NCBI GenBank assembly: GCA_963782555.1
Contig: CAWAKB010000002.1
Coordinates: 28,308 to 92,307, forward strand
Direction of reading: 5' to 3'
Source of the DNA: an uncultured Alphaproteobacteria bacterium
Lineage (GTDB): Bacteria; Pseudomonadota; Alphaproteobacteria; Rhizobiales; Hyphomicrobiaceae
Length of the DNA: 64,000 nucleotides
This document shows, one piece after another, positions 1 through 64,000 of the stretch; positions within the stretch are counted from its first letter, which is position 1; every line of letters starts with the position of its first letter. The notes beneath the pieces are model-generated. The model was given only the letters and a program-made list of their open reading frames with translations, was not told the DNA's origin and did not search any database. The translations under genes were made by a program, and so were the position numbers.

Positions 1-248
1 CGGCGGGCTGCGGCAGCTGCGCCACCATCGGTGCACAATGACCACAGCTCTCGGCCACTTCGCGGCAGGATTGCGGCGATCCCATGCCACAAAAGCCCGT
101 CGTTCGCGCCCGGGATGTAGCCCGTGTGACAACAATTGGGGATTTGTTAAGCCTGCGGCAAGCGGCCTCGCGCGACAGGATGACGGCGCCGGCACCGCGC
201 CATTTGGCAACGCTGTCCCATGTGTCGGTCAAAGAGCAGCCGCAAATT

Positions 249-1307
249 TCACCGCCCCTTGCAGATCGGTGTCGGCCGCGGCGGTCCGGCCGGATGATCC
301 TTCTTGTATTTGGCGAGGATGGGCTCGAGGGATTCCTTCGGCCAGAACTTGGGAGCGCGGATCTCTCTCAGGCAGGAGGCGTTCCAATATAATCCGGCGC
401 GCGCCAACGACTTGTGGGCCTTCACCGCCCGCGCGATGGCGGCGATGTCGCCTGACTCGGGATAGATGTAGAGCGTCGTCGGGTTGCCCTTCAGCATCGG
501 GATGATCTTGCTGGCGTCCGACGCCGTCCAACTGGTGCAGCCGTTGGAGCGGCCGCCGGCGTAGTTCTCCAGCTTACCGAACAGCACGTACCCGTCGTGG
601 TCGGCGTAGGGGCTGTGGGGATCCTTGCGCAGACAGCGCCCCCGCAACAAGACGGCCGGATGCCCGCCGATGGCGCGCGGTCTGGCGTTGGCGGTGTCGC
701 CTTCGCCGTCGAACTGCACGAACGAGCGGACAAAAGGCGCGAGCTTTTTCGCTGAGACGCGATAATAGCCTTTGAAGGACGTGATCTCCTCGGCCGTCAC
801 ATAGGCCCCGCCGGTCGTCAGCTTGGAATCCTCGGCATTGCTGAAGTGCTTTGCGCACCGTCTTCCGTTGGCGAAATTCGCGATGCCTTTCAGATGGCGG
901 CCGCCGCCATAACCCGCCGAAACCGCGCCAAACGACCGGTCAGCTTCGCAGATGACGTAAAACCGGCGCCCCAAATTGTGGCCCAAGGCGCTCGGGCGCG
1001 TGGCGTCCATGGCGAGGTAGCAGGGATTTTTGACCACGCCTTCGCGCACTTTTTGCCGGTAAAGCGCGCGCGCCCTCTGCAAAATCACGCGTGCGATCTG
1101 GCCCGGGCCGTTGCCGACATGGGCCCGCAGCCAAGCCGGAGCGTCCGACGCTTGCTCGGCGGCAAGCAATCGCTGTGGGCCCGGCAAGGCGGCAACGATG
1201 ATGACGAGGCCGACAATAGTGACTGGAAGGAGCGATCTTGGCTGCAACGGATCACGTCTCCTGTCGAAGCATTTCGCCCGCCCGTTTGGCACGCAGCATG
1301 CCGGCAC
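249..1307 (-). CDS. Exported murein L,D-transpeptidase catalytic-domain family (YkuD_2-like) protein; true start may be downstream
   Basis: 352-aa ORF with hydrophobic N-terminal segment; AIGGH...GGRSNGCT resembles the H...GRSxGC motif of YkuD_2 proteins. Confidence 0.6.
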   Translation of the reverse strand: MPACCVPNGRAKCFDRRRDPLQPRSLLPVTIVGLVIIVAALPGPQRLLAAEQASDAPAWLRAHVGNGPGQIARVILQRARALYRQKVREGVVKNPCYLAMDATRPSALGHNLGRRFYVICEADRSFGAVSAGYGGGRHLKGIANFANGRRCAKHFSNAEDSKLTTGGAYVTAEEITSFKGYYRVSAKKLAPFVRSFVQFDGEGDTANARPRAIGGHPAVLLRGRCLRKDPHSPYADHDGYVLFGKLENYAGGRSNGCTSWTASDASKIIPMLKGNPTTLYIYPESGDIAAIARAVKAHKSLARAGLYWNASCLREIRAPKFWPKESLEPILAKYKKDHPAGPPRPTPICKGR

Positions 1308-1608
1308 GAGGAAGGCATGCTCTTGCGTGAGTGACCGTGCCGCTACGCCTTGTTCTCTCCGGTCTCGGCGGCCGGGTCAATTCGAGCCCAAGGCTACAAA
1401 GCCGGCAACATAGAGTGCACCCGTAGCTAGGATGCCAATTAGCAAGATTCGTGACGGTTTCATTTGCTCATACTACCCCTCGCTGAATTCGCCATTGCGA
1501 CGTACCGGCCCACCCTTCTCGGTGTTTGTCGGCATGATCTGCCCGAGCCAACGACCAAGCTGCTGCCGGTCGGCTCAGCGAGCCAAGGGTATCCACAGGG
1601 AGGACGAC

Positions 1609-1881
1609 ATGATCAGCGTCTACATAATTGTCGGCGTCATCGACGCCGTCGTGAGCCTCTACCTCGCTTGGCGATACCGCGAGTTCCGCAAGTTCTTGGC
1701 GGGTGCATTCTTCGTGTCATCGGGCGTTCTGTTCTACCTTTATCTCGCCGATGTCTCGGTGCCGTTGCTGGGAACAGATTTTGTCGAGACGCCGGCGCTG
1801 AGCGGCACCCGCTCCATCGTGCATTTTATCCTCTTCCTGCTGTGTTTCTATTTTGGCTGGGTCAAGAAGCCGAGCGCGTGA
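1609..1881 (+). CDS. Small hypothetical membrane protein (about 90 aa, 3 TM)
   Basis: GGAGG SD before ATG 1609; hydrophobic MISVYIIVGVIDAVVSLYLAW...HFILFLLCFYFGW. Confidence 0.7.
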   Translation: MISVYIIVGVIDAVVSLYLAWRYREFRKFLAGAFFVSSGVLFYLYLADVSVPLLGTDFVETPALSGTRSIVHFILFLLCFYFGWVKKPSA

Positions 1882-2142
1882 GCCAGCGCTCCCTCCGTAA
1901 TAACCGACGGCCCTAGGCGCCTCGAACCGCGTTGTCATTCCCGCTCGCCATGCGCGCAAGGAGCCGGGCAGCGAGAAGCTGTGCCGGCATCGTGTCCTGC
2001 AGTGTTCTCTTAGAGCCCGACATTCTTTCACTCAGAGCTTAGGAGGAACACGTCCTTTTGAGCCAAGGTGTCGACGGTGGAAGCGGCGACGTTCCACCAG
2101 ATCAAGAAGAACAACATTAAAGACGCAAAGGGAGGATTACGT

Positions 2143-3210
2143 ATGCATTTAACAAAGCTGTCTCTGCGGACGGCAGGCATTCTTGGTGCGGCATCGATTG
2201 CGACATTGTCCTCGAGTGCGATTGCCGGAGACCACCACAACAAGACTCCGTTGGTCATCGCCGATCAGGGCATGTTCTTCATGGGCGGCGACGTCATCTA
2301 CAACCGGCCCACCGACAACGAGGACATCACCGAGCATCAGATGTACGTCCAGTATCAGGTGCCGGCCGGCAACCCGCGTGTGCCGGTGGTGTTCACGCAC
2401 GGCTGCTGCCTGAGCTCGGCCAGCTGGCAGACGACCCCTGACGGACGGCCCGGCTGGGACGTGTACTTCCTGCGCAAGGGCCATTCCGTGTATCTCACCG
2501 ACCAATCGGGTCGCGGCCGGTCAGGGTTCGATGCGACGCCCTTCAATCTGGTCCAATCGGGCCAGCTGGATCCAAGCCAGCAACCGGCGATCTTCTCTGC
2601 CAGCCACCAGCGCGGCTGGGATGCCTTCCGCTTCGGGCCCGCTCTCAACGTGACGTTCTCGGGCCTGAGATTTCCGATCGACCACGTCGACGAGCTCTAT
2701 AAGGAGATGATTCCGGACCTCAATTCCGGTCTGCCGACTCCCAATCCGACCTACAAGGAGCTCGCGGACCTGGCCGTCAAGGTGCACGGCGCGGTCTTGG
2801 TCGGACACTCCGAGTCCGGGCGCTTTCCCATCGAGGCGGCGCTCACCAATCCGGCGGGCGTGAGAGGCATCGTCTCGATTGAAGGAACCGACAGGGAGAT
2901 CACCGACGACGAGATTGCCATCCTGAAGAACATCCCGATCCTCGTCCTGTGGGCCGACTTCCTGGACCTTGGGCCGCAGCGGTGGCGCGATCGGTTTGCC
3001 GCCTACACCGCATTGGTCGACCGCATCAACGAAGCCGGCGGCAATGCCACGTTGATCCATCTTCCCGATATCGGCATTCACGGCAACAGCCACATGATGA
3101 TGCTGGACAACAATAGCGACCAGGTCGCCGGGATCATCGACGACTGGATCCGCGCCAATGTGGAGGATCATCACCACCACCACGGGCCTTGGCGCTTCTC
3201 AAGGCACTAG
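2143..3210 (+). CDS. Secreted alpha/beta-hydrolase (esterase-like)
   Basis: GGAGG SD, signal peptide ending AIA, PVVFTHG oxyanion region, GHSESG nucleophile elbow, GNSHMMM catalytic His. Confidence 0.8.
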   Translation: MHLTKLSLRTAGILGAASIATLSSSAIAGDHHNKTPLVIADQGMFFMGGDVIYNRPTDNEDITEHQMYVQYQVPAGNPRVPVVFTHGCCLSSASWQTTPDGRPGWDVYFLRKGHSVYLTDQSGRGRSGFDATPFNLVQSGQLDPSQQPAIFSASHQRGWDAFRFGPALNVTFSGLRFPIDHVDELYKEMIPDLNSGLPTPNPTYKELADLAVKVHGAVLVGHSESGRFPIEAALTNPAGVRGIVSIEGTDREITDDEIAILKNIPILVLWADFLDLGPQRWRDRFAAYTALVDRINEAGGNATLIHLPDIGIHGNSHMMMLDNNSDQVAGIIDDWIRANVEDHHHHHGPWRFSRH

Positions 3211-3423
3211 TCTGTTTGCATGTGAGCTCGTCTAAGCGTTGAGGGCCTTCATCCTGTTAGCGGATGACGGCCCTCTTCTTGGATTGAGGGTGCCTTTGAA
3301 AGCGCATCAATGTCGACTTCGGGCGACTCCTGGTCCTCTGGCGCTCGCGGAATGCAGGTCTGTCCCGAGGCTGCAAGCAGACGTCTCGCCGGGTGCCTCC
3401 GCGCCGCTGACTGGCGCCAAGCC

Positions 3424-4579
3424 CTAAACCGCTTCGAACAGCGCCGCCAGCCCCATGCCGCCCAGCACGCCGAGCGTCGCCACGCCGAGGCTGGCTTTGT
3501 CCTCGCCACGCGCCATGCGTGTGAACAGGCGGGCGACGAGCACCGCGCCGGCGGCGCCATAAGGATGTCCGCGCGCAATCGCGCCGCCGTCGGGGTTGAG
3601 GACGTCCTCGTCGAGCTCGAAGCTCTGCAAAAGCGCGATGGCCTGCGCGGCAGAGGATTTGCTCATCTCGATGACGCCGATGTCGGCCGGCTTGTAGCCA
3701 TTCATCCGCTCTTTGAGCTTCTTCATCGCCTCGATGGGAGCGTCCGCTTCCGCGTCGGGCGCCACGCCGCGCGCGGCCTGCGCGACAAGGCGCAGGGCGC
3801 GCGGCTTTCCAAGTGTGCTCCACAGACGCTCGGACACGACGACCGCCATCGCGCCGCCGTCGTGCATGGCACTCGTGTTGCCGGGTGTCAGCGTGCCGTC
3901 GGGCGAGAAATATGGCGCAAGCTGCGCCAGATCCTTGTAGTCGGGCTCGATGGCGCTTTGGTCGCGCGCCTCCTCGGCATTGGCGCGCAGCGGCACGATC
4001 TCGCCGACGAAACGGCGGCTGGTGCGGGCGGCCTCCGCCTTGAGGTGGGTGCGCAAGGCATAGGCGTCCTGCTGCGCGCGGCTGATCCCTAAGCGCGACG
4101 ACAGCGCCTCCGAGGATTCGATCAGAGGCGTGACCTCCTGCTCCTCGCTGGCGCTGGGCTCGAAGCTCATGAAGTGGGGCAGCTGATAGAGGCTGCGCGG
4201 CTTGGAGATGCGCCACGGCGCGGTCGACACCGAGTTCGGCGCCTCCGGCAAGGATGGCTTCGGCCTCGCCGAGAGCGACCCGGCGGATGGCCGACAGGAT
4301 TGCGTCGAGGCCGGAGCCGCACTGACGGTCGATGGTCGTCGCCGACACCGTCTCGGGCAGTCCGGCGGCGAGCGCGATAAGGCGAGCCGGGTTGCCGCCT
4401 TGAGAGGCGTTGCCGATGATGATCTCGTCGATCTGCCGCGGCTCGATCGCGCTATCTTGCAGCGCAGCAGCAATCAGCGGCGCGCACAATTGCTCGATGC
4501 GTCGCGCCTTGTGGAGGCCGCCAATGCGGCCAACCGCGGTCCGGCGGGCCGCGATGATATACGCTGGGACAGGGGGCAT
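3424..4579 (-). CDS. Thiolase-family protein with non-canonical active site; frameshift near 4235
   Basis: ARRTAVG start, DRQCGSG (Cys), GTLTPGN, GGAIARGHPYGAAG; N- and C-terminal parts in different frames. Confidence 0.85.
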
Positions 4580-4793
4580 CGTCGGGGCTTAAAGGTCCTT
4601 GAAGCAACGGCATAGGAGCGCCGCTTGACTTGGCAGCTCCCTTCTCCATTTGTTCTCTGAGCCGCACCCAACCACATGATGGTGGCGAAAACTGGAACAG
4701 TTGTTTCATGATTAGTGCCGGGCAAAGTACCAGCGCTATGCTCGCCACAGCGTCTGGTATAAGGTACCATCAAAGAAAAATTCTTGGGATGGA

Positions 4794-5294
4794 ATGATGA
4801 CCGAGGCCGCCGCCAGACATTCACTGCCGATATCTCAGAGCGATCGTCGTTTGGCCAAGGCCGTGGAGAGAGCGAGCCAAGCTTTCACCGATAAGAATAT
4901 CCGCTTCACCAAGCTGCGCCAGGATGTGTTCCAGGAGATCGCGGCGACCTACACCTCGATTGGCGCCTACGACATTCTCGCCCGCTTGGCCGAGAAGGGC
5001 ACGCGCCTGGCGCCGATCTCGATCTATCGTGCCATCGATGCTCTGCTCGAGGCGGGCGTCATCCATCGCCTGGAGAGCAAAAACGCCTATTTCGCCTGCC
5101 GCAAGCTCGATCATGCGGCCGGGCGCCGTCCGATCTTCCTCGCCTGTGAAAAGTGCAACGCCGTGCAGGAGGTCGACTCGGAGGGCATCTTCGAGACGAT
5201 CGACCGCGTGTCGCGCGCCACCTCGTTCCAGCCGCGCGTGAAATTCGTGGAGGTCTCAGGCCTGTGCCGCTCTTGCGCTGCTAAGAAGGACTGA
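4794..5294 (+). CDS. zur: Fur-family zinc uptake regulator
   Basis: SIYRAIDALLEAGVIHRLES, CEKC and CRSC motifs; directly upstream of znuC/znuB. Confidence 0.85.
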   Translation: MMTEAAARHSLPISQSDRRLAKAVERASQAFTDKNIRFTKLRQDVFQEIAATYTSIGAYDILARLAEKGTRLAPISIYRAIDALLEAGVIHRLESKNAYFACRKLDHAAGRRPIFLACEKCNAVQEVDSEGIFETIDRVSRATSFQPRVKFVEVSGLCRSCAAKKD

Positions 5295-5301
5295 AGGGCC
5301 T

Positions 5302-6214
<913 letters not shown>

Positions 6215-6222
<8 letters not shown>

Positions 6223-7012
6223 GCCGTTTCTGCTGCGCGCGCTCGTCGCCAGCCTGGGTCTTGCCGTGGTGGCGGCGCCGCTCGGCTGCTTCGTCGTGTG
6301 GCAGCGCATGGCCTATTTCGGCGAGACGACGGCGCAGGCGAGCCTCTTGGGCGTCGCCTTGGCGCTCGCCTTGCAGCTCGACCTGACGCTCGGCGTCCTC
6401 GTCGTGGCGATCGTGGTCGCCTTTCTGCTCATCTGGTTCGGGCGCCAGCAGGTCGTCGCGCTCGATTCGGTGCTGGGGCTCTTGCACCACGCGGCGCTTG
6501 CCGCCGGCGTCATCGCCACCTCCATGATCAAGGGCGCGCCCGTCGACCTCATGGGCTTCCTGTTCGGCGACGTGTTCGCCGTCACCATTTGGGATGTCGC
6601 CTGGATCCTCATCGGCGGAGGCGTGGTGCTCATGCTTGTCACATGGCTGTGGCAACCCCTGTTGCGGCTGGCGGTGCATGAGGATTTGGCCGCCGCCGAA
6701 GGCGTCGCGCGCGAGCGCGTGCGCATGGTCTTTACCGTCCTGCTCGCGGTCACAATCGCGGTCGCCATGAAGATCGTCGGCATCCTGCTGGTCATGGCCT
6801 TCCTCGTCGTCCCCGCCGTCGCCGCGCGCCCCCTGACGGGCTCGCCGGAGCGCATGGTGGTGCTGACCGCGCTCATCGCGGTCGCGAGCGTGATCGTGGG
6901 GCTGTGGCTGTCGTCGAGCTTCGATTCGCCCGGCGGGCCCTCGATTGTGCTTGTCATGTCGCTCTGCGCGGCGCTGTCCTTGACGGCGGCGGGCCTGAAA
7001 CAGAGGCGATAG
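6215..7012 (+). CDS. znuB: Zinc ABC transporter permease
   Basis: GTG start overlapping znuC stop; LGCFVVWQRMAYFGE, LFGDV, KIVGILLV motifs. Confidence 0.9.
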
Positions 7013-7072
7013 CGGGGGTGCGCCCAGGGAGCACTGGTCAAGAGCCTGGGGCTGGATTAGGTAGGCATTGAT

Positions 7073-8359
7073 ATGAACCGGGAAAACGAAGCCTCGTCGG
7101 GGCCGGATCTGATCGCAGCACGGCGGCGGTCGCAGCCGGTCGCCGTGGCCGACGTCATCGTCGGCGGCGGCGCACCGGTCGTCGTGCAATCGATGACCAA
7201 CACCGACACCGCAGACATCACGGCGACCGTCGATCAGGTGGCGGCGCTGGCACGCGCCGGCTCCGAGCTCGTGCGCATCACCGTCGACCGCGACGAGGCC
7301 GCCAAGGCGGTGCCGCACATTCGCGACCGGTTGCTCGCACGCGGCGTGCGCGTCCCCCTCGTCGGCGACTTTCACTATATCGGCCACAAGCTGCTCGGCG
7401 AGAACCCGGCTGCCGCCGAGGCGCTCGACAAATACCGCATCAATCCCGGCAACGTCGGCTTCAAGGACAAGAGGGACCGGCAGTTCGCGGAGATCATCGA
7501 CATCGCCCTGCGCTGGGGCAAGCCGGTGCGCATCGGCGTCAACTGGGGCTCGCTCGATCAGGAGCTGTTGACGCGGCTGATGGATGAGAACGCGCAGCTT
7601 GCAGCGCCCAAGGATGCGCGCGCTGTCATGCACGAGGCGATCGTCCAGTCCGCACTGCTGTCGGCTGAGCGCGCCGAGGAGCTGGGGCTCGGTGCCGACC
7701 GCATCATTCTGTCGGCCAAGGTCTCCGCCGTGCAGGACCTCGTCAGCGTCTACACCATGCTTGCCCGGCGCAGCCGCTACGCGCTGCACGTCGGGCTCAC
7801 CGAGGCCGGCATGGGCTCCAAGGGCATCGTCGCCTCCACCGCCGGCATCGGGCTCTTGCTGCAGGCCGGCATCGGCGACACCATCCGCGTGTCCCTGACG
7901 CCGGAGCCCGGCGGCGCGCGCACGCTCGAGGTGCAGGTGGCGCAGGAGATCTTGCAGAGCATGGGTCTCAGGTCGTTCATTCCGGTGGTGGCCGCCTGCC
8001 CGGGGTGCGGGCGCACCACATCGACCGTCTTCCAGGAGCTTGCGCGCGACATCCAGGAGATGATCCGCGCCCGCATGCCCACTTGGCGCCAGAGCTATCC
8101 CGGCGTCGAGACGATGAGCCTTGCGGTCATGGGCTGTATCGTGAACGGCCCCGGCGAATCCAAGCATGCCGATATCGGCATCTCGCTGCCGGGAACGGGC
8201 GAGACGCCGGCGGCGCCCGTGTTCATCGACGGGGAGAAGACGGTGACACTGCGCGGCCCGAATATTGCCGCCGAGTTCAAGCAGATCGTAGAGGACTACA
8301 TCGAGCGTCGCTTCGGTCCGGAGCAGTCGGATCCGCAGCGACGCAGAGAAACGGCCTGA
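7073..8359 (+). CDS. ispG: (E)-4-hydroxy-3-methylbut-2-enyl-diphosphate synthase
   Basis: [51 protein letters not shown]. Confidence 0.96.
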
Positions 8360-8395
8360 GAGGTGACCTGCGTCGCGGCCTTTGGGGTGGGAGCC

Positions 8396-8911
8396 ATGAA
8401 AAGAGCAATGAGCGCGTGCCGGGCCAATTGGCGTTCTGGCGCAGGAGCCCTGCTGGCGCTGGCGCTGGCGGGCTGCTCCACCTCAACCGGCTCGCTCGGC
8501 GAGGTCGATCGCGTCTTTCTGTCGGCCGCCGGCAGCTGGGACCAGAACCACGATGGCATCGTCACCTGCGATGAATGGAAGGCCTATGCCGGCGACCTCT
8601 TCAAGAGCGCCGACGCCAATGGGGATGGATTTGTCGATCGCACCGAGTATCAGACGATCGTCAACACCGACCGCATGTTCCAGACCGTCGAGTTCCGCTA
8701 TTACGACGCCAACGGCGACGGCAAGCTCGACCGGTCCGAGTTCGTCGACAAGCCCAACCGTGCCTTTGCGCTTCTCGACCGATCCAATAAGTGCCAGCTG
8801 AGCGCCAGCCAGGTCGCCGGCGCGAGAGCCCACACCGAGCAGGTGTTCGAAACCAAGAAGGCCGAATCCGGTGACCCGCGCGAGAAGAACATCCCCGGCA
8901 TCAAGCAGTGA
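8396..8911 (+). CDS. EF-hand domain lipoprotein
   Basis: Lipobox LAGC; DQNHDGIVTCDE, DANGDGFVDRTE, DANGDGKLDRSE loops. Confidence 0.8.
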   Translation: MKRAMSACRANWRSGAGALLALALAGCSTSTGSLGEVDRVFLSAAGSWDQNHDGIVTCDEWKAYAGDLFKSADANGDGFVDRTEYQTIVNTDRMFQTVEFRYYDANGDGKLDRSEFVDKPNRAFALLDRSNKCQLSASQVAGARAHTEQVFETKKAESGDPREKNIPGIKQ

Positions 8912-9056
8912 GCGGCCTCCAAAGTTTGCGGCCGAACTTGATGACGCGCAGCGATCCGCGACCTGCGTCACAAATGCCGCGCGATTGACGGGAACCTAGC
9001 CGCAAGCGGTCGCGTTTTGGTCCCCAGAAAGCAATAGCTACGGGGGTTTCTCCGCC

Positions 9057-9758
9057 ATGAAACATGTGTTGCTGGCCGGGCTCATTGTCGGCTCCTGGTC
9101 GAGCTGCGCTCTCGCCGCTGATCTCGGACCTTATCGACCGCCGCCCTCCTATGAGCCTCGCTACGAGCCGGTGCACGACATGCCGGATCTCTGGCGCGGC
9201 TTCTACATGGGCGTCAATTCCGGCTACGGCTGGAGCAACGACGACACCGTCAGCTTCAGCGGCCCCGCAGGTGCCGCATCCGGCGCCATCAATCTCGACG
9301 GCTGGTTCGGTGGCGGGCAGGTCGGCTACAACGCGCAGTTCCGGCGGCTGGTTCTCGGCGTCGAGGCCGACATCCAGGCGTCCGACATCAACGACCGCAC
9401 CGGCCTTTCAGGAAACTACGTCGGCCAGGCCAGTGCCGATATCGACTGGTTCTCCACGCTGCGCGGCCGTGTCGGCTTCACCGCCGGCCCGGCGCTGCTC
9501 TACGCCACCGGCGGTCTTGCTTTCGCCGACGTCGACTACAACGTGAGCACGCCCAGCTTCTCGGGCAGCAGCGACGGCATCGAGACCGGCTATACGGTCG
9601 GCGGCGGCCTCGAGTGGGCGTTCGCGCCGAGCTGGTCGCTCAAGTCGGAGTACCTCTACGTGGACCTCGGGGATCAGGCTTTGAGCGGTGGTCCTTACAG
9701 ATCCAGCACCAACCTCGACTTCCATACGGTGCGCATGGGTCTCAACTACAAGTTCTGA
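9057..9758 (+). CDS. Outer-membrane beta-barrel protein, Omp25/RopB-like
   Basis: Signal peptide, WRGFYMGVNSGYG, GGQVGYN, STLRGRVG, C-terminal GLNYKF. Confidence 0.88.
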   Translation: MKHVLLAGLIVGSWSSCALAADLGPYRPPPSYEPRYEPVHDMPDLWRGFYMGVNSGYGWSNDDTVSFSGPAGAASGAINLDGWFGGGQVGYNAQFRRLVLGVEADIQASDINDRTGLSGNYVGQASADIDWFSTLRGRVGFTAGPALLYATGGLAFADVDYNVSTPSFSGSSDGIETGYTVGGGLEWAFAPSWSLKSEYLYVDLGDQALSGGPYRSSTNLDFHTVRMGLNYKF

Positions 9759-9781
9759 CGCGCTCGCGGCGGGCCCGCATC

Positions 9782-10681
9782 TCAGTAGGCGCGGCTCGCC
9801 GCGAAATGCGCGGCCTCGATCAGGGTTGCCGCCCTGTCGCCGAACGAGGACAGGGCCGCGACCGCTCCGGCTTCCGTCTCGGCGAGCTTGGCGCGCGCGT
9901 TTGCAATTCCGAGCAGCGATACCAGGGTCGCCTTGCCGGCGGCCTGGTCCTTGCCGGTCGCCTTGCCGACAGTCTCCGCGTCCCCTTCCGCATCGAGCAG
10001 ATCGTCGGCGATCTGAAAGGCGAGGCCCAGGTGCTCGCCGTAGCGGCGCAGCGCGGCGCGGTCCTCGGCCTTGGCCTGCGCCAGGATGGCGCCCTGCTCG
10101 CAAGCGCATGCGATGAGCGCGCCGGTCTTGAGCGCCTGCAGCTTGTAGATGTGCTGAAGCGACGGCTGCGCCGGCTCCCCGCGCTTGTCGGCCTCGAGAT
10201 CCAGCATCTGGCCTTCGACCATGCCGCGTGCGCCAGAGGCTTTGGCGAGCACCAGGACCAGCTCTGCGCGCACGCCGGCGTCGGCATGCGTCGCCGGCCG
10301 CGCGAGGATCTCGAAGGCGAGCGTCAGCAGCGCGTCGCCGGTGAGGATCGCCGTCCATTCATCGAAAGCCTTGTGCACCGTCGGCCGGCCGCGGCGCAGG
10401 TCGTCGTCGTCCATGGCGGGCAGGTCGTCGTGGACCAGCGAATAGCAGTGCACGCATTCCAAGGCGGCGGCGGCATCGACCGCAGCCGCAGCCTTAACGC
10501 CGAGCAGTGCCGCACATTCGAGCAGCAGAAAAGGGCGGAACCGCTTGCCCGGGGCCAGCAAGGCATGCTGCATGGCGCTGCCGAGCCGCGGCTCCTCGCG
10601 GGGTCCGCATTCGGCGAGCAGCGCCCGCAATCGATCCTCGACGAGGCCGGCGGCGGCCTCCAGACTTTGCACAAATGCCAT
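9782..10681 (-). CDS. ispA: Farnesyl/geranyl diphosphate synthase
   Basis: GKRFRP, LVHDDLPAMDDDDLRRG, KTGAL, FQIADDLLD. Confidence 0.93.
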   Translation of the reverse strand: MAFVQSLEAAAGLVEDRLRALLAECGPREEPRLGSAMQHALLAPGKRFRPFLLLECAALLGVKAAAAVDAAAALECVHCYSLVHDDLPAMDDDDLRRGRPTVHKAFDEWTAILTGDALLTLAFEILARPATHADAGVRAELVLVLAKASGARGMVEGQMLDLEADKRGEPAQPSLQHIYKLQALKTGALIACACEQGAILAQAKAEDRAALRRYGEHLGLAFQIADDLLDAEGDAETVGKATGKDQAAGKATLVSLLGIANARAKLAETEAGAVAALSSFGDRAATLIEAAHFAASRAY

Positions 10682-10944
10682 TGGCGGATTACCTAGTGTC
10701 CCTATTCCGAGGCTCGCCTGCGTTCGATGCTAGGATCCCAAGCGGACTTTGGATTTAGAAGGGACACTAGAATCATAGAGTTGCGAGTGTGACTCAGATC
10801 GAGAAACTCGCTTAAGGCGCCTGCCGCAAGCAGCGGCGGATCTCCCGATCATCACATGAGTAGCCCTTTGCCACCCATTCCCAGCCGTCAGCCGCGAGCG
10901 GCGTCGGCGCTGCGGATATAGCACCCGGGGCTCGCAAGGCCAGT

Positions 10945-12232
10945 ATGCATAGGTCCGATCGTCCACTCTGTGCCGCCGCTGATCCGCCGACGGTAAAGAC
11001 CGAGCCTCCCGGCCCCACACCCGAAGGTGGGCCGGAGCCAGGTCCCTCGGCGAGCGAGGCGGCGGAGACAGGGGCCGGCTCGGATGTGGCGTCTGAGAAG
11101 GAGGACGCGCAGCCGGAAGCCGCGCGTGAGGCAGCCGAGCCAGGCGCCAGCCCGGAGATGGAGTTGGGGCCGGCGGATGTGCAGCCGGCGATCGTGAGCG
11201 AGGAGGCGGCCGCCAGCTCAGACTCTGGAGCCGGTGCAGCCGGGATCGCCAAGCCGGGAAGCGGAGGCCCCCGCCGATACGAACTTGGAGCCGGAGCCGT
11301 CCGAGGCGCTGCTGGAATCGGCAAGCGAGGAAACGGAATCCGTAGCCAGCGCTGACCCTGAGCCCGCGATCGCACCGGCGCAGATTGCCAACTATGAGGT
11401 CGAGCCTGCCGCCGGCGCCGGGACCAGCGCGGGCGTCGATGACGCGCCATTCATTGCCGACCCGGTGCCGACGTCAGCCCAACAGGCGTCCGCGCCGGCT
11501 CATGGCCATCCGCGTCCTCTGCTCGCCGATTGGGACCGAGCACGCGTCAAGTCGCTCGCAGTGCGCGCCGGCAAGGTCGCAGCCATCGTCTTAAGCGCGT
11601 GGTTCGCCGTCGTCCTGGTCCTCATCGCCGTCTACCGCTTCGTCAATCCGCCGTTCTCAACCTTGATGGCGTTGAAGTGGATGGGTGGGACCAGCATTCA
11701 TCAGACGTGGGAGCCGATCGACAAGATCTCGCCCAATCTCGTGCGCGCCGTGATCGCGTCGGAGGACGGTCGCTTCTGCTACCATTGGGGCATCGATTTC
11801 GCCGAGATGGCCGCAGCGATCAAGCGCACGTCGCACGGTGTACCGCGCGGTGCCAGCACCATCACCATGCAGGTGGCCAAGAACCTGTTTCTGCTGCCGG
11901 TCAAAAGCTACCTGCGCAAGATCGTCGAGGTGCCGCTGACCTATGCGATCGAGCTGATGTGGAGCAAGCAGCGTATCATGGAGGTGTACCTGAACATTGC
12001 CGAGTGGGGTCCCGGCGTGTTCGGCGCCGAGGCGGGAGCGCGAGAGCACTTCGACCGGTCGGCGAGCCGCTTGAGCACGCGCCAGGCCGCCCTGCTCGCC
12101 GTGGCGCTGCCCAACCCGCTGCGCCGCGACGCCGGCGATCCGGGCCCCTGGGCCAGACAGCGCGCCACCGTGATCCAGCGGCGTGCGGCTCGCTCGCCCG
12201 AGGAGGCGCGCTGCGTGCTCGGCCCCGACTGA
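10945..12232 (+). CDS. mtgA: Monofunctional peptidoglycan transglycosylase with long acidic N-terminal extension; probable frameshift near 11230
   Basis: VIASEDGRF, RGASTITMQVAKNLFL, RIMEVYLNIAEWG; acidic ORF 10945-11355 continues into 11234-12232. Confidence 0.85.
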
Positions 12233-12449
12233 GGGCCGTCTGCGGGGCCCAGGAGGACCTAGGAAGGGCCCAACCAGGGCCCGGGCAAGCCCCTCTGGCA
12301 CTCCCTTCGGAATGTGAGTATAAGGCGCCCCAAGCTTGCCCCGGCTCGTCATTTCGTGCCGGGGCCTTCATTTGCTCGGCTGAGAGCCGAGTCCCGGTCG
12401 AGCCGCCAGCGGCTTTCAACCTCGCACCAATGCACGGAGTTACAAAGAG

Positions 12450-12635
12450 ATGGCAGTTCCGAGAAAGAAAGTATCGGCGATGAAGCGGGGTATGCGCCGC
12501 TCGCACGATGCGCTCGACGCCCCGACCTATGTCGAGGACAAGGAATTGGGCGAGCGCCGGCGTCCGCACCACATCGATCTCAAGACGGGCAAGTATCGCG
12601 GGCGGCAGATCCTCGAGCCGAAAGCGGACGTCTGA
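12450..12635 (+). CDS. rpmF: 50S ribosomal protein L32
   Basis: [20 protein letters not shown]...[16 protein letters not shown]. Confidence 0.96.
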
Positions 12636-12753
12636 GGCTCCACGGGCCCGATAACCGCCGCACTTTCGAGCCTTTCTGCGTTGCGGCAGCAAGTTAGCCG
12701 TGGCAAAAGTTCCTTTGGGTGGTCAGCACAGCCGGCTGGAAAGGGAAACGTCT

Positions 12754-13158
12754 ATGTCGCTCAGGTCGATCCCGCTAATCGTGATCTCGTTCATTCTCTA
12801 CAACGTGATCGTCCTGCTGTTCGGGATCGACACCCTCGATAAGAACCTGTTCGAGATCTCAATGCTGAGCGGCGGCATCTGGAAGTTCAACTGGGGCCAC
12901 TTCATTATATTGCTGACCCTGATGTTGCTCTTCATCGAGCTCGTCAAGGCGACCTACACCACGACGTCCTCGCTGGTCGATCACGGCTTGTCGATGGTCG
13001 TGTTCATCGCCTGCCTGGTCGAGTTTCTGCTGACGCCGCAGGCCGCCACCTCGGTGTTCTTCCTGGTCATGGCGGCAACGTTCATCGATGTCGTTGCCGG
13101 CTTCACCATCGGTATCCGGGTGGCCCGTCGCGACCTCGCCATCGGCGCCGACCAGTAG
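12754..13158 (+). CDS. Conserved hypothetical membrane protein (4 TM)
   Basis: Purine-rich SD; FIELVKAT, DHGLSMVVF, DVVAGF pattern. Confidence 0.75.
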   Translation: MSLRSIPLIVISFILYNVIVLLFGIDTLDKNLFEISMLSGGIWKFNWGHFIILLTLMLLFIELVKATYTTTSSLVDHGLSMVVFIACLVEFLLTPQAATSVFFLVMAATFIDVVAGFTIGIRVARRDLAIGADQ

Positions 13159-13259
13159 GCGCGTCGGTACTGCACGCGACGTCGATCGCAGCAGCGCCCG
13201 CGAGAAAACTCAAAAAGCCAAGAGCCCCCGCGTGTGACCGGGGCCTCGCACTCGCGAAT

Positions 13260-13577
13260 TTAGTAATTGCCGTGATCGGGGCGACTGCCGACGTCGTCGG
13301 CGCTGTCGCCGCCGCCCCCGCTGCGATGGCTATAGACCCTATGGCGTCTGTGTCTATGCCTGTGGCGATAGCAGCGCTGGATTCCCAAGCCGCAACTAAT
13401 TTCGGGGCCGGCGACGTAGCCGATAACGCCGCCACCGACGAAGCCGACCGGGCCGGCGACGACAGCCCCCGAAACGGCCCCCACGCCTGCGTCGATGATG
13501 CGGTCCCCCGCTTGGGCGGCAACCGGCGAGAGGGCAACAACAGCGGCGGCGAGAGTAATCTTCCCCAGAGCTTTCAT
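13260..13577 (-). CDS. Small secreted glycine-zipper-like protein with Arg/His-rich tail
   Basis: GGAGG SD, signal peptide ending AQA, GAVSGAVVAGPVG, CGLGIQRC, RHRHRHRRH. Confidence 0.7.
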   Translation of the reverse strand: MKALGKITLAAAVVALSPVAAQAGDRIIDAGVGAVSGAVVAGPVGFVGGGVIGYVAGPEISCGLGIQRCYRHRHRHRRHRVYSHRSGGGGDSADDVGSRPDHGNY

Positions 13578-13907
13578 GGTCGTCGGCCTCCTGATGTGTT
13601 GGGCGACTCGGCTAAGCTCAGCACAAAAGTTGGCTGGAAATTAGGAAGGCTTGCCATCGACTTAGGACACTTGCGAGCTAAGTGGGCGCAAGATCGCGGT
13701 GCCTGAGATGAAATGGCCCGGAGCGGTTGTCCGCAACAGCTGCCCAATTGCGATCATCGCTGAGATCAGCGCGATCAGGCCCCGTCATTCCGCCAATAGG
13801 GGGAGAGCTCGCTTCGATCTGGCTGATCGCGTGCAGGCATCCACCGAGCTGCGCTGGTGGAAGGGCATCGTGCCGCGCAAGGAATTGCGGATGGCAGCGG
13901 CTGCCGT

Positions 13908-14567
13908 CTAGCCTTCGTCTTTCGACAGCTTGTCGATCTTCTGCTGCATGCTGGCGAGCTGGGCCTTGAGATCGCTGATGTCGTTGGTGTCCGACTTGAC
14001 GGATGGCGTGGCCGTCTTCTCCCCCGCCGGCGCACCTTTGCCCGCAGCGTTCGCTTCCCCTTCGCGCTTGGGACCGCCCGGCATGCCCGTGAAGGGGCTC
14101 CACATCGACAGCGCCTGCTCGAACATGGCCATGTTCTTGCGCGCCTGATCCTGGTAGGCCTCGAAAGCGGCCGCCGGATTGGAGAAGGCGTTGGCGAACA
14201 GCGCCCGGAACTTCTCTTGCTCCTTGGCGAGGTTCTCGAGGCTGAACTGGAGATAGCCTGGAACCATGCGCCCGATGCTGTCGTCGTAAAAACGAATGAG
14301 CTGGCGCAGGAAGGGAACCGGCAGCAGCGTCTGGCCGCCTACCCGGTTTTCCTGCTCGACGATGATTTGCGTAAGCACCGAGTGGGTCAGGTCGTCGCCG
14401 GTCTTGGCGTCGTAGACGACGAAGTCCCGGTCTGAGCGCACCATCGTTGCCAGGTCGTCGAGCGTCACGTAGGTGCTGGTCTCGGTGTTATAGAGCCGGC
14501 GGTTGGCATATTTCTTTATGACAACCGCTTCTTTCTTCTCGCTGGGCGCGTCAGTCTTGTTGAGCAT
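13908..14567 (-). CDS. phaR: Polyhydroxyalkanoate synthesis repressor
   Basis: IKKYANRRLYNTETSTYVTL, DLTHSVLTQII; divergent from phaA. Confidence 0.95.
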   Translation of the reverse strand: MLNKTDAPSEKKEAVVIKKYANRRLYNTETSTYVTLDDLATMVRSDRDFVVYDAKTGDDLTHSVLTQIIVEQENRVGGQTLLPVPFLRQLIRFYDDSIGRMVPGYLQFSLENLAKEQEKFRALFANAFSNPAAAFEAYQDQARKNMAMFEQALSMWSPFTGMPGGPKREGEANAAGKGAPAGEKTATPSVKSDTNDISDLKAQLASMQQKIDKLSKDEG

Positions 14568-14590
14568 TTGCGGGGCCGCTACGGCAGTTG

Positions 14591-14600
14591 TTGCGCTGCA
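14591..14600. promoter_or_regulatory. Possible PhaR operator (TGC-N3-GCA)
   Basis: TTGCGCTGCA in the phaR-phaA divergent region; short motif. Confidence 0.3.
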
Positions 14601-14797
14601 TCAGAGTAACACACCGGGCGCCGGGGGGGCCAGCCGTTTATGTTGACCTGACCGGCCAGATGTCGCAATTGCAGGCGGGAAGGCCGTGCTGCTATCGTGC
14701 CCGCAATCTGGGGCGAGCCGGCCCCGGCCGCTGCCAGCCCCGCATTCGGCCTGGTAATCCTAATACGACCTAAAACCCGCCCGAGGAGACGCCACAG

Positions 14798-15984
<1,187 letters not shown>

Positions 15985-16087
15985 CGCGCGCTCGCGGAGA
16001 TCGGCTTGGCGCCCGCACTTGGCCGCCATCGCTTTTGGTCGTCCAATCAATCACCCAAACAAAAGACAAATCTGAGGGAGGATTATC

Positions 16088-16816
16088 ATGGCCCGTGTCG
16101 CGCTGGTGACGGGGGGAACGCGTGGCATCGGCCATGCCATCTCGATCGCCTTGAAGAACCGGGGCTATCGCGTCGCCGCCAACTACGCCGGCAACGACGC
16201 CGCCGCGCAGCAGTTCCAGGTCGAGACCGGCATCCCGGTGTTCAAGTGGGACGTGGGCGATTACACCGCCTGTGAGACGGGCGTGGCGCAGGTCGTCAAG
16301 GACCTCGGCCCGATCGACGTTCTGGTCAACAATGCTGGCATCACGCGCGACGCCATGCTCCACCGCATGACGAAGGAGCAGTGGGATCAGGTCATCCGCA
16401 CCGATCTCGATTCCGTCTTCAATATGTGCCGTCAGGTGATCGAGAGCATGCGCTCCAGAGGCTTCGGGCGCATCGTCAACGTCTCCTCGATCAATGGTCG
16501 CAAGGGGCAGATGGGCCAGACCAACTACTCCGCCGCCAAGGCCGGCATTCACGGCTTCACCAAGGCGCTGGCCTACGAGGGCGCCGCCAAGGGCATCACC
16601 GTCAACACCTTGGCGCCGGGCTACATCGCCACCGAGATGGTTCGCGCCGTGCCCAAGGAGGTGCTGGACACGAAGATCATCCCGCAGATTCCGGTGGGCC
16701 GTTTGGGCGAGGCGGATGAGATCGCGCGGGCGGTGGTGTTCCTCGCCGCCGACGAGGCGGGCTTCGTGACCGGCGCCTGCCTCGATGTCAACGGCGGCCA
16801 CTATATGCCGACGTGA
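16088..16816 (+). CDS. phaB: Acetoacetyl-CoA reductase
   Basis: TGGTRGIG, NNAGITRD, GQTNYSAAKAG; follows phaA. Confidence 0.95.
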   Translation: MARVALVTGGTRGIGHAISIALKNRGYRVAANYAGNDAAAQQFQVETGIPVFKWDVGDYTACETGVAQVVKDLGPIDVLVNNAGITRDAMLHRMTKEQWDQVIRTDLDSVFNMCRQVIESMRSRGFGRIVNVSSINGRKGQMGQTNYSAAKAGIHGFTKALAYEGAAKGITVNTLAPGYIATEMVRAVPKEVLDTKIIPQIPVGRLGEADEIARAVVFLAADEAGFVTGACLDVNGGHYMPT

Positions 16817-16902
16817 CATGGCGGATTGTCAGGCTGCCATGGCCGCTTTGCGCGTGGGCATGGCGATTTGAACGGGGTTGATTGCACCAGGCGGGATGCG
16901 GG

Positions 16903-18714
16903 TTATCCCCGCAGCCGCGTCCTGATAATGCGCGGGAACTCATCGGTCCCGAGGCCATGCTCGGGCGCCTGCTGACGGTCATCGCCCAGGCTCCACCAAC
17001 GTTCCGCCCGCAGCTCCGTATCGATGTGACCCGGGGCGGGCCCACTCGGCGGGGCAGACTGCTGCGGCTGCGCCGCGGCCGGTTGAGGGGCAGAGCCATA
17101 GGCCGTGGTAGGAGCGCGCTGGGGTGCAGCCGGCGCTGCGAACCACGCCTCGATGAGATCAAGCTCGTCGGCCGACAGGTTGAGGCCCTGGCTGCGGCAG
17201 CGGGCAACGACGAAGTTGCGGAAGCGGCTCGCAAACAGGCTCGCGGACACGCCTTGCGTGAACCAGGGATCGCCCTCGCCTACGACGTCGAGCACGAAAC
17301 GCACGTCGTCGCGGCGAATGTCGAGGCCCATCTCCTGGGCGCGTTTGATGATATTGGCGAGCGTCTGGGCACCGGCCGGACCATTGGTGCCGATCTCCTG
17401 CGCCATGACGTCGAACAGCGTGCGGTAGTCCGGCGGCGACAGAGTCGGCGCCTGGCTCGCCTCGTGAATGCGGGCGATGGATTGCTGGATCAACGTCGCG
17501 CCTTCGCCCGAGCGCGGGGCATAAGGCTGCGGATGAGGTAGCCCCGGCTGGCCCGAGAGGGCTTCGGACTGGGCCGGGGCCAGCGGACCGCGCGGCGCCT
17601 GGGCGGGGGGCCCGGAAGTTGGTCCGGCGGTTCGCTGAGCTTGTTGGATCGCGCCGAGAAGCGGCGGCAGCGTGCGTTGATACGACTGAGTATTGGCCGG
17701 CTCGGGAGCGCGCTGTGGCTCGGCTCGGCGCGTCTCGATACGGCGAGGCTCGTTCGGCTGCTGCTGCTGCACCGCTCGGGTTGCGTCATAGACGCAGTAA
17801 GGTGGCTGACTGCTGAGACGGATCTCCTCGGGCAAACCCTTGGAGAGCAGGTCACGGAACGAGCCGATGCCGCCCCATCCCGAGCCGACCGTCTTGTCGT
17901 AGCCGAGGTTGCGCACGGCGCGGTCGGCCAATGCTTCGAGCGGAACTGGTTGGTCGGCCGCACGAACGGCGGCGACGACCTCTCTCAAAATCTCCTTGCG
18001 CAGCGTCTCGATGTTGGCTGCGCTCGGCAGCGACGCCATCTCGCTACGGTGGTCCTCGATCGCCGTCTCGCCGGGCACCTGATTCTCGAGCAAGAGCGCC
18101 AAGAAGTCGGACTCACGGATCTCCGCGTCGCAGATCGCCGTATAAGGCGCGGCGGTATTGTCGTTGGAGTAGATCACGGTGCGGCGCGCGTGCGAGCGCA
18201 GCCGGTGCAGAACCGGCGTGAAATCAGCATCGCCCGAGAGAATGACGAACTCGTCGAAATAGGTGTCGTGCGTGAGGATGTCGCGAACATCCATCACCAT
18301 GCGAATGTCGGCGGAGTTCTTGAGCTGGGCCGTGAGCGGCGGGCAATCGATCACTTCGAACCCGGCGCGCAAGAAGTGATGGCGCACGAACGGGAACGAG
18401 CTCATGTCGGTGGAGTTGTCGTTCTGGTTGCGCCGCGGAACGGGATTACCGTAGCAGCGGTTGATGACGATGCGGCGTGGACCGGGAACGGTAGGACCGT
18501 TGGTCGACGTCATGAGCCGGCCGGATTCAATCTCCTTGATCCAGCGGCTTGCGTCCTTCGAGAAGCGCTTGGCGGCCTCCTCGCTCTTTCGCTTGAGCGA
18601 AAGATAGACGTTGTCGTAGTCGACGAAAACAGTCGTTAGCATCGGCCCTTGTGACTCGCGCTTCATAACCGGCAACCCCCCGCTAGCCGTCTTCCAAGGT
18701 GAACTCAGGCGCAC
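16903..18714 (-). CDS. NYN (LabA/DUF88-like) domain protein with Pro/Gln-rich linker; start uncertain
   Basis: VFVDYDN, KNSADIRMVMD, ILSGDADFTPV. Confidence 0.85.
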   Translation of the reverse strand: MRLSSPWKTASGGLPVMKRESQGPMLTTVFVDYDNVYLSLKRKSEEAAKRFSKDASRWIKEIESGRLMTSTNGPTVPGPRRIVINRCYGNPVPRRNQNDNSTDMSSFPFVRHHFLRAGFEVIDCPPLTAQLKNSADIRMVMDVRDILTHDTYFDEFVILSGDADFTPVLHRLRSHARRTVIYSNDNTAAPYTAICDAEIRESDFLALLLENQVPGETAIEDHRSEMASLPSAANIETLRKEILREVVAAVRAADQPVPLEALADRAVRNLGYDKTVGSGWGGIGSFRDLLSKGLPEEIRLSSQPPYCVYDATRAVQQQQPNEPRRIETRRAEPQRAPEPANTQSYQRTLPPLLGAIQQAQRTAGPTSGPPAQAPRGPLAPAQSEALSGQPGLPHPQPYAPRSGEGATLIQQSIARIHEASQAPTLSPPDYRTLFDVMAQEIGTNGPAGAQTLANIIKRAQEMGLDIRRDDVRFVLDVVGEGDPWFTQGVSASLFASRFRNFVVARCRSQGLNLSADELDLIEAWFAAPAAPQRAPTTAYGSAPQPAAAQPQQSAPPSGPAPGHIDTELRAERWWSLGDDRQQAPEHGLGTDEFPRIIRTRLRG

Positions 18715-18875
18715 TCTTTGGTGAGTCGGCTAGGGGCGGCAAGCGCGGCCTCGCCGCGGCGCGCGCGAATGCACGAAAATGCTTGTTTATCTGTTAATTA
18801 GTGGGGTGCTCGGGCTGCCGTTAGTGGTGGAAAAGTCAATGTTGAGCCTCCCAAGCCACATTTTGCTCTTTGTGG

Positions 18876-19317
18876 CTACTCGGCGGACGGCTCGAATCCA
18901 TCTGGTGCCAACTCAAATCCCTCGAATAGGAATCCGGGCGCGACGGTGCAACCGACGAGCGTCCAATCTCCGAGACTTCGCGCGGACTGCCAATGATGCG
19001 CGGGCACCACGGCCTGCGGCCGCTCTCCCGATTGGAGGTCTTGGCCGAGGCGAACTTGGGAGGCGGAGCCTTGCGGAGGGGCGAGCAAGAGCTCAAGCGG
19101 CGCGCCAGCGTACCAGTGCCACAGCTCTGCGGCGTCGACGCGGTGCCAGCGCGAGACCTCGCCTGCGGCGAGAAGGAAGTAGATGGCAGTCGAGACGGCG
19201 CGCCCGTCGCGATGAGCCGCATCGCGGAAGGTCTCGCGAAAATGGCCGCCTTCGGGGTGGGGCTCCAGCTTCAGCATCCCGATGAGGTCTGCGGCGCTCA
19301 GGGGGGGGGGAAGGCAT
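18876..19317 (-). CDS. Cupin_5 (DUF985) family protein; +1 shift in G10 tract 19301-19310
   Basis: LEPHPEGGHFRET, STAIYFLL, WHWYAG, VGCTVAPGF; ATG overlaps gloB stop. Confidence 0.88.
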
Positions 19318-20087
19318 CAGGCTTTGTTCTTGCGCTCGCGGATCTCGGCGAAGACCTTCCAGTCGGGCGCGAAGGGCATGCCGAGCCGGGCTCGGATCGC
19401 AGTTACGTTTGGCCTCAAGAACGGGTTGGTCTCCAGCTCGCGATCGAGACGCGTCGGTAGCGTCGGCTGACCCTTGGCGCGCAGCTGATCGACCTCCTTG
19501 GCTCGGTTCTGCAGTGCCAGGTTGTCGGGGTCCACGGTCAGCGCGAACTGCGCGTTGGCCGCGGTGTACTCGTGACCGCAGTAGATCTCGGTGTCGGGCG
19601 GCAGCTCCATGAGCTTCTTGAGCGAGTTCCACATCATCTCCGCGTTGCCCTCGAAGATGCGTCCCGCCCCCATGGCAAACAGCGTATCGCCGACGAAGAC
19701 GGCACGCGCCTCGGGGATCCAGTAGGCGATGTGGCCGACCGTATGGCCGGGCGTGTCGAGGACGCGGATATCGAAGTGGCCGAACGTGATGAAGTCACCC
19801 TCTCCAACCGCGCGATCGATGCCGGGAATGCGCTCCGCCTCCCCATTGGGGCCGAAGATCGTGCAGCCGGTGACCTCCTTGAGCTTGAGGTTGCCCCCGG
19901 TGTGGTCGCCGTGGTGGTGCGTTACGAGCAAGTGGGTGAGCCGCCAGCCCTTGGCGGACAGGCGCCGCAAAATGGCGTCGGCGTCAGGCGCGTCGATCGA
20001 AGCCGTCACGCCCGCCTCTGCGTCGTGTATCAGCACAGCATAGTTATCGGAAAGACAGGGAAATTGCTCAATATCGAGCTTCGGCAT
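19317..20087 (-). CDS. gloB: Hydroxyacylglutathione hydrolase
   Basis: DNYAVL, THHHGDHTGG, TPGHT, GDTLF, YCGHEYT. Confidence 0.94.
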   Translation of the reverse strand: MPKLDIEQFPCLSDNYAVLIHDAEAGVTASIDAPDADAILRRLSAKGWRLTHLLVTHHHGDHTGGNLKLKEVTGCTIFGPNGEAERIPGIDRAVGEGDFITFGHFDIRVLDTPGHTVGHIAYWIPEARAVFVGDTLFAMGAGRIFEGNAEMMWNSLKKLMELPPDTEIYCGHEYTAANAQFALTVDPDNLALQNRAKEVDQLRAKGQPTLPTRLDRELETNPFLRPNVTAIRARLGMPFAPDWKVFAEIRERKNKA

Positions 20088-20300
20088 GCGACGCGGGCTC
20101 TCTTTCTCGATGGTGATCTCGGACGGGGACCCTAGAGCAGGATCGCAGCCGATGGAACAGCCCCTGAGGCAGATCCCCCGCGCGCGGCGGCGTGCCGTGC
20201 GAGGCTCGGCACTTACTGTGTCACGAGGTGACGCGGGAACGGCTTGAATTGCGCTCCGATCCGGTCAGACTGGCGCGCAAAACGCGAGGTCCTCTGCCCC

Positions 20301-21074
20301 ATGCAGCTCGACGTCGGCGACCTCAAGACGTTCTACGCGACTGCGCTCGGGCAGACCGTGCGCCGACTGCTGACGCACCGCGTCCGTGCGCGCTGGCGCG
20401 GCTTGGGCGGCGCGACGCTGATCGGGCTCGGCTACGCCTCACCCTACCTCGGCGCCTTTCGCGGCGAGGCACGCCGCATCGGTGCGCTCATGCCCGAGAG
20501 CCAGGGCGTGCTTGTCTGGCCCAAGAATGCGCCGACGCTGTCGGCCCTCGTGCAGGAGGATCGGCTGCCGCTCGCCGACGGCTCTGTCGACCGGCTGCTG
20601 GCGGTGCACTGCCTGGAGATGGCCGAGCGTGCGCGCCCGCTGTTGCGCGAGATCTGGCGTGTGCTGTCGCCGGAAGGGCGTCTCATGCTGATCGTACCAA
20701 ACCGGCGCGGCGTGTGGGCGCGGCTCGACAACACGCCGTTCGGTCAGGGCCGTCCCTATAGCCGCCGTCAGCTCGAGGCCCTCCTCGTCGAGGCGATGTT
20801 CACGCCGCTCGACTGGGGGGCAGCGCTGTTCATGCCTCCCGTGGGGCGGCGCGTGCTTCTGCGCTCGGCGACCGCCTGGGAGCGGCTGGGGGCGATGGTG
20901 TCGCCGGCCTTCTCCGGCGTGGTCATCGCGGAGGCGCGCAAGGAGCTGGTGGCGCCGATCGGCAAGCCGGCGAAGGCGCGCCCCTTGCGCGGGCTGGTGG
21001 CGGCCGGCACTCGCGCGAACTCGCGCTCCCTCTCCTCGTGCAAGAGGACTTCAGACGGAAAAATTGAGCGTTAG
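20301..21074 (+). CDS. Class I SAM-dependent methyltransferase (gloB-divergent family)
   Basis: LKTFYATALG, GLGYASPYL, LPLADGSVD, PNRRGVWAR, PFGQGRPY. Confidence 0.88.
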   Translation: MQLDVGDLKTFYATALGQTVRRLLTHRVRARWRGLGGATLIGLGYASPYLGAFRGEARRIGALMPESQGVLVWPKNAPTLSALVQEDRLPLADGSVDRLLAVHCLEMAERARPLLREIWRVLSPEGRLMLIVPNRRGVWARLDNTPFGQGRPYSRRQLEALLVEAMFTPLDWGAALFMPPVGRRVLLRSATAWERLGAMVSPAFSGVVIAEARKELVAPIGKPAKARPLRGLVAAGTRANSRSLSSCKRTSDGKIER

Positions 21075-21754
21075 ATGCCGTGGTGCTTGCGCAGCAGGAA
21101 CACGGCCTTCTCGCCAAGCAAGTTCTGCAGCGAGATCGAGTGGCGGATCGGCAGCCGGCGGCCCGAGGTGTTGAAGGCGACGGCCTCCTCCACCTCCGCG
21201 TCGACAAGGGCGACGAGGTCGGCGAAGTCTTTGATCGTGCACAAATGCGCGTCGGGGCTCGCGTACCACGGCTCGGGCAGGTTCTGCGTCTGCGGCATGC
21301 GGCCGGTCAGCAGCAGCTCCATGCGGATGCGCCAATGCCCGAAGTTGGGGAACGAGACGATGGCGCGCCGGCCGATGCGCAAGAGATTCTCCAACACGAC
21401 CTTGGGGTAGCGCGTCGCCTGGATGGTAAGGCTTAGAATTGCGTAGTCGAAGGCGCCGTCGGGATAATCGTCGAGGTCGCGGTCGGCGTCGCCCTGAATG
21501 ACGGAGAGCCCGCGCGTCACGCAGGCGTTGACGCGGTCGCGCTCCAGCTCCACGCCGCGCCCGTCGGTGGCCTTGGTCTCGGCCAGCAGCTGCAACAGCG
21601 CGCCGTCGCCACAGCCGACGTCGAGCACGCGCGCGCCCGTCTCCACCATCTCCGCAATGAGGAGGTGGTCGACGCGGTGCGGTCCATGGGACGGTGTGTC
21701 GATCTTGAGCATCTGGCGCCTATACCTTGAGACCGCGCTTGACGCCGGCTGCAT
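21071..21754 (-). CDS. metW: Methionine biosynthesis protein MetW
   Basis: [26 protein letters not shown]; downstream of metX. Confidence 0.93.
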
Positions 21755-22928
21755 TCAAAAAGCCGCGGATAGTGGCGAAGAACTCCGGCTCCTCCAGAAG
21801 GAAGGAGTCGTGGCCGTTGTTTGACTCGATCTCCACGAACGAGACGTTGGCGGCGACCGCGTTCAAGGCCTGCACGATCTCGCGGCTCTCGCGCGTGGGG
21901 TAGAGCCAGTCCGAGGTGAAGGAGACGACGCAGAAGCGTGTCTTGTTGCCGCGAAAGGCGTTGGCGAGCACGTCGCCGTGCTCGGCGCCGAGGTCGAAGT
22001 AGTCCATCGCGCGCGTGATGTAGAGATAGCTGTTGGCGTCGAAGCGGTCGACGAAGGTGGAGCCCTGGTGGCGCAGGTAGCTCTCCACCTGGAAGTCGGC
22101 GTTGAAGGAGAAGGTGAGCTTGGAGCGCTCCTGCAGGTTGCGGCCGAACTTGCGGTGCAGCGCGTCCTCCGACAGGTAGGTGATGTGGGCGGCCATGCGC
22201 GCCACCGCGAGCCCGTTGCGCGGCACCTTGCCGTGCGCGTGGTAATCGCCCCCGCACCACTCGGGGTCGGCCATCACCGCCTGGCGGCCCACCTCGTGGA
22301 AGGCGATGTTCTGCGAGGAATGCCACGCCGCGGTAGCGATAGGGACGGCGCAAAACACGCGGTTTGTGTGGCTCGAGGCCCATTCGAGCACCTGCATGCC
22401 GCCCATCGAGCCGCCGATGACGCAGAAGATCTGATCGATGCCGAGATGGTCGATCAAGCGCAGCTGCGCATTCACCATGTCGGAGATGGTGATGACCGGG
22501 AAATGGAGCCCGTAGGGCTTGCCCGTTCTGGGATCGATGGAGGCCGGTCCCGTCGAGCCCATGCAGCCGCCGAGGATGTTGGGGCAGATGACGAAGAACC
22601 GGTTGGTGTCGATCGGCTTGCCGGGGCCGACGAGCGTCTCCCACCAGCCGGGCTTTTTCGTCACCGGATGCTCGCTCGCGACATACTGATCCATGGTCAA
22701 CGCATGGCAGATCAGGACGGCGTTCGATTTGTCCGCGTTGAGCTCGCCGTAGGTCTCGTAGGCGATGGCGATGGGCGCGAGCAGCTGGTCGCAGGCAAGC
22801 CGCAGCGGCTCGCTCTCAGGCAAGCGCAGCAGCTTGCTCGAGGGTGCATTGGCCTCGGCAAGGCGCGCGTTATGCCCCGCGTCGGCTATCGCGCCGCCGT
22901 CACCCGCTACTGTCGGAGAGACTGGCAT
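21720..22928 (-). CDS. metX: Homoserine O-acetyltransferase
   Basis: [39 protein letters not shown]. Confidence 0.95.
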
Positions 22929-22973
22929 CGTCTGTGCGCGCTCCCTGCCCGCGCGTCATGCGCAGGTGCCAAC

Positions 22974-23023
22974 AAAAAACCCGGCCGGATTGGGCCTTCA
23001 AGGCCGCCATCCGCTAACCGGGT
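22974..23023 (-). terminator. Intrinsic terminator-like hairpin in the metX leader
   Basis: Minus strand ACCCGG...CGGAT...ATCCG...CCGGGT followed by a U-run. Confidence 0.6.
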
Positions 23024-23028
23024 GCGTG

Positions 23029-23088
23029 CGGCCTTTTTTAGCGACTTGTTTAACGTGGTTGCAAGCCGGCCGGCCAAATCACCACGAC
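23029..23088 (-). ncRNA. SAM-II (SAM_alpha) riboswitch
   Basis: Minus strand CGTGGTGATTTGGCCGGCCGGCTTGCAACCACGTTAAACAAGTCGCTAAAAAAGGCCG upstream of metX. Confidence 0.9.
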
Positions 23089-23156
23089 GTGTGCAAGGAA
23101 ATAAGGGGTGGGGGCGGGAGCGTCAAGTGCCGGGTGCTCGGCGGGTGAGCCGGCCT

Positions 23157-23660
23157 CTACCGCCCCGAAAAGAGTCGAATGGCCTCAATGAGCTCTTCCA
23201 AAGTGCCGTCGAGGCCGTGGGTTGGTATGGCCATGCCCTTCAAGCCAAGTGCAGCATTGGCAGCCGCCAACCGTGCCATTCGGGTCTTTTGCAGCGTTGC
23301 CTCAAATTGAGGAACGAGCTCCACCATCAGAAATTTCTGCCTCCGAACCGTTCTGACCGAAAGCTCGGCAATCATCGGCCAGGGAAGCTTGGAACTGCTG
23401 ATCCTTCTGTCGAGGATCCCTTGTCGATCAACGGTCAGCACGTCGGGGTCAGCAAAGACCCGAGCGAGACAAATGACGGCCCCTGTACCGAAGAAAAGAC
23501 CGCCCAACATGAGCGCGAACTCATTGAAGCTCCCCGGCGGGGCTGCGCCCTTCACCCAGAGCCATGAGCTAAAACCGGCAAATGCCGTGCTCAGCAGGAA
23601 ATAGCCAAAGAGCTTTCTGCGCGAGTACGCAAAAACAGCCTGCTCCCTCTCCCAACGCAT
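23157..23660 (-). CDS. Hypothetical membrane protein (STM3941-like); lower GC than neighbours
   Basis: Two TM helices then LTVDRQGILDRR, LPWPMI; start uncertain. Confidence 0.6.
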   Translation of the reverse strand: MRWEREQAVFAYSRRKLFGYFLLSTAFAGFSSWLWVKGAAPPGSFNEFALMLGGLFFGTGAVICLARVFADPDVLTVDRQGILDRRISSSKLPWPMIAELSVRTVRRQKFLMVELVPQFEATLQKTRMARLAAANAALGLKGMAIPTHGLDGTLEELIEAIRLFSGR

Positions 23661-23868
23661 ATCCGTGCCCCAGCCTGCAAAATGAGGCTGATCATTTACA
23701 TCCCTTGAACGTGACCATGCGCGTTTACCAGTATCAGATGGCGAGATAAGCATGCCAACGCGCGTGCGGAGCCCGCGGGCCCTTAGCCTTTGCCTTCTGG
23801 TGCGCGCCTCTGTATCACTTCCCGCGCCTTCAAAATTGAGACGCTGACGCACTCGGGACCAAGCCCCC

Positions 23869-24975
23869 ATGGCCATTGCCGCTCCCCAGCCTAGGCCCGG
23901 CATTCTTGAGATCGAGCCCTACGTTCCGGGTGAAAGCCGGTTGCCGACGGGCCTGACGCCGATCAAGTTGTCCTCCAACGAGACGCCGCTGGGGCCGAGC
24001 CCGAAGGCGGTCGCCGCCTATAAGAGTGCGGCGGGCGAGCTCGAGCGCTACCCCGACGGCGCGAGCGCGGCCCTGCACGCCGCGATCGCCACCCGCTACG
24101 GGCTCAACGCCGGGCGCATCGTATGCGGGGCGGGCTCGGACGAATTGCTGAGCATGCTCGCCCACGCCTACCTCGGCCCCGGCGACGAGGCGATCTTCAC
24201 CGAGCACGGCTTCCTGCTCTATCGCATTATCATCCTCACCAACGGCGCGACGCCCGTCGTGGCGCCGGAGAAGGATCTGCGCACCGACGTTGCCGCGATC
24301 CTGAAGCGCGTCACCGAGCGCACCAAGGTGGTGTTTCTCGCCAACCCCAACAACCCCACCGGCACCTACATCTCGTTCGACGAGGTGCGGGCGCTCAGAG
24401 ACGGGTTGCCGGACCATGTGCTGCTGGTGCTCGACGCGGCCTATGCCGAGTACGTGCGCCGCAACGACTACGAGGCCGGCATCGAGCTCGTCGCCACCAC
24501 GCCCAACACGGTGATGACGCGCACGTTCTCCAAGATCCACGGGCTCGCCGCGCTGCGGTTGGGCTGGGCCTATTGCCCGGAGGCGGTCGCCGACGTTCTC
24601 AATCGCATCCGCGGGCCCTTTAATGTGTCGTCGCCGGCGATTGCGGCGGGAGCGGCGGCGATGGCCGACACCGAGCACCTCGAGACCGCGGCCAAGCACA
24701 ACGAGCGCTGGTTGCCGTGGCTCGCAGCCGAGATCGAGAAGCTCGGCTTGAAGGTAACGCCGAGCGTTGCCAACTTCGTGCTCGTGCACTTTCCCGAGGG
24801 TCCGAAAAAGGCGGCAAGGGCCGCCGATGACTTCCTCAAATCGCGCGCGATCATCGTGCGACGCGTCGACGCCTATGGTTTGCCCCATGCCTTGCGCATA
24901 ACCGTGGGAACCGAGGCCGACAATCGCGCGGTCGTCGCAGCGCTCGCTGATTTCCGCAAAGGAGCCGTCGCATGA
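23869..24975 (+). CDS. hisC: Histidinol-phosphate aminotransferase
   Basis: [34 protein letters not shown]. Confidence 0.95.
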
Positions 24976-25967
24976 CGGGGCCCAAGCCCAAGTCTCAACC
25001 GAGGCCCGAGCCCATGTTCGAGAACGTCGCCCTGATCGGGATTGGCCTTATCGGTTCCTCGATCAGCCACGCGATGCGGCGCCAGGGGCTGGCGCAAATG
25101 ATCACCGGCTCGGCGCGCACCAAGGCGACCATCGAGACGGCGCTGGCTTTGCGCCTCGTCGATCGCGGCTGCGTGCATGCTGCCGACGCGGTGAAGGGCG
25201 CCGACCTGGTGATCCTCTCGGTGCCGGTGGGCGCGTGCGGCGCGCTTGCCGCCGAGATCGCACCCAACCTGCGCGACGGCGCGATCCTCACCGACGTCGG
25301 TTCGGTGAAGGCGGCCGTGGTGCGCGACATGGCTCCGCAGGTGCCAAAGGGCGTGCACTTCGTGCCCGGCCACCCCATTGCCGGCACCGAGCAGTCGGGG
25401 CCCGAGGCGGGCTTCGCCGAGCTCTTCGACGGGCGCTGGACGATCCTCACGCCGACGCTTGGGACGGATGAGGCCGCCGTCGCCAAGCTCAAGGCGTTTT
25501 GGGAGGCGCTCGGCTCCAAGGTCGAGATCATGAGCCCGGAGCACCACGACATGGTGCTCGCCGTAACCAGCCACCTGCCGCACCTGATCGCCTACAACAT
25601 CGTCAACACGGCTGCCCACCTGGAGCGCGTGACCAACTCGGAGGTCATCAAGTTCTCGGCCGGCGGCTTCCGCGACTTCACGCGCATTGCCGCCTCCGAT
25701 CCGACCATGTGGCGCGACGTCTTCCTCAACAACAAGGAGGCGGTCTTAGAGATGCTCGGCCGCTTCTCGGAGGATCTCGCCGAGCTGCAACGCGCCATCC
25801 GCTTCGCCGACGGGGAGACGCTGTTCCGGCTGTTCACAGAGGCGCGCGCCATCCGCCGCGGCATCATCGAGGCAGGCCAAGACACGGCTGCTCCCGACTT
25901 CGGCCGCGCGCAGCAGGCGGCCCCCGAGGCTCCTCAGCCGGGCAGGACGAAGCACGCAGCCAAATAG
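24972..25967 (+). CDS. tyrA: Prephenate/arogenate (cyclohexadienyl) dehydrogenase
   Basis: [39 protein letters not shown]. Confidence 0.92.
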
Positions 25968-25969
25968 CG

Positions 25970-26653
25970 ATGGCGAATAAACGCGACCTCTGGGTGTTTG
26001 CCTACGGCTCGCTGATGTGGCGGCCGGGCTTCTGCTTCCAGGAGGTCGCCCACGCCAAGCTCGTCGGCTGGCAGCGCTCCTTCTGTATCTACTCGCGCTA
26101 TCACCGCGGCACCGAGCGCCGCATCGGATTGGTGCTCGGCCTCGACCGCGGGGGGGCCTGCGAGGGCATGGCGTTCCGGGTGGCAGCAGCCGACGCGGCG
26201 GCAACGCTTGAGTATCTACGCGAGCGCGAGCAGGTGATCAGCGTCTACCGCGAGGCGCTGGTGCCGATCACGCTGCTGATACCGGAGCGGCGTGAGGTGA
26301 TGGCGCTCGCCTTTCTGGTGGAGCGCGCCCACCCGAGCTACGCAGGCCGCCTGCCGCTATCGGAGCAGGCGAGCCTGATCCGCGGCGCGAGCGGGCGCTC
26401 GGGCAGCAACCTCGACTATCTTGTCAGCACGCTCGACCACCTCAAGGAGCTCGGCATCCGCGAGCGGGCGATCGAGCGACTGGTGGGGCTGGTGGGCGCG
26501 CACGTAGCGCGCAGCGCCGGAGCGGGCCCCGCGCGGCCCAACGCGCACCATGTGCTTGCGCACGGATGCTGCCGCCGGCCGCCGCGCGTGCGGCCCTTGA
26601 AGCCGGAGGACGTGCGCCGCTTCGGCTACCGCACGGTGCTGGGCGTGCGCTGA
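25970..26653 (+). CDS. ChaC-like gamma-glutamylcyclotransferase
   Basis: LWVFAYGSLMW, HRGT, LREREQ. Confidence 0.9.
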   Translation: MANKRDLWVFAYGSLMWRPGFCFQEVAHAKLVGWQRSFCIYSRYHRGTERRIGLVLGLDRGGACEGMAFRVAAADAAATLEYLREREQVISVYREALVPITLLIPERREVMALAFLVERAHPSYAGRLPLSEQASLIRGASGRSGSNLDYLVSTLDHLKELGIRERAIERLVGLVGAHVARSAGAGPARPNAHHVLAHGCCRRPPRVRPLKPEDVRRFGYRTVLGVR

Positions 26654-26743
26654 AAGCTTGTCGGAGGACAAGCTTGAAACGCGACAGTGTCAGACCCTTG
26701 CGGGTCTGACACCGTTTCGTAGAGAGCAGCAGAGGGAACTGGT

Positions 26744-27178
26744 TCAGTGCAGCGCGCTGCCGGCGAGGCGGGCGAAGTCGGCCTCGATCTGGCCCGTGCG
26801 CAGGTCGAACTCGACGAGCTTGGCCAGCTTGGCGCTCTCGGCCAAGAGATGCACGTGGACCTCGTCGGCGCCGAGCTCGGCGCCGCGCTGGCGAATCTCG
26901 GCGAGGTTGAGCGTAGCGGCTGTGTTGCCGACGCGTCCGATGCAGAGCACCTTGCGCCGGGCGCCGGGCTCGCGCCGCACCAGCACGTAGTTGGCGGCCG
27001 GCAGCGGCGGACACTCGAGCAGCTCGTAGACGGTATGGACGTAGCGCTTGCCCGAGGCGCCGGTCCAGAAATGGAAGCGGTTGGCCTCGTTGATTTTTAC
27101 GTCGGACGCCGCCGGCGCCTCGCTCATCTGCGAGCGCTTTGCCCTGAACGCGGCGAGATCAATAATACGCGCACCCAT
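26744..27178 (-). CDS. Conserved hypothetical protein; start could be 27256
   Basis: IDLAAFRA lead, FHFWTGASGKRYVHTVY, NYVLVR...LCIG, VHVHLL. Confidence 0.7.
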   Translation of the reverse strand: MGARIIDLAAFRAKRSQMSEAPAASDVKINEANRFHFWTGASGKRYVHTVYELLECPPLPAANYVLVRREPGARRKVLCIGRVGNTAATLNLAEIRQRGAELGADEVHVHLLAESAKLAKLVEFDLRTGQIEADFARLAGSALH

Positions 27179-27216
27179 GACTGACGATCCCTTAGCGGCC
27201 CTTCGGCTCACTTTTT

Positions 27217-27231
27217 GTTCGACGCCTTTTC
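27217..27231. promoter_or_regulatory. Possible LexA box (GTTC-N7-TTTC)
   Basis: One mismatch to the alphaproteobacterial GTTC-N7-GTTC; about 40 bp upstream of ATG 27178. Confidence 0.35.
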
Positions 27232-27405
27232 TTACCTGGGCCAGCCTATGTTCCATTGCTTAACGATGCCCATGGTTTCGAGCTTTATTGTGGCCCGATC
27301 TCAGTGATTTTGCGGCAAAGTGAACGCAATCTTGCCGCAGGTTGCGAACTCACAAGGCCCCCCTTCAACGCCGCTTAACACGTCGCGTCGACGCGGACTG
27401 CGCGC

Positions 27406-29789
27406 TCAGCCGCAGCGGGAGAAACCGCACGCATGACAGACCCAGCATCCTTCGCGATGCACATAGTCGGCCGAGGAGCAGCGCGGGCACAGCTTCAGGC
27501 GGGCGGGGCGCTCTCCTGCCGGAGCAGCACCGTGCGCGGCTGCGTCCGCTTGTCGCTGTGCGGCGCCGAGCGCGAGGCGGGCCTCGTCGCCCTGCAGGAA
27601 GCCGGTGCGGATCATGTGGGTCTCGATCACCTCGCCGATGGCTGCGAGCAGGCTCGGCACGTAGCGCCCGCCGACCCAGTGGCCGCCCTGGGGATCGAAC
27701 ACGGCCTTCAGCTCGTCGGCGACGAAGGTGACGTCGCCGCCGCGGCGGAACACGGCGCTGATCATGCGGGTCAGCGCCACCGTCCAGGCGTAGTGCTCCA
27801 GGTTGCGCGTGTTGATGAAGATCTCGAACGGGCGCCGGCGGCCGTCCCGCTCGATATCGTTGATAGTCACGTAGATGGCGTGGTCGCTGCCCGGCCACTT
27901 GAGCTTGTAGGTGTAGCCGCCCAGCACGGTCTCGCGCTCGAGCGGCGGGGCCATGGAGACGACGTTGGCGCGCTCCTCCGACGGCACCGGCGCGATCTCG
28001 AAATGCCGCTCCTTGGCGGGGCTCTTGGCTTGCGCGGGCGCCTTTTCGGCAGGCGCGGCCGCAGCCTCCGTGGCGGGCTGCAGCACTGCCCCCGTCACCG
28101 GATTGGGACGGTAGGTGGTGCAACCTTTGAGGCCTAGAGCGTGCGCCTCGAGATAGACGTCCTTGAAGGCTGCAAAGGAGATGTCCTCCGGGCAGTTGAT
28201 GGTCTTGGAGATGGCGGAGTCGACCCAGGGCTGCAGCGCCGCCTGCATGAGGAGGTGCTCATGGGGACTCAGGTCGCCGGCCTTGACGAAGGTGGCGGGC
28301 AGCGCGGCGGCGGCTCCGAACTGGCGGCGGAAGAGCGCGTGCGCATGGTCCTCGACCAGCTCCTCGTGGGTGGCGCCGCCTTGACCCAGCACGCGGCGCC
28401 GATAGACAAAATCATAGACCGGCTCGACCCCGCTCGACACGTTGCCGGCAAGCAGCGAGATGGTGCCGGTGGGCGCGATCGAGGTGAGGCAGCCGTTGCG
28501 AATGCCGTGGTTGCGGATCGCGGCGCGCACGGGCTCCTCGAGCCGGGCGAGGTTGGGGCTTTCGAGAAACGGCTCGGAGTCGAACAGCGGGAACGTACCC
28601 TTCTCGGCGGCGATCTCGGCGCTGGCGAGATAGGCCGCGTTCTGGATCGCTGCCATCCAGCTGCCGGCAAGCTCGGCGGCCTCCTTGGTGCCGTAGCGCA
28701 CGCCGCAGAAGATCAGCGCGTCGGCGAGCCCGGTGACACCCAGCCCGATCCGGCGCTTGGCCAGCGCCTCCTTGCGTTGGGCCGGGAGCGGGTAATTGGA
28801 CACATCGATGACGTTGTCGAGGAAGCGCACCGCGAGCTGCACGCGCGCTTCGAGCTTGTCAGAATCGAGCGTTGCGCCGCTGGTGAAGGGGTGCTCGATG
28901 AGGCTTGCGAGGTTGATCGAGCCGAGCAGGCAGGCCCCGTAAGGCGGCAACGGCTGCTCGCCACAGGGATTGGTGGCGTGGATCTCCTCGCAGTAGCGCA
29001 GATTGTTGCGCTCGTTCACGCGGTCGATGAAGATCACGCCCGGCTCGGCGAAGTCGTAGGTCGCCTGCATGATGCGCTCCCACAGCGCGCGTGCGGGCAA
29101 CGTGCGGTAGACCTTGCCGCCGAAGACGAGATCCCAGGGGCCGTCCTCGCGCACGGCCTTGAGGAAGGCGTCGGTGACCAGCACCGACAGGTTGAAATTG
29201 CGCAGGCGACGCGGATCGGACTTGGCGTCGATGAAGGTCTCGATGTCGGGGTGGTCGCAGCGCAAGGTCGCCATCATGGCGCCGCGGCGGCTGCCGGCCG
29301 ACATGATGGTGCGGCACATGGCGTCCCACACGTCCATGAAGCTCACGGGGCCGGAGGCGTCGGCGCCGATCGAGGCGACGCGCGCGCCCTGCGGGCGCAG
29401 CGTGGAGAAGTCGTGCCCGATGCCGCCGCCCTGCTGCATGGTGAGGGCCGCTTCCTTCACGCCCTCGAAGATGGCGCCGAGGTCGTCGGCGATGGTGCCA
29501 AGCACGAAGCAATTGAAGAGCGTGACGGAGCGGCCGGTGCCGGCGCCGGCGAGGATGCGGCCGGCGGGCAGGAAGCCGAAGTCGGCGATGCCGTCGTGGA
29601 AGCGCCGGGCCCACGTCTCCTTCGCCCGCTTGCCGCCCTTCTCGACCGCAGGCAGCGGCGCGGGCGACGCGCCAGAAGGTGTCGTCGAGGCCGGCGTCGA
29701 TCAGGCGCGCCTTGAAGCGTCTTGAGGCGATACTTGAGGTCCCAGATCTCTTCCGAGATCGGAGCCAGGAATTGGGGCTGGTGAGGCAT
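27406..29789 (-). CDS. nrdJ: Adenosylcobalamin-dependent (class II) ribonucleotide reductase; frameshift(s) near the 5' end
   Basis: PAGRIL, LFNCFV, QQGGGIG, TNPCGEQPL, CLLGS, IAPTGTIS, GCTTYRP, C-terminal CPRC...CHAC. Confidence 0.93.
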
Positions 29790-29849
29790 GGGCGCGTCCT
29801 GCTCTCGAAGCCGAAATATGGGCTCGCGAGGCACAAAAAGTCAATTAAT

Positions 29850-29875
29850 GTTCCTATTATATTCTATATTTGTTC
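29850..29875. promoter_or_regulatory. Tandem LexA-like boxes upstream of nrdJ
   Basis: GTTC-CTATTAT-ATTC-TATATTT-GTTC (GTTC-N7-ATTC-N7-GTTC). Confidence 0.6.
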
Positions 29876-30251
29876 GAGGGGCTGAGGGCTCCTGACTGAG
29901 CGCAAAAACGAAAAGGACGCTGATCCGGGGGGAGAGATCAGCGTCCATGGTCTGCCACCGGCCCTGGGGGGAAGGGGCGCTTCCGTGAGGGAAACGGAAG
30001 GGGCGGCTCACCCTGATATAGGTAGCGACGGGCCCAAGCGAAGTGGTCGAGGCGCGATCCGGAAGAGATCGTTGTCGCACCCGGCGGCCGGCCAGAATCG
30101 CGTAGTCGGATACCGCCGTCAAAGGGCTACTAGAATACGCAGTCCTGCCAATGATTTACCTCTCTAGTATGACACTTTTGCGACGTATGGCCCAAACGGC
30201 GGGTGCTTTGACGCCGAGCGGAGTTTTGTTAATTAATGGCTTTAAATTTAG

Positions 30252-31061
30252 TTAATGTTTTAGGTACCGGAGCCTCTGGTCCCTGGCCACCACAGCTTCG
30301 GCATGCGCAAGTGTGGCGGCGGAGATCGGCGGCGGATTGGCGCGGCGCGCCGCCTCCAAGATCAGCCGGTTCGCTGCCGCCTCGATGCGCGCTTGAAGCT
30401 CGGTGCGGAACTCGGCCCGCGGCAGCCCGGCCGGGATCGGGTCGAGGATCTCCACGATGATCGTGCCGGGATAGCGCATGAGCTTGCGCCGCGGCCAGTA
30501 GAGGCCGGAATTGAGCGCCATGGGCACGCAGGGCAGCCCAGCTCCTCGTAGAGCGCCACGGCGCCCGGCTTGTAGTCGGGCTCTGCCCCCGGCGGACGGC
30601 GCGTGCCCTCGGGGAAGATCAGGATCTCGCGGCCGGCGGCGGCGCGCGCCTTGCGCGTCGCGCTCGAGCTTGCGCAGGGCTGCCGGCCCGCGCGAGCGCT
30701 CGACGAAGATGTGCTCGAACTTGCGCGAGAACCAGCCGTAGAAGGGGATGTGCCGGAGCTCGGCCTTCATGACCAGCGCAGGGTCGGAGAAAATCGGGAT
30801 CAGCGCGAAGGTGTCCCACGCCGACTGGTGCTTGGAGGCGACGAGGTAGGGGGGCTTAGGGAGCTTCTCGCGCCCGCGCACCTCCATGCGCGTGCCCACG
30901 ATGACCCGTAAGAGCCACAGCGTGACGATCGCGTGCGCCTTGAGACCCATCATCGCGTAGCGGCGCGGGCCCAAACAGCAGGAAGGAGCCCAGCACCACG
31001 AACAGCGCCGTGTTGATGTAGAAGACGGGCACGAACAGGATCGAGCGCAGCACGTCATCAA
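30252..31061 (-). CDS. plsC: 1-acyl-sn-glycerol-3-phosphate acyltransferase; several frameshifts
   Basis: ASKHQSAWDT, IFPEGTR (alternate frame), PMALNSG. Confidence 0.85.
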   Translation of the reverse strand: MMTCCARSCSCPSSTSTRRCSWCWAPSCCLGPRRYAMMGLKAHAIVTLWLLRVIVGTRMEVRGREKLPKPPYLVASKHQSAWDTFALIPIFSDPALVMKAELRHIPFYGWFSRKFEHIFVERSRGPAALRKLERDAQGARRRRPRDPDLPRGHAPSAGGRARLQAGRRGALRGAGLPCVPMALNSGLYWPRRKLMRYPGTIIVEILDPIPAGLPRAEFRTELQARIEAAANRLILEAARRANPPPISAATLAHAEAVVARDQRLRYLKH

Positions 31062-31086
31062 AGACGGGGAGAGGACAAGGGAAGCC

Positions 31087-31734
31087 TCAGATCCCGGCCG
31101 GGTGGCCGCCCGGCATCTCGGCGAGCGAGCTCGGTTCGCCGCTGCGCAGCAGCCGTGCCACGGTCAGGTGGGCCGCAGCGGGCAGGAACTTCAGGTACTC
31201 CGACAGCAGCACGACGCGTGACGGAGGCATTGAGCCACCAGCGGCGCTCCGGAAATCCTTTGGGCACGATCGGGTGCGGAATGAGCCGCGCCGTCGGGCA
31301 GTGCCAGCGACAGCTCAGCAAGGCTGCGTGGCATGTGATAGCTCGCCGTCACCACGATGAGCGTGGCATAGCGGCGCTGCGCGGCCCAGGCGCGCGCTTC
31401 ATCGGCATTGCCTGCCGTGTCGAGCGCGGTGTAGCCGATGTCGACGCAGCAGTCGAACTTCTGCTCGGGCAGTCCGGAGATGCTCATGAGCGCCCGCTTG
31501 CCGGTGCGCCGGTAGACGCCGGAGATCAGCATGCGCTCAGCGCGCCCTTCGTTGAGCAGGCGCGCCCCTTCGGCGATGCGCCGGCTTTCGCCGGTGAGCA
31601 CCACGATGCCGTCGGCATGCAGGTCGGCGGGCGCCGGCGGGCGCGTGACGACGGTAGCGAACAGGACGAAGCCAAGCGCAAGCAGCGAAACGCCGCCCCT
31701 GTCCCCAGGATCATCACTCGCAGCACCTCTTCAT
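31087..31734 (-). CDS. YdcF/DUF218 family protein; frameshifted
   Basis: IVVLTGESRRI, MLISGV, TAGNADE, VVTASYHMPRS. Confidence 0.85.
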
Positions 31735-31907
31735 CGCATCGAGATCTTTGCTTTCGCCGAACGTCCGACGCACGCTCGTACGGGGACTGCAACACGCTGC
31801 GGCAGCACACTAGCCGATTTGGTCCAGGTTGTGACAGGGACTTTGCGAGCGTGATGCGAACGAAAGTGCGCGCCGCACGCGTGCCCGGCCGCGCCGAAGT
31901 CGCATGT

Positions 31908-33033
31908 CTAGGGCTTGGCGTTGAGGATGCGGAACACGCCGAATCGGGACGTCAGCATGCACAGCGCCGCGATGATGATGACGACGACGCCCAGCAGCGA
32001 GGTAGCCGGCGAGGTCGAGGCCGCCGGCGCCGACGAGGCGGTGCATCTCGGCCACGGTGATATCGCCGCCGCCCAGGATCTCCATGACAAGGCGCATCGA
32101 CAGGAACACCGCCATGGCGCAGGCGGCGCCGACGAGGCCCGCGCGAATGCCGAGCCGCAGGAAGTGCTTCTCGAACTCGCGCGCGATGAAGCGGTCGGTG
32201 GCGCCGACGAAGTGCAGGACCTCGACGATCTCGCGGTTGGAGGCCATGGCCGAGCGGGTCGCCGAAACGATAATGGCGGTGGTCGCCGCGCCGACCAGCA
32301 GCAGAATCGCAAGGCCGCCGAGCGCGAAGGAGCGCGTCACCGTCCTGATCTGGCGCTGCCAGTGGCGGTGGTCGTCGAGCGTGACGCCCTTGAACTTCTT
32401 TGCCGAGCTCGGCCGCGCAGCGCTTCGATGTTGGGCGGGGCCTGCCGGTCGATCTCGATGGCGATGAGGCGCGGTACCGGCAACTCACTCAAGCACGTCG
32501 GACTGGCCGAGCCACGGTTCGAGCAGCTTGGTGGCATCTTCGAGGCTCAGCGCCTTGGCGCGCGCGATGCCGTTGCTGGCGCCCAAGGAAGGCCTGCACG
32601 TCGCCGCACGGTCTTTGTCGGTGTCGACATTCTCCTGCGGCTCGACCTGGACGGTCACCTCGCTGGCGATGTCCTTCAGCCAGGCGTTGGCCGATTCGTT
32701 GATCATGTAGACGGCGCCCGCCGTGAGGCAGGCGAGGAAGCACATGATGGAGATGACGAGCGTGAGCGAGCGGCCCGTGACCGAGTCGGGCGGCACCACA
32801 GGCGTGTGTGTCGTCTGCTTGCTGCCCCTTGCGCTTGTTGGCACGCGCCGGTGCGTGGACGTCAGGTCGGTGGCCGTCGTGCGTGGCGCGTGTTGAGCCG
32901 GCGTCCCGTAGTGATAGCTCTGCGCGTCCGGACCCGTGGCGGGCCCGGTCATAACGTCGTCGAAGGGATCGAAACCAGTCGCCGATGGCAACGTGTTCCG
33001 GCGCCCGCCGGGTCTGTCATACGATCCGGACAT
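31908..33033 (-). CDS. ftsX: Cell division permease; split over three frames
   Basis: VISIMCFLA, LLEPWLG, LPVPRLI, EIVEVLHFVGATDRFIAREF. Confidence 0.88.
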
Positions 33034-33674
33034 GGCCGTCGTGCAGCTCCAGACGCGGCGCCTTGAACTGCCGCATCAGTTGATGGTCATGGGTTGCGAT
33101 CAGCACGGATGTGCCGAGGCGATTGAGCTCGATGAAGAGGCGCAACAAGCGCCGCGCCATCTGCGGGTCGACGTTGCCGGTGGGCTCGTCGGCTAAGCAG
33201 GAGCTCAGGCTTGCCGATCACCGCCCGCGCGATCGCCGCCCGTTGCTTTTCTCCGCCGGAGAGGATCGAGGGATAGGCGTGCATGCGGTCGCCGAGGCCG
33301 ACCCACTGCAGAAGATCTGTCACATCCTCCCTGTAGTCGGCAATGCGCTTGCCGACAACGCGCAAGGGGAGTGCGACGTTCTCCCACGTCGTCAGATGGT
33401 CGAGGAGGCGGAAGTCCTGGAACACGATGCCGATGCGCCGGCGCAGCTGCGCGCGCTTCGAGGTCGAGATGCGGCTGACATCCTGGTTGAAGAGGAAGAT
33501 ATGACCGCGCGTCGGATGCTGGGACATGAACAGCAAGCGCAGAAGCGAGGTCTTGCCCGCGCCCGAGGGGCCGGTGAGGAAGTGGAACGAGCCCGGCCGC
33601 AAATGGAAGCTCACCTCCTCGAGGACCTCGGTGCCTCTCTCGTAGGCGAGCGCGATGTTGTTCAATCGAATCAC
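33017..33674 (-). CDS. ftsE: Cell division ATP-binding protein; frameshift near 33195
   Basis: GPSGAGKTS, IVFQDFRLL, LSGGEKQR, ADEPTGNVD in the shifted frame. Confidence 0.92.
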
Positions 33675-33888
33675 GAGTATCAGCCAGCCGTTTGCGGCAT
33701 TAAAGGTTAAGGTCCGGGACCCGTCGGGAACGCCTGTCGCGCGATCAATTGGTCAGGAATGTGGCGGCCTCGTGTGCGTACTGAACTTCATACGAGCCGT
33801 GGACGTTATGGCGGCATTGTGGTGGTGATGCAATGTCCTGCTATCCTGCCCCCTCCAAAGCGGCGCAACGGCAACTGGACCAGCGGCC

Positions 33889-34438
33889 ATGACCTATGAC
33901 ACTGCAGCCGGCCCCGAGCTCGAGGTGATCTTTGCCCCGGAGGCGATTGCCCACCGGCTCGGCGAGATTGCGCGCGAGATCGCGGCCGACCGCCTGGAGA
34001 ATTTGATGGTGGTGGCGATACTGAAGGGAAGCTTCGTGTTCGCCGCCGACCTCATCCGTGCCCTGCTACCGCGTCGGGCTGGCGCCCGAGGTCGATTTCA
34101 TGACGCTGTCGAGCTATCGCAAGGCGCGCACGTCCTCGGGCCAGGTTACGATCCTGCGCGACATGGACCTCGACGTGCGGGACCGCAACGTGCTCATCGT
34201 CGATGACGTGCTCGATTCAGGGCGCACGCTCGCCTTCGCCAAGGATCTTATCGCTGCGCGCGGCGCGCGATCGATCAAGACGTGCGTGCTGCTCGACAAG
34301 CGAGTGAAGCGCGCCGTCAACCTCGAGCCGGACTATTGCGCTTTCGAGTGCCCGGACACGTTCGTGGTTGGCTACGGCATGGATGTCGCCCACCGCTACC
34401 GCGAGCTGCCGTTCGTGGGGCGGGTGGTGCGCGAGTAG
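33889..34438 (+). CDS. hpt: Hypoxanthine phosphoribosyltransferase; frameshift near 34065
   Basis: ILKGSFVFAADL, LSSY, VLIVDDVLDSG, FVVGYGMD. Confidence 0.92.
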
Positions 34439-34464
34439 TTTTCTTCACAACGGGGGAGTGAGCG

Positions 34465-34825
34465 ATGGCGCGGATACTGCTGGCGGATGACGATGCGGCG
34501 ACGCGCGATCTGGTGCGGCGCGCGCTCGAGGCCGAGGGTCACAAGGTCCTCGTCACCCAGGACGGCAACGAGGCGCTCGACCAGTTGAAGGAGGGCGGCG
34601 CAGTTCGACCTCCTCGTCACCGACGTGGAAATGCCGATGCTCGACGGCATCGCGCTTGCTGAGCATTCCTTCCCGCTGCAGCCGGGCATTCGCGTGCTGC
34701 TGATGTCGGGCTTCGCCGATCAGCTCGACCGCGCCAAGGACCTGTCGAGCCCGCACGTCGGCATCATCTCCAAGCCGTTCACGCTGGATCAGGTGCGCGC
34801 GAGCGTGAGGAAGCTGCTGGGGTGA
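34465..34825 (+). CDS. Single-domain response regulator, CpdR-like; frameshift near 34600
   Basis: ILLADDD, TDVEMPMLDG, LMSGF, SKPFTLDQ. Confidence 0.85.
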
Positions 34826-34844
34826 GTGTTCGTAACGCAAAGGT

Positions 34845-35288
34845 GTGCGCGTGAAAATACTGCGTAAGATCGCAATAGCGGCTTGTGCGCTGATAGCTCT
34901 GGGCGTCCTTGGTTGCGTGCCCCAGCTCGACTACCTGTCTGAAATAGACAGGGCATTTGCATTTGCATCCCTAAATGCCGACTACAAGCGAGTCCCTCCT
35001 CCACACATGGGTCCGTACTATGCAGACCTGACACCGGAGCTATTTCGCCTTCAGAAGAAGTACGGAGCTGGCACGCTCGAACAAATGCTTGCAGACCAGC
35101 ATTTTTACCTCAGAGATGATAGTCCACCTTCGATTTGCGGGACGGGCCCTGAGATTCAGTATCATAAAGAACAATTCATTGTGCACCCGTTCCTATATCT
35201 TGGCATCGCACGCAATGATCTCACCATAGCCAAGCGGGTCGGCGAAGACCATTTTTGTGCAGCCTGGACCCAACAGCTCATGATCTAA
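34845..35288 (+). CDS. Hypothetical lipoprotein; lower GC
   Basis: Basic N-terminus, hydrophobic stretch, VLGC lipobox. Confidence 0.65.
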   Translation: MRVKILRKIAIAACALIALGVLGCVPQLDYLSEIDRAFAFASLNADYKRVPPPHMGPYYADLTPELFRLQKKYGAGTLEQMLADQHFYLRDDSPPSICGTGPEIQYHKEQFIVHPFLYLGIARNDLTIAKRVGEDHFCAAWTQQLMI

Positions 35289-35316
35289 TCGGCACAGTCG
35301 ACACTTCAGCGAGTAC

Positions 35317-35407
35317 GTAGGTTGGGTTGAGCGAAGCGAAACCCGACACGTCTTCGGGCGCAGGCGTTGGGTTACGGCCTCGCTGCACTCGGCCTAACCC
35401 AACCTAC
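35317..35407. repeat. REPIN-like inverted REP pair with GTAG/CTAC ends
   Basis: GTAGGTTGGGTTGAGCGAAGCGAAACCCGAC ... GTTGGGTTACGG...CTAACCCAACCTAC. Confidence 0.75.
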
Positions 35408-35432
35408 GGTCTTCCGCTGCATCCTTTCTAGC

Positions 35433-35555
35433 GTCATCCCCGCGCAGGCGGGGACCCAGTCAAGCTTCAGCGAGCGAGACGCATCTGTTCCCGCAACTTC
35501 AACAAGATTGGACTTTGCGGGAGGGCTGGGTCCTCGGGACAAGCCCGAGGATGAC
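35433..35555. repeat. Inverted pair of GTCAT-type palindromic elements
   Basis: GTCATCCCCGCGCAGGCGGGGACCCAG (35433-35459) and CTGGGTCCTCGGGACAAGCCCGAGGATGAC (35526-35555). Confidence 0.75.
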
Positions 35556-35575
35556 AAACAGGGCAAATGGAGGAA

Positions 35576-36601
35576 CTACCCGCCCGTCACGCTCATGTGG
35601 CGCCCCATCGCCGGCTTGCCGGCGCGCCGGTCGATGACGAAGTCGTGGCCCTTGGGCTTGAGGGTCATGGCCCTGACGATCTCAGCGTTAAGGGGGCCAT
35701 CGGACTCGCTGGCGCGCAGCGGCGCGCGCAAATCCACCGCATCCTCCTGCCCCAGGCACATGTAGAGCGTGCCGGTGCAGGTGAGCCGCACGCGGTTGCA
35801 GCTCTCGCAGAAGTTATGCGTGAGCGGCGTGATGAAGCCGAGCCGGCCGCCGGTCTCGGCGACGCGCACGTAGCGCGCCGGGCCGCCCGTGCGATAGGGG
35901 ATCTCTTCAAGCGTCCAGCGGCTCATGAGCCGCGCGCGCACGATCGATAGCGGCAGGTACTGGTCCGTGCGGTCGCCGTCGACCTCGCCCATGGGCATGG
36001 TCTCGATCAGCGTCAGGTCGTGTCCGCGCCCGTGCGCGAAGGCGATCAGGTCGTCGATCTCGTCCTCGTTGGTGCCCTTCAAGGCCACCGTGTTGATCTT
36101 GACCTTGAGGCCAACCGCCTCCGCCGCCTCGAGGCCCGACAGGACCGTCGCAAAATCGCCCCAGCGAGTGATCGCTCGAAAGCGGTCGGGGCGCAGGGTA
36201 TCAAGCGAGATGTTGATGCGGGCGACGCCTGCATCTTTGAGGGCGCGTGCGAAGCGCTCAAGCTGGCTGCCGTTGGTGGTGAGCGTCAACTCGTCGAGAC
36301 CGCCACTTTCGAGATGGCGCGCGAGCCGTTCGATGAGCCACATGATGTTCTTGCGCACGAGCGGCTCTCCGCCGGTGATGCGCAGCTTCCTGACACCCTG
36401 GGCGACGAAGGCGGAGCAGAGCCGGTCGAGCTCCTCCAGCGTCAGCAGATCGCGCCGCGGCAGGAACGTCATGTGCTCGGACATGCAGTAGACACACCGG
36501 AAGTCGCAGCGATCGGTGACGGACACTCTAAGGTAGGTGATAGCACGGCCATACCCGTCGACCAGGGCCGGTTGTGCCGGTGCGTTTGCTCTATCACCCA
36601 T
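35576..36601 (-). CDS. moaA: GTP 3',8-cyclase
   Basis: [39 protein letters not shown]. Confidence 0.96.
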
Positions 36602-36740
36602 CGAGGCTCATCCTGGTGAAGGTCGACATCCGTGTAGAATTCGCGCTTCGCCGCCGCCGCGGGATCGGCGCGCGTCAGTGGCCAAGCTAGCGACCGCTGT
36701 GCAGGGTTCAAGGGCTTTGTCGGCCGGTGCGCCATGATGG

Positions 36741-37037
36741 GTGCCGGCAGCCGAGGTATGCAAGAAAATGCGTGTGCTTGTAAGCCTACTTGCGTGGTTT
36801 TTGGGGCAGACCGTCGGTCCCAACAGGGCGGGGCGCCTGGTTCCGGTGCCGGACGATAGGCTGGAGCAGGGTTTCGCCCGCACCCTTATCGCCCACTGGG
36901 CGCTGTGGGCTGCAGTTGCGCTGATCGTTCTGGCGCTCGCCGCCGGATACCTGCGCCGGCGCTGGAGGGGCGGTACCAAACCGGGTTCGGCGCACTCTTC
37001 CTGGCCCGGCTGGGGTCGCGATCCCGGACGCAAGTGA
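36741..37037 (+). CDS. Possible small membrane protein
   Basis: TM-like WALWAAVALIVLALAAGYL followed by RRR; no family recognised. Confidence 0.3.
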   Translation: MPAAEVCKKMRVLVSLLAWFLGQTVGPNRAGRLVPVPDDRLEQGFARTLIAHWALWAAVALIVLALAAGYLRRRWRGGTKPGSAHSSWPGWGRDPGRK

Positions 37038-37056
37038 GCCGAGAGCTGGGCTGGGG

Positions 37057-37704
37057 CTATCGGCGCGCCAGTAGCGCTTCCGCCTGCTCGAGGTCGGCGG
37101 GGGTGTTCACATTGAAAAAGGGATCGACTGCAACGCCGCCGATCTCGATCGCGGGAAAATCGACGACGGCGCTTTTCTGCATCTCGGCGAAACGGGTCAT
37201 GGCGCGCACGCCCGAGCGCAGCGCGTCCTCGACCTCGCCGACGAGCGCCACGTCCCAAAGCCCAGCGACCGGATGGCGTGTGCTGCCGGAGGCGGCGATC
37301 GCCGCTCCCACGTTGGTCTGGCGCAGCGCCACCGTGAGACGTGCAACCATGTTCTCGGGGAGGAAGGGCGTATCGACGGGCACCGTGGCGACGAAGGCTG
37401 CCTCCGGCGTCTCGCTGAGTGCCCATTCGAGCGCGGCATGCAACCCGGCGAGCGGGCCGGCATGACCCTCGACCGTGTCGGGGACCACGGGCAGGCAGGT
37501 GCCGGAGAAGCGCGCTGGCTCGTCGTTGGCGATGATGACGATACGGTGCACCTGCGGGCGCAGGCGCGCGATGACGTGGCCGATCATGGGTTTGCCGGCG
37601 AGCTCAATAAGCCCCTTGTCGCGGCCCATGCGTAAAGATCGCCCCCCAGCTAGCAGTGCGCCCGTGACCTCGTCTGTCGCTTCGTCCGGCACAGCGACCC
37701 TCAC
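37057..37704 (-). CDS. mobA: Molybdenum cofactor guanylyltransferase
   Basis: LAGGRSLRMG-DKG, GPLAGL, VPVDTPFL, FFNVNTPADL. Confidence 0.93.
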   Translation of the reverse strand: MRVAVPDEATDEVTGALLAGGRSLRMGRDKGLIELAGKPMIGHVIARLRPQVHRIVIIANDEPARFSGTCLPVVPDTVEGHAGPLAGLHAALEWALSETPEAAFVATVPVDTPFLPENMVARLTVALRQTNVGAAIAASGSTRHPVAGLWDVALVGEVEDALRSGVRAMTRFAEMQKSAVVDFPAIEIGGVAVDPFFNVNTPADLEQAEALLARR

Positions 37705-37849
37705 TCAAGCATCTCTCGTCATCGCAGAGGGTTTAGGATGCCGAGGTCATAGCGGCAAGCCCGTGGGGCCCGGGCAATTGTGGGCGGGCCGACCGGCGCC
37801 TATAAGGATGAAAACGGGCGCCTGCGAAGCGGCCCTTTAGGGAGGAAGG

Positions 37850-38962
37850 ATGCCGGGGGCGGAGAAGGTCAATCGTCGAAAGTTCCTGAAAGCGGCCGGG
37901 GCCGGGGCCGCGGGTGCTACCGTCGCCGCACCCGCTCTCGCTCAAACCATGCCGACGCTCGAGTGGCGCATGGTGTCGAGCTTCCCCAAGTCGCTCGACA
38001 CGATCTTCGGTGCCGCCGAGGTGTTCGCCAAGTCGCTCGCCGAGACCACCGACAACCGCTTTAAGGTCAGCGTTTTTGCGCCGACCGAGATCGTGCCCGG
38101 GCTGTCGGCCGCCGATGCGGTGGCCAACGGCTCGGTCGAGGCGTGCCATACGGCCTCCTACTACTACTGGGGCAAGGATCCGACCTTCGCCTTCGGCACT
38201 GCGGTGCCCTTCGGGCTCAACTGCCGCATGCAGAACGCCTGGATGTACGAGGGCGGCGGCATCGACCTGATGAACGCGTTCTACAAGCGTTTCAACCTCT
38301 TCGGGCTGCCCGGTGGCAACACGGGCGCGCAGATGGGCGGCTGGTACCGTAAGGAGATCAACACGCCCGAGGACATGCGGGGCTTGAAGATTCGCATTGG
38401 GGGCTTAGCCGGCGCGGTGATGTCGCGCATCGGCGCGGTCCCCCAGCAGATCGCCGGCAGCGACATCTACCCGGCGCTGGAGAAGGGCACCATCGACGCA
38501 GCCGAGTGGGTCGGACCTTATGACGACGAGAAGCTCGGCTTCTCCAAGGTGGCGCGATACTACTATTACCCCGGCTGGTGGGAGGGCCAGGCGATGCTCA
38601 ACTTCTTCTTCAATCTGGAGAAGTGGAACGCGCTGCCGAAATCCTACCAGGCGGCGATCAAGTCGGCCTCCGCACTCGCCAACACGACGATGATGGCGCG
38701 CTATGACATGGAAAACCCGCCGGCCTTGAAGCGGCTTGCCATCGGCGGCGCCGAGCCGCGCCCGTTCACGGAGGCCGTGCTCGATGCCTGCTTCAAGGCG
38801 GCGAACGAGGTCTACGCGGAGATTTGCGCGAACAATGCCACCTTCAAGAAGGTGTACGAGGCGATGACGGAAATCCGCGGCGCCGACTACCTTTGGTTCC
38901 AGCTCGCCGAGCAGACGTACGACACGTACATGATGATTCAGCAACGCAAGGGACTGGTGTAA
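37850..38962 (+). CDS. dctP: TRAP transporter substrate-binding protein (keto-acid/TakP-like), Tat signal
   Basis: NRRKFLK, WRMVSSFP, GNTGAQMGGW, AAEWVGPYDD, YPGWWE. Confidence 0.9.
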   Translation: MPGAEKVNRRKFLKAAGAGAAGATVAAPALAQTMPTLEWRMVSSFPKSLDTIFGAAEVFAKSLAETTDNRFKVSVFAPTEIVPGLSAADAVANGSVEACHTASYYYWGKDPTFAFGTAVPFGLNCRMQNAWMYEGGGIDLMNAFYKRFNLFGLPGGNTGAQMGGWYRKEINTPEDMRGLKIRIGGLAGAVMSRIGAVPQQIAGSDIYPALEKGTIDAAEWVGPYDDEKLGFSKVARYYYYPGWWEGQAMLNFFFNLEKWNALPKSYQAAIKSASALANTTMMARYDMENPPALKRLAIGGAEPRPFTEAVLDACFKAANEVYAEICANNATFKKVYEAMTEIRGADYLWFQLAEQTYDTYMMIQQRKGLV

Positions 38963-39134
38963 GGGCCGCTTGCTGAAGCAGAAACGCATTGGGCAATTTG
39001 GCAACACGTGCTGTGGAATTCCATTCACTGACATAAAAGCTGTCGACAATTATCTGCGACAATCTTTCGCCACGTTCGATCAGTGGTAAGACCAACGCTT
39101 CATTCGGACATTGGGGTTCGAGGGAGCGGGGCTT

Positions 39135-39743
39135 ATGAAAAATACTTATCTCACGGGTTTGCTCGCAATTGCCGGGGTGATGTCGGTTGCGGTCTCCGAG
39201 CCCGCGAAGGCCATCACTTATACTCTTGACCTAAATGATACCGTGTCCTTCCCAACGACTTCCGACGGATATCAGGCACCGGATTTCTTTAGCGGGACTA
39301 TCGACAACGCAACTGGCTCCTCGCCAGGCTTTTACCGCACGCCGTGGGAAGGCGAGGGCGCACTCTATGAAGGTCTGACATATACGTCGGTTCGAGACGG
39401 CTACGCCGGTTACAATTTGACCGGGACGGTGCTGAGCCTGTTTTGGGGGTCGCTGGATACCTACAATAGTCTCACATTTTTTACCGGAGCGGACGGCAGT
39501 GGAGACGCGGTGAGCGTGCTGATAAGTGAGCTCGGGGATCCTCTGAGCACAGGGCATCACTTGGTTCGGTTTCTCACCGATGTGACATTCAACTCGGTGG
39601 AGCTAGGGTCAGATACGGCTGCATTCGAGTTTGCAAACTTGACGGCCACAACTCCGCTCCCGCCTGCGCTGCTCCTCTTCCTCACCGGCCTCGGCTCGTT
39701 GGGCCTATTGGGTCGTCGGAAGAGAAGGCAGGCTACGGCCTGA
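39135..39743 (+). CDS. VPLPA-CTERM (PEP-CTERM-like) sorting domain surface protein
   Basis: Signal peptide ending AKA; C-terminal TPLPPALLLFLTGLGSLGLLGRRKRR. Confidence 0.85.
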   Translation: MKNTYLTGLLAIAGVMSVAVSEPAKAITYTLDLNDTVSFPTTSDGYQAPDFFSGTIDNATGSSPGFYRTPWEGEGALYEGLTYTSVRDGYAGYNLTGTVLSLFWGSLDTYNSLTFFTGADGSGDAVSVLISELGDPLSTGHHLVRFLTDVTFNSVELGSDTAAFEFANLTATTPLPPALLLFLTGLGSLGLLGRRKRRQATA

Positions 39744-39878
39744 TCGGCAAGCGGCAAGCTGATCCCGAGAGGGCAGTTTCGGCATAGCGCTCCTTAGCGG
39801 ATGCCCTTTTGATGGGGCCCGCTAAGGGGCGTAGAGCGTTTGTTTGGTTCGGGTGTGCCGGCGCTGCGCGTTGGCGTT

Positions 39879-41828
39879 TCACGCAGATACCTTCTGGTCC
39901 CCTTCCAACACTGCGTGCGCCTCTTCGGCGCGCTCGAAGACATGCGGTGCCACCCCGCGTTTGCGCAACGCCTCCTGCATCTTCAAGCGCATGAAGACGC
40001 TCGTGGTGTAGCGCGTCGTCGTCGCGTAGTGATGCTTCAACATGTACTCGATCATGCCGGCGTACTCGTCGTAGAGATCCTCGGCGATGCGGCAGCCGTC
40101 GTGATTGACGACCGCGTTGACGCGTCTTCCGGCCGCTTCGCACGCCTCGATTAGAACCTTGCGCAAATCGTCGATGTCGGTCTTCTTGCGTACGCTCCAG
40201 CCTTCCAGGTTGAGGAACAGAATATTGCGCTGGGCATCGTAGCTGACGCGCTCTGAAAGCGTGAGATTGAGAAGATCCGACAACAGGTCCATCGGCTCGT
40301 CGACAAAAATGCGCGGGTTCATCGCGATCGGCTTGTTTATGATCGGTTCGAAATCCATTTGCGCGAGCACGTCCCGCTCGACGTCGATGCCGGGTGCGAC
40401 CTCGATCAGCTCCAAACCGCCCGGTGTCAGCTGGAACACGCAGCGCTCAGTGACGTAGATCACGGGCTGCGATCGCTCGGCGGCAAACGTGCCGCTGAAC
40501 GTAATCTGCTCCACGTTTCGGATGAACTTGCGGACCTTACCTTCCTTGAGGATTTTGAGCTTGCCGTCCTCGATCGCGATGTCGAGCCCGCCAGCGGTGA
40601 ACGTGCCGGCGAACACCACCGCGCGCGCGTTCTGCGAGATGTCGATGAAGCCGCCACATCCATTTAGGCGTCCGCCGAATTTGCTGGTGTTGACGTTGCC
40701 CTGCGCGTCGCATTCCGCCATGCCCAGACAGGTGAGGTCGAGCCCCCCGCCATGGTAGAAATCAAACATCTGGTTTTGATCCATGATCGAATGGGCATTG
40801 GCAGAGGCCCCGAAGCTGGACCCACCCGCCAGGACGCCGCCGACGGCGCCCGCTTCCGTCGTCATGACGATGTAGTCGGTGACCTTCTCCTCGTTGGCGA
40901 CTGCGGCCACACCGTCGGGTGCTCCGACGCCTAGGTTGATCACGCCGTTGGGCGGGAGCTCGAATGCGGCGCGCCGGGCGATGATCTTGCGCTCGTCGAG
41001 CTTCATCTTCGGCATGCCTTCGACGGGGACCCGTACCTCGCCGGCGAGTGCGGGATCGTAGAGCACGCCGTAGTTCATGCGATGCATCTCGGGGGGATCA
41101 GCGACCACCACGCAGTCGACCAGGATGCCCGGCACCTTAACGTCCTTGGGCTTGAGCGAGCCCTGCGCGACGATGCGCTCGACCTGGGCAATGACGATGC
41201 CGCCGTTGTTGTGGGCAGCCATCGCCTGCGCCAGCACGTCGAGCGTGAGCGCCTCTTTCTCCATGCTGAGGTTTCCGGACGCGTCGGCGCTGGTCGCGCG
41301 GATCAGCGCCACATCGATGGGTGTCGCTTTGTAGAACAGCCACTCGCGCCCTTCGACCTCGACGAGCTTGACGAGATCCTCGGTCGTCGCCGCGTTGACC
41401 TTGCCGCCGCCTAAGCGCGGATCGACGTAGGTGTGCAGGCCGACCTTGGAGAAGAGGCCCGGCTGGCCCGAGGCGCACGTCCTGTAGAGCTTGGAGATGA
41501 TTCCTTGCGGCAGGTTGTATCCCTGAATTCTGCTTTCTTGGGCGGACTGCGCAACCTTGGGCATACGGCCGAAGTTGGCGGCTATGACGCGCCGCAAGAG
41601 ACCTTCGTGATGCAGGCGTCCGGTGCCCAGGCCCTTGCTGTCGCCGGCGCCGGCACACATGATGAGTGTGAGACCCTTGGGGGCGCCGGTCTCGACAAAG
41701 CGCGTCTCGAGGGCCGCATGCAGCGCCTCGGGAATGCAGCTTTGGACAAAGCCCGTTGTCGCCACGACGTCGTTCTCACGGATGAGGGCAACGGCTTCGC
41801 CCGCCGTGATCACCTTGTTGTTCAGCAT
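39879..41828 (-). CDS. Acyl-CoA:acetate/3-ketoacid (propionate) CoA-transferase with extra C-terminal domain
   Basis: DVALIRAT, NLGVGAP, TTEAGAVGG, FYHGGGLD, GGFIDISQNA, YVTERCVF. Confidence 0.9.
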   Translation of the reverse strand: MLNNKVITAGEAVALIRENDVVATTGFVQSCIPEALHAALETRFVETGAPKGLTLIMCAGAGDSKGLGTGRLHHEGLLRRVIAANFGRMPKVAQSAQESRIQGYNLPQGIISKLYRTCASGQPGLFSKVGLHTYVDPRLGGGKVNAATTEDLVKLVEVEGREWLFYKATPIDVALIRATSADASGNLSMEKEALTLDVLAQAMAAHNNGGIVIAQVERIVAQGSLKPKDVKVPGILVDCVVVADPPEMHRMNYGVLYDPALAGEVRVPVEGMPKMKLDERKIIARRAAFELPPNGVINLGVGAPDGVAAVANEEKVTDYIVMTTEAGAVGGVLAGGSSFGASANAHSIMDQNQMFDFYHGGGLDLTCLGMAECDAQGNVNTSKFGGRLNGCGGFIDISQNARAVVFAGTFTAGGLDIAIEDGKLKILKEGKVRKFIRNVEQITFSGTFAAERSQPVIYVTERCVFQLTPGGLELIEVAPGIDVERDVLAQMDFEPIINKPIAMNPRIFVDEPMDLLSDLLNLTLSERVSYDAQRNILFLNLEGWSVRKKTDIDDLRKVLIEACEAAGRRVNAVVNHDGCRIAEDLYDEYAGMIEYMLKHHYATTTRYTTSVFMRLKMQEALRKRGVAPHVFERAEEAHAVLEGDQKVSA

Positions 41829-42110
41829 CTCGCGTTTCCTCTGATCCTCCACTGTTTGACCCCGGTGCGAGAAGGGTCCCGTGGAGGTTTATCGGTCGAA
41901 TGCTCTTCTTGAGAAGAGGAGGGTATGAAGCACGTCGCGGCCAGCTTCGCCACCGATCGCTGCTCAATCAGCCCCCTTCGAGCCGATGTTGCCACCTGAG
42001 CCTCAGGTCTGCGATAGGGCGCGAGCGCGCAGTCCGGCACCGGACCGCCCGAAAACAGGGGGAATGATTGGGATGCCGGCTCCGCGCCGATCGGGGCAGC
42101 GCGACCCGGA

Positions 42111-43301
42111 TCAGGCAGCTTGCGCGGCGGGCGCGGGCGCCGGGGCGACACGGCGGCGCTCGATCTTGAAGCGCTCGGGCCGCTCATAGAGGAAGCGGGC
42201 CCACGTGTTGCGTACGAGCGCATGCAGGGTCAGCGGCACCGCGACCGCTACGGCGGTGACAATGAGCGAGACCACGTCCACATCGTCGATGAGCCCCGTC
42301 TTCAACAGGACGATGCGTGTCGCCGCCATCGGCAGCACGAACGAAACATAGAGCACGATGGAGTTGCGTCCGGCGTAGCGTACGAAGCGCGCAGCGTCCA
42401 GCCGCGACAGCAGCGAGGCGGCCGTCACCACCGCGATGGCGCCGATGAGACCGAAGGCGATGCGCAGTATAGGAACCTGCGCGAACGTTTCGATCCCGGG
42501 CAGGCCCGACGGCTCGAAGGCGATAACGCTGTTGAACACGAACCAAGCCGACAAGCCGATCATGGCAAGGCCCGCATTCTCGCGCGCCCAGGCTGCGAGC
42601 TGGAACACCTTGGGTGCGAGCATGTAGCCCGTCAGGAAGAACACGAAGTAGTGCGCGCCGTAGTCGTCGATGGCTTCCCAGCCGGTGTGCATAGGAAATG
42701 TCTGCATGGCCGCGGCTGCGAGCCACAGGGCCCAATTGGGCAGGCCGAGCGCGCGTGCGAGCTTGGTCACCACGAAGAACAGCGGCAGGACGTAGATGAA
42801 CCACAGGTTCGGGTTGGGGCCGATGAAGGCGTAAGCGAACTCGGCGAGCCAGGCCTGCGGGTCGGACACCAGCAGTGGCGCCTGCTTGACCGTCATCAGG
42901 ATGACGAGCCAGAGCACGTAGAAATAGCCGAAATGCACCACCTTGCGGTCGAGGTAGGTGCGCCAGTCGCGGTCGATGACGCGGAAGAGAAAGAGGCCCG
43001 ACAGGAGATAGAAGTCAGGCATGCGGAAGGGCTTGGCGAAGGCGACGACCCAATGCATGAAGCCGTCCTGGCCCATGGCGTTGCCCACGCCCAGCGTCGA
43101 ATGCATCATGACGACGAGGATGATGCAGATGCCCTTGGCGTAGTCGAACCAGACGACGCGATCGTTTGCGCCGGCCATCCAGGGTGCCACAGGTGCGGCC
43201 GGCACAGGCGCGGCGCTCGAGTCGGCGCGCAGGTGTGCGCGCAAGGAGCCCCACGTCTCATGCCGGGACAGGCGCTCTTTGGGCGTCGCACTCTGGGACA
43301 T
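42111..43301 (-). CDS. Acyltransferase family 3 membrane protein
   Basis: [35 protein letters not shown]. Confidence 0.88.
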
Positions 43302-43480
43302 CGAAGACCTCTTGGGCGGGGAATGGACCGCGTATGAAGGTCAATCCCGCAAGAGTGAGGCCAAGACTGAGGACGATGGGGCGCAAGAGGATGCCGGGAA
43401 AATCGCGTGCGGACGGTTTGCGGGCCTGCAGCGGATGGGGTATCAAGTGCGGCCTGGGGAGTCTTGTGGCGACCCGTTAA

Positions 43481-43557
<77 letters not shown>

Positions 43558-43839
43558 GCGGGCCTTTCGGGCCGCTGCGTATCCGATTTCAAATCGCGGG
43601 TTGGGCGAAACAAAGAGGACCTCAGCATCCGCTCCAACCAGAAGCGGTCGCTTGAGCCCGCGCGCTGCCTAATGAGCGTGCGTTATCTCGATCACGCTAT
43701 CGCAGATACTATTCGCTCAAATATTTCAATCCAATGTTCAGTCCCGTCCGCTAGCCTTCATGCTGGTCTGGGCTTCCTTGAGAGCTTCCGACAATCCGGC
43801 TAACGCGTATTGAGGTTCAACAAGGGGCCCCCAAAAGAC

Positions 43840-44520
43840 ATGCCATTCATCGAGGCGAAGCCGTTCCCGTTTCAGTTCGATTTCGATCACGCCGCTCTCA
43901 TCTGCATCGATATGCAGCGGGATTTCTGCCTGCCGGGCGGCTTTGCCGAATCCCTGGGCGACCACATCGAGAACGTTCAGCCCTGCATTCCGGTCATCGC
44001 CAAGCTGCAAGCCGCCTTTCGCAGGTGCAGGCTGCCGATCATCCACACGAAGGAATGTCACAAGCCGGATCTCTCCGACCTTCCCGCTGCCAAGCTCAAC
44101 CGCGGCAACCCGAAGCGAAAGATCGGTGAGCCTGGACCGATGGGCCGGATACTCATCGATGGTGAACCAGGGACGGACTTCATCCCCGAGAACGAGCCTT
44201 GGCTATACGAGCACGTCATCAGCAAACCGGGCAAGGACGCGTTCTACGCCACCGACCTCGACGAGTATCTGATGCGGCGGAAGATCAGCGGATTGGTGAT
44301 CACGGGCGTGACGACCGAGGTCTGCGTGCAGACGACCATGCGTTGTGCCAACGACCGCGGCTACGACTGCCTCCTGGTCGAGGACGGCACCGACAGCTAT
44401 TTCCCCGAGTTCAAGGAGGTCACGCTGAGATCATTGGTAGCGCAGGGCGCCATCGTCGGCTGGACGTGCAAGTCCGACGCCGTCCTCAGCGTGTTGGCCA
44501 AGGAGCGTGGACAGGTGTGA
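43840..44520 (+). CDS. trtA: Isochorismatase-like cysteine hydrolase, triuret hydrolase (TrtA)-like
   Basis: IDMQRDF, GGFAESLG, RGNP, IGEPGPMGRIL, KPGK, TTEVCVQT, DSYFP, QGAIVGW. Confidence 0.7.
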   Translation: MPFIEAKPFPFQFDFDHAALICIDMQRDFCLPGGFAESLGDHIENVQPCIPVIAKLQAAFRRCRLPIIHTKECHKPDLSDLPAAKLNRGNPKRKIGEPGPMGRILIDGEPGTDFIPENEPWLYEHVISKPGKDAFYATDLDEYLMRRKISGLVITGVTTEVCVQTTMRCANDRGYDCLLVEDGTDSYFPEFKEVTLRSLVAQGAIVGWTCKSDAVLSVLAKERGQV

Positions 44521-44593
44521 CGCGCGCCTCACTTCTTGAGGTGGTGATTACCGCCTTGTCGGCCGCGGCGGGCGGATGGCATGGAGCCTGTAG

Positions 44594-45562
44594 ATGAAAC
44601 CGCCCGTCGACTACATCTTCCCTCCGGTCGAAACGGGCCGCGTTCCCTACTGGCGGCTCGTCTTGCGCGGCTGCTCGCAGCTTTGCTTTCAGAGCAACGA
44701 GCTGACGGGCTTGTTGTTCCTGGCGGCGGTTTTCGTCGCTTCACCGATCAGCGCGGCCTACTTGCTTGTTGCCGGCATCCTAGCGCCGGCCGGACGCATG
44801 CTGTTCGGCGAGCCCAAGGATATCGTGGAGAGCGGTCTGCCTAGCCTCAACCCGGGCCTAATCGCGCTGGCCCTGCCGGCCTTCTTTCATACCGGGTGGT
44901 CGAACGTCGGCATGTGGGGCGTGCTCGTCGCCGGCATCGTCGTCACTAGCCTGCTGGTGAGCCTGCTGCTGACGTTCGTACCGTTTCCGATCTCGGCGTT
45001 TCCGTTCCTGCTTGTCTTCTGGGCGCTTTCCGCGCTCGCCCCGCACACAGATGTCTTGCAGCCGATAACTCACACGCCGATCGACTTTACATTTCATCCA
45101 CTCGTTGCCGTATTGCGCAGTCTCGGCCAAGCACTGTTCTCACCCAGCATCTGGTCGGGCGTTCTGTTTCTCATCGGCGTACTGCTGAGCAACTGGCGCC
45201 ACGGCGTCATCGCTCTCATGGGCGCCGTGATCGGCACGCTGGTCTCCTACTATTACCGCGACGTCGATGCTGGGAGCGTCAATCTAGGCCTCTATGGGTT
45301 CAACGGTGTCCTGAGCGCCGTATCGGTCTTCGTCATTTGCGGCGGCCAGTTGCGGCTCGCCATCCTCGGCGCGCTTATCGCCACCATCCTAACACCGGCG
45401 ATTGCCGACCTCGGCCTGCTGACGCTCGCAGCGCCATTTGTCTTCACAGCCTGGCTCATGCTCGCCCTAGGCTGGGTCGGAGACAATTGGTTCGATGAGC
45501 CGCCCGCACGTGTTGCAGCGGCGGATGCTGCCACACAACCTTCGCATAGCCGAGGAGAGTGA
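44594..45562 (+). CDS. Urea transporter (UT) family protein
   Basis: LRGCSQLCFQSN and LRSLGQALFSP internal repeats, LGLYGFNGVL; multi-TM. Confidence 0.85.
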   Translation: MKPPVDYIFPPVETGRVPYWRLVLRGCSQLCFQSNELTGLLFLAAVFVASPISAAYLLVAGILAPAGRMLFGEPKDIVESGLPSLNPGLIALALPAFFHTGWSNVGMWGVLVAGIVVTSLLVSLLLTFVPFPISAFPFLLVFWALSALAPHTDVLQPITHTPIDFTFHPLVAVLRSLGQALFSPSIWSGVLFLIGVLLSNWRHGVIALMGAVIGTLVSYYYRDVDAGSVNLGLYGFNGVLSAVSVFVICGGQLRLAILGALIATILTPAIADLGLLTLAAPFVFTAWLMLALGWVGDNWFDEPPARVAAADAATQPSHSRGE

Positions 45563-45565
45563 TCC

Positions 45566-45934
45566 ATGTCCGAACAGGCCGCTTCGATCGTGCTGCCCGC
45601 TCTTATGGAGTACGCGACCAAGCTGCGTCATACCGAAGGCTGGGAGCAGTTCCGTCCGGGCGTGACCGCACGCTGGTTGTACGGAGACTTTCATGCCGGA
45701 CCCTCGGCGGTGCTGCTGCGCTACGAGCCCGGTGCGCGCGTCGCCGAGCACGAACACGTCGGCTACGAGCACATGCTCGTCCTCGACGGCGACCAGTTCG
45801 ACGAGCACGGCACGTACCCAGCCGGCAGCTTCGTCATCAATCCGCCTGGCACGCGGCACTCTCCGGGCAGCAAGAGTGGCTGCGTCGCGCTTCTGATCTA
45901 TGAGAAGCCCGTACGCTTCGTCGCGCCAGAATAG
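45566..45934 (+). CDS. ChrR-like cupin protein
   Basis: LLRYEPGARVAEHEHVGYEHMLVLDG, NPPGTRHSP. Confidence 0.85.
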   Translation: MSEQAASIVLPALMEYATKLRHTEGWEQFRPGVTARWLYGDFHAGPSAVLLRYEPGARVAEHEHVGYEHMLVLDGDQFDEHGTYPAGSFVINPPGTRHSPGSKSGCVALLIYEKPVRFVAPE

Positions 45935-46079
45935 TCTTGAGGCGCTCAAGTTCGAGCCCAATCTAGGGGTCTAGCTCGAGGGCTTGGGACTACTCGCGAA
46001 GCTCGGCTTCGAGGCCTTCCAACGCACCACTTGGGTGCGCCAGAAGGAACTAACTTCGTTACCTCGTATCGGCTGTCAA

Positions 46080-46385
46080 TCAGGCAGCCTTTGTCTCGGC
46101 CGGGTCGTCGCGGATGATGACCGTGCTGACGACCGGAAAAATCTGATCGCCAGGCATGCCGACGCACCGCGCGTGCTCGCGGATCGATTGAGGATCGCGC
46201 GCCTCATAGATGCAGACCGTCCCGATGCGGCCGTTGGGCTCCTCGACCACATAGCTGCGGATCCAGCGGACACGGTCGGGCAACTCCTCGTTGCCGATCC
46301 GGGCCGACTTGGCTCCGGCGGCTTCGAGCTCTTGCATATCCGCCCAGGCGCTCGGGCGGCGAACGCCGTAGAGATCCAAGCGCAC
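46080..46385 (-). CDS. DUF4242 family protein, copy 2 (TTG where copy 1 has ATG)
   Basis: WIRSYV, GTVCIYEA, IREHARCVGMP; near-identical to 46781-47080. Confidence 0.75.
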   Translation of the reverse strand: MRLDLYGVRRPSAWADMQELEAAGAKSARIGNEELPDRVRWIRSYVVEEPNGRIGTVCIYEARDPQSIREHARCVGMPGDQIFPVVSTVIIRDDPAETKAA

Positions 46386-46460
46386 CTACATGAACGCCTC
46401 TGGAACCGGCAGCGTCGGGCCAAAAGCAGAAGCGCAGGTGGCCTCGCCAGCCGGCGCCGT

Positions 46461-46685
46461 CTATTGCCGACGCAGAAACTTGAGACCGGCCTCGGTCACC
46501 ACCACTTGATCGCCTTCGCCAGGCACGCCTCGGCGCTCGACGAAGCCACGGTCCGTCGCATCCTCCCACACTGTCAGTCGCGGGCAGGATGTGCGCCACA
46601 CCTCGATGACCTCGGAATAGGCGCGCGGCTCCTTTGCGACCCATTCGATGAGATCGCGCACGAGAGGATCAAGCGTGTCGGCCAT
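46461..46685 (-). CDS. Small conserved hypothetical protein (WRTSCPRL motif, winged-helix-like)
   Basis: GGAG SD; LIEWV...YSEVIEVWRTSCPRLTVWEDA...VTEAG. Confidence 0.75.
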   Translation of the reverse strand: MADTLDPLVRDLIEWVAKEPRAYSEVIEVWRTSCPRLTVWEDATDRGFVERRGVPGEGDQVVVTEAGLKFLRRQ

Positions 46686-46780
46686 CTGGACACTCCTGGC
46701 AACTTCGGCGAGCCGCGTACCAACGGCAGAATAGCGTCGAAGTGTCGCTCAGAATTGGACAGGCCGTGGCCGGCTTTCAA

Positions 46781-47080
46781 TCAGGCGGCCTTTGTCTCGG
46801 CCGGGTCGTCGCGGATGATGACCGTGCTGACGACCGGGAAAATCTGGTCGCCCGGCATGCCGACGCGCCGCGCATGCGCACGGATCAATTCGGGATCCCG
46901 CGCCTCATAGACGCAGAACGTCCCGATGCGGCCGTCCGGCTCCTCGACCACGTAGCTGCGGATCCAGCGGACCCGGTCGGGCATCTCCTCGTTGCCGATC
47001 CGGGCCGACTTGGCTCCGGCGGCTTCGAGCTCCTGCATATCCGCCCAGGCACTCGGGCGGCGAACGACGTAGAGATCCAT
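46781..47080 (-). CDS. DUF4242 family protein, copy 1
   Basis: AGGAG SD; WIRSYV, GTFCVYEA, IRAHARRVGMP. Confidence 0.85.
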   Translation of the reverse strand: MDLYVVRRPSAWADMQELEAAGAKSARIGNEEMPDRVRWIRSYVVEEPDGRIGTFCVYEARDPELIRAHARRVGMPGDQIFPVVSTVIIRDDPAETKAA

Positions 47081-47150
47081 GGCTGTGCTCCTATTTGAGT
47101 GAAATATAGGATTGAGCGCGGCGTGCTCGTTGCGCCCGGTGAATTCGGGA

Positions 47151-47981
47151 TCAGCTTCTCTTGGTGATCACCGCCTCGAGATATTCGCTGTGCACGACCA
47201 GCGTGCCGTCGGCGGCAACGTTGAACTGGTCGAGGAGAGCGTAGAGATCGGTCTCGAGCGCCTCGCGTGCCTCAGGATCGATCGCCGCGAATGCTTTGAG
47301 GACGGGACCATAGTACGTGCGGAAGATCTCGAGCCAATGCTCGGCCGACTTGTAGCGGAAGACGAAATTCCGGCTCTCCGCCGCGACGCTCGCCTTCGCG
47401 CCAAACAGGTCGTCGAGATACGCCCTCTTGCCCCACAGCGCCGGTGACTTCACGCCCGGTGCCGGCGGGACGTATTTCCCGATGGTCTTGAACACGTGGC
47501 CGATGAAGCCCTCCGGCGTCCAGTTGGCCAATCCGATCGTTCCGCCCGGGCGGCAGACGCGCATGAGCTCGCGCGCGGCCTGCGCCTGGTTCGCCGTGAA
47601 CATGACGCCGAAGGTCGAAAGGACGACATCAAAAGAGGCGTCCGGGAACGGAAGCGCCTCGGCGTCAGCTACCTCGAAGGCGACGGGCAAACGCTCGGCT
47701 GCGGCCCGCACGCGCGCGCGAGTGAGCAGCGCGCCGATGTAGTCCGTCGACACCACGTCGGCGAAGCGCCGCGCCGCGGCGAGCGTCGCATTGCCGTTGC
47801 CGGCGGCGACGTCGAGGACGCGTTGGCCCGCGCGCAGATCGACGGCCTCGCACAACGTCTCGCCGACGATCTGCACGGTGGTGCCGATAATGGCATAGTC
47901 GCCGGAGCTCCAGGCGGCCCGCTGGCGCGCTTTAGTGGCGGCGAGATTCATGGTGGTGGGGGTGGCCATTTGAACGTTCAT
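47151..47981 (-). CDS. Class I SAM-dependent methyltransferase
   Basis: WSSGDY, VLDVAAGNG, DAEALPFPDASFDVVLSTFG, PGGTIGLANWTPEG. Confidence 0.92.
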   Translation of the reverse strand: MNVQMATPTTMNLAATKARQRAAWSSGDYAIIGTTVQIVGETLCEAVDLRAGQRVLDVAAGNGNATLAAARRFADVVSTDYIGALLTRARVRAAAERLPVAFEVADAEALPFPDASFDVVLSTFGVMFTANQAQAARELMRVCRPGGTIGLANWTPEGFIGHVFKTIGKYVPPAPGVKSPALWGKRAYLDDLFGAKASVAAESRNFVFRYKSAEHWLEIFRTYYGPVLKAFAAIDPEAREALETDLYALLDQFNVAADGTLVVHSEYLEAVITKRS

Positions 47982-48151
47982 TGGTCTCGTCCTTCGTTGC
48001 GCGCTTGTGCTTTCCCGAGTGCGATGGCCGGGACAAAACCGGCCATCTCGCTGAGCGCGTTATGGCCTTCGCGCCGGCTAGAGCGTGAGTCACGCCCATC
48101 CACTTCGATGTCGCTGTGGGTCAACGCGGATCGGGGCGCGCCGTACGCGAA

Positions 48152-48174
48152 ATGGCCGGGACGAGCCCGGCCAT
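48152..48174 (-). terminator. Terminator-like hairpin after the large secreted protein; similar hairpins at 49349-49371, 49874-49896 and 48024-48046
   Basis: ATGGCCGGG-loop-CCCGGCCAT followed by TTTCG on the minus strand. Confidence 0.65.
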
Positions 48175-48197
48175 CGCGTCGTTCTTGGATCCACGGC

Positions 48198-49170
48198 CTA
48201 ATACTGGGTCGTGGTCGAGGTTGTGGGGGGCGGCGCAGGACCGCCCTGGAACCCGTGCGCCACCCCGTGGCCGAAGTCGGAAATGCCTTTAATGACGTTA
48301 TCGACGCCCGAGGCGAACCCGGAGTCGAATTGGTCTGAGCAGCACGGTTTCCCTGGGGGTGGCGGCGGCGGCGGGGCGATGGCGACGGCCGCGCGGCCTT
48401 CGCCAATAACGGCTCCAACTTGAACGCTCTTGTCACCGCCGATGCCCTTGGCGCCGGAAATCGTCAGCGAGCCGCCAGACAACGTCTGCGAATTCGGAGC
48501 CGTTGGAGACGGTGATCGTGCCGGGACGGCTGGAGGACACGGTCACGCCGCCTGCGCCGTCGCGGATCTGCACCGTGTTCGCACCATTGGAGATGGTGAC
48601 CGTGCCCGGAGGCGGCGACGGGATGGGATGCACCGTATTCTCGGCGCCGGGGCCGGTCACGCTGCCAGGCGCCGCCGAACCGGTGTTGGCTTGGCCGTCG
48701 AGCCCCTTCCTTCCGGCGATGCCTTTGCCAAACACATACCCATCGGCCGTGGTGGCGGTGCCGGTCGTGGTGGTGGTGGTGCCGGTTGTCGTGGTGCCGG
48801 TCGTCTTGTCCTTGTCGGTCGTCTTCTCGGCCTGCTTTGCTTCCTTCTCCTTCATCTTCTCGGCGCGCTTTGCCTCCTTCTGCGCCTGCTTCTCAGCGCG
48901 CTTGGCCTCCCTCTCCGCCTTCTTCTCGGCGTGCTTGGAGTCCTTGTCCTTATGCTTGTCGGAGCTCTTGTCCTTGCGGACTTCGCGAAGCGAATGCTTG
49001 TCACTGCGATCGCGACCGGAGTCGCGGCTCTTCATCTGGTGGTCGGACCCGCGGTCGGAGCCGTGGTCGTGATTGCCGTGGGCGAGGGCGCTCCCGGCGG
49101 CGAGAAGCGTTCCGGCCGCAACCATTGCGGCAAGTCGGGTCAAAGAGGGGATCAGTCGAGGGGTGTTCAT
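48198..49170 (-). CDS. Secreted low-complexity protein (His/Lys/Thr/Pro-rich); frameshift near 48493
   Basis: Signal peptide MNTPRLIP...ALA; ORF 48433-49266 continues into 48198-48482 as NGSNSQTLSGGSLTISG. Confidence 0.75.
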
Positions 49171-49403
49171 GGCATAGTTCCTATGCTGGGGGAGCGAGCT
49201 GCTCCGCATCAAAAGCGGCTCCGTAGCGCGCGTTATGCGGCCCGCGCCCGCCAAAGCGTGAGTCACGCTCGTCCACTTCGATGTCGCTGTCAGTCAATGC
49301 GGATCGGCCCGGCCCTGCGAGCAGATGCGTGCCGGAGCCCCAAACGAAATGGCCGGGGCGAGCCCGGCCATCTCACGTTTGCGGTCGCTGCGATCCCAGG
49401 TTT

Positions 49404-49694
49404 CTACTGCAGGCTCGAGGGGCGTTGGTGCGGGTTGCCGCCACCGCGGCTTGGTACCACAGTATCGGGGATTATGACCGCGTTCGGGGGCGGCGACACG
49501 ATCGAATGACCGGTATACGCGACGCCGGGGCCAGTCGCGGTGCCGGGAGCCTGAGTCGCCCTGATGCGGGAGTGCATCGGGCCAACGACGCCTCTGCCCT
49601 TGGCCAGGGCGGCGTCGGCGACGATGAGTATCGTACCCGCCGCAACCATTGCGGCAAGTCGGGTCACATAGGGGATCAGTCTAGGGGTGTTCAT
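49404..49694 (-). CDS. Small secreted protein paralogous to 48198-49170
   Basis: Same signal peptide; shared APG..TGPG...T.H.I.SPPP..V.I motif. Confidence 0.75.
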   Translation of the reverse strand: MNTPRLIPYVTRLAAMVAAGTILIVADAALAKGRGVVGPMHSRIRATQAPGTATGPGVAYTGHSIVSPPPNAVIIPDTVVPSRGGGNPHQRPSSLQ

Positions 49695-50013
49695 GGGCTT
49701 AGTTCCTGTGCTGGGGGAGCGGGTTGCTCCGCATCAAAAGTGGCTCCGGTGCGCGCGTTATGCGGCCCGCGCCGGCCCAAGCGTGAGTCACGCTCGTCCA
49801 CTTCAATGTCGCTGTCGGTCAATGCGCAGCGGGGCGGCCCTGCGAGCAGATGCGTGCCGGAGCCCCAAACGAAATGGCCGGGGCGAGCCCGGCCATCTTG
49901 TTTTTTGTCGGTCGCGGCGAACCGCATCGAGCGCTTTCGGCGTTTCTCAGCCACAAGTCCCTTATTCCGACTGGCGTGCGTCGCAAATTCCTTCCGGTGA
50001 ACTTGAGAGATCA

Positions 50014-50142
50014 CTACGCATTCAGAACGACGAAGACGCCGATGCCTATTGCCGGACCCACTAAGGTGGCCAGAACAATCATTGCAAATGACCTGAGCAC
50101 CGAGCCAAAGCGGCCGTCTTGGTTCTGTGTCACGGCGAGCAT
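50014..50142 (-). CDS. 42-aa membrane peptide
   Basis: ATG follows the repeated TAGGAAC SD; single hydrophobic segment. Confidence 0.5.
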   Translation of the reverse strand: MLAVTQNQDGRFGSVLRSFAMIVLATLVGPAIGIGVFVVLNA

Positions 50143-50310
50143 CTGGGCCTTGTTCCTATGCTGGGGGAGCGAACCGCTCTCTTGAAAGAGCGAATCTGCA
50201 GCGCGCGTTATGCGGCCCACGCGCGGGCAAGCGTGAGTCGCGCTCGGCCACTTCAATGTCGCTGTCAGTCAGTGCTGATCAGCGTCGTCGATCTTTGGAG
50301 AACGGCCCTG

Positions 50311-51387
50311 CTACCGGCTAAAGTGATGAGCCCGTGTGGCGGCGGCGCGCACGCCTGTCGGCGTATCCCCGAAACGGGTGCGAAAGGCGCGGTGGAAGTA
50401 AGAAGTGTCTGCAAAGCCGGCGCGGTGCGCGATATCGGCCACCTTCAGCGCGGCGTAGCCCGTATTCGTCAGCATCTCGAGCGCCTCGAGGAGGCGCCGC
50501 TCGAGCACGTGCTCATAGAACGTCTTGGTCGTCTCCTCGAGCAGACGGTGAACCTGACGTCCCGTAATGCCGAGCTTAAGCCCGACACCCTCGGCCGAGA
50601 GGCCCGGGGAGGCGAAATCACGCTCGATCGCCTTCAATATCGCCGCGGTTCGCGCGGCCTTGAGCCCGCGGCCCTTGATGAGCTCGAGGCAATTGCGATC
50701 GGCGCCGACGATAAGCATCAGAAGATCCACCAGGTGCGTGCCGAAGGCCTCACGCACGTCCGGGTCTGGGCTGCCGGCCACGATCGCGAACGAATTGAGG
50801 TATTGCACCATGAGCTGCATCGCGGGCAGCTCGGCGGGAATACTCATCGGCGTTAGGTCGCGCCCCCGAGCCAAGCCGCTTTTGAGACGGCCAATCGGCA
50901 CTTTGATGCCCCACACCTCGAACGGCGAGACAGCCTCGCATCCGCCGGGGAAGGAGCCGTCATAGAGGAAGCCGTTCCCGGGCCGGAACTCGTGGAGGAT
51001 GCCGGCTTGCCCGTTCGTGGGACCGTGGGTCCGCCCCACAAACAAGGTCAACGCGTCATCGCAATCGGAGACGTGACGCCGCGTTCGCGCATAGACCGAC
51101 GCCGGGGCGGCGATCCTCGAGACGCCGACGCTTCCGGCCTTGAGCAGCTCGATGCTGCCATCGAACATGCCTTCTGCACGGTTCGCAACGTCGACTTGGA
51201 AGAGGTATTGCCTGAAATTCTCTCGAAAAACCTCAAATCGGTCGCGTTCCGGAAGGGCGTGCGTCGTCAACCGCAGACGATGGGGCGCCTCGGCCCCTGT
51301 CGCCTGCGGAGAACAAAGTGCCTCTTCGGGGGCGCCAGGTCGACGCGTGCTCATGCCATTCCGGTTGTCGGCACTGAAGCTGGTCAT
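50311..51387 (-). CDS. AraC family transcriptional regulator
   Basis: LPERDRFEVFRE N-terminus; C-terminal HTH ITGRQVHRL...IAHRAGFADTSYFHRAFRTRFGDTP. Confidence 0.92.
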   Translation of the reverse strand: MTSFSADNRNGMSTRRPGAPEEALCSPQATGAEAPHRLRLTTHALPERDRFEVFRENFRQYLFQVDVANRAEGMFDGSIELLKAGSVGVSRIAAPASVYARTRRHVSDCDDALTLFVGRTHGPTNGQAGILHEFRPGNGFLYDGSFPGGCEAVSPFEVWGIKVPIGRLKSGLARGRDLTPMSIPAELPAMQLMVQYLNSFAIVAGSPDPDVREAFGTHLVDLLMLIVGADRNCLELIKGRGLKAARTAAILKAIERDFASPGLSAEGVGLKLGITGRQVHRLLEETTKTFYEHVLERRLLEALEMLTNTGYAALKVADIAHRAGFADTSYFHRAFRTRFGDTPTGVRAAATRAHHFSR

Positions 51388-51509
51388 AGGTCATCTAGGT
51401 TGCTCGCAGGCATCGCAATCCTGCGAAGGGGCTAAGACCTCGCGCTCGCGCAATCGCGAGACATGCCTTGAGGTCGGCCGGACACTGACGACGTCGTGAT
51501 CGCCCGGCG

Positions 51510-51525
51510 TCCCCCGATCGGGGGA
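51510..51525. promoter_or_regulatory. Perfect 16-bp palindrome, candidate operator upstream of araC
   Basis: TCCCCCGATCGGGGGA. Confidence 0.55.
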
Positions 51526-51558
51526 GGCCGGTCGCGATGTCTGGTCACATGTCCGGGA

Positions 51559-52695
51559 TCAGTCCGTGAATGGATTGGAGAAGCCGGCGACGAGCTTGAC
51601 GAGATCGGCCTGCCGGCTTGCGCCCGTCTTGTGGTAGAGGCGCTTGAGGTGGGTTTTGACGGTGCTTTCGGCGACGCCGAGGGCTTCCGCCACATCCGGC
51701 GCGCCACCGACCTCGACGACGGCTAGCAGGACTTGCAGCTCGGTCGGGGTCAACTTGTACGTTCGCCCGATGGCGTCGGCAGACGACGGCGGCTGCAATG
51801 CCGCTTTGCGGACGAACACGGCTGCGGCGGCCGTGTAGGCGGTACCGGCGCGGCGACGTTCGCCAGAGTTTAGCGGGAGCACATGCGCGACGTAGCGATC
51901 GCCATCGCGCGCGGTGAGCGGGAATGCGATCCCCTTGATGCCGAGTGCGGCGTCGCCCTTGCCGGCAAGGGTGAAGATATCGCGCAGGGCCTGGTTGACC
52001 CGCGCATCGCCGGTCACGAGGAAGCCTCCGAATACATGGAGGATGTCGTTGCCGGCCAGGATATCGCGCGCCGCCCTGTTGGCATGGACGACCCGGCCTC
52101 TGGCATCCACGAGGAACAGACCCGCGCTCAGTCCGTCGAGCGTCTCTGCCAACATTGCCGCTTGCGCATCCTTGAGATCGACCGACTTTCCGATCAGCGC
52201 CGCCCGGCGCACATGCGGTACGACGAGCGCCAATCGCCGGCGCATCTCCTCGTCGACCATACCGCCGGCCTTATTCGTGACAACTCTGAGAAGCGTATTA
52301 CTGTTTGCCGATTTCTCCAGCACTGCGCTTGCGGCGTCGACCCAACCCTGAGGCCTTGCCCATTCCTGATAGAAGCGCCCCTTAAGATAGTCATCGTAGG
52401 GCACCAGATCGGGGACGCTCGCGACCTGCTCGGGGTCGAACAGCGGCGCCGTCGCGAGGGGATCGAATTTCGAATATGTCTCGGAATAGACCTTGATGTA
52501 GTGCGGGTCGAAGGCGGCATCGTAGAAGACGTTGACGTTTCTGCTCGTGGTGTCTTTCAGGGCAAGGCCGCCGGCCTGACCGCCGACGAGCGAGACGATC
52601 CTCGCGACAACGCCGGTCCATAGTGTGGGATCGAGCGCCGCATCGTAGATGTCGACGACGACCTGGGTTAGCCCTCGATACTCATCCTCGCGCAT
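51559..52695 (-). CDS. LuxR-family HTH regulator with PAS-like central domain
   Basis: IYDAALDPTLW, LFLVDARGRVVHAN, LTPTELQVL...STVKTHLKRLYHKTGASRQADLV. Confidence 0.9.
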   Translation of the reverse strand: MREDEYRGLTQVVVDIYDAALDPTLWTGVVARIVSLVGGQAGGLALKDTTSRNVNVFYDAAFDPHYIKVYSETYSKFDPLATAPLFDPEQVASVPDLVPYDDYLKGRFYQEWARPQGWVDAASAVLEKSANSNTLLRVVTNKAGGMVDEEMRRRLALVVPHVRRAALIGKSVDLKDAQAAMLAETLDGLSAGLFLVDARGRVVHANRAARDILAGNDILHVFGGFLVTGDARVNQALRDIFTLAGKGDAALGIKGIAFPLTARDGDRYVAHVLPLNSGERRRAGTAYTAAAAVFVRKAALQPPSSADAIGRTYKLTPTELQVLLAVVEVGGAPDVAEALGVAESTVKTHLKRLYHKTGASRQADLVKLVAGFSNPFTD

Positions 52696-52942
52696 GGGGC
52701 TCACCCAAGAAACGGGCTTCAAGCTCGACACTCATCATCCCAACCGCGAAAATGAGCGCCGGGACGTCGCTATTGATCCAGTTGGCAAAAGCGTCCAACT
52801 CTATTTGGGTGCAGCGGGCCCGTACAGGACCGTTTATATGACGCCTTCTTAAGGCCTCGTCGTAAATAGGCTGTGCCCCTGGTAACTGCGCATTACTGGG
52901 CTTCAGCGTTGGCACGTGACCTGAGACCCTTCCTTCGTCCAA

Positions 52943-53817
52943 TCAGAGGGAGAGTCCTGGGTTAGTGTTTTGCCCATTGCCGGTCGTCGCGGCAAGGGCC
53001 AGGTGGTGGCTGCAGAACTCCTCCGGTGTCCGGTTGGCGAGCGCCGAATTGGGCCGTACACGATTGTAATCGTCGCGCCACGCGGCGAGCACCGCGCGGG
53101 CCTCGGCGAGCGACGAGAAGACCGACTCGTTCAGGCACTCATCCCGGAGCCGGCCGTTGAAACTCTCGACAAACGCGTTCTGTTGCGGCTTGCCCGGCTG
53201 GATGTAGTGCCAGTCGACGCCCGTTCCCTTGCTCCAGGCCAGGATTGCCATGCTGGTGAGTTCGGTGCCGTTGTCGGAAACGCACGTCATCGGCTTGCCT
53301 CGGACCGCAATGATGGCATGGAGCTCTCGCGCAACGCGCGAGCGCCCGAGAGCGAGGTATCTGCGACGAGCGCCAGGCATTCGCGCGTGCAGTCGTCGAC
53401 AACCGCAAGAGCGCGGAACCGGCGGCTGTCCGTGAATGTGTCTGAGACGAAATCCAACGACCAGCGCTCGTTCGGCCGCGACGGAAGAGCCAAGGGGGCA
53501 CGCAGCCCGAGAGCCCGCTTGCGGCCACCACGCTTCCTCACCTGCAAACCTTCCTCGCGGTAGAGCCGCCGGAACCGCTTCTGGTTCATTGCCAAGCCTT
53601 CTCTCTCCAGCAGGAAATGCAATCGCCGGTAGCCAAACCGGCGACGCACCTGCGCCAGCTCCCGAATGCGAAGCCGAACGGCAAAATCGTCCGGGCGCAG
53701 GCTCCGGTAGCGCACCGTCGACCGATCAAGACCTAAGGCTTGGCACGCCCGCCGCTCGCTCACCTCGTGTGTCGTGCACACGTGAACCACGACCTGCCGT
53801 TTAGCGGCGGGCGTCAC
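52943..53817 (-). CDS. IS3 transposase OrfB (DDE); extra frameshift near 53340
   Basis: [52 protein letters not shown]. Confidence 0.9.
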
Positions 53818-54080
53818 CACTTTCGGCTGTTGATGTCCTTCAGGATCGCGTTGTCGAGCATCGTCTCGGCGAGCAGCTTCTTAAGCTTCGCGTTCTCGTC
53901 CTCGAGCGACTTCAGCCGCTTTGCGTCCGACACGTCCAGCCCGCCGAACTTCGACTTCCACTTGTAGAACGTCGCACCGCTGACCCCGTGCTTGCGGCAA
54001 ACATCCGCTGTCGGACGCCCTGCCTCCTGTTCCCGCAAGATCGCTATGATCTGCTCTTCCGAAAATCTGCTCTTACGCAT
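53814..54080 (-). CDS. IS3 transposase OrfA
   Basis: MRKSRFSEEQII...CRKHGVSGATFYKWKSKFGG...LEDENAKLKKLLA; ends CGA AAG TGG TGA. Confidence 0.93.
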   Translation of the reverse strand: MRKSRFSEEQIIAILREQEAGRPTADVCRKHGVSGATFYKWKSKFGGLDVSDAKRLKSLEDENAKLKKLLAETMLDNAILKDINSRKW

Positions 54081-54583
54081 CGTCCGTCTCCTCTCTGAGG
54101 TTACGGACTCTACCCAAATCTGGAGGAGATCGAGGGTCTCAGGTCACACGGTCGGCAATTCTCGTCTCTTTGACGGAGCGCCGGATCGCAAGCCAGATGC
54201 CGATCAAGCGGGACGCCGATCGGGAGCACTATTTGGACGCTTTCCACCGCGCGGGCTTGGACTAGCGTTGATCTCAGGCGCTGATCCCGGAGCCCTTTAT
54301 CGCGCTGCATCGTGCCGGTAGTAATCCTCCGCTGGCTTGATCTCCGTCCGCCAAAGGATCACGCGCTCGGAGTGGTCGGTGATGTCGGTGCGGTACCGCG
54401 CAACCGGAAAGTTGAGACAGACCGCCGTCAGCCGGCCGATCGCCCGCAGCAGAGTATACTCAGCAACTATGAGATTACGCTCGTCGCCGAGCCCTTACGC
54501 CGCGAGCGATTGCGAGGAAAGTAAAGCACGGGTTGAAACGGCCGCGATTGGCCTGAAGCAGGCGTCCCCTTCGGTGGCGAGGG

Positions 54584-54943
54584 TCATTTTTCGCGAATTG
54601 CCGGCTCTCTATTTTCGACGATCCATCGCATCACGTCGGCGGGCTTGCCTGCCGTCTGCTTGAGCCACTTGGTCATGCGCACGGTTTCACCGGGCTCGTT
54701 GCGCCAGAATTCCGTAACGAGATAAAGCCGCCACTTGAGGCGCGAGGCCTCCTCAAGGCGCAAGTGCAGAACCTCGACGTCAAAGCCGTACGTCTCCCCA
54801 TTGTAGCTGTGGCGGTCGAGGATGCATTCGACGCCACGCGCCTCCCATTTGTGCTTGCCGAGGCCGACGCTCGAGTTCTTCACGATGCGTTCGATATCGG
54901 TGATGACCCTCGCTCGTGACAATCTCCGCATGGGCTGAACCAC
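54584..54943 (-). CDS. Hypothetical protein at the end of the Ehr operon
   Basis: 119-aa ORF starting 11 bp after the hyfB-like stop. Confidence 0.65.
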   Translation of the reverse strand: MVQPMRRLSRARVITDIERIVKNSSVGLGKHKWEARGVECILDRHSYNGETYGFDVEVLHLRLEEASRLKWRLYLVTEFWRNEPGETVRMTKWLKQTAGKPADVMRWIVENREPAIREK

Positions 54944-54953
54944 GACGCTTTCC

Positions 54954-56948
54954 TTAGAGAAGCGCGATGAAAAGGATAACGAGAAGAAGCGCGCCGATGA
55001 GCGACAAGTAGACGTTCAGATGACCGGACTGGATTATCTGCAACCTGGCAGCCAGAGCGACGACCAGGCGCTCCAGCGGCGCGAAAAGATAGGGGCCGAA
55101 GATCGGTGCAACGTCGTGACGGAACAGCAACCGCCGGACGAAATATGGATGGCCGTTGCCCTCCTCGGCATGCTCCCGCTCGGTCTCCACGGTCGGCCTG
55201 TAAACGAAGCTGTAGAAGGTGCGCAGCGCGTTGGAGAATGTGAGAGCGGTCGTCGCCGAGCGCTGAGCATCCTGGCTGTGTCCGCCATACCAGACAGGGA
55301 CGACGCGCACCTGCCGCCGCCGCGTCAGGAGCAAAAGACTAAGCGGCAGCAGAGCGAGCAGCGGCATCGCGATGACGAGCTTCGTCGGCGAGATGAAGGC
55401 GAACTTGGCCGACAGCGGCACCAGCAGCCATCCGTCGTGCATTCTCGCTGCCGCATCGACCCCGAACCGGCTGGTGACGACCGGCTCGAGATTAGTCAGC
55501 CAAACCGGCATGCCGGCCGCCAGCACCAGGACCAGCAGCCCCAACACGCCAACGGCGACCGAGGTTGCCAAGGGCACCGGAGCGCTGCCTCGGGCTTCCC
55601 GCCCGAGCAGCCCGATGCCGAAGACCTTGATGTAGGTGGCGAAGGCGACGGCGGCGGTGAGCGCCAGGCCGGCGCCGGCCAAAGTAGCCACGAGGCGGCT
55701 GCTAAGGTGCGTGAGGTGAAATCCCTGGAAGAAGGTCTGGAACAGATACCATTCGCTGACGAAGCCCGCCTGCGGCGGCATCGCCGCCAGGCTCATCGCG
55801 GCAAAGAGCGCGCCTAGCCCGAAGATCCAGGGGCTCCGCGCCAAGATCCCGCGCTGCACCAGCGTATAGTCCGCGGTCGCGCGGTAGACGCCGTCGGCGG
55901 CAAGAAACATCGCACCTTTGGCCAGCGCGTGTGCGGCCAAATGCAAAAGGGCAACTGTCCATGCGAGCCCAGCCAGATCCATCAGCCCGTCCTGCCGGAA
56001 CATCAAGGCGGCGCCCAAGAGGCACACCGCGATCGAGCCGTTCTCGGCCGACGACAGACTTAGCAGCTCACGCCAGCGCTCCTGCTGAAACGCATAGAGC
56101 GCCGTGAGGATGGCGCTCAGCACCGCGACGGCAATCATGAAGATGCCCGGAATGGAGACCGGCAGGTCCTGGCTTGCGGGCATCCATTCGATGAAGGCCC
56201 GGCTCAGCCCGAAGAACGCTGCGTTGAGGATGATGCCGGAGAGCAGGGCGCCTGTGGCTCCGCTACCGGCGCCGTAGGCTCCGGGAAACCACTCGTAGAA
56301 GGGCAGCAACCCGAGTTTTGCGCCAAAGCCGATCAGCAGCAGAAACGCCACGAGGAGCTGCTCCGATTCCGGCATCGCGCGCGCAGCCGTGCCAAAGTCG
56401 GAGAAGGACAAGCTGCCGGCTTGCCCGGCCAACAGGAGGAAGGCGAGGAGCAAAGCCACGGAGCCGGCCTCCAGCAGCCCGAGCATGAACAAGGCGGGAC
56501 GACCCGACTCCGCGGCCAGATCGTCGCCCAAAATCATCACGGCCCCGCCGAGGCTCATGATCTCCCAGGCAATCAGGAAGCTCACGGCATCCTGCATGCC
56601 GAAGACTCCCAAAGCTCCGACAAGGCTCGCAGCCGCGCCGAAGATCCAAGTTCGCTGCGGGCGCATGGGCGTGCCAAGCCAGCACGCAAGGATGGCAGCC
56701 GGCAGTCCAAAACCCATGAGCCAGAGCGCGTCCGGCGCGAGCATAAAGATCGATCCAAAGGTGGCCATGCCGAGCGGCGTGTGGATCGGCGGCACACCCG
56801 ACGGGAGCATTTCGACGACAAGCATAAGGAGCACCACGCTGCCAATGCCGAGGATGGCGCGAGCGACGCGTGTGGCTCTTCCGGCAAGCGCGAGCACGGC
56901 CGCGCCCAACCACATCGCCAGGCAAAGTGCGAGGAGCTCATTCGACAA
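54954..56948 (-). CDS. hyfB: HyfB-like (NuoL/MrpA-type) proton-translocating subunit
   Basis: FLIAWEIMSL, GFGAKLGLLPF, SSAENG, HALAKGAMFL, PPQAGFVSEW. Confidence 0.85.
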   Translation of the reverse strand: MSNELLALCLAMWLGAAVLALAGRATRVARAILGIGSVVLLMLVVEMLPSGVPPIHTPLGMATFGSIFMLAPDALWLMGFGLPAAILACWLGTPMRPQRTWIFGAAASLVGALGVFGMQDAVSFLIAWEIMSLGGAVMILGDDLAAESGRPALFMLGLLEAGSVALLLAFLLLAGQAGSLSFSDFGTAARAMPESEQLLVAFLLLIGFGAKLGLLPFYEWFPGAYGAGSGATGALLSGIILNAAFFGLSRAFIEWMPASQDLPVSIPGIFMIAVAVLSAILTALYAFQQERWRELLSLSSAENGSIAVCLLGAALMFRQDGLMDLAGLAWTVALLHLAAHALAKGAMFLAADGVYRATADYTLVQRGILARSPWIFGLGALFAAMSLAAMPPQAGFVSEWYLFQTFFQGFHLTHLSSRLVATLAGAGLALTAAVAFATYIKVFGIGLLGREARGSAPVPLATSVAVGVLGLLVLVLAAGMPVWLTNLEPVVTSRFGVDAAARMHDGWLLVPLSAKFAFISPTKLVIAMPLLALLPLSLLLLTRRRQVRVVPVWYGGHSQDAQRSATTALTFSNALRTFYSFVYRPTVETEREHAEEGNGHPYFVRRLLFRHDVAPIFGPYLFAPLERLVVALAARLQIIQSGHLNVYLSLIGALLLVILFIALL

Positions 56949-57747
56949 GGCGTCCTCCTCTCACCCGTTGCGGAGCCCGGTCGAGGAACATGAGCAGCGC
57001 CTCGATCAACGCCGCCGGATTGGGCGGGCAGCCCGGCAGATAGAGGTCGACCGGCAAAACGCCTTCAAGGCCGGTGCCGCAGGAATAGCCGCCGCCCGCG
57101 ATGCCGCCGGAGACGGCGCAAGTCCCGACGGCCATCACCCAACGCGGCTCCGGCATCGCCTCGTAGGTCTGTAGTAGGGGCCCGTGCATGGCGTAGGTCA
57201 CGGGGCCGGTGACGAGGAGAAGGTCGGCGAAACGCGGCGACGGCGTGAAGAAGATGCCCAGCCGGTGCAGGTTGTAGAACGGGTTGTTGAGGGCCTGCAG
57301 CTCCGATTCGCAGCCGTTACAGGAGCCAGAGTTGACATGGCGAATGTGCAGGCTTCGGCGAAAACCGGCGCGCGATTCCGGCGGCTTGCGCTTCTCCGCG
57401 GCTCGATCGCTGCCCGCCGGCAGCACGAGATCGGAGCGGTCGCTGACGCCGAACGCCCAATCGTAAGATGTGGAGGCCGCCTCCGTCGGACAGGCCTCGA
57501 CGCAAAGCTGACAGACGACACAGCGGCCGTAGTCGACCTCCATGCGCGCGTCGCCGGCACGCTCGGGATGACACGTGATCGCCTCGGTTGGGCACACGGC
57601 CGCGCACGCGCTGCAGCCCTCCTCGCATTGCTCTAGGTCAAACCGCGGCATTCCGAGCACGCCGTCTTGCCCAGAGTCGCGGCCAGGACTTGGCCAAGGC
57701 GTCGTTGCCTTTCCTTTCTGCAGGCCGAACAGTGTCCACAGCGGCAT
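56938..57747 (-). CDS. Fused 2x[4Fe-4S] ferredoxin (NuoI/HyfH-like) and NuoB/HyfI-like small subunit
   Basis: CSACAAVCP, CVVCQLCVEACP, SGSCNGCESE, SPRFAD, GTCA, PGCPP. Confidence 0.9.
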   Translation of the reverse strand: MPLWTLFGLQKGKATTPWPSPGRDSGQDGVLGMPRFDLEQCEEGCSACAAVCPTEAITCHPERAGDARMEVDYGRCVVCQLCVEACPTEAASTSYDWAFGVSDRSDLVLPAGSDRAAEKRKPPESRAGFRRSLHIRHVNSGSCNGCESELQALNNPFYNLHRLGIFFTPSPRFADLLLVTGPVTYAMHGPLLQTYEAMPEPRWVMAVGTCAVSGGIAGGGYSCGTGLEGVLPVDLYLPGCPPNPAALIEALLMFLDRAPQRVRGGRLVE

Positions 57748-57755
57748 GGCGCCTC

Positions 57756-59267
57756 CTAGCGATCGCAACCGGCCACGGTGAGGCCGAAGCTCGCCTCGTT
57801 GATGGCGTAGTCCATCATGTTGCTGTCGTGCACGGTGAACGGGAACACCCGCCAGTTCGAGAACGAAGGTGATTTGATCTTGACGCGCGCGAGTGCGCCG
57901 TCGTTGCCGACGTGGACCGCATAAAACAGGGAGCCGCGCGGCGTCTCCGCCCAGCCAAGCCCTTCGCTATCGGGGGACGGCTCACATTCGGTGCGCGCGG
58001 GACCCTCAGCGAGCAAGGGCAGAACGTTCTGAATGAGTGCGACGCTCGCATCGATCTCGGCGATGCGCACTTGTGCGCGGGCATGGGCGTCTCCGCTCGT
58101 CCTTGCGGGGACGGTGAGCGGAAGACCGCCATAGGCCGCGTAAGGGTGATCGCGACGCAGATCGCGGTCGAGCCCGGAGGCGCGCTCGATCGGTCCCGTT
58201 GCCCCCTGATCGAAGGCAACCTCGCGACTGAGAACGCCGGTTGTCATCAGACGGTCGAGGTAGCTGTTTGTCGACTCCAGCATGGCTGCGTAGGTGGCAA
58301 CGTCCTTGTGCAGGCTCTCTAGTGCTTTGCCGAGCCACGGTTCCGGAACCAAGTTGCGACGAAGCCCGCCCGGTATGAGCAGTCCGCGCAGGAAGCGGCT
58401 GCCGGTCAAGCGTCCGTTGATCTGCTTGGCGCGCTCCTCGAGCAGCTTTCCCTCGGCATTGCCGGCCTTGAGGGTCGTCGTATCCGCCAAATGCCCGAGG
58501 TAGTGCAGGTGGTTGTAAAGACGCTCGAGCTCTGCCAGCAGCGAGCGCAGTAGAAGCGCACGTCGAGGGACGGCGCAGCCGGCCGCGTGCTCGACGGCCT
58601 GGCAGAAGGCAAGGCCCTGCGCGAAGCTGCCGACGCCCGAGACGCGCTCCGCGAGCACCACCGCGCCGGCGGGCGTCCGTCCCTCGAACCGCTTCTCCAT
58701 GCCGCGATGCTTGAAGAAGAGCTGCGGATGCAGGTGCAAGATGTGCTCGCCGACGTAGAAGAAGATGAGCTCGGCCGACTCGACGACGTCGGCGCGCACC
58801 GGCCCGAACGGCAAACGCTGCACGTCGGAGCTCTGCATTTCAGGCATCCGGCTTGCAGCCGGCTTGAACGGCATCGGCGTTCCGACGGGATAGACCGGAT
58901 CGAGCGGCGGCGTCACCGGCCTCGCGCCCTGATGCAGCACGAGGCGATGCGGCTCCGGATGGCCTGAAAATTCCAATCCGTAGAGGTCGGTGATCTCGCG
59001 CTCGTACCAGCCCAGAAGCGGGCTGATGCCGGCGACGCTCGGAACTGGGCCCCGCGCATCGCAGCGCCAGACAAGAAAGTCTTGGCCGGGCGCACGGCTC
59101 GCGACATAACGAAGCTCGAGCCGGTCGCGGCTCGGATACCAAGCGTAGGCCATCTGCATCCGGCCGCCGCTCTCGATCAGCTTGGCGACGGCGCGCGGCA
59201 GCTGCTCGGGCTCGATTGCAACGAGCTCGGCTCCAGCCATCCTCGCGGTTGTGGCACCGGTGGTCAT
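57756..59267 (-). CDS. HycE/NuoCD-like large subunit lacking NiFe CxxC ligands (Ehr type)
   Basis: WYEREI, FKHRGMEKRFE, ERVSGVG (no Cys), ELERLYNH, ETPRG, PSFSNW, ASFGLTVAGCDR. Confidence 0.9.
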   Translation of the reverse strand: MTTGATTARMAGAELVAIEPEQLPRAVAKLIESGGRMQMAYAWYPSRDRLELRYVASRAPGQDFLVWRCDARGPVPSVAGISPLLGWYEREITDLYGLEFSGHPEPHRLVLHQGARPVTPPLDPVYPVGTPMPFKPAASRMPEMQSSDVQRLPFGPVRADVVESAELIFFYVGEHILHLHPQLFFKHRGMEKRFEGRTPAGAVVLAERVSGVGSFAQGLAFCQAVEHAAGCAVPRRALLLRSLLAELERLYNHLHYLGHLADTTTLKAGNAEGKLLEERAKQINGRLTGSRFLRGLLIPGGLRRNLVPEPWLGKALESLHKDVATYAAMLESTNSYLDRLMTTGVLSREVAFDQGATGPIERASGLDRDLRRDHPYAAYGGLPLTVPARTSGDAHARAQVRIAEIDASVALIQNVLPLLAEGPARTECEPSPDSEGLGWAETPRGSLFYAVHVGNDGALARVKIKSPSFSNWRVFPFTVHDSNMMDYAINEASFGLTVAGCDR

Positions 59268-60730
59268 GGCACCCCCGGTGACAGCATTTGGGCGATGGAG
59301 GTGACGTAGTCCCAGATTCCGGTCGGCCACCACAGGCCCAGGACCAGCAGGGGAGCCAAGGACAGCCACATCGGCAGCGTGCACCAAGCGCTCAGCCTGC
59401 CGCGCGAGGGTGCATCGGCCGCCGGCGCCCCGTAGTACATGATCCGGAATTGATTCATGAAGCCGATGAAGATGACGATCAGGAGCACGGCCATTGCATA
59501 GACGGCCCACGAGAAGGACGGCCTGAGACCGGCGCGCATGACCGTGAACTCGCTGAGGAACAGGCCGAAGGGCGGCGCTCCGGTGATGGCTACGGCGCCC
59601 GCAAGCCATAGCGCCCCTTCTACGGGAAAGCGGCGCCCGACGCCGCGGATGAGCGCAATCTCCTTCGTGCCGTAGGCTCGCATCATGTTGCCGGCGCCGA
59701 AGAACATCAGCGACTTGTTCAAGGAGTGATTGAGCATGTGGTAGAGCGCGCCGGCGACGCCCAGGGCGCCGCCGAAGCCGAAGCCGAGCGCGACCACGCC
59801 CATATGCTCGACGCTGGAGTACGCCATCAGGCGCTTGATGCCCCGCTGCCGCACGATGAAAAGTGCTCCGATCAACAACGACAGGACGCCGAACGCGACC
59901 AGCGCCAGTTCCGGCAGCGGACCAAGATTGGCCTGCCGGACGATGCCGAGGAAACGCACGATCCCAACCATCGCAGTGTTCAAGAGCGCGCCCGAGAGCA
60001 TCGCTGAAACGGGCGCCGGGCTCTCGCTGTGCGCATCCGGCAGCCAGCTGTGCATGGGCGCGAGACCGACTTTGGTGCCATAGCCGACGAGAACCAGCAG
60101 GAAGGCCAGCACGAGCAAGACGGCGTTCATGTTGGGAGCCGCTTCACTGAGCTTCGCCCAGGTCATCTGGTAAGTCGGACCGAGCACGAAGGTTCCGGCC
60201 CAGTAGAAGAGCACCGTGCCAAGCAGTGCCAGACTGATCCCGGCCGAGACGACCATGATGTATTTCCATGCCGCCTCCATGCTCTCGGCGACACGCTCGA
60301 AAGCGACGAGAAAAGTGCTGACCAGCGTGGTCAGCTCGATGGCGATCCAATAGAGCCCGATATTGTTCATCAGCGGCCCGATGAACGTCGTCAGGGCGAA
60401 AGCCGCAAACAGCGCGTAGAATTTGTAGAGTTGGCGCTCCTCATTCAGCAGCCGCATGTAGCCGACGGCATAGATCGAGGCGAGGAAGTAGACGATGGAC
60501 GTACAAAGGATGACCCAGGCGGAGAGCCGATCGATGAGGACGTAGTCGTTCCAAAATAAAAGTCCCTGCCCGTCGACCAGGAACGGCAGCGGCAGCGCAC
60601 ACGCGAAGGACACGGCGCTGGCGACAAGATTGGAGACCTCGGACCAGCGGGGTTGACGCACCACGACGCACCCGATCACCGCCAGCAGCGGCGCCATAAC
60701 GAGGCCAAGGATGAGCGCCCCGATCGTCAT
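59264..60730 (-). CDS. hyfF: Hydrogenase-4 component F-like antiporter subunit
   Basis: WIAIELTTL, EAAWKY, GYGTKVGLAPMHSWLPDAHSESP, AYSSVEHMG; ATGA overlaps at both ends. Confidence 0.9.
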   Translation of the reverse strand: MTIGALILGLVMAPLLAVIGCVVVRQPRWSEVSNLVASAVSFACALPLPFLVDGQGLLFWNDYVLIDRLSAWVILCTSIVYFLASIYAVGYMRLLNEERQLYKFYALFAAFALTTFIGPLMNNIGLYWIAIELTTLVSTFLVAFERVAESMEAAWKYIMVVSAGISLALLGTVLFYWAGTFVLGPTYQMTWAKLSEAAPNMNAVLLVLAFLLVLVGYGTKVGLAPMHSWLPDAHSESPAPVSAMLSGALLNTAMVGIVRFLGIVRQANLGPLPELALVAFGVLSLLIGALFIVRQRGIKRLMAYSSVEHMGVVALGFGFGGALGVAGALYHMLNHSLNKSLMFFGAGNMMRAYGTKEIALIRGVGRRFPVEGALWLAGAVAITGAPPFGLFLSEFTVMRAGLRPSFSWAVYAMAVLLIVIFIGFMNQFRIMYYGAPAADAPSRGRLSAWCTLPMWLSLAPLLVLGLWWPTGIWDYVTSIAQMLSPGVP

Positions 60731-61408
60731 CCCACCAGCCTCTTGAGATCGAGGCTGCTCGTCGTGCCGATATGAGTTCTGGAGATACCCGACCAGCACA
60801 CCGAAGCACGCCACGATGATGAGCAGATCGAAGAGGATGACGAGCTCGAACAGCAGCGGCATCCCTGGCACAAGGATTTGCGAGCCGAGAAAGATGCCGT
60901 TCTCGAGCACGAGCAGTCCGAGGATCTGGCTGATGGCCTCATAGCGAACCGTGAGCATGAGGAAGCCAATGAGCTTCATCGACAGCATGACCGTCAGCGC
61001 CAGGACGACCACGGTCAGCTCCAGGTTTAGGTCGGCGGCGATCCTGAAGGATACCGAGAGGGCGAACATCACGAACAATGCGCCGAGCACCAGACTCGTG
61101 CTCGGCTGCAGGACCACGTGGATTTCGCGGTTCACATCCAGGCGGCGGATGATCCGCCAGACCAGGTAGGGAAGGAGCAGCCCGCGAAAGAGCGCCGTCA
61201 GAAGCGCGACGAGGTAGAGCTCGGGATAGTCTCCGTAAAAGGCTATGGCGGCGGAGAGGACGGCGATGGCCCACGATTCGGCTGCGAACGCGTAGAGATA
61301 GTTCTTGAGCCAACGCGAGCCGAGCATGACGAAAGACAGCAGCAGGCTCACGATCGCAAGCAGGCTGAACAGCGATGAAGCGAGCGGGTCGAGGTGCTGG
61401 ATCAACAT
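60727..61408 (-). CDS. hyfE: Hydrogenase-4 component E-like subunit; +1 indel near 60780
   Basis: GLLLPYL, SQILGLLVLENG, GMPLLFELVILFD; natural end HIGTTSSLDLKRLVG in the shifted frame. Confidence 0.85.
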
Positions 61409-61414
61409 GGGGCT

Positions 61415-62359
61415 CTAGCTCAGCTGAGTGCCGACGATCGCCAGGACCGCCAGCAGGAATGATGCGGCGAGCGGCTCCTGATAACGGTAGAAGCGCAGGC
61501 GCGACTGCGCGGTCTCGACCAACACGACAAGGCAGGCGACGGCCATGAACTTGACGATGAGCCCAGCCGCCGCTCCGGCAGCACCGAGTGCCGTGCCTTC
61601 GATCGACAGGCCCCAGGGCAGGATCAGCACGTTGCAGAAGATCGTGTAGAGAATGAATTGCTTCATGGCCGAGGCCCATTTGAGCAGCGCCAGGAGCGGC
61701 CCGGAGTATTCCAGGATGCGCCCCTCCTCGATCATGTAGACCTCGATATGCGTGCTCGAATGGATCGGCATGCGGTCCGTCTCGACCAGCAAAAGGATGA
61801 AGAAGGCCGCCACCAGCAACAGATGCGCGGGGCTCCAGTAGGCCGCCCAACTCGACACCAGCAAATGGTTGACCACGAAGGGCAGCATCGCTTTGGCGAG
61901 TAGCGTGATGCCGACAAAGACGAGGATCAGCGTCGGCTCGGCGAGGATCGCCACCATCACCGCCCGGCTCGAGCCGATGCCGCCGTATGCACTCGCGGTG
62001 TCGAGCCCGGCAAGGATGATCATGAACGATCCGAGTGTGAGAATGAGCCCGCCGCCGAGAATGTCGCCCATATCCGAGAGCGGCAGCGGGAAGTTCGTGA
62101 GCACCGGGATCAGAATCGGCACCGTGAGCATGCACGTGAAGGCGACGACGGGCGCCGTCCAGAACAGCCACGAGGCCGTCTCGGGCACGACGATCTGCTT
62201 GTGAAAGAGCTTCCACAGGTCGCGGTAGGGCTGGAAGATTCCGGGACCTTGCGCGCGTTGAACGCGCTCTTCGAATTGAATGATGATGCCCTGAATGAGC
62301 GGTGACAGAAGCAGCACCGTCAGCACTTGGGCGATCTGTAGAAGAAGATCGCGGATCAC
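61415..62359 (-). CDS. hyfC: HyfC/NuoH-like membrane subunit
   Basis: QRAQGPGIFQPYRDLWKLFHK, GGIGSSR, ETDRMP, SGPLLAL. Confidence 0.9.
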   Translation of the reverse strand: MIRDLLLQIAQVLTVLLLSPLIQGIIIQFEERVQRAQGPGIFQPYRDLWKLFHKQIVVPETASWLFWTAPVVAFTCMLTVPILIPVLTNFPLPLSDMGDILGGGLILTLGSFMIILAGLDTASAYGGIGSSRAVMVAILAEPTLILVFVGITLLAKAMLPFVVNHLLVSSWAAYWSPAHLLLVAAFFILLLVETDRMPIHSSTHIEVYMIEEGRILEYSGPLLALLKWASAMKQFILYTIFCNVLILPWGLSIEGTALGAAGAAAGLIVKFMAVACLVVLVETAQSRLRFYRYQEPLAASFLLAVLAIVGTQLS

Positions 62360-62457
62360 GGTGACGATGCTCCGTCACCAAAAATGCTCGCCGCCTCGTT
62401 GCCGGGCTTGGCAAATCGTTGCGCGGCTAGCGCGCACTTATCGGCGGGGTCCGCCAT
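62356..62457 (-). CDS. 33-aa leader ORF overlapping the hyfC start (or frameshifted HyfC N-terminus)
   Basis: AAGGAG SD 8 nt upstream; MADPADKCALAAQRFAKPGNEAASIFGDGASSP*; TGA overlaps GTG. Confidence 0.45.
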   Translation of the reverse strand: MADPADKCALAAQRFAKPGNEAASIFGDGASSP

Positions 62458-62490
62458 AGCGACCGCTCCTTCTCCCTCACGGGAGGACAA

Positions 62491-62540
62491 GGAGGAGTCA
62501 TCAGCCCCAGGGCGGTTATACGGCCAACTCCATGGCCTTA
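62491..62540 (-). ncRNA. Fluoride (crcB-motif) riboswitch upstream of the Ehr operon
   Basis: Minus strand GGCCATGGAGTTGGCC-GTATAACCGCCCTGGGGCTGATGACTCCT; compensatory P1 pairing, GGAGT/ACTCC pseudoknot. Confidence 0.85.
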
Positions 62541-62552
62541 CGCCAAGCTTTC

Positions 62553-62581
62553 TAGCTAGCTGGGAGTTTAAGGCATGTCAA
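62553..62581 (-). promoter_or_regulatory. Probable sigma70-type promoter for the riboswitch-Ehr transcript
   Basis: TTGACA at 62581-62576, 17-bp spacer, weak -10 TAGCTA. Confidence 0.45.
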
Positions 62582-62592
62582 CAAACCGCACG

Positions 62593-62937
62593 TTATCCCG
62601 TGCTGTTCGGTGGGCCGTAGCAGAGGACCTGCACCTTCTCCAAAGTAACCAGTCCGCCGGTCATCATTGCATCGAGGATAGGAAGGAACGCATCAATCTT
62701 CGCTTCGCTGTCGACGATCTCTATGACCACCGGCAGATTTTCGGCGAGCCGCAGAATCTTGGTCGTATGCAGAAGGCACGAGCGGCCGAACCCCATTGGA
62801 CCGCGGAGGACTGTGGCGCCGGCGAGATGCGCCTCTCGTGCACGAAAAATGATCGCCTCATAGAGGGGCCGGCCATTCACCCTATCGTTTTCGCCGACGA
62901 AAATTCGCAGCAGCTTTGCGTCATTGGGGACGGTCAT
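62593..62937 (-). CDS. DUF190 family (PII-like) protein
   Basis: LLRIFVGEND, LAGATVLRGPMGFG, LAENLPVVIEIVD, GGLVTLEKV. Confidence 0.93.
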   Translation of the reverse strand: MTVPNDAKLLRIFVGENDRVNGRPLYEAIIFRAREAHLAGATVLRGPMGFGRSCLLHTTKILRLAENLPVVIEIVDSEAKIDAFLPILDAMMTGGLVTLEKVQVLCYGPPNSTG

Positions 62938-63061
62938 GGCGTGACTTCTCCCAAGGTAGGCTCAACTGGCGTCACGCATTTGGCCCGCTCTCAAGATGGC
63001 GCGAACACAAACCCATTATACGGCGGGCTTGTGAGCAATCTCCCACCGCTAGCGTCCTGCG

Positions 63062-63109
63062 GTAGGAGTCATCAGCCAAGTTGCGGCGGTTTCGGGGGAC
63101 TCCATCCCC
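63062..63109 (-). ncRNA. Fluoride (crcB-motif) riboswitch upstream of DUF190
   Basis: Minus strand GGGGATGGAGTCCCCCGAAACCGCCGCAACTTGGCTGATGACTCCTAC, canonical pattern. Confidence 0.92.
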
Positions 63110-63227
63110 ATATGGGCCAGAACGCTAATTTATGGCTGGCACAGGGTCAACGGTGGCGGCAACGCCGAATGATCTGCTCGCAGACATGCAAGTAGCGTGT
63201 CCGGCCGGCGCGCCCAACATGATCAGC

Positions 63228-64000
63228 TCAAGTAGTGGTGTGTGATCCCCGCTTGGTCATGTCATGGGCCACGCCGGCCGCCTGCGCCGTCGGAAGGCGC
63301 CGTGCCGCCCACCGTTCGAGTGCAAAATAGAGGGTTGGCATGATGAACAGGGTGAGCAGCGTAGCCGGAAGAAGACCGCCGGCCACAACCGTCGCGAGGC
63401 TGCGCTGCACGTCGCTGCCGACGCCCGTCGCCAGCGCGGCTGGCAACATGCCGACCGTTGCCACGGAAGCCGTCATAAGCACCGGTCGCAAGCGTTCGCC
63501 AGCTCCTACCAAGACGGCCTCGAACAGCGGGGTGCCTTGCTCGCGGACCCGATTGAGGTTTGCCACCATGATGACCCCGTTCATGACGGCGACACCGAAC
63601 AGCGCGATGAAGCCGACCCCCGACGCGACATTTAGGGTCGTCCCGGTGAGATGGAGGGCGATCAATCCTCCGAGCGTCGCCAAGGGCACCAAGCTGAGGA
63701 TCAGCAAGACCTGGCGCAAGACCCCGAACTCGGCATAGAGCAGTATTATCATGAGCCCCAAGACCAAGCCGAGAATCAGCTTGAAACGCGCCTCTGCCCG
63801 CCGCTGGCTCTCGAACTGTCCGCCCCATTTAAGGTGATATTTTTTCCGATCGAATGAAACCTTTGCTGCGATGGCTTTCGTGACCTGTGACACGAGCGCA
63901 GCGGGATCGCGATCATGATAGTCGAGCTTCACCAGTAGGTAGCGGTGATTCATTTCGCGATTGATCATGCTTTCGCCGGTCTGCACCTTGACGTCCGCGA
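63228..64000 (-). CDS. CusA/CzcA-family RND efflux permease, C-terminal part (truncated by the window)
   Basis: WGGQFESQRRA, VASGVGFIALFGVAVMNG, RLRPVLMTA, GVGSDVQRSLATVVAGGL. Confidence 0.92.
   Translation of the reverse strand, partial: ADVKVQTGESMINREMNHRYLLVKLDYHDRDPAALVSQVTKAIAAKVSFDRKKYHLKWGGQFESQRRAEARFKLILGLVLGLMIILLYAEFGVLRQVLLILSLVPLATLGGLIALHLTGTTLNVASGVGFIALFGVAVMNGVIMVANLNRVREQGTPLFEAVLVGAGERLRPVLMTASVATVGMLPAALATGVGSDVQRSLATVVAGGLLPATLLTLFIMPTLYFALERWAARRLPTAQAAGVAHDMTKRGSHTTT

Follow-up and report, generated by a model that had tools for sequence, protein, structure and literature searches.

A conserved TrtA-like hydrolase, UT-family channel and Cupin_7 gene cassette as a candidate module for scavenging triuret or a similar acyl-ureide

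To our knowledge, catabolism of triuret and biuret was described only in 2018–2021, and always with the enzyme set TrtA, BiuH and AtzF; UT channels, for their part, are known to us solely as conduits for urea and its small analogues, and we know of no evidence that they pass biuret or triuret. Both compounds occur as impurities in fertiliser and have been put forward as nitrogen sources of slow release, and the range of soil and water organisms able to use them is therefore of practical relevance. The closest described relatives of the locus reported here are the triuret hydrolase TrtA of Herbaspirillum sp. BH-1 (PDB 6XIX/6XJE; PMC7948467), the biuret hydrolase BiuH of Rhizobium leguminosarum 3841 (PDB 6AZO; NCBIfam NF050097), the carboxybiuret decarboxylase TrtB, a small protein that co-occurs with trtA (Aukema et al. 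2020, as cited by PMC7948467), and the urea channels dvUT of Desulfovibrio vulgaris (PDB 3K3F) and Yut. In Herbaspirillum and Rhizobium, trtA is clustered with biuH and atzF, which together release all four nitrogens of triuret. Compared with these clusters, the cassette lacks biuH, atzF and an ABC importer and has a UT channel instead; as in most rhizobial trtA operons, a Cupin_7 gene is located directly 3′. No description of a hydrolase/UT/cupin module was found in the searchable literature, in agreement with the original prediction, made from the sequence alone, of an undescribed ureide-scavenging module.

The window (the whole stretch of 64,000 nucleotides that was analyzed) carries three co-directional ORFs for an isochorismatase-like cysteine hydrolase, a UT-family channel and a Cupin_7 protein (Table 1), with Pfam E-values of 8e-40 for Isochorismatase, 1e-40 for UT and 4e-20 for Cupin_7. 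Their close spacing on one strand, as originally noted, was borne out: the hydrolase and UT genes are separated by 73 nt, and the UT and cupin genes by 3 nt. The start of the hydrolase was placed at the ATG at 43840, which agrees with the MPFIEAKPF of its homologs; the mechanical ORF begins at a TTG at 43810. A promoter scan of the locus gave no match, and terminator-like matches were weak. An Rfam scan of positions 43000–46500 returned the tRNA alone and no riboswitch (e.g., guanidine).

Table 1. Features of the cassette and its immediate 5′ context in the window.
Feature	Positions	Strand	Length	Basis
tRNA-Arg(CCG)	43481..43557	+		ARAGORN; Rfam tRNA 72 bits
TrtA-subclade isochorismatase-like cysteine hydrolase	43840..44520	+	226 aa from ATG	Pfam, NCBIfam, PDB, residue table, trees
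UT-family (urea-transporter fold) channel, divergent subfamily	44594..45562	+	322 aa	Pfam, TIGR03441, dvUT 3K3F, filter table
Single-domain Cupin_7 metalloprotein	45566..45934	+	122 aa	Pfam, conservation, AlphaFold2, adjacency, fusions

The hydrolase (Pfam PF00857, 137 bits) is a homolog of BiuH with common catalytic machinery and ~46% identity, and it scores 219 bits against the BiuH model NF050097, under the curated cut-off of 370. Among PDB entries, TrtA 6XIX (239 bits) ranks above RhdBiuH (186 bits) and BiuH (183 bits). The kcat/KM of TrtA for triuret is near 1e5 M-1 s-1. Identity is ~52% to 6XIX and ~58% to rhizobial TrtA; the fold, the Asp-Lys-Cys triad, the V-T cis-peptide motif and the contact residues are in common with the Herbaspirillum enzyme, while the hydrolase belongs to a separate subclade. 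In a careful IQ-TREE search, this subclade and canonical TrtA (including 6XIX) formed one clade against BiuH with 100/100 support, and the subclade itself was monophyletic, also with 100/100. The hydrolase thus lies on the TrtA side of the split and not outside the TrtA/BiuH clade, as originally predicted. An AU test did not separate a subclade nested within canonical TrtA from one sister to it (p = 0.31). The stem branch of the subclade is long (0.53), and its members are 74–92% identical across Alphaproteobacteria, Actinomycetota, Chlamydiota and Planctomycetota. Representatives taken at 50% identity, for the most part fragments and proteins with tandem or fused domains, served as outgroups only.

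The residues of the hydrolase were compared with those of TrtA and BiuH (window numbers equal those of the TrtA paper plus 10; TrtA numbers are used below unless stated). The catalytic triad D34/K139/C172 of the window aligns with D24, K129 and C162, and V167-T168, as a motif read from the alignment, with the V157-T158 cis-peptide motif; E82, K142 and Q212 are the predicted substrate residues. All catalytic and ligand-contact residues listed for TrtA (D24, E72, K129, K132, T158, C162, Q202 and F29; PMC7948467) are kept. The original prediction had assigned a TrtA-type residue to every position that separates TrtA from BiuH. This holds for five of six discriminators, namely F35 in GGF, E160 in TEVC, Y187 in SYFP and I205 in GxIVG (window F45, E170, Y197 and I215), as well as A134, and none of the BiuH-type residues (Y35, Y41, D160, T187, V205) is present. 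It fails at the SLG motif, where the N41 position is occupied by Asp (D51 of the window, in SLGDH), which is neither the Asn of TrtA nor the Tyr of BiuH; Asn is found there in 20 of 26 subclade members. The TrtA mutant N41Y retains <10% activity (PMC7948467). Two of the three motifs that had been singled out as unusual do define the subclade: G133D (KPGKD, window D143) occurs in 26/26 members and E169C (MRCAND, window C179) in 24/26, while both are absent from a comparison set of 121 canonical TrtA and BiuH sequences. The third, HTKECH, is partly usual, its Cys being found in 57 and its Lys in 10 of 60 canonical TrtA. In total, seven fixed differences distinguish the subclade from canonical TrtA (G36A, I49C, R94K, G133D, E169C, E185D and M198A); G36A, I49C, G133D and E169C are private to it, and G36A, G133D, E185D and M198A are next to active-site elements. 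Since all first-shell substrate residues are kept, the alignment argues for a triuret-length ureide over a very different substrate. The long stem branch, the seven differences and N41D count against triuret, suggesting a possible shift in function.

The second protein matches Pfam UT (PF03253) over profile positions 2–290 of 292, scoring 140 bits (cut-off 25), and is ~27–30% identical to other proteobacterial UTs sampled. Its score against TIGR03441, the equivalog model for bacterial urea transporters, is 118 bits, below the cut-off of 274.6, and it matches dvUT (3K3F) with 71 bits. Compared with dvUT and Yut, the full-length UT domain keeps Q24, F27, L84, F190, F243 and L247, and both pore-helix N-x-x-L motifs are present, with LYGFN intact in the second half only and LPSLN in the first half; in addition, its partner is a cysteine hydrolase rather than a urease, and it is at times fused to a cupin. 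At the filter positions (taken from PMC4357013), the pore differs from dvUT by F80L, T130A, T294A, V25L and E187Q, so that the two Sm threonines (dvUT T130 and T294) are both Ala. Within the UT subclade, position 130 is Ala or Val in 21 of 22 members and Ser or Thr in all 10 other UTs, position 294 is Ser in 18, Ala in 3 and Cys in 1, and position 80 is Leu in 22/22 and aromatic in the other UTs compared, with the caution for the channel reading that several filter positions vary in other bacterial UTs too.

The third protein (Pfam PF12973, 72 bits) has a confident AlphaFold2 model (pLDDT 92). Its 3His-1Glu motif, H62-x-H64-x3-E68 plus P-x-G-x2-H98, is invariant in 71 orthologs, as are R30, Y53, D79, E80, Y84 and C106. 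A Foldseek search with the model returned generic small metal cupins only, with ChrR and 3O14 at the head; the uncharacterized protein 3O14 is also the best PDB sequence match (72 bits). As for the ChrR-like character originally predicted, the fold is indeed that of ChrR (PDB 2Q1Z, 2Z2S). The match to the ChrR model TIGR02451 covers positions 90–202 only (55 bits versus a cut-off of 124.5), that is, the C-terminal part of ChrR; the zinc-binding anti-sigma domain is absent, and no sigma factor is present among the genes typed from 39.9 to 48.0 kb around the cassette. The orthogroup of this cupin (≥122 bits, 401 genomes) is located directly 3′ of a hydrolase of this kind in 13/13 cases (12 TrtA-type enzymes and one with no more than 42% identity), while none of 17 other Cupin_7 loci is next to such a hydrolase. 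The cupin, to which no function has been assigned, is a strict companion of TrtA-type enzymes. Identity with the carboxybiuret decarboxylase TrtB was rejected, because TrtB is treated as an AtzH/HpxZ homolog and the protein here is a Cupin_7. The family of TrtB was taken from a figure legend (PMC12625717, Fig. S11), according to which TrtB, AtzH and HpxZ are aligned as one family, and the separation from the metal-binding cupin is by that family assignment rather than by sequence comparison. The cupin might act like TrtB without being a member of its family. As a point against a triuret cassette, the cupin is absent from about one quarter of canonical trtA loci; in a test for displacement by TrtB, the 14 canonical trtA loci without it had no recurrent small substitute gene, the operon ending there.

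The hydrolase-UT-cupin order is kept in ~20 of 27 loci and occurs in Planctomycetota, Chlamydiota, Actinomycetota and Alphaproteobacteria; because the same order recurs in four phyla, the trio is not a chance arrangement. In two phyla, represented by Methylocystis and Actinomycetota, UT and cupin form a single protein with the cupin at the UT C-terminus (loci L005/L006, L019, L023 and L024); Mycobacterium pinniadriaticum has such a fusion. Culturable carriers are Microbaculum marinum KCTC 52363, Methyloceanibacter marginalis R-67177, Mycolicibacterium palauense CECT 8779 and the planctomycete Pan216. The nearest relative is 90% identical in DNA over 43838–45921 only, which covers these three genes, and its flanks are unrelated; the three-gene unit has moved between very different bacteria. 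The tRNA-Arg gene, located 282 nt 5′ of the cassette in the same direction, is context and might be where acquired DNA has landed. The window has no second copy of the tRNA-Arg 3′ end, so that island boundaries are unmarked by such a repeat. Transport genes recur around related cassettes, with OprB-type porin genes directly 5′ in three loci (L003, L028, L007) and an ammonium transporter gene 5′ in another (L120). Canonical trtA operons have an importer at the place of the UT, such as the BMP-type ABC system of L084, and in 55 of the 60 canonical loci BiuH lies upstream at a distance of ~2.2 kb.

The absence of biuH and allophanate hydrolase next to the cassette, as originally noted, extends to the whole genome. 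In this 98.4%-complete genome, no urease (alpha subunit), BiuH above cut-off, allophanate hydrolase, AH_C or urea carboxylase was found, so that the UT cannot feed any known urea-degrading enzyme and the "urea channel" probably serves the TrtA-like hydrolase instead. The closest relatives have a five-gene form (TrtA-like hydrolase, UT, cupin, BiuH and stand-alone AH_C), of which this genome lacks the last two genes. Among 21 subclade genomes, 13 are without a true BiuH and at least 6 lack BiuH, urease and AtzF together.

From the observed order of the genes, their family placement, the conservation of residues and of the cassette across phyla, the fusions and the missing downstream enzymes, the locus is best read as a self-contained uptake-and-hydrolysis module, in which the channel would be the entry route and the cupin an uncharacterized pathway enzyme. 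With slightly better than even confidence, we regard it as a compact, horizontally transferred cassette for nitrogen scavenging, with triuret or a linear acyl-ureide much like it as the source. A planar ureide would diffuse through the UT-family channel over the inner membrane, with the OprB-type porin of some relatives serving the outer membrane. The cytoplasmic hydrolase would then deamidate a terminal carbamoyl group via Asp-Lys-Cys, releasing NH3 and an N-carboxy product, which would be carboxybiuret if the substrate is triuret; carboxybiuret decays spontaneously with a half-life of about 20 min. Irreversible hydrolysis would draw substrate inward on balance although the channel is passive, as in pairs of urea channel and urease. 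The Cupin_7 protein may sit at or near the cytoplasmic side of the channel and process a pathway metabolite; its most likely role would be decarboxylation of the N-carboxy product, as a nonhomologous counterpart of TrtB. Because BiuH, AH_C, AtzF, urease and urea carboxylase are all missing, the cell would gain the first ammonia and no more, and biuret would leave the cell, possibly by the same channel. The extension by BiuH and AH_C in the closest relatives fits biuret as the product. One of four triuret nitrogens is a poor return for so conserved a cassette, which counts against triuret as the substrate.

The same architecture could instead act on a shifted substrate, such as formylurea, another N-acylurea or a charged analog, or the hydrolase could be a generalist for triuret plus biuret, in which case the trio would process its compound fully without BiuH. 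This is less likely. In its favor, the long stem branch comes with fixed second-shell changes beside F35, K132, Y187 and the Q202 loop, a new invariant Asp directly follows the substrate-binding Lys, the cassette mostly occurs without BiuH or AtzF, formylurea is the second-best substrate of TrtA, and organisms with one enzyme of this family may select for generalist properties (PMC7948467). However, the triuret-binding first shell is fully conserved, down to the distal-amide ligand Q202 and to I205, by which that amide is held in the "triuret" position; BiuH is found directly beside some cassettes; and G133D, E169C and R71K could represent charge-compensating structural rewiring that leaves specificity unaffected. 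A nickel-independent system for urea hydrolysis, with import by the UT and cleavage by the cysteine hydrolase, is extremely improbable. The residues of the distal-amide pocket (Q202, I205, Y187, F35) are retained, and the pocket is made larger by M198A, whereas a urea-sized substrate would need it filled, and urea is far less activated than acyl-ureas. A UT in a genome without urease or urea carboxylase would suit such a system, as would the lack of urease in 10 of 21 carrier genomes; yet the other 11 have urease, and there is thus no anticorrelation with the cassette.

The roles of the two partner proteins admit alternatives of their own. In one, the cupin would be nonenzymatic and would either sense ligands for the channel or gate it, or else bind substrate in a metal-dependent way and pass it on to the hydrolase. 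This idea is consistent with its fusion to the UT C-terminus in two phyla, with its structural kinship to the sensor domain of the anti-sigma factor ChrR, a cupin that is among its nearest relatives, and with the chelation of transition metals by biuret-type ligands. It is nevertheless distinctly unlikely: the same orthogroup accompanies trtA in ABC-importer operons without a UT, so that the role of the cupin cannot be UT-specific, and the six invariant residues outside the metal motif look like an active site. Quite improbable, too, is a UT acting as an exit valve for urea or biuret that a cell without urease and BiuH cannot use, with the substrate entering otherwise. UT is a family of urea channels, and channels are bidirectional. 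In the five-gene relatives, the amidase half of allophanate hydrolase is missing, so that they would plausibly end at urea; one such carrier (G001) has no urease. Against this, the upstream porin genes point to import, canonical operons have importers at the transporter position, and urea-like small molecules exit bacterial-sized cells in seconds without a channel, while uptake at micromolar concentrations gains greatly from one.

If an uptake-and-hydrolysis module is the correct reading, a BiuH-independent version with its own channel in four phyla would make the pathway more modular and more widespread than published, and would single out a small metal cupin as a clear target for enzymology. 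The UT family would gain a non-urease partner, raising the idea that UT-fold channels conduct urea oligomers. A bolder proposal, tentative and rather doubtful, is that this subfamily would be the first of the UT family with a urea oligomer (triuret or biuret) as its physiological permeant, in a channel-enzyme assembly with a docked or fused cupin and a remodeled TrtA, so that the three genes would make up a mobile unit able to mine nitrogen by itself. If so, its occurrence in Chlamydiales (genomes of 1.9–2.6 Mb) and mycobacteria may reflect triuret use in amoebae, in which crystalline triuret has been reported (stated in PMC7948467).

The original prediction placed a hydrolase, a UT-family channel and a cupin close together on one strand, and this arrangement was recovered as three plus-strand ORFs separated by gaps of 73 nt (hydrolase/UT) and 3 nt (UT/cupin). 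The hydrolase was assigned the ATG at 43840 as its start, as in its homologues (MPFIEAKPF); the mechanical ORF opens at a TTG at 43810.

Features of the cassette, its surroundings and related loci (L numbers denote loci in other genomes, with their own coordinates)
Feature	Location	Strand	Match or remark
Isochorismatase-like hydrolase	43840-44520	+	Pfam Isochorismatase, 8e-40
UT-family membrane protein	44594-45562	+	Pfam UT, 1e-40
Cupin_7 protein, 122 aa	45566-45934	+	Pfam Cupin_7, 4e-20
tRNA-Arg(CCG)	282 nt upstream of cassette	+	same strand as cassette
Acyl_transf_3 protein	upstream neighbour		unrelated to cassette
Two SCO4226-like genes	46080-46385; 46781-47080 (region 46070-47080)	-	PF14026, "nickel responsive"; unrelated to cassette
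74-aa ORF	46461-46685		no family match
Methyltransferase	downstream neighbour	-	unrelated to cassette
CoA-transferase, 657 aa	39879-41852	-	unrelated to cassette
OprB-family porin genes	L003 3913-5406; L007 4622-5878; L028 ~3426-4397	cassette strand	
Stand-alone allophanate-hydrolase C-terminal domain	L119 10918-11295; L120 6790-7173; also L009, L017, L028		PF21986/GGACT

The hydrolase scored 219 bits against the NCBIfam equivalog for biuret hydrolase (BiuH), under the cut-off of 370, and its PDB matches ranked the triuret hydrolase TrtA (6XIX, 239 bits) ahead of Rhodococcus BiuH (186), Rhizobium BiuH (183) and RutB (69). Residues were mapped from the TrtA paper (PMC7948467), whose numbering is used here; window numbers are 10 higher. 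The window protein keeps the whole triad (D24/K129/C162) and the V157-T158 motif, as well as F29 and the three ligand-contacting residues E72, K132 and Q202. The claim that every position discriminating TrtA from BiuH carries the TrtA residue held at F35, A134, E160, Y187 and I205, but failed at N41, which is Asp in the window protein.

A database search returned many proteins 73-92% identical to the window hydrolase, far nearer than TrtA, from Methylocystis, Pirellulales, Mycobacterium, Chlamydiales, a planctomycete and Hoeflea. Scanning one genome per species yielded 80 loci in two groups sharply separated by identity to the window hydrolase: clade A, which contains it (20 loci, 74-92%), and clade B, or canonical TrtA, comprising the rest (57-62%; Rhizobium, Allorhizobium, Ensifer, Reyranella and others). 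A careful IQ-TREE search joined both clades and characterised TrtA in one clade against BiuH (support 100/100). The window hydrolase thus falls on the TrtA side of the split, contrary to the refuting outcome named with the original prediction, a position outside the TrtA/BiuH clade. Clade A was monophyletic (100/100), and nesting within clade B was not separated from a sister relationship to it (AU p = 0.31). Its stem branch is long (0.53 in a quick tree), and mean identity is 78% inside clade A (four phyla), 70% inside clade B and 58% between them. Seven differences are fixed between the clades (G36A, I49C, R94K, G133D, E169C, E185D and M198A), four of them adjoining the specificity elements F35, K132, Y187 and the helix before Q202. 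Among motifs predicted to be unusual, KPGKD (26/26 clade A sequences) and MRCAND (24/26) occur in none of 121 canonical TrtA and BiuH sequences and are therefore real subclade signatures; HTKECH proved only weakly distinctive.

The hydrolase-UT-cupin order is found in about 20 of 27 clade A loci; four (L002, L014, L022 and L025) have hydrolase and cupin without UT, and UT and cupin share one reading frame in Methylocystis (in two independent assemblies), two Actinomycetota MAGs and Mycobacterium pinniadriaticum. In clade B, a BiuH paralogue lies ~2.2 kb upstream at 55 of 60 loci, a gene homologous to this cupin (39-59% identity) directly follows trtA in about three quarters, and no UT gene was found at the 60 loci; the Rhizobium lusitanum operon reads two ABC permeases, BiuH, ABC ATPase, TrtA, cupin. 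UT therefore stands where the canonical operon has an importer. Two planctomycete loci and Chlamydiales carry OprB-type porin genes immediately before the cassette and in its orientation; these porins are candidates for admitting the same substrate through the outer membrane.

The window's closest relatives (89-92%) have a five-gene form of the cassette, adding BiuH and, after it, a stand-alone allophanate-hydrolase C-terminal domain (~125 aa, no amidase domain) that may decarboxylate allophanate or carboxybiuret; an ammonium transporter gene lies upstream in one of them. DNA similarity to the nearest relative is 90% across 43838-45921 and nil beyond, and no UT gene was found among the genomes of the window's order listed in a phylum sample; the three genes therefore act as a transferable unit. 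The proposed ureide-scavenging module is partly supported, the cassette being a conserved three-gene unit with a hydrolase on the TrtA side. Homology begins 2 nt upstream of the hydrolase's ATG, so that the transferred block lacks a promoter of its own; the upstream element in the window is the co-directional tRNA-Arg gene.

The window UT is full length but divergent (dvUT, 71 bits; under the Yut equivalog cut-off). At the filter positions listed for dvUT (PMC4357013), clade A UTs retain Q24, F27, L84, F190, F243 and L247. The F80 position is Leu in 22/22, as against Tyr or Phe in ten other proteobacterial UTs, and the T130 position is Ala or Val in 21/22, as against Ser or Thr in 10/10. The T294 position (Ser in 18, Ala in 3, Cys in 1; Ala in the window) is variable in other UTs too. 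In human UT-A2, Ala at the equivalent threonines lowers urea transport (PMC11589576). Such substitutions would fit an altered permeant without proving one. Separately, UT-family genes at many of L092-L118 (one family of the window's phylum, ~2-Mb genomes) occupy ~720-760-aa frames, indicating fusion to a second domain of ~400 aa; in these UTs the T130 position is Ser and the T294 position Ala.

The cupin is a single confidently predicted barrel (pLDDT 92). Its 3His-1Glu ligands (H62, H64, E68 and H98) are invariant in all 71 orthologues from the two clades, as are R30, Y53, D79, E80, Y84 and C106. Structurally it comes nearest to ChrR, the uncharacterised 3O14 and generic small metal cupins; its description as ChrR-like applies only to the C-terminal cupin part of ChrR, the anti-sigma domain is missing, and no sigma factor was found among the neighbouring genes typed. 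Identity with the carboxybiuret decarboxylase TrtB was rejected, TrtB being aligned with AtzH and HpxZ in PMC12625717. Across 401 genomes sampled without bias from the window's class, 13 cupins scored at least 122 bits, and after a gap the remaining hits stood at 87 bits at most. Each of the 13 directly follows a hydrolase of the kind seen in the window (12 TrtA-type, one 42% identical), which is the case at none of 17 lower-scoring Cupin_7 loci; thus, the cupin is dedicated to TrtA-type enzymes, irrespective of the transporter in the operon.

The predicted lack of an adjacent biuH or allophanate hydrolase extends to the whole genome (98.4% complete), from which BiuH, the urease alpha subunit, allophanate hydrolase, the AH_C domain and urea carboxylase are absent; the UT therefore cannot supply urea to any known urea-degrading enzyme there. 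Among 21 clade A genomes, BiuH and allophanate hydrolase (each above cut-off) occur in eight and three, respectively, and the urease alpha subunit in 11; all three are missing in at least six, including both Chlamydiales.

On the best-supported reading of these genomic data, the cassette may form a self-contained module that takes up and hydrolyses triuret or a closely similar ureide. Substrate would enter through the UT channel and be trapped by the hydrolase, and the cupin would process a pathway metabolite, most simply by decarboxylating an N-carboxy product. That the first-shell pocket is intact, Q202 and I205 included, speaks for a triuret-length substrate and against urea itself. The chief weak point is yield: where BiuH is missing, only one of the four nitrogens of triuret would be set free, yet the cassette is strongly conserved despite the missing BiuH. 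Given this low yield, the length of the stem branch and the second-shell changes fixed in clade A, a shifted or broadened substrate range of its hydrolase is to be kept in mind as a less likely alternative. The UT may also, or instead, be an exit for urea or biuret.

Elsewhere in the window, the SCO4226-like paralogues sit in a direct repeat (300 nt, 92% identity, spacing 701 nt), with the 74-aa ORF between them. The best NCBIfam match of the CoA-transferase is staphylococcal FadX, at 448 bits against a cut-off of 750.

What the first reader, a model, noticed from the sequence alone, without database searches (positions are those of the whole stretch)
48054..50270. Cassette array: one conserved promoter-like element copied four times, each driving a different gene behind a LuxR/AraC pair
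Seen (minus strand): each unit is GACAGCGACATYGAAGTGG, a palindrome AGCGTGACTCACGCT, a CATAAC -10-like hexamer (no good -35; the palindrome overlaps that position), and in three units a variable hairpin plus GCTCCCCCAGCAYAGGAAC before the ATG. Units feed a 42-aa peptide, a 96-aa secreted protein, a roughly 320-aa secreted protein and the methyltransferase cluster, separated by terminator hairpins. Known: AraC and LuxR activators bind sites overlapping -35. Inference: an undescribed locally amplified regulon, in which promoter-plus-signal-peptide cassettes duplicate and diversify their payload.
Basis: partly seen in the sequence, partly recalled or inferred. Interest (0 to 1): 0.8.

Follow-up and report, generated by a model that had tools for sequence, protein, structure and literature searches.

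The report
AraC-linked promoter module copied four times
Four copies of a conserved ~70-bp promoter-plus-operator module sit in a row behind an AraC-type regulator gene in a Hyphomicrobium-like bacterium, most likely placing a small membrane peptide, two secreted proteins and a methyltransferase operon under that regulator; it is a solid but fairly ordinary lineage-specific regulon.

Summary
Four minus-strand copies of one element lie at 50273-50207, 49823-49757, 49298-49232 and 48125-48059, and nowhere else in the 4.2-Mb genome.

Each copy has three parts:
- a 45-bp conserved block;
- a 16-18-bp spacer of variable sequence;
- a CATAAC hexamer that fits the alphaproteobacterial RpoD -10 consensus (GCtANAWC).

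I collected 25 copies from about nine related populations. Every copy lies in a locus headed by an orthologue of the AraC gene (50311-51387) and on its strand; the first copy is 50-230 bp after that gene.

In the genus, 5 of 39 genomes have the orthologue, and all five have the element. One of them (G062) was tested as a prediction. A homologous payload gene without AraC (Methyloceanibacter) has no element.

The LuxR neighbour is not conserved. Genome G021 has five elements and no LuxR orthologue.

There is no support for an RNA structure. The block is more conserved (81%) than araC fourfold-degenerate sites (68%).

The block carries a 21-bp-spaced direct repeat ending at about -37, which is the geometry of XylS at Pm. 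The best reading is an AraC/XylS-type activator-dependent promoter, spread by local tandem duplication and promoter capture. Binding, transcription start and inducer are untested.

Moderate interest; a new member of a known kind.

The parts
50311..51387 (-). AraC/XylS-family regulator gene (358 aa; AraC_binding_2 N-terminal domain plus HTH_18/HTH_AraC). Proposed cognate activator of the four modules.
   Evidence: Pfam. The best NCBIfam hit is FeaR at 72 bits, far below its 199-bit cut-off. Orthologues of 67-81% identity stand directly upstream of the first element in every locus found.
50207..50273 (-). Module A: conserved operator block 50273-50229, spacer 50228-50213, -10-like CATAAC 50212-50207. 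It lies 38 nt after the araC stop codon and drives the 42-aa peptide.
50152..50170 (-). Leader motif GCTCCCCCAGCATAGGAAC of unit A. It contains the AGGA ribosome-binding site and forms the 3' arm of a short GAGCG/CGCTC hairpin.
50014..50142 (-). Payload A: 42-aa peptide with one hydrophobic, membrane-helix-like stretch. Orthologues of 81-83% identity occur in two other genomes.
49870..49897 (-). Terminator-like hairpin (ATGGCCGGG-N5-CCCGGCCAT followed by TTTCGTTT) after payload A. This hairpin family is unique to the locus.
   Evidence: (family D4).
49757..49823 (-). Module B: operator block 49823-49779, spacer, CATAAC 49762-49757. Leader motif at 49720-49702.
49404..49694 (-). Payload B: 96-aa protein with an N-terminal signal peptide (MNTPRLIP...AALA). 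It is a short paralogue of payload C.
   Evidence: (families D5 and D6).
49345..49372 (-). Terminator-like hairpin after payload B.
49232..49298 (-). Module C: operator block 49298-49254, spacer, CATAAC 49237-49232. Leader motif at 49195-49177.
48198..49170 (-). Payload C: large secreted paralogue. Layout: signal peptide, His/Asp-rich stretch, K/E-rich 11-aa repeats, Thr-rich linker, beta domain. It is read in frame 0 down to 48433 and in the +1 frame from about 48490 to 48198, with one extra base at GAATTC 48495-48490.
48148..48175 (-). Terminator-like hairpin after payload C.
48059..48125 (-). Module D: operator block 48125-48081, spacer, CATAAC 48064-48059 (GCCATAAC matches GCtANAWC at all strongly conserved positions). 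Its leader holds a hairpin at 48047-48020 homologous to the terminator hairpins but lacking the T tail, and it has no GCTCCCCC motif.
46080..47981 (-). Payload D operon: class I SAM methyltransferase (47981-47151), SCO4226-like protein (47080-46781), 74-aa ORF (46685-46461) and a second SCO4226-like protein (46385-46080).
51559..52731 (-). LuxR/GerE-family regulator with a weak PAS-like match. It neighbours araC here but is not conserved with the element.

Best explanation
Each unit is a promoter that depends on the AraC-family protein encoded just upstream (50311-51387).

Anatomy, numbered on the assumption that transcription starts about 7 nt after the hexamer:
- A -10 element CATAAC at -12 to -7. 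It is of the alphaproteobacterial RpoD type, ending in C.
- No usable -35. The invariant CACGCT lies where a -35 would be, 17 bp upstream of the hexamer.
- A 45-bp operator from about -73 to -29. It holds two 15-bp direct repeats whose starts are 21 bp apart: TTGACTGACAGCGAC (distal) and GTGGACGAGCGYGAC (proximal). The proximal repeat ends at about -37.

Proposed mechanism: two AraC monomers, each with two helix-turn-helix motifs, bind the two repeats. The proximal monomer touches RNA polymerase and replaces the missing -35 contact, as XylS does at Pm and AraC does at araI.

Proposed origin: the module spread inside the locus by tandem segmental duplication of terminator, promoter, leader and signal-peptide codons. 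Deletion or recombination then placed it in front of unrelated genes.

Result: a self-contained local regulon comprising a 42-aa membrane peptide, a family of secreted His-rich/beta-domain proteins, and a methyltransferase/SCO4226-like operon. In relatives it also includes a GNAT-like protein, an M16 peptidase, and an AurF-like protein with OsmC.

Shown: the repeats, their conservation, the fixed geometry, and exclusive linkage to the AraC orthologue.
Inferred: binding, activation rather than repression, the transcription start, the half-site assignment, and the inducer (unknown).
For: 1. The element is unique and local. There are 4 copies in the genome, all in the araC locus and on the araC strand.
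2. It co-occurs with the AraC orthologue. Orthologues of at least 70% identity are in 5 of 39 genus genomes, and all 5 carry the element directly after araC. G062 was checked after the prediction was made.
3. Independent metagenome contigs found by motif (L025, L026, L029, L030) or through the payload protein (L032, L033, L034) all show AraC followed by the element.
4. Methyloceanibacter loci that have a payload homologue but no AraC have no element.
5. No match was found in 400 genomes spread over the order, and only this genus matched among 185,579 species genomes.
6. The block is under selection. Among araC-proximal units of 8 loci, operator identity is 81%, araC fourfold-degenerate sites 68%, the spacer 50%, and the 40 nt upstream 28%.
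7. The geometry is rigid. The spacer varies in sequence but not in length (16-18 bp from CACGCT to the hexamer). The hexamer is CATAAC, TAAAAC, TAGCAC or GATAAC, which fits tANAWC of the Caulobacter RpoD -10 GCtANAWC (PMC8144410).
8. The best self-similarity of the block is at a 21-bp offset: 0.424, p = 0.005 for that offset and 0.04 over offsets 15-25. This matches the two 15-bp direct repeats bound by XylS (PMC5481539).
9. No sigma-70 consensus promoter is present, which fits dependence on an activator.
10. The regulator has the AraC-family double helix-turn-helix domain and a cupin-like AraC_binding_2 domain.
Against: - There are no expression or binding data.
- The direct-repeat signal is only modest: 9-10 of 15 positions, p = 0.04 after correction.
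- All copies are homologous, so the counts are not independent.
- The block also contains a 15-bp inverted repeat centred near -37, which could serve a different dimeric protein.
- AraC-family proteins can also repress.
- araC itself has no copy of the element upstream of it.
- The first unit has no terminator between it and araC, so read-through could contribute to its transcription.
Confidence: 0.65

Rival explanations
1. The conserved inverted repeat (AGCGTGACTCACGCT, centred near -37) is the functional site. It would be bound by a dimeric regulator, either the neighbouring LuxR/GerE protein or another factor, instead of or in addition to AraC. For example, LuxR might act as a second input in the subclade that keeps it.
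For: The inverted repeat is the strongest symmetric feature of the block, with a mean match of 0.65 over 8 pairs. Perfect versions occur only in loci that keep a LuxR gene (window, L034, L018: 5 of 10 units) and in none of about 10 units from LuxR-less loci. LuxR lies next to araC in the window, L018 and L034.
Against: The central pair is broken in 9 of 16 copies. The left arm varies while the right arm is fixed. G021 keeps five well-conserved elements but has no LuxR orthologue anywhere in a 94%-complete genome. In G033 the gene is frameshifted, and G062 has only a fragment. The link between perfect palindromes and LuxR rests on closely related loci, so it is not phylogenetically independent. 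A centre at -37 is unusual for LuxR-type activation.
Confidence: 0.12
2. The block is the promoter of an alternative (for example ECF-type) sigma factor, or the site of a global regulator encoded elsewhere. On this view the AraC linkage is only co-inheritance of neighbouring genes.
For: No canonical -35 is present. The conserved CACGCT lies exactly at the -35 position. The regulator of the payload homologue in Methyloceanibacter is a different protein, of the Trans_reg_C-TPR type, and a similar gene lies upstream of araC in L017.
Against: No sigma-factor gene is present in any of the loci. The conserved DNA runs 45 bp upstream of -29, far more than a sigma factor contacts. The element is never found away from the araC orthologue, in 0 of 34 genus genomes that lack it. 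The -10 hexamer fits the housekeeping RpoD consensus (PMC8144410).
Confidence: 0.1
3. The units are structured 5' leader RNAs (a riboswitch or attenuator) transcribed from a promoter further upstream.
For: The sequence contains palindromes and GC-rich inverted repeats. A conserved 28-nt leader motif with a small hairpin precedes the ribosome-binding site in 3 of the 4 units, and two GGAGC copies could compete for one GCTCC.
Against: Rfam finds nothing at E <= 1. The RNAalifold consensus is -7.8 kcal/mol with a covariation term of -0.15. Changes in the proposed helices are not compensated. The 35-50 nt between each upstream terminator hairpin and the block is not conserved (28% identity), which leaves no room for a conserved promoter upstream. 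This argument does not exclude a post-transcriptional role for the downstream leader motif.
Confidence: 0.05
4. The repeats are functionless leftovers of recent tandem duplication, or copies of a small mobile element (MITE/REP-like).
For: Units B and C are 93% identical over 203 nt, including the preceding terminator and the signal-peptide codons. An IS3-family element lies about 200 bp beyond luxR.
Against: The block is conserved across at least 9 populations, above the level of synonymous sites, while its flanks are randomised. It is retained in front of unrelated genes. There are only 4 copies, all in one orientation in one locus, none dispersed, and no terminal inverted repeats or target duplications.
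Confidence: 0.03

Closest known systems
XylS at the Pm promoter (TOL plasmid) and AraC at araI1-I2: AraC/XylS-family class II activation
   Same: The regulator has a C-terminal double helix-turn-helix domain. The operator is about 45 bp, with two 15-bp direct repeats whose starts are 21 bp apart, and the proximal repeat abuts the -35 position of a promoter that has a weak or absent -35. PMC5481539 describes the two homologous 15-bp repeats, each with box A and box B, bound by two XylS monomers.
   Different: The half-site sequence is unrelated to TGCA-N6-GGTA. The regulator is only distantly related, its nearest named model being FeaR far below cut-off. Four promoters lie in tandem in one locus. 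Binding, inducer and sigma factor are unknown.
Putative mobile promoters / promoter reuse (Nijveen, Matus-Garcia and van Passel 2012, PMC3575422)
   Same: Highly similar upstream regions lie in front of non-homologous genes in one genome. Module D is 80-81% identical to modules B and C over 90 nt, yet it drives an unrelated operon. In G021 a module with a truncated signal-peptide stub precedes an M16 peptidase gene.
   Different: Here the copies are strictly local, adjacent to their likely regulator, and conserved across species. The mechanism appears to be tandem duplication and deletion, not transposition or horizontal transfer.
E. coli FeaR (activator of tynA and feaB)
   Same: It is the best-scoring named family over nearly the full length, residues 69-349, with the same AraC_binding_2 plus HTH architecture.
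   Different: The score is 72 bits against a cut-off of 199, so this protein is not an equivalog. The target genes are unrelated, with no amine oxidase or aldehyde dehydrogenase.
An AraC-linked 69-bp promoter module reported in Bacteroidota by an earlier report of this scan (e1-3227726)
   Same: The design is the same: several rigidly spaced promoter/operator copies before small stress or envelope genes, tightly linked to one AraC-family gene.
   Different: The phylum and the sequences are unrelated. This is an AI note I did not check, so it is an analogy only.

Membership tests
AraC/XylS-type activator-dependent (class II) promoter | Cognate regulator with the AraC-family double helix-turn-helix DNA-binding domain | tested here: met
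   HTH_18 at E = 8.8e-18, HTH_AraC at 5e-07, AraC_binding_2 at 6.6e-07.
AraC/XylS-type activator-dependent (class II) promoter | Operator made of two direct repeats of about 15-17 bp spaced two helical turns (about 21 bp) apart | tested here: inconclusive
   The 21-bp offset gives the best self-similarity (0.424; p = 0.005, or 0.04 after correction over offsets 15-25). The repeats share 9-10 of 15 positions. This is suggestive but not decisive.
AraC/XylS-type activator-dependent (class II) promoter | Proximal site abuts or overlaps -35, and the promoter lacks a good -35 | tested here: met
   Met on sequence geometry alone, which assumes that CATAAC is the -10. No sigma-70 consensus promoter is found. 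The proximal repeat ends 24 bp upstream of the hexamer, with fixed spacing of plus or minus 1 bp in 24 copies.
AraC/XylS-type activator-dependent (class II) promoter | The regulator binds the site and is required for transcription | not testable with these tools
   This needs EMSA or footprinting and reporter assays.
AraC/XylS-type activator-dependent (class II) promoter | Genomic linkage of regulator and sites across genomes | tested here: met
   All 5 orthologue-bearing genus genomes have the element, and 0 of 34 without the orthologue do. Seven further contigs show AraC followed by the element.
FeaR (NCBIfam NF007243 equivalog) | Score at or above the curated cut-off of 199 bits | tested here: not met
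   72 bits.
Known cis-regulatory RNA (Rfam) or any structured leader | Match to a covariance model, or helices supported by compensatory changes | tested here: not met
   No Rfam hit at E <= 1. The covariation term is -0.15, and the central pair of the palindrome is broken in 9 of 16 copies.
LuxR-type lux-box promoter | Inverted repeat of 18-20 bp centred near -42.5, together with a conserved cognate LuxR | tested here: not met
   The repeat is 15 bp, imperfect in most copies, and centred near -37. The LuxR orthologue is absent from G021, which has 5 elements.
MITE/REP-like mobile repeat | Dispersed copies, terminal inverted repeats or target duplications, presence/absence polymorphism at unrelated sites | tested here: not met
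   The genome has only 4 copies, all in one locus and one orientation. The same is true in relatives.
Putative mobile promoter (PMP) in the sense of PMC3575422 | At least 80% identity over at least 50 nt upstream of genes with non-homologous coding sequences | tested here: met
   Module D against B and C is 80-81% over 90 nt, with unrelated coding sequences. Module A reaches only 68%.

The most novel reading that the evidence does not exclude
The locus may be a natural example of a modular promoter that recruits genes into a regulon without any transposase. The portable unit would be terminator, AraC operator, -10 and leader, sometimes with the first signal-peptide codons. It would be copied by local tandem duplication and then fused to unrelated genes. 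Examples are the methyltransferase operon here, an M16 peptidase behind a truncated signal-peptide stub in G021, and GNAT-like and AurF-like/OsmC genes elsewhere. In that case regulon membership turns over between sister species while operator and regulator stay fixed. A further untested layer would be the conserved 28-nt leader motif acting as a shared post-transcriptional operator.
Probability: 0.3. Interest if true: 0.5.

Novelty: new member of a known kind. Interest (0 to 1): 0.33.

Why it matters
If confirmed, this gives a defined operator and a compact four-promoter regulon for an uncharacterised AraC-family regulator in Hyphomicrobium-like methylotrophs.

It would also link several protein families of unknown function to one signal:
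- a 42-aa membrane peptide;
- a secreted His-rich/beta-domain family with no Pfam or PDB match;
- SCO4226-like proteins.

The locus shows clearly how regulons can grow by local promoter duplication and capture. The module, which has no -35 and probably depends fully on its activator, could also serve as an inducible expression part for alphaproteobacteria once the inducer is known.

None of this overturns current understanding.

Tried and rejected
- Rfam scan of 44000-54000 at E <= 1: nothing.
- RNA structure tests on 16 copies, covering the palindrome, the GC hairpin around CATAAC and the RNAalifold consensus: no compensatory support. Leader folds show an invariant small hairpin but no variation to test it against.
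- Sigma-70 consensus scan: 0 promoters. A TTGNCNS-like motif (TTGCCCG or TTGGCGG) occurs in some units but lies only 12 bp from the hexamer and is not conserved, so I rejected it as a -35.
- Sigma-54 (GG-N10-GC) and ECF-type readings, checked by eye: no fit.
- Mobile-element reading: rejected.
- Order-wide search with a sequence-only model: four weak hits at 21-25 bits. The two I inspected have no related sequence or genes nearby, so I treat them as spurious.
- FeaR binding-site literature: the paper I opened (PMC11542736) does not describe the operator.
- Function of the secreted family: no Pfam or NCBIfam hit. The AlphaFold2 model has a confident beta domain, but no PDB fold matches at E <= 0.001.
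I therefore had no RNA-seq evidence for a transcription start and could not check the frameshift or the repeats at read level.
Full report
**Observation**

On the minus strand of 48054-50273 there are four copies of one element.
- The repeat finder reports a 90-nt family of four copies (68-81% identity) and a 203-nt family in which units B and C are 93% identical.
- The four-way alignment shows three shared pieces: the conserved block, the CATAAC hexamer, and in three units GCTCCCCCAGCAYAGGAAC just before the ATG.

The payloads are as described:
- a 42-aa hydrophobic peptide (50142-50014);
- a 96-aa protein with a signal peptide (49694-49404);
- a larger paralogue (49170-48198) that is split by one frameshift;
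- an operon of a class I SAM methyltransferase, two SCO4226-like proteins and a 74-aa ORF (47981-46080).

GC-rich hairpins with T-rich tails follow the first three payloads (family D4). These hairpins occur nowhere else in the genome.

The element is also unique to this locus. A pattern scan and an nhmmer profile over the whole 4.2-Mb assembly find the four copies at 52-76 bits and nothing else above 12 bits.

**Anatomy from 25 copies**

Three searches gave 25 copies (24 complete, 23 of them distinct) in 12 contigs from roughly nine populations of one Hyphomicrobium-like genus:
- motif searches in genus relatives;
- motif searches in 185,579 species genomes and in JGI metagenomes;
- contigs that encode homologues of the secreted payload.

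The copies align almost without gaps. Each has three parts.
- A 45-bp block: GC-ATTGACTGACAGCGACATYGAAGTGGAYGRGCGYGACTCACGCTT.
- A spacer of free sequence and fixed length. It is 16-18 bp counted from CACGCT to the hexamer.
- A hexamer: CATAAC in most copies, TAAAAC in two, TAGCAC in one and GATAAC in one.

The hexamer ends in C rather than T. That fits the Caulobacter RpoD -10 consensus GCtANAWC (PMC8144410). Unit D (GCCATAAC) matches every strongly conserved position of it.

The simple sigma-70 scan finds no promoter in the region. With a 17-bp spacer, the -35 position is occupied by the invariant CACGCT, which is nothing like TTGACA.

**DNA site, not RNA**

- Rfam finds nothing at E <= 1.
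- On 16 copies, the central pair of the 15-bp palindrome AGCGTGACTCACGCT is broken in 9 sequences. Its left arm varies while the right arm is fixed. The GC hairpin around CATAAC is likewise not maintained.
- The RNAalifold consensus is -7.8 kcal/mol, with a covariation term of -0.15.
- The 35-50 nt between each upstream terminator hairpin and the block are unconserved, so there is no room for a conserved promoter that would transcribe the block.

**The block is under selection**

I compared the araC-proximal unit of eight loci. Mean pairwise identity was:

| Region | Identity |
|---|---|
| Operator block | 81% |
| araC fourfold-degenerate sites | 68% |
| Spacer | 50% |
| 40 nt upstream | 28% |

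The block is therefore not merely a recent duplicate.

**Which regulator**

The gene at 50311-51387 encodes an AraC-family protein with AraC_binding_2 and HTH_18 domains. Its nearest named model is FeaR, far below cut-off.
- An orthologue (67-81% identity) stands directly upstream of the first element in every locus: L017, L018, L019/L029/L025, L026, L031, L032, L033 and L034. It is always on the same strand, 50-230 bp away.
- In the genus, 5 of 39 genomes have an orthologue of at least 70% identity. Four of them were the genomes already known to carry the element.
- The fifth, G062, was then fetched as a test of the prediction. It has one element after araC, in front of a secreted-protein homologue.
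- The 34 genus genomes without the orthologue have no element.
- Methyloceanibacter loci that carry a payload homologue next to a different regulator have none.
- A sequence-model scan of 400 genomes spread over the order gave only spurious weak hits.

The LuxR-type gene (51559-52731) is not part of the conserved system.
- It is adjacent to araC only in the window, L018 and L034.
- It is frameshifted in G033 and reduced to a fragment in G062.
- It has no orthologue anywhere in G021, which carries five good elements.

One residual hint remains. Perfect palindromes occur only in loci that keep LuxR, in 5 of 10 units against 0 of about 10 elsewhere. Those loci are close relatives, so the link is weak. 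I keep a LuxR input as a minor rival.

**Mechanism proposed**

The best self-similarity of the block is at an offset of 21 bp (0.424). This gives p = 0.005 for that offset and 0.04 after allowing for offsets 15-25.

It defines two 15-bp direct repeats, TTGACTGACAGCGAC and GTGGACGAGCGYGAC. They share TG-N4-GA-N2-G-Y-GAC.

If transcription starts about 7 nt after CATAAC, the repeats span about -72 to -58 and -51 to -37. The proximal repeat then abuts the missing -35.

This is the architecture described for XylS at Pm, where two homologous 15-bp direct repeats are each bound by one monomer (PMC5481539). From general knowledge, AraC at araI1-I2 is arranged the same way.

I therefore read each unit as an AraC-dependent class II promoter. 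This step is inference.

**The leader**

Three window units, and the corresponding units in relatives, share about 28 nt: GAGCRGYTCGCTCCCCCAGCAYAGGAAC. This contains a 5-bp hairpin, a C-run and the AGGA ribosome-binding site.

The motif is shared between the peptide unit and the secreted-protein units, whose remaining leader and coding sequences are unrelated. Some constraint is therefore plausible. There is no sequence variation with which to test a structure, so its role is open.

**How the array arose**

- Units B and C share the preceding terminator, promoter, leader and 78 nt of signal-peptide codons. They also share an 88-nt internal core (families D1, D5 and D6). The 96-aa gene is thus a shortened paralogue of the large one, not a new payload.
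- Units A and D share only the promoter with the others.
- The leader hairpin of unit D is a copy of the terminator hairpin without its T tail (family D4).
- In G021, one module carries the stub MNTPHRSRFAE* and then an M16 peptidase gene.
- In other populations, modules drive a GNAT-like gene or an AurF-like gene plus OsmC.

This is local tandem duplication with promoter capture. It corresponds to the 'promoter reuse' described by Nijveen et al. (PMC3575422), here confined to one locus and tied to its regulator.

**Payload function**

Function remains unknown.
- The secreted family has about 46 metagenomic homologues, all annotated as hypothetical. They are restricted to Hyphomicrobium- and Methyloceanibacter-like bacteria.
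- An AlphaFold2 model of an intact member shows, in order: a signal peptide, a disordered His/Asp-rich stretch, one long K/E-rich helix, a Thr-rich linker, and a confident beta domain.
- That model has no PDB fold match.

**Verdict**

The palindrome is secondary to a direct repeat. The 'cassette' idea is right for promoter spread but overstated for payload diversity.

This is a new member of a well-known kind of system, and of moderate interest.

Noticed in passing
window 48490-48495 (GAATTC) within 48198-49170; L017 6910-7900 and 10350-11420; L018 8417-9420 and 10255-11300: All five large secreted paralogues in the three long-contig genomes carry exactly one frameshift. Three have it at the same codon (GA[AG]TTCG; one base fewer would give a CcrM-type GANTC site). 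The downstream frame stays open and conserved. Intact versions exist in L034 (396 aa) and in short-read contig L025. Homologues from ENA assemblies with contig_N-style record names (possibly long-read, not verified) are often broken, while those from JGI are intact. I favour systematic assembly error.
   Followed up: partly
window units B and C (49779-49823, 49254-49298), with L034, L018, L017, L029, L032 and L033: Perfect 15-bp palindromes in the operator occur only in loci that keep the LuxR gene (5 of 10 units) and in none of about 10 units from LuxR-less loci. The comparison is not phylogenetically independent. It could mean a LuxR input layered on the AraC site.
   Followed up: partly
L017 7939-9489 (genome G021): A complete module with its leader drives an 11-codon stub of the signal-peptide gene (MNTPHRSRFAE*), followed by a Tat-signal M16 peptidase gene. 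This is an apparent promoter-capture event. In L033 the M16 peptidase instead follows a GNAT-like gene that has its own module.
   Followed up: partly
window 48776-48974: Five tandem 33-nt repeats inside the large secreted gene encode 11-aa K/E-rich units (AEKxAxxEAKR). In the model of an intact homologue this region forms one long single helix (residues 71-136, pLDDT above 90).
   Followed up: partly
window 46070-46369 and 46771-47070: A 300-nt direct repeat (92% identity, 701 nt apart) duplicates the SCO4226-like gene within the methyltransferase operon. Relatives L017, L018 and L034 have a single copy.
   Followed up: partly
window 48020-48047: The leader of module D contains a hairpin homologous to the three terminator hairpins (79% identity) but without the T-rich tail. 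This suggests the promoter was inserted upstream of a former terminator, or recombined with one.
   Followed up: no
window 52943-54080: IS3-family transposase ORFs (an rve-type orfB and an orfA with helix-turn-helix) lie about 200 bp beyond the LuxR gene, at the edge of the locus. The locus sits on a 188-kb contig (C2).
   Followed up: no
L035 4246-6765 and L036 (Methyloceanibacter): A distant homologue of the secreted protein (about 40% identity) lies next to a divergent 524-aa Trans_reg_C-TPR regulator, with no AraC and no element. A similar 533-aa regulator lies upstream of araC in L017.
   Followed up: no
L018 5477-6611 (genome G033): The LuxR orthologue there is split by a frameshift at about residue 120. 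This is either another possible assembly error or gene decay.
   Followed up: no

Follow-up and report, generated by a model that had tools for sequence, protein, structure and literature searches.

The window, the whole 64,000-nt stretch of DNA that was analyzed, carries on its minus strand an operon encoding, in order, hyfC, hyfE/hyfF, a NuoCD-like large subunit, a ferredoxin and small-subunit fusion, hyfB and a seventh gene of 119 amino acids. The features, read from upstream to downstream, are:

63056-63118, minus strand: second fluoride riboswitch aptamer, ahead of DUF190 (RF01734, 54.8 bits, gathering score 34, E 2e-12)
62593-62937, minus strand: DUF190 gene, 114 aa, under the second aptamer (PF02641, E 4.5e-39)
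62553-62581, minus strand: putative promoter (TTGACA at 62576-62581, spacer of 17 nt, TAGCTA at 62553-62558)
62485-62546, minus strand: fluoride riboswitch aptamer (crcB motif) heading the operon (RF01734, 48.4 bits, gathering score 34, E 2.4e-10)
62455-62499, minus strand: expression platform, with predicted pairing of GACUCCUCCUU (62489-62499) with AAGGAGCGGUC (62461-62471)
62356-62457, minus strand: leader ORF of 33 codons, whose TGA overlaps the hyfC GTG (GTGA)
61415-62359, minus strand: hyfC, a NuoH/HycD-like membrane subunit, 314 aa (Pfam NADHdh, E 4e-33; PDB HycD 7z0s_D, E 1.7e-33)
60731-61408, minus strand: hyfE part of a fused frame, delimited by alignment with related loci L005-L007
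59264-60730, minus strand: hyfF, antiporter-like, NuoN/M class, 488 aa (Proton_antipo_M, E 2.6e-49)
57756-59267, minus strand: large subunit, NuoC+NuoD/HycE-like, 503 aa (HycE 7z0s_E, E 1e-53)
56938-57747, minus strand: ferredoxin (HycF/NuoI-like, two 4Fe-4S) fused to small subunit (HycG/NuoB-like, one 4Fe-4S), 269 aa (Pfam Fer4 and Oxidored_q6)
54954-56948, minus strand: hyfB, antiporter-like, NuoL/HycC class, 664 aa (Proton_antipo_M, E 1.7e-30)
54584-54943, minus strand: seventh gene, 119 aa, of no known family, starting 10 nt 3′ of hyfB

Gene junctions within the operon range from -11 to +10 nt and, together with the Pfam and NCBIfam matches, bear out the tight hyfC-to-hyfB order given by an earlier sequence-only reading, as do the Proton_antipo_M matches in both HyfF and HyfB for its two antiporter-like subunits. 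The unit is larger than the range 54954-62540 assigned to it then, which omits the second aptamer, the DUF190 gene and the seventh gene, and in the large-subunit gene the start is 59267 instead of the first ATG in the long ORF. HyfC is the most conserved subunit (80-97% identity). HyfF matched the NCBIfam model for hydrogenase 4 subunit F with E 2e-112, under that model's cut-off, and keeps the TM5 Glu, TM7 Lys, HxxxK and TM12 Glu motifs. HyfB matched hydrogenase 4 subunit B over its full length (E 6e-86) and, in the PDB, chains of MBS (6u8y_X) and HycC (7z0s_C), and its ion-channel motifs are conserved. PDB matches of the fusion protein were HycG (7z0s_G, E 6e-33) and HycF (7z0s_F, E 1e-10), and all 12 cysteines of its three 4Fe-4S clusters are conserved, in 71-74 of 74 sequences. 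The seventh gene, which had no match in Pfam or NCBIfam, occupies the same position in L005 and L006; homologues were found in 20 loci, in 4 to 6 of them directly behind a fluoride aptamer of their own.

The sequence-only reading counted two genes, hyfE and hyfF, but in the window an insertion of 1 nt near 60777-60778 joins them into a single 714-aa frame, replacing the last ~15 hyfE codons and deleting the hyfE stop. Of 70 relatives, 68 have hyfE and hyfF as two genes that overlap by ATGA, and all five departures of this HyfE from conserved columns fall in the frameshifted tail. The large subunit of the window is also alone in having Q217, a position held by His in 80 of 81 sequences. This copy of the operon may be impaired (hyfE frameshift, H217Q), or the assembly may contain an indel error. 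Pseudogene decay was rejected as a general explanation: apart from the HyfE tail and H217Q, the proteins of the window are no outliers at conserved columns. Family members share 65-97% identity, which indicates purifying selection.

The Rfam scan confirmed the fluoride riboswitch that had been read as heading the operon; its aptamer lies 125 nt 5′ of hyfC, in the 5′ UTR. The second aptamer with its DUF190 gene lies 570 nt upstream, directly ahead of the hyf operon, and the whole genome contains only three fluoride aptamers, at crcB, DUF190 and the hyf operon. The operon's own promoter, likewise claimed earlier, was upheld by conservation of TTGACA and not by a consensus scan: in ~71 of 73 family members a TTGAC lies 36-60 nt 5′ of stem P1 of the aptamer, though a simple sigma-70 consensus scan called no promoter and the -10 element is weak. 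The predicted platform pairing masks the leader ORF's Shine-Dalgarno sequence and consumes the pseudoknot strand ACUCC, the structure is found in both the MFE and the centroid fold (-48.5 kcal/mol, z -2.0), and relatives show the same CUCCUCC...GGAGGAG design. An ATG leader ORF of 15-34 codons with a stop overlapping the hyfC start was found in 47 of 73 loci, versus 8.2 (maximum 16) in 200 shuffles; the sequence of the leader peptide is not conserved across loci.

These features support the operon aptamer as a genuine fluoride ON-switch, as judged from sequence and predicted folds. When fluoride is absent, the 3′ strand of the aptamer, ACUCCUCC, would pair with the leader Shine-Dalgarno sequence, in competition with the pseudoknot; when fluoride is present, the strand would enter the pseudoknot and the leader ORF would be translated. 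Because the leader stop overlaps the hyfC start, translation of hyfC is probably coupled to that of the leader, a step suggested by sequence and conservation. An OFF-switch reading was dropped, as the apo fold masks the Shine-Dalgarno sequence.

Linkage of the riboswitch across Ehr (energy-converting hydrogenase-related) operons, a survey proposed along with the sequence-only reading, was complete within one clade. All 72 related loci whose upstream DNA was long enough (65-91% identity) have the aptamer in the corresponding position, as has one further ortholog (G383), which makes 73 of 73 orthologous operons examined; all seven of the nearest outgroup operons (≤37% identity), among them the second Ehr-type operon of this genome, lack it. 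Operons linked to the aptamer form a monophyletic clade (SH-aLRT 99), the tree shows a single change of state, and carriers of the clade's operon come mostly from soil and peat metagenomes.

Gene neighborhoods point the same way. In 28 of 67 loci crcB follows hyfB directly, on the same strand and within 185 nt downstream. The earlier statement that crcB is missing holds for the window but not for the genome, where an aptamer-headed crcB lies on another contig (C4:344142-344689); since relatives usually have crcB in or near the operon, its absence from the window is not a feature of the system. Of 80 related loci, 42 are flanked by a DUF190 gene. A further 66 aptamers occur in the flanks, where the genes under their control include DUF190, MutS-like, Metallophos and enolase genes and others. 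Aptamer linkage (73/73 versus 0/7), co-operonic crcB and flanks of the fluoride-island type together support the assignment of the complex to the fluoride response.

As the sequence-only reading held, the large subunit has no NiFe ligands: the four Ni-Fe Cys positions hold S210 (81/81 sequences), G213 (78/81), T497 (77/81) and G500 (81/81), corresponding to C241, C244, C531 and C534 of HycE, with the C-terminal pair aligned by hand from the DR terminus. The lack of maturation genes, noted earlier for the window, extends to the genome, which is 98.4% complete and gave no match to HypD (PF01924), while control genomes did. No FdhF was seen in the operon or among conserved flank clusters. On its sequence, the complex cannot be a hydrogenase. 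Source databases annotate 'formate hydrogenlyase subunit 5', the nearest solved structure is E. coli FHL, and the name 'formate hydrogen lyase' stands in the riboswitch literature (PMC2864571, PMC11139923), yet a true formate hydrogenlyase or [NiFe] hydrogenase has a negligible probability in view of the lost cysteines and the missing HypD, and this identity was rejected as refuted by sequence. A true Hyf outgroup (L088) keeps both CGIC and, at the C-terminal pair, DPCYSCTDR, and has no aptamer.

The former active site has a residue set of its own; in the large subunit C428, C501, H187, H253, H452 and H480 are invariant. In an alignment with Nqo4, G211 occupies the position of Tyr87, R158 stands in place of the GPxH histidine, and the family has a RADVVES loop where Nqo4 has HPSTHG; Y87 and H38 of Nqo4 are the quinone-site Tyr and His of NuoD. 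A fold search with an AlphaFold monomer of the large subunit returned HycE as the nearest structure (TM 0.82). In residues 139-188 and 469-503, which surround the former active site, the model has low confidence, so that no pocket geometry can be read from it.

We favor, with a probability of roughly 55%, the reading that the operon is fluoride-induced and encodes a redox-driven ion pump that offsets the proton load and the loss of membrane potential caused by HF/F-. Pump function, and with it the earlier suggestion that the complex counters acidification or loss of proton motive force or powers F- export, is inferred from the conserved Fe-S ligands, the antiporter-channel residues and the gene linkage. 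The complex retains an electron wire of three clusters, and both of its antiporter-like ion channels are intact. Most likely a soluble electron donor, for instance ferredoxin, would feed this wire, the electrons would pass to an acceptor at the rebuilt pocket, and their flow would drive the cell's export of protons or of some other cation. Accumulation of fluoride as a weak acid lowers the proton motive force and the cytoplasmic pH, and Fluc depends on the electrical gradient (PMC11139923). At low pH, diffusion of HF into the cell and exit of F- through Fluc (CrcB) form a protonophore-like cycle, each turn of which costs membrane potential and leaves one H+ behind in the cell. An extra, fluoride-induced pump could clear these protons and restore the potential that drives F- out, and restoring the potential for Fluc would explain why the operon often occurs with crcB. 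The enzyme family probably helps cells survive fluoride. Several considerations count against a pump: no electron-donor module turned up among the conserved flank genes, the pocket, as aligned, lacks the quinone residues of complex I, the housekeeping complex I might suffice, and the window's own copy has the hyfE frameshift and Q217.

The same genes could instead encode a redox-independent cation/proton antiporter, active in Mrp-like secondary transport for pH homeostasis, in which the Fe-S arm would be merely structural or regulatory. Na+/H+ antiporters are the second commonest gene class linked to fluoride riboswitches (PMC11139923), HyfB matches Mrp subunits in the PDB, and no donor or acceptor module lies nearby; specifically, conserved flank genes include no ferredoxin, flavodoxin or NAD(P)H-binding subunits that could form an electron-donor module. 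We nevertheless regard such an antiporter as unlikely. Across 74-81 sequences the 12 Fe-S cysteines and the pocket residues S210, C428, C501, H452 and H480 vary little or not at all, which is difficult to account for if no redox chemistry takes place, and the operon has no evident equivalents of MrpB, C, E, F and G.

Redox chemistry might serve another end, if the complex were a relief valve that reoxidizes a reduced carrier as it builds up, or replaces a fluoride-sensitive step, when enolase and further Mg-dependent enzymes are blocked by fluoride, with pumping secondary. The intact electron wire would suit this role, as would the enolase, phosphoglycerate-mutase-like and dihydroxy-acid dehydratase genes that also occur in fluoride islands. 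Tight linkage, however, is to crcB and DUF190 and not to metabolic genes, and both ion channels are fully conserved, which makes a relief valve rather improbable.

Two further proposals assign fluoride a direct part. Under the first, a speculative one to which we give little weight, the complex and Fluc would form one dedicated, energized machine for fluoride extrusion, in which fluoride itself would gate the pumping or be coupled to it, in contrast to generic proton pumping; the rebuilt pocket (invariant S210, C428, C501, H452 and H480, with the R158/D160/E163 loop) would be the binding site for fluoride, HF or a metal-fluoride species. Were a fluoride-coupled pocket real, this would be the first complex-I-type module for anion defense and the first assigned Ehr function. 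Under the second, the pocket or the membrane arm would bind F-, HF or a metal-fluoride and itself export or sense it. The restriction of aptamer linkage to this clade and the pocket's own invariant residues would fit, but this is very unlikely: we know of no complex-I-type module that moves anions, the channel residues are those of the usual Lys/Glu proton relay, and the frequent crcB suggests that export is already supplied.

The preferred reading, a fluoride-induced pump, bears on two problems. Ehr complexes, which are related to complex I and widespread, have no assigned function, and the 'formate hydrogen lyase' entry of the fluoride regulon has gone unexplained since 2010-2012, a 2024 review still reading it as fermentation. 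For the present clade, three points combine, namely that it cannot be a hydrogenase, that the aptamer is found in all 73 orthologous operons checked and that it often shares an operon with Fluc, into a testable answer to both: an inducible energy-coupling partner for fluoride export.

Several known systems were compared. Baker et al. in 2012 reportedly included 'formate hydrogen lyase' among the genes of the fluoride-riboswitch regulon. Genes under the riboswitch are listed by that name in PMC2864571 (Weinberg et al., 2010) and in the review PMC11139923, so that the pairing noted by the sequence-only reading was indeed published in 2010-2012, and the present work is a reinterpretation of it, not a first sighting. 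The published cases are of the same kind, hyf/hyc-like genes with an aptamer of the crcB motif in their 5′ UTR, and are listed together with crcB, MutS-like, enolase and other genes. They were read as formate hydrogenlyase and tied to fermentation, whereas the complex described here is Ni-free and without Hyp maturation; the presence of the aptamer in every ortholog examined and the frequent co-operonic crcB go beyond the published pairing. Literature searches returned no paper tying Ehr or Ni-free complexes to fluoride.

The Ehr terms are said to go back to Coppi 2005 and Marreiros 2013. Ehr complexes have been described as homologues of group 4 [NiFe] hydrogenases without Ni/Fe-coordinating residues, with antiporter-like subunits and of unknown function (PMC6349859). 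The present complex shares the homology to group 4 hydrogenase and complex I subunits (by Pfam, NCBIfam and PDB), the antiporter-like subunits and, across 81 sequences, a large subunit without Ni/Fe-coordinating residues. Its gene order differs, being C-E-F-L-(ferredoxin+S)-B in place of the canonical ehrA-B-C-D-L-S with a small subunit lacking a ferredoxin domain; the order B-C-E-F-L-S without a ferredoxin domain was found in the other Ehr-type operon of this genome (C5) and in L089-L091, and the canonical order in L089-L092. A long stem and ~35% identity set the present clade apart. Its assignment as an Ehr-type, Ni-free relative of Hyf/Hyc is supported.

E. coli formate hydrogenlyase-1 (PDB 7Z0S) gave the best sequence or fold match for the subunits, through HycE, HycG, HycF, HycD and HycC, and hydrogenase-4 (Hyf) has two antiporter-like subunits, as here. 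Unlike E. coli FHL-1 and Hyf, the present system has no Ni-Fe site, no FdhF in the operon and no Hyp genes, and it has a ferredoxin-small subunit fusion and fluoride control. Pyrococcus MBH (6CFW), MBS (6U8Y) and complex I are built on the same modular plan, with a peripheral Fe-S arm on a NuoH-like subunit and antiporter-like pumps; the complex differs from MBH in lacking the Ni-Fe site and from complex I in lacking the quinone Tyr/His and the NADH module. The conserved Lys/Glu relay of MrpA/MrpD-like subunits of the Mrp antiporter is also present in HyfB and HyfF, and HyfB, the one of these two searched against the PDB, matched Mrp chains 7qru_D and 6z16_A. Mrp has MrpB, C, E, F and G and no Fe-S arm, whereas the operon encodes HyfC, HyfE and an Fe-S peripheral arm.

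Fluoride aptamers were identified with Rfam (gathering score 34), and the riboswitch proposed upstream of hyfC by the sequence-only reading was confirmed well above that score. Two of the four above-threshold Rfam matches in the whole window are fluoride aptamers, both on the minus strand; the second, with the DUF190 gene it drives, lies 570 nt upstream of the operon aptamer, beyond the range given by that reading. The features are as follows.

63056-63118, minus strand, second fluoride aptamer, Rfam 54.8 bits
62593-62937, minus strand, DUF190 gene driven by the second aptamer, PF02641, E 4.5e-39
62553-62581, minus strand, putative promoter TTGACA-17 nt-TAGCTA, with conserved TTGAC(A) box
62485-62546, minus strand, fluoride aptamer of the operon, Rfam 48.4 bits
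61415-62359, minus strand, hyfC, NuoH/HycD-like
59264-61408, minus strand, hyfE and hyfF as a single 714-aa frame, N-terminal part HyfE-like, HyfF Proton_antipo_M
57756-59267, minus strand, large subunit, NuoC+NuoD/HycE-like
56938-57747, minus strand, ferredoxin and small subunit fusion, two-cluster Fer4 and NuoB-like
54954-56948, minus strand, hyfB, Proton_antipo_M, hydrogenase-4 subunit B matched over full length
54584-54943, minus strand, seventh gene, 119 aa, starting 10 nt after hyfB, no Pfam or NCBIfam match

At the junctions, genes overlap by up to 11 nt or stand up to 10 nt apart, in keeping with the tight coupling proposed earlier; hyfF and the large subunit share an ATGA overlap, the latter starting at the ATG at 59267 (the long ORF begins too early). 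Because the aptamer, the family matches and the tight junctions are all observed, the description of the operon is real, far beyond chance. The DUF190 unit and the operon promoter are separated by a weak hairpin resembling a terminator (62588-62603), and the C-terminal portion of a heavy-metal RND pump of the CusA/CzcA type (63228-63998, minus strand) stops a short distance upstream of the aptamer for DUF190. Elsewhere in the window are a SAM_alpha riboswitch, an alphaproteobacterial marker (73 bits, 23016-23095, minus strand), and a tRNA gene (43481-43554, plus strand).

The gene order stood as first read, but hyfE and hyfF, taken to be separate, form one frame here. Compared with three relatives (loci L005-L007), hyfE carries one extra base near 60777-60778 (CAGAACTCA versus CAG-ACCCA), which swaps its last ~15 codons and deletes its stop; in 68/70 relatives hyfE and hyfF are distinct genes that overlap at an ATGA. 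Since the old frame past the insertion, read by eye, still encodes the conserved tail, the extra base is probably either an indel from the assembly or a mutation that arose very recently. Apart from this tail, the only outlier in the window's proteins at columns conserved in ≥95% of sequences is H217Q in the large subunit (codon 58617-58619, minus strand), where 80/81 family members have a histidine that aligns with histidines in HycE, the large subunit of E. coli formate hydrogenlyase-1, and in Nqo4; no other family genome has this Q.

The large subunit aligns best with HycE (7z0s_E, E 1e-53; predicted fold TM 0.82) and is Ni-free, as the sequence-only reading had it: ERVSGVGSFAQ replaces DRVCGICGFAH of HycE, and the C-terminal LTVAGCDR replaces DPCYSCTDR of a true Hyf outgroup. 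At the four Ni-Fe ligand positions, the 81 family members carry S210 (81/81), G213 (78/81), T497 (77/81) and G500 (81/81) instead of cysteine. The lack of maturation genes noted earlier was borne out for HypD, which has no match in the 98.4% complete genome. A true hydrogenase is excluded. The pocket has an invariant set (S210, C428, C501, H187, H253, H452, H480) and nearly invariant R158, D160 and E163. The complex-I quinone-site residues Tyr87 and His38 of Thermus Nqo4 are missing as well: G211 stands at the position of the first, and an RADVVES loop takes the place of the second.

Three 4Fe-4S clusters keep all twelve of their cysteines (C41/45/48/52, C76/79/82/86, C143/146/210/240) in 71-74 of 74 sequences. 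HyfB and HyfF, correctly recognised as two antiporter-like subunits, retain the channel motifs family-wide (WEI(M) Glu, GxKxGxxPxHxWxP Lys, HxxxK, TM12 Glu). Identity among family members is 65-97%, with HyfC the most conserved. From these residues the operon product looks like a working redox pump. Among the flank families of related loci, no recurring ferredoxin, flavodoxin or NAD(P)H module was found.

Linkage was surveyed in species-representative genomes at the loci of the 80 best large-subunit relatives, mostly from soil/peat Alphaproteobacteria (Stellaceae, Methylocella, Methylocapsa, Methylovirgula, Rhizomicrobium, Xanthobacteraceae). In the loci scanned with Rfam (7/7), the aptamer stands ~3.2 kb ahead of the large-subunit gene. 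With a covariance model trained on 16 aptamers that Rfam had confirmed, the 80 loci gave 139 aptamers; one stands just ahead of hyfC on the operon strand in 72/72 loci with enough upstream DNA (the 8 others are cut off). A wider sample of 400 genomes spread evenly over the phylum yielded one further ortholog (64% identity), also with an aptamer, the next matches being ≤37% identical; every ortholog examined thus carries the aptamer. One relative, a Terriglobia MAG of the Acidobacteriota (76% identity; L024, 9001-10479), has the operon with aptamer, crcB and DUF190, a sign that the unit may have moved as a whole from one phylum to another. Seven outgroup operons (one true Ni-Fe Hyf, two from a sister clade that is Ni-free and shares the window operon's gene order, and four in the canonical B-C-E-F-L-S order) have no fluoride aptamer (0/7). 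The four include a second Ehr-type operon of this genome (L092, G000:C5:484000-498000), Ni-free and ordered hyfB-C-F-large-small, with pocket motifs RTSGDSTVAY and SFNCSYSGHD with no ferredoxin domain, and with no hyfE-like match seen. In the tree, the aptamer-linked sequences fall together in one clade on a long stem (SH-aLRT 99), and the state changes only once.

The proposed own promoter is backed by a TTGAC(A) box 36-60 nt ahead of aptamer stem P1 in about 71/73 sequences, but a simple consensus scan gave no call there because the -10 is weak. In the predicted fold, GACUCCUCCUU, the fluoride-pseudoknot strand, pairs with AAGGAGCGGUC, the Shine-Dalgarno of a 33-codon leader ORF whose TGA overlaps the GTG of hyfC. 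Such ORFs (15-34 codons, stop overlapping the hyfC start) occur in 47/73 loci versus 8.2 (max 16) in shuffled controls, and the peptide sequence is not conserved across loci. This arrangement would fit a translational ON-switch coupled via the leader ORF.

Co-transcription with crcB is frequent (≤185 nt after hyfB, same strand, in 28/67 loci), often with DUF190 next. The earlier statement that crcB is missing holds for the window but not for the genome: crcB is on contig 4 behind an aptamer of its own, and the operon, DUF190 and crcB aptamers are the genome's only three. A CLC-family gene (family level only; L093, G000:C4:353440-354498) lies ~9 kb away from crcB, at a site where no fluoride aptamer was reported. 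An IS element (two overlapping transposase-like ORFs, 52943-53820, minus strand) lies ~0.8 kb past the operon end, the side on which many relatives have crcB-DUF190; a rearrangement there may have removed these genes. The commonest flank families by loci are DUF190 (42), CrcB (32), the 119-aa family (20), MutS-like (19), histidine-phosphatase (12) and enolase (7). Downstream of 66 additional flank aptamers are DUF190 (14), MutS-like (13) and Metallophos (5) genes, and also glutamine synthetase, dihydroxy-acid dehydratase, enolase, CrcB, Usp and others. Flanks of L011, L016, L039, L044 and L084 are densely packed fluoride islands, where as many as six aptamer matches fall within 19 kb and drive MutS-like, Metallophos, enolase, glutamine synthetase, dihydroxy-acid dehydratase and MFS genes. 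The 119-aa protein, with a homologue directly behind its own fluoride aptamer in 4 to 6 of 20 loci, belongs to the fluoride regulon as a so far unnamed member.

The regulation of the operon and its membership of the fluoride response are supported. Entry of HF makes the cytoplasm more acidic and reduces the PMF, and export by Fluc, the CrcB channel, depends on the electrical gradient (PMC11139923); with HF moving in and F- out, fluoride therefore behaves like a protonophore. Plausibly, the complex is a redox-driven pump that fluoride induces and that moves protons or some other cation; co-induced, it would expel the proton left inside and restore the membrane potential. Its rivals are an antiporter independent of redox chemistry, a redox relief valve and a machine specific for fluoride.

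As the sequence-only reading already noted, crcB-motif RNAs were paired with 'formate hydrogen lyase' genes in 2010 (PMC2864571), and a 2024 review repeats the pairing and explains it via formate-oxidising fermentation (PMC11139923). No paper joining Ehr complexes to this pairing was found in full-text literature. The published association is reinterpreted here, and a distinct Ehr variant gains a directly testable role. Ehr complexes are group 4 hydrogenase relatives without Ni/Fe ligands and of unknown function (PMC6349859); the aptamer-linked clade falls within this definition, but its gene order and its fused ferredoxin set it apart from the canonical ehrABCDLS layout.

Follow-up and report, generated by a model that had tools for sequence, protein, structure and literature searches.

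On balance, we think it probable that the fluoride riboswitch RS1 and the single DUF190 gene behind it (DUF190w) form a self-contained, fluoride-inducible transcription unit with an attenuator switch, the product of which would be accessory or regulatory to fluoride-induced ion-handling machinery. We infer both the induction by fluoride in vivo and the termination logic from the sequence of the leader. The locus extends a known fluoride regulon by one unit and does not represent a novel type of system; RS1 reads as an unremarkable representative of an established riboswitch class, its platform being slightly unusual but explicable, and knowledge of riboswitch classes is unchanged by it. The locus is chiefly valuable as a clean lead on what DUF190 does and on the link between fluoride and the Ehr complex. 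Fluoride riboswitches were originally described in front of crcB, CLC-type, mutS, and 'formate hydrogen lyase' genes (Weinberg 2010, PMC2864571; review PMC11139923), and the present case resembles the known ones in that several copies occur per genome and that 'formate hydrogen lyase'-like genes belong to the regulon. In the literature searched, we found neither a functional study of DUF190 in fluoride biology nor an experimentally defined function for DUF190 or for nickel-free Ehr complexes.

The features of the locus within the window (the whole 64,000-nucleotide stretch of DNA that was analysed) are, in the direction of transcription:

63122..63150, minus strand: promoter-like module P1, with a -35 hexamer TTGACC (63150-63145), a 17-nt spacer, and a -10 hexamer TAGCGT (63127-63122)
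63056..63118, minus strand: fluoride riboswitch aptamer RS1 (crcB motif), RF01734, 54.8 bits
62593..62937, minus strand: DUF190w, a DUF190/UPF0166 gene of 114 aa, PF02641, 133 bits
62588..62603, minus strand: weak stem-loop over the DUF190 stop codon, followed by GGUUUGUUGA, from a terminator scan
62553..62581, minus strand: promoter-like module P2, with a -35 hexamer TTGACA (62581-62576), a 17-nt spacer, and a -10 hexamer TAGCTA (62558-62553)
62485..62546, minus strand: fluoride riboswitch aptamer RS2, RF01734, 48.4 bits, heading a leader ORF and an Ehr-type operon
62457-62356, minus strand: leader ORF of 33 codons, 3' of RS2, the TGA of which overlaps the GTG of the NuoH-like gene
62359-61415, minus strand: NuoH-like gene (Pfam), the first gene of the Ehr operon, with a GTG start

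Both aptamers were identified by Rfam cmscan above the curated cut-off of RF01734, a gathering score of 34 bits. RS1 (63118-63056, E 2e-12) covers model positions 1-64 of 64, and its alignment contains no non-canonical pair; the P1 helix (GGGG/CCCC) and the P2 helix, the GAUGG..GU and CUGAUGA.UCC segments, and the pseudoknot GGAGU/ACUCC are present, as are all conserved positions. These features are retained at five orthologous loci, the aptamers of which score 47-56 bits (L010, L011, L012, L038, and L039). RS2 (62546-62485) is likewise full-length. The preliminary description of this DNA had proposed a canonical second aptamer about 570 bp from the first, with DUF190 as the only gene before the next riboswitch, and both points hold: the two aptamers start 572 nt apart on the same strand, and the sole credible gene between them is the 114-aa DUF190 ORF at 62937-62593 (PF02641, E 4.5e-39). 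RS1 lies in its 5' leader, the aptamer ending 118 nt before the DUF190 ATG on the same strand. The Ehr-type operon behind RS2 encodes, by Pfam, the NuoH-like protein, a HyfE/B-like fusion, a NuoC/D-like large subunit, a ferredoxin-NuoB fusion, and a second antiporter-like subunit, and an IS3-type transposase gene stands just past it.

Two aptamers of one class, 572 nt apart on one strand, recall tandem riboswitches such as the glycine tandem riboswitch (PMC13018625), in which two aptamers share one leader and one platform or gene. RS1 and RS2 differ from that arrangement in having a complete gene and a conserved promoter-like box between them. Since a 345-nt coding sequence under purifying selection and the conserved box TTGACA-N17-TAGCTA intervene, the pair is not a cooperative tandem, and we read it as two single-aptamer units in series.

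The order RS1-DUF190-RS2-Ehr is found in six loci: the window, three species-level sister genomes (L010-L012), and two metagenome contigs (L038 and L039). The DUF190 proteins of these orthologous blocks are 89-92% identical to DUF190w, and dN/dS of DUF190w against three orthologs is 0.07-0.12 at dS 0.39-0.75, which marks it as a functional gene under purifying selection. The genes upstream of RS1 vary, from a split RND gene in the window to a tRNA with a metallo-beta-lactamase-fold gene, a phosphoesterase gene, and a methyltransferase gene in the sister genomes. In three further genomes of the genus, crcB is present and both DUF190 and a fluoride riboswitch are absent, and the Ehr large subunit occurs in just 2 of 401 genomes sampled in the order, a frequency at which a phylogenetic profile of Ehr versus DUF190 across the order is without statistical power. 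Taken with the IS3 transposase and the changing flanks, these absences indicate that the block is probably a sporadically distributed, mobile accessory island.

The preliminary description had also reported an absence of crcB, which stands for the locus and not for the genome. A crcB remnant in the interval or just upstream had been named as a result that would overturn the original reading; tblastn with 16 CrcB queries at E values up to 10, run over window positions 52000-64000 and over L005, which overlaps the window end and extends about 11.7 kb upstream, found no remnant near RS1. Nothing scored below E 0.02, and one weak match is merely a translated riboswitch. The genome (seven contigs, 98% complete) contains exactly one CrcB match, on contig 4, where a third fluoride aptamer, RS3 (42.6 bits), is followed directly by crcB and then by a second DUF190 gene that overlaps crcB by 10 nt; one CLC-family gene lies about 9 kb from this operon. 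The two DUF190 paralogs are 69% identical, and the contig-4 copy stands directly downstream of crcB as DUF190 does in a crcB-DUF190 operon, whereas DUF190w does not. Each of the three sister genomes likewise has a single crcB with a second DUF190 gene behind it, and a riboswitch is present wherever the contig extends far enough to show one. The two-switch regulon with non-canonical effectors that had been suggested is thereby replaced by a predicted regulon of three switches, RS3-crcB-DUF190, RS1-DUF190, and RS2-Ehr, the first of which is a canonical riboswitch-crcB-DUF190 operon.

DUF190w matches PF02641 over profile positions 1-97 of 97 at 133.1 bits (cut-off 23.4), and phmmer relates it to the structures PDB 2DCL (PH1503; E 9e-24) and 1O51 (TM0021; E 2e-20). 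Its AF2 monomer model (pLDDT 81) has the order beta-alpha-beta-beta-alpha-beta and superimposes on 2DCL and 1O51 with TM-scores of 0.84-0.90, normalised by target length; residues 54-65 form a disordered, low-confidence loop at the position of the PII T-loop. Foldseek returned 2DCL and 1O51 first, followed by CutA, SbtB (including the SbtA-SbtB complex 7EGK), GlnK, and CPII. The likeness to GlnK and SbtB is at fold level only (E about 1e-3 to 2e-3, 16-22% identity), and the canonical P-II family profile finds no match in DUF190w, for which Pfam reports DUF190 alone. The earlier designation of DUF190 as PII-like is therefore upheld for the fold and no further. The product is probably trimeric. 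CPII adjoins a DAB-type transporter with a PF00361 subunit. Like GlnK-AmtB, SbtB-SbtA (PDB 7EGK), and CPII, DUF190w combines a PII-like fold and a flexible loop at the T-loop position with a place next to genes for membrane ion transport; unlike GlnK, SbtB, and CPII, it is not co-transcribed with its presumed partner, has no P-II Pfam match, and is related to them by low identity. A modulation of channels by DUF190, in the manner of GlnK, has been suggested before (PMC3543383), and a DUF190 gene, flJ, is part of the fluorometabolite cluster of Streptomyces cattleya (bioRxiv 10.1101/2022.03.08.483453). DUF190w shares with flJ and with crcB-DUF190 operons the PF02641 family and the fluoride context, and a standard crcB-DUF190 pair is present in the same genome. 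It departs from those operons in lacking crcB both inside the unit and within about 12 kb, in having a riboswitch and a promoter-like box to itself, and in its fixed position upstream of Ehr. In S. cattleya, flJ presumably adjoins the Na+/H+ antiporter gene flH.

An earlier 31-row tree of DUF190 proteins left the alphaproteobacterial paralogs unresolved. In a denser, 38-row tree, DUF190w of the window clade is monophyletic (100/99). The starred group (95/87) to which it belongs also takes in the DUF190 genes linked to Ehr in L034, L036, and L037 and the 'a' copies found in crcB-DUF190a-DUF190b operons. On the far side of a 95/90 split lies the other paralog of the window genome and its three sisters, the one linked to crcB, with copies linked to a Na+/H+ exchanger gene and a USP gene. 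Given their places on the two sides of this split, the paralogs are old, distinct lineages.

The surroundings of DUF190 genes were compared in several samples. Among 15 genome loci similar to DUF190w, crcB lies directly upstream in 11, and three belong to the window clade; at the family level, 10 of 14 strong DUF190 genes follow crcB, and two stand without crcB behind a riboswitch, a Na+/H+ exchanger gene, and a USP gene. The tandem arrangement crcB-DUF190a-DUF190b is seen in many Alphaproteobacteria, including nine loci here (L013, L014, L040, L041, L042, which ends at a contig end, and L043-L046). We also observed that the nearest relatives of DUF190w, those of the 'a' type, stand behind crcB in operons without Ehr, and that DUF190 is found both with the Na+/H+ exchanger-USP pair and with enolase.

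A fluoride switch precedes the NuoH-like gene in 13 of the 13 Ehr loci examined (six of the window clade, six found via the large subunit, and G358). In nine of these loci a DUF190 gene is located within 8 kb of Ehr, an adjacency that is partly a retrieval effect because five Ehr-linked examples were obtained through the Ehr protein and the sample is biased accordingly; L031, L033, L035, and G358 have no DUF190 nearby. The Ehr-linked gene is upstream in L036 and L032 and downstream in L034, L036, and L032, and in L037 it is divergent from Ehr and has its own switch, a lone-DUF190 riboswitch with a textbook terminator. At the gathering threshold, the upstream DUF190 genes of L036 and L032 lack a riboswitch of their own, and a private switch is therefore not universal among Ehr-linked copies. 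DUF190 occurs near Ehr without crcB nearby in three independent lineages, represented by the window clade, L036, in which two DUF190 genes flank Ehr, and L029, in which a fused double-domain DUF190 gene stands beside enolase. Two loci show the slot in other states: in L070 a decayed remnant resembling DUF190w precedes the switch of a divergent Ehr operon that is itself intact, and in G358 the slot between two switches holds an ORF unrelated to DUF190.

Most likely, DUF190w is an accessory or regulatory subunit of fluoride-induced ion-handling machinery, and a role in regulating Ehr is plausible. Several more specific readings can be set out. That the Ehr complex is the partner of DUF190w, the latter being the paralog specialised for Ehr, is a tentative but real possibility and the likeliest of these, favored by the fixed position next to Ehr and by the presence of exactly one paralog per locus in four genomes. 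It is possible, if somewhat doubtful, that DUF190w and the crcB-linked paralog make up a mixed oligomer working for CrcB, with a copied riboswitch keeping it co-regulated, as the kinship with 'a' copies behind crcB and the tandem and fused pairs would suggest. Rather unlikely is a role as a dedicated PII-like gate or regulator of Ehr, after the analogy of GlnK for AmtB and SbtB for SbtA, with the paralog acting likewise for CrcB. In such a scheme, its own transcriptional riboswitch would set the dose of DUF190w independently of the translationally switched Ehr complex; if true, DUF190 would gain its first function, and there would be a handle on how the orphan Ehr family is regulated. Finally, the varied neighbors, the Ehr loci without DUF190, and the decayed L070 copy favor a view of DUF190 as a generic and dispensable part of the response to fluoride.

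An alternative to any function with Ehr is that DUF190w is one half of a DUF190a/DUF190b pair working with CrcB. An ancestral riboswitch-crcB-DUF190a-DUF190b operon would have lost its 'a' copy to a separate site together with a copy of the crcB-type riboswitch, so that the gene would still be co-induced with crcB and its partner paralog, and the adjacency to Ehr would be mere clustering of fluoride-regulon genes on a mobile island. The nine tandem operons, the grouping of DUF190w with 'a' copies in the starred clade (95/87), and the homology of the RS1 platform (the B, C, and D boxes described below) to the L014 crcB leader all agree with such a history; the fused double-DUF190 of L029 corresponds to the tandem pair of L032, suggesting hetero-oligomers, and the IS3 transposase at the flank of the block and its varying genomic context among genomes suit an island. 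Against it, the crcB-linked paralog of the clade groups with the Na+/H+ exchanger-USP-linked copies and not with 'b' copies, the position directly upstream of RS2-Ehr is fixed for each of the six w-type genes, and the two Ehr-flanking DUF190 genes of L036 have no crcB within 8 kb. We consider this alternative unlikely. Returning to DUF190w as a subunit of fluoride-induced machinery, the locus presents a DUF190 lineage that is separable from crcB while fluoride control is kept and that travels as a block with the Ehr operon. It thus sharpens two ideas, namely that the PII-like DUF190 may serve the fluoride response in general rather than being an appendage of CrcB, and that its paralogs may be specialised for different membrane machines.

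Three hairpins were predicted between the RS1 aptamer and the start codon of DUF190:

63040..63068, minus strand: hairpin 1, helix A:B, formed by CUCCUACCGC (63068-63059) and GCGGUGGGAG (63049-63040), in the minimum-free-energy fold
63000..63033, minus strand: hairpin 2, helix C:D (63033-63006), CACAAGCCC...GGGUUUGUG then UUCGCG, terminator-like by folding
62939..62977, minus strand: hairpin 3 (GCGUGAC / GUCACGC) around the Shine-Dalgarno sequence GGGAGAAG (62952-62945), found in folds and conserved in four genomes

Hairpin 1 lies within the minimum-free-energy fold at -19.2 kcal/mol, and helix A:B scores from -17 to -20 kcal/mol. It takes up the ACUCC strand that the aptamer requires for its pseudoknot, and the two structures are mutually exclusive; the expression platform in this way competes with the 3' pseudoknot strand of RS1. 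In four genomes both arms are invariant, apart from one G-C to G-U change in L012, and the loop is freely variable. The tail, AUUGCUCAC, has 3 U in 9 in the window, and 2-3 U in 9 are found across the window clade. The competing stem without a U-tract that the preliminary description had placed at 63040-63068 is thus confirmed; the missing U-tract is not a sign of an unusual platform, and the stem fits an anti-antiterminator standing upstream of a terminator-like hairpin. Hairpin 2 begins about 10 nt downstream of hairpin 1, and its C box, CCCGCCGU (63027-63020), is able to pair over 8 bp with arm B of hairpin 1.

In the proposed mechanism, transcription of RS1-DUF190 would start from its own promoter, TTGACC-N17-TAGCGT. 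Without fluoride, the 3' strand of the aptamer, A, would pair with B to form hairpin 1, and formation of A:B would leave C free for the terminator-like hairpin C:D, so that transcription is attenuated. With fluoride, the Mg-F-stabilised pseudoknot would hold A, B would pair with C in the 8-bp antiterminator, and RNA polymerase would proceed into DUF190. This three-helix attenuator accounts for a hairpin 1 without a U-tract; in it hairpin 1 would be the anti-antiterminator and is probably not the terminator. RS1 would then resemble known members of RF01734 in its full aptamer within a 5' leader, its alternative helix over the 3' pseudoknot strand, and its ON-switch logic, and would differ from them in that its first and only gene is DUF190 and that the stem overlapping the aptamer lacks a U-tract and apparently acts through a second, downstream hairpin.

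The antiterminator helix B:C has a predicted energy of -14.4 kcal/mol in the window leader and of -11.8 to -17.1 kcal/mol across six leaders. Its complementarity is held in three sequence versions, GCGGUGGG/CCCGCCGU, GCGGGUG/CACCUGC, and GACGGGAG/CUCCCGUC, drawn from RS1, the crcB leader of this genome, and the L037 Metallophos leader. Among RS1 orthologs the B and C boxes are invariant, which leaves no covariation inside the clade itself. Hairpin 2 is preserved in L010 by compensatory A-U to G-C changes, and its homologue forms a canonical terminator in three leaders, those of L012 (GGCGGGUUUUGUGUU), of crcB in L014, and of crcB in this genome (RS3), the last of which has a two-hairpin layout like that of RS1. 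Hairpin 2 has a weak U-tract in the window and L011, and in L010 it has none; with poor U-tracts in three of four orthologs, attenuation may be leaky or may work by another mechanism. An equilibrium fold in which only the pseudoknot strand is blocked still retains hairpin 2, and the B:C helix is seen only when the nascent B..C segment is folded by itself. The attenuator model consequently relies on co-transcriptional order.

A second alternative concerns the RNA and holds that hairpin 1 is itself the terminator, with a decayed U-tract, and that hairpin 2 plays no part. RS1 would then be weak, leaky, or Rho-dependent, and DUF190 would be expressed largely constitutively or chiefly by read-through. 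Homologues of the stem do stand directly before U6-U8 in the leaders of L037 (lone DUF190) and L013 (Na+/H+ exchanger), where they are textbook terminators, and both the U-poor tail of the window clade and the L010 hairpin 2 without a U-tract would accord with decay. This account is nevertheless improbable in light of the conservation or compensation of both arms of hairpin 1, the C box, and hairpin 2 at a synonymous divergence of 0.4-0.75, the upholding of B:C complementarity in three unrelated sequence versions, and the matching layout of the genome's own crcB leader, in which the second hairpin is the canonical terminator.

Translational control of DUF190 was considered as a separate candidate, with sequestering of the Shine-Dalgarno sequence, located 8 nt upstream of the start codon at 62937. 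It was rejected, as constrained partition-function folding of four leaders gave no consistent change in accessibility between the free and the aptamer-locked states. In the RS2 leader, an obvious anti-SD/SD hairpin stands before the ATG of the leader ORF, and RS1 is attenuator-like. On this basis the two switches probably work at different levels, RS1 transcriptionally and RS2 translationally, and they would form a compact serial pair suited to a comparison of dose responses.

Module P1 ends about 4 nt before the Rfam start of the RS1 aptamer. Its block GTTGACCCTG.GCCA...TAAA.TAGC is invariant in four genomes, and the sequence farther upstream diverges in the leader alignment; a GTTGAC box is found at an equal distance before the fluoride aptamers of L014, L037, and the crcB leader of this genome. 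Both hexamers of P2, which is situated between the DUF190 stop codon and RS2, are invariant in the same number of genomes, with an otherwise variable spacer. A generic sigma-70 scan called no promoter at P1 or P2, and the boxes are recognised as promoter-like solely by their conservation, from which we infer that they act as promoters, one per switch.

The proposed link to the RND pump, by which DUF190 would regulate or be co-transcribed with the AcrB-family gene directly upstream, is hardly credible, for its basis is the shared strand and a distance of 110 nt to RS1 in the window, and nothing else, whereas the conserved promoter-like box separates that gene from the aptamer, the gene is itself split into ORFs of 183 and 895 aa, the upstream neighbor differs in every sister genome, and none of L010, L011, and L012 has an RND gene there.

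At the downstream border of the unit, the stem-loop at 62588..62603 is the sole terminator-like site in the scan, where the number of sites found equals the level in shuffled sequence, and its stem lacks conservation in L011 and L012. It could act as a leaky terminator; being weak and unconserved, it would permit some read-through from DUF190 into RS2.

Among Alphaproteobacteria it is common to find crcB followed by a tandem of two DUF190 paralogs, of which the first and second copies ('a' and 'b') form separate groups in the tree. Paired DUF190 genes or domains are present in these loci from other genomes and metagenome contigs:

L013 7598-8734, L014 7609-8714, and L040-L046: crcB-DUF190a-DUF190b
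L032 3181-4058, plus strand: tandem DUF190 pair
L029 13798-14640, minus strand: two-domain DUF190 protein of 280 aa, adjoined by enolase and HIT genes

In the tree, each half of the double-DUF190 protein of L029 is sister to one of the two tandem genes of L032. Gene fusion of the L029 type hints that DUF190 paralogs form hetero-oligomers.

DUF190 genes are also found in operons that lack crcB, in the order fluoride riboswitch, Na+/H+ exchanger, universal stress protein (USP), and DUF190:

L025 (G039:C66) 1983-4221: riboswitch-Na+/H+ exchanger-USP-DUF190
L026 (G084:C26) 2600-4878: the same arrangement

The same Na+/H+ exchanger module is present in L013, where it is followed by crcB and the two DUF190 genes. 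DUF190 immediately follows the Na+/H+ exchanger in L048 and L065, neither of which gave a USP match; L065 also yielded no riboswitch.

The DUF190 proteins of the window clade, the loci that share the block of two fluoride riboswitches, DUF190, and the operon for the hydrogenase-like Ehr membrane complex, possess two clade-specific cysteines, at residues 54 and 106 of the protein encoded at window 62937-62593. The first lies inside a flexible loop (GFG(R/H)SCLLH) and the second close to the C-terminus (VLCYG); the same positions in other DUF190 proteins are occupied by S/T and Q. It is pure speculation that these cysteines might have a redox role, by analogy with the C-terminal loop of SbtB.

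The genome from which the window derives has a crcB locus of its own with a riboswitch leader:

L006 6480-6695 (G000:C4): crcB riboswitch leader

This leader has the same two-hairpin layout as that of RS1, the riboswitch preceding the window DUF190 gene. Its second hairpin is a canonical terminator, GGCCACC-UGCGA-GGUGGCC followed by UUUUU, and its aptamer has a longer P2 insertion.

Fluoride aptamers are variously arranged at other Ehr loci. In L037 (2848-4791) three of them are packed into less than 1.5 kb, the first heading a Metallophos phosphoesterase gene, the second heading a lone DUF190 gene via a textbook terminator, and the third, which is divergent, heading the Ehr operon. A further locus retains a trace of a gene resembling the window DUF190:

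L070 1852-2148: decayed DUF190 remnant, 79% identical across residues 62-99 and frameshifted thereafter

Immediately after this remnant comes a fluoride aptamer that belongs to a divergent Ehr operon; the NuoH-like protein encoded there shows 44% identity. In L076 (G358:C4, 13898-14798), which belongs to a different family, two fluoride aptamers stand in series upstream of Ehr, and the interval separating them is occupied by an ORF of 168 aa that is unrelated and matches no Pfam family; a different ORF of 136 aa and unknown function is situated behind a divergent aptamer in L035 (4003-4635). In one genome, the riboswitch-Ehr operon is embedded in a urease gene cluster, with ureA on one side and ureD on the other (L031 1-13733).

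Two other RNAs were located in the window:

23016-23095, minus strand: SAM-alpha (SAM-II type) riboswitch, 73 bits
43481-43554, plus strand: tRNA gene

The riboswitch block is flanked by the following genes:

window 63228-64000 plus L005 3536-6668 (= G000:C2:91535-94667), upstream of RS1: AcrB-family RND gene, split into two ORFs
window 52943-53820, minus strand: IS3-family transposase, two overlapping ORFs (HTH_21/rve and rve_3)

The RND gene is preceded by a gene for an HlyD-type fusion protein, and its ORFs of 183 and 895 aa correspond to profile positions 2-142 and 151-1020, respectively; the split could mean that the gene is a pseudogene with a frameshift, or it could stem from an error in the assembly. 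The transposase lies slightly more than 1 kb from the last Ehr gene, beyond the operon, and its proximity is consistent with the riboswitch block as a whole being a mobile island.
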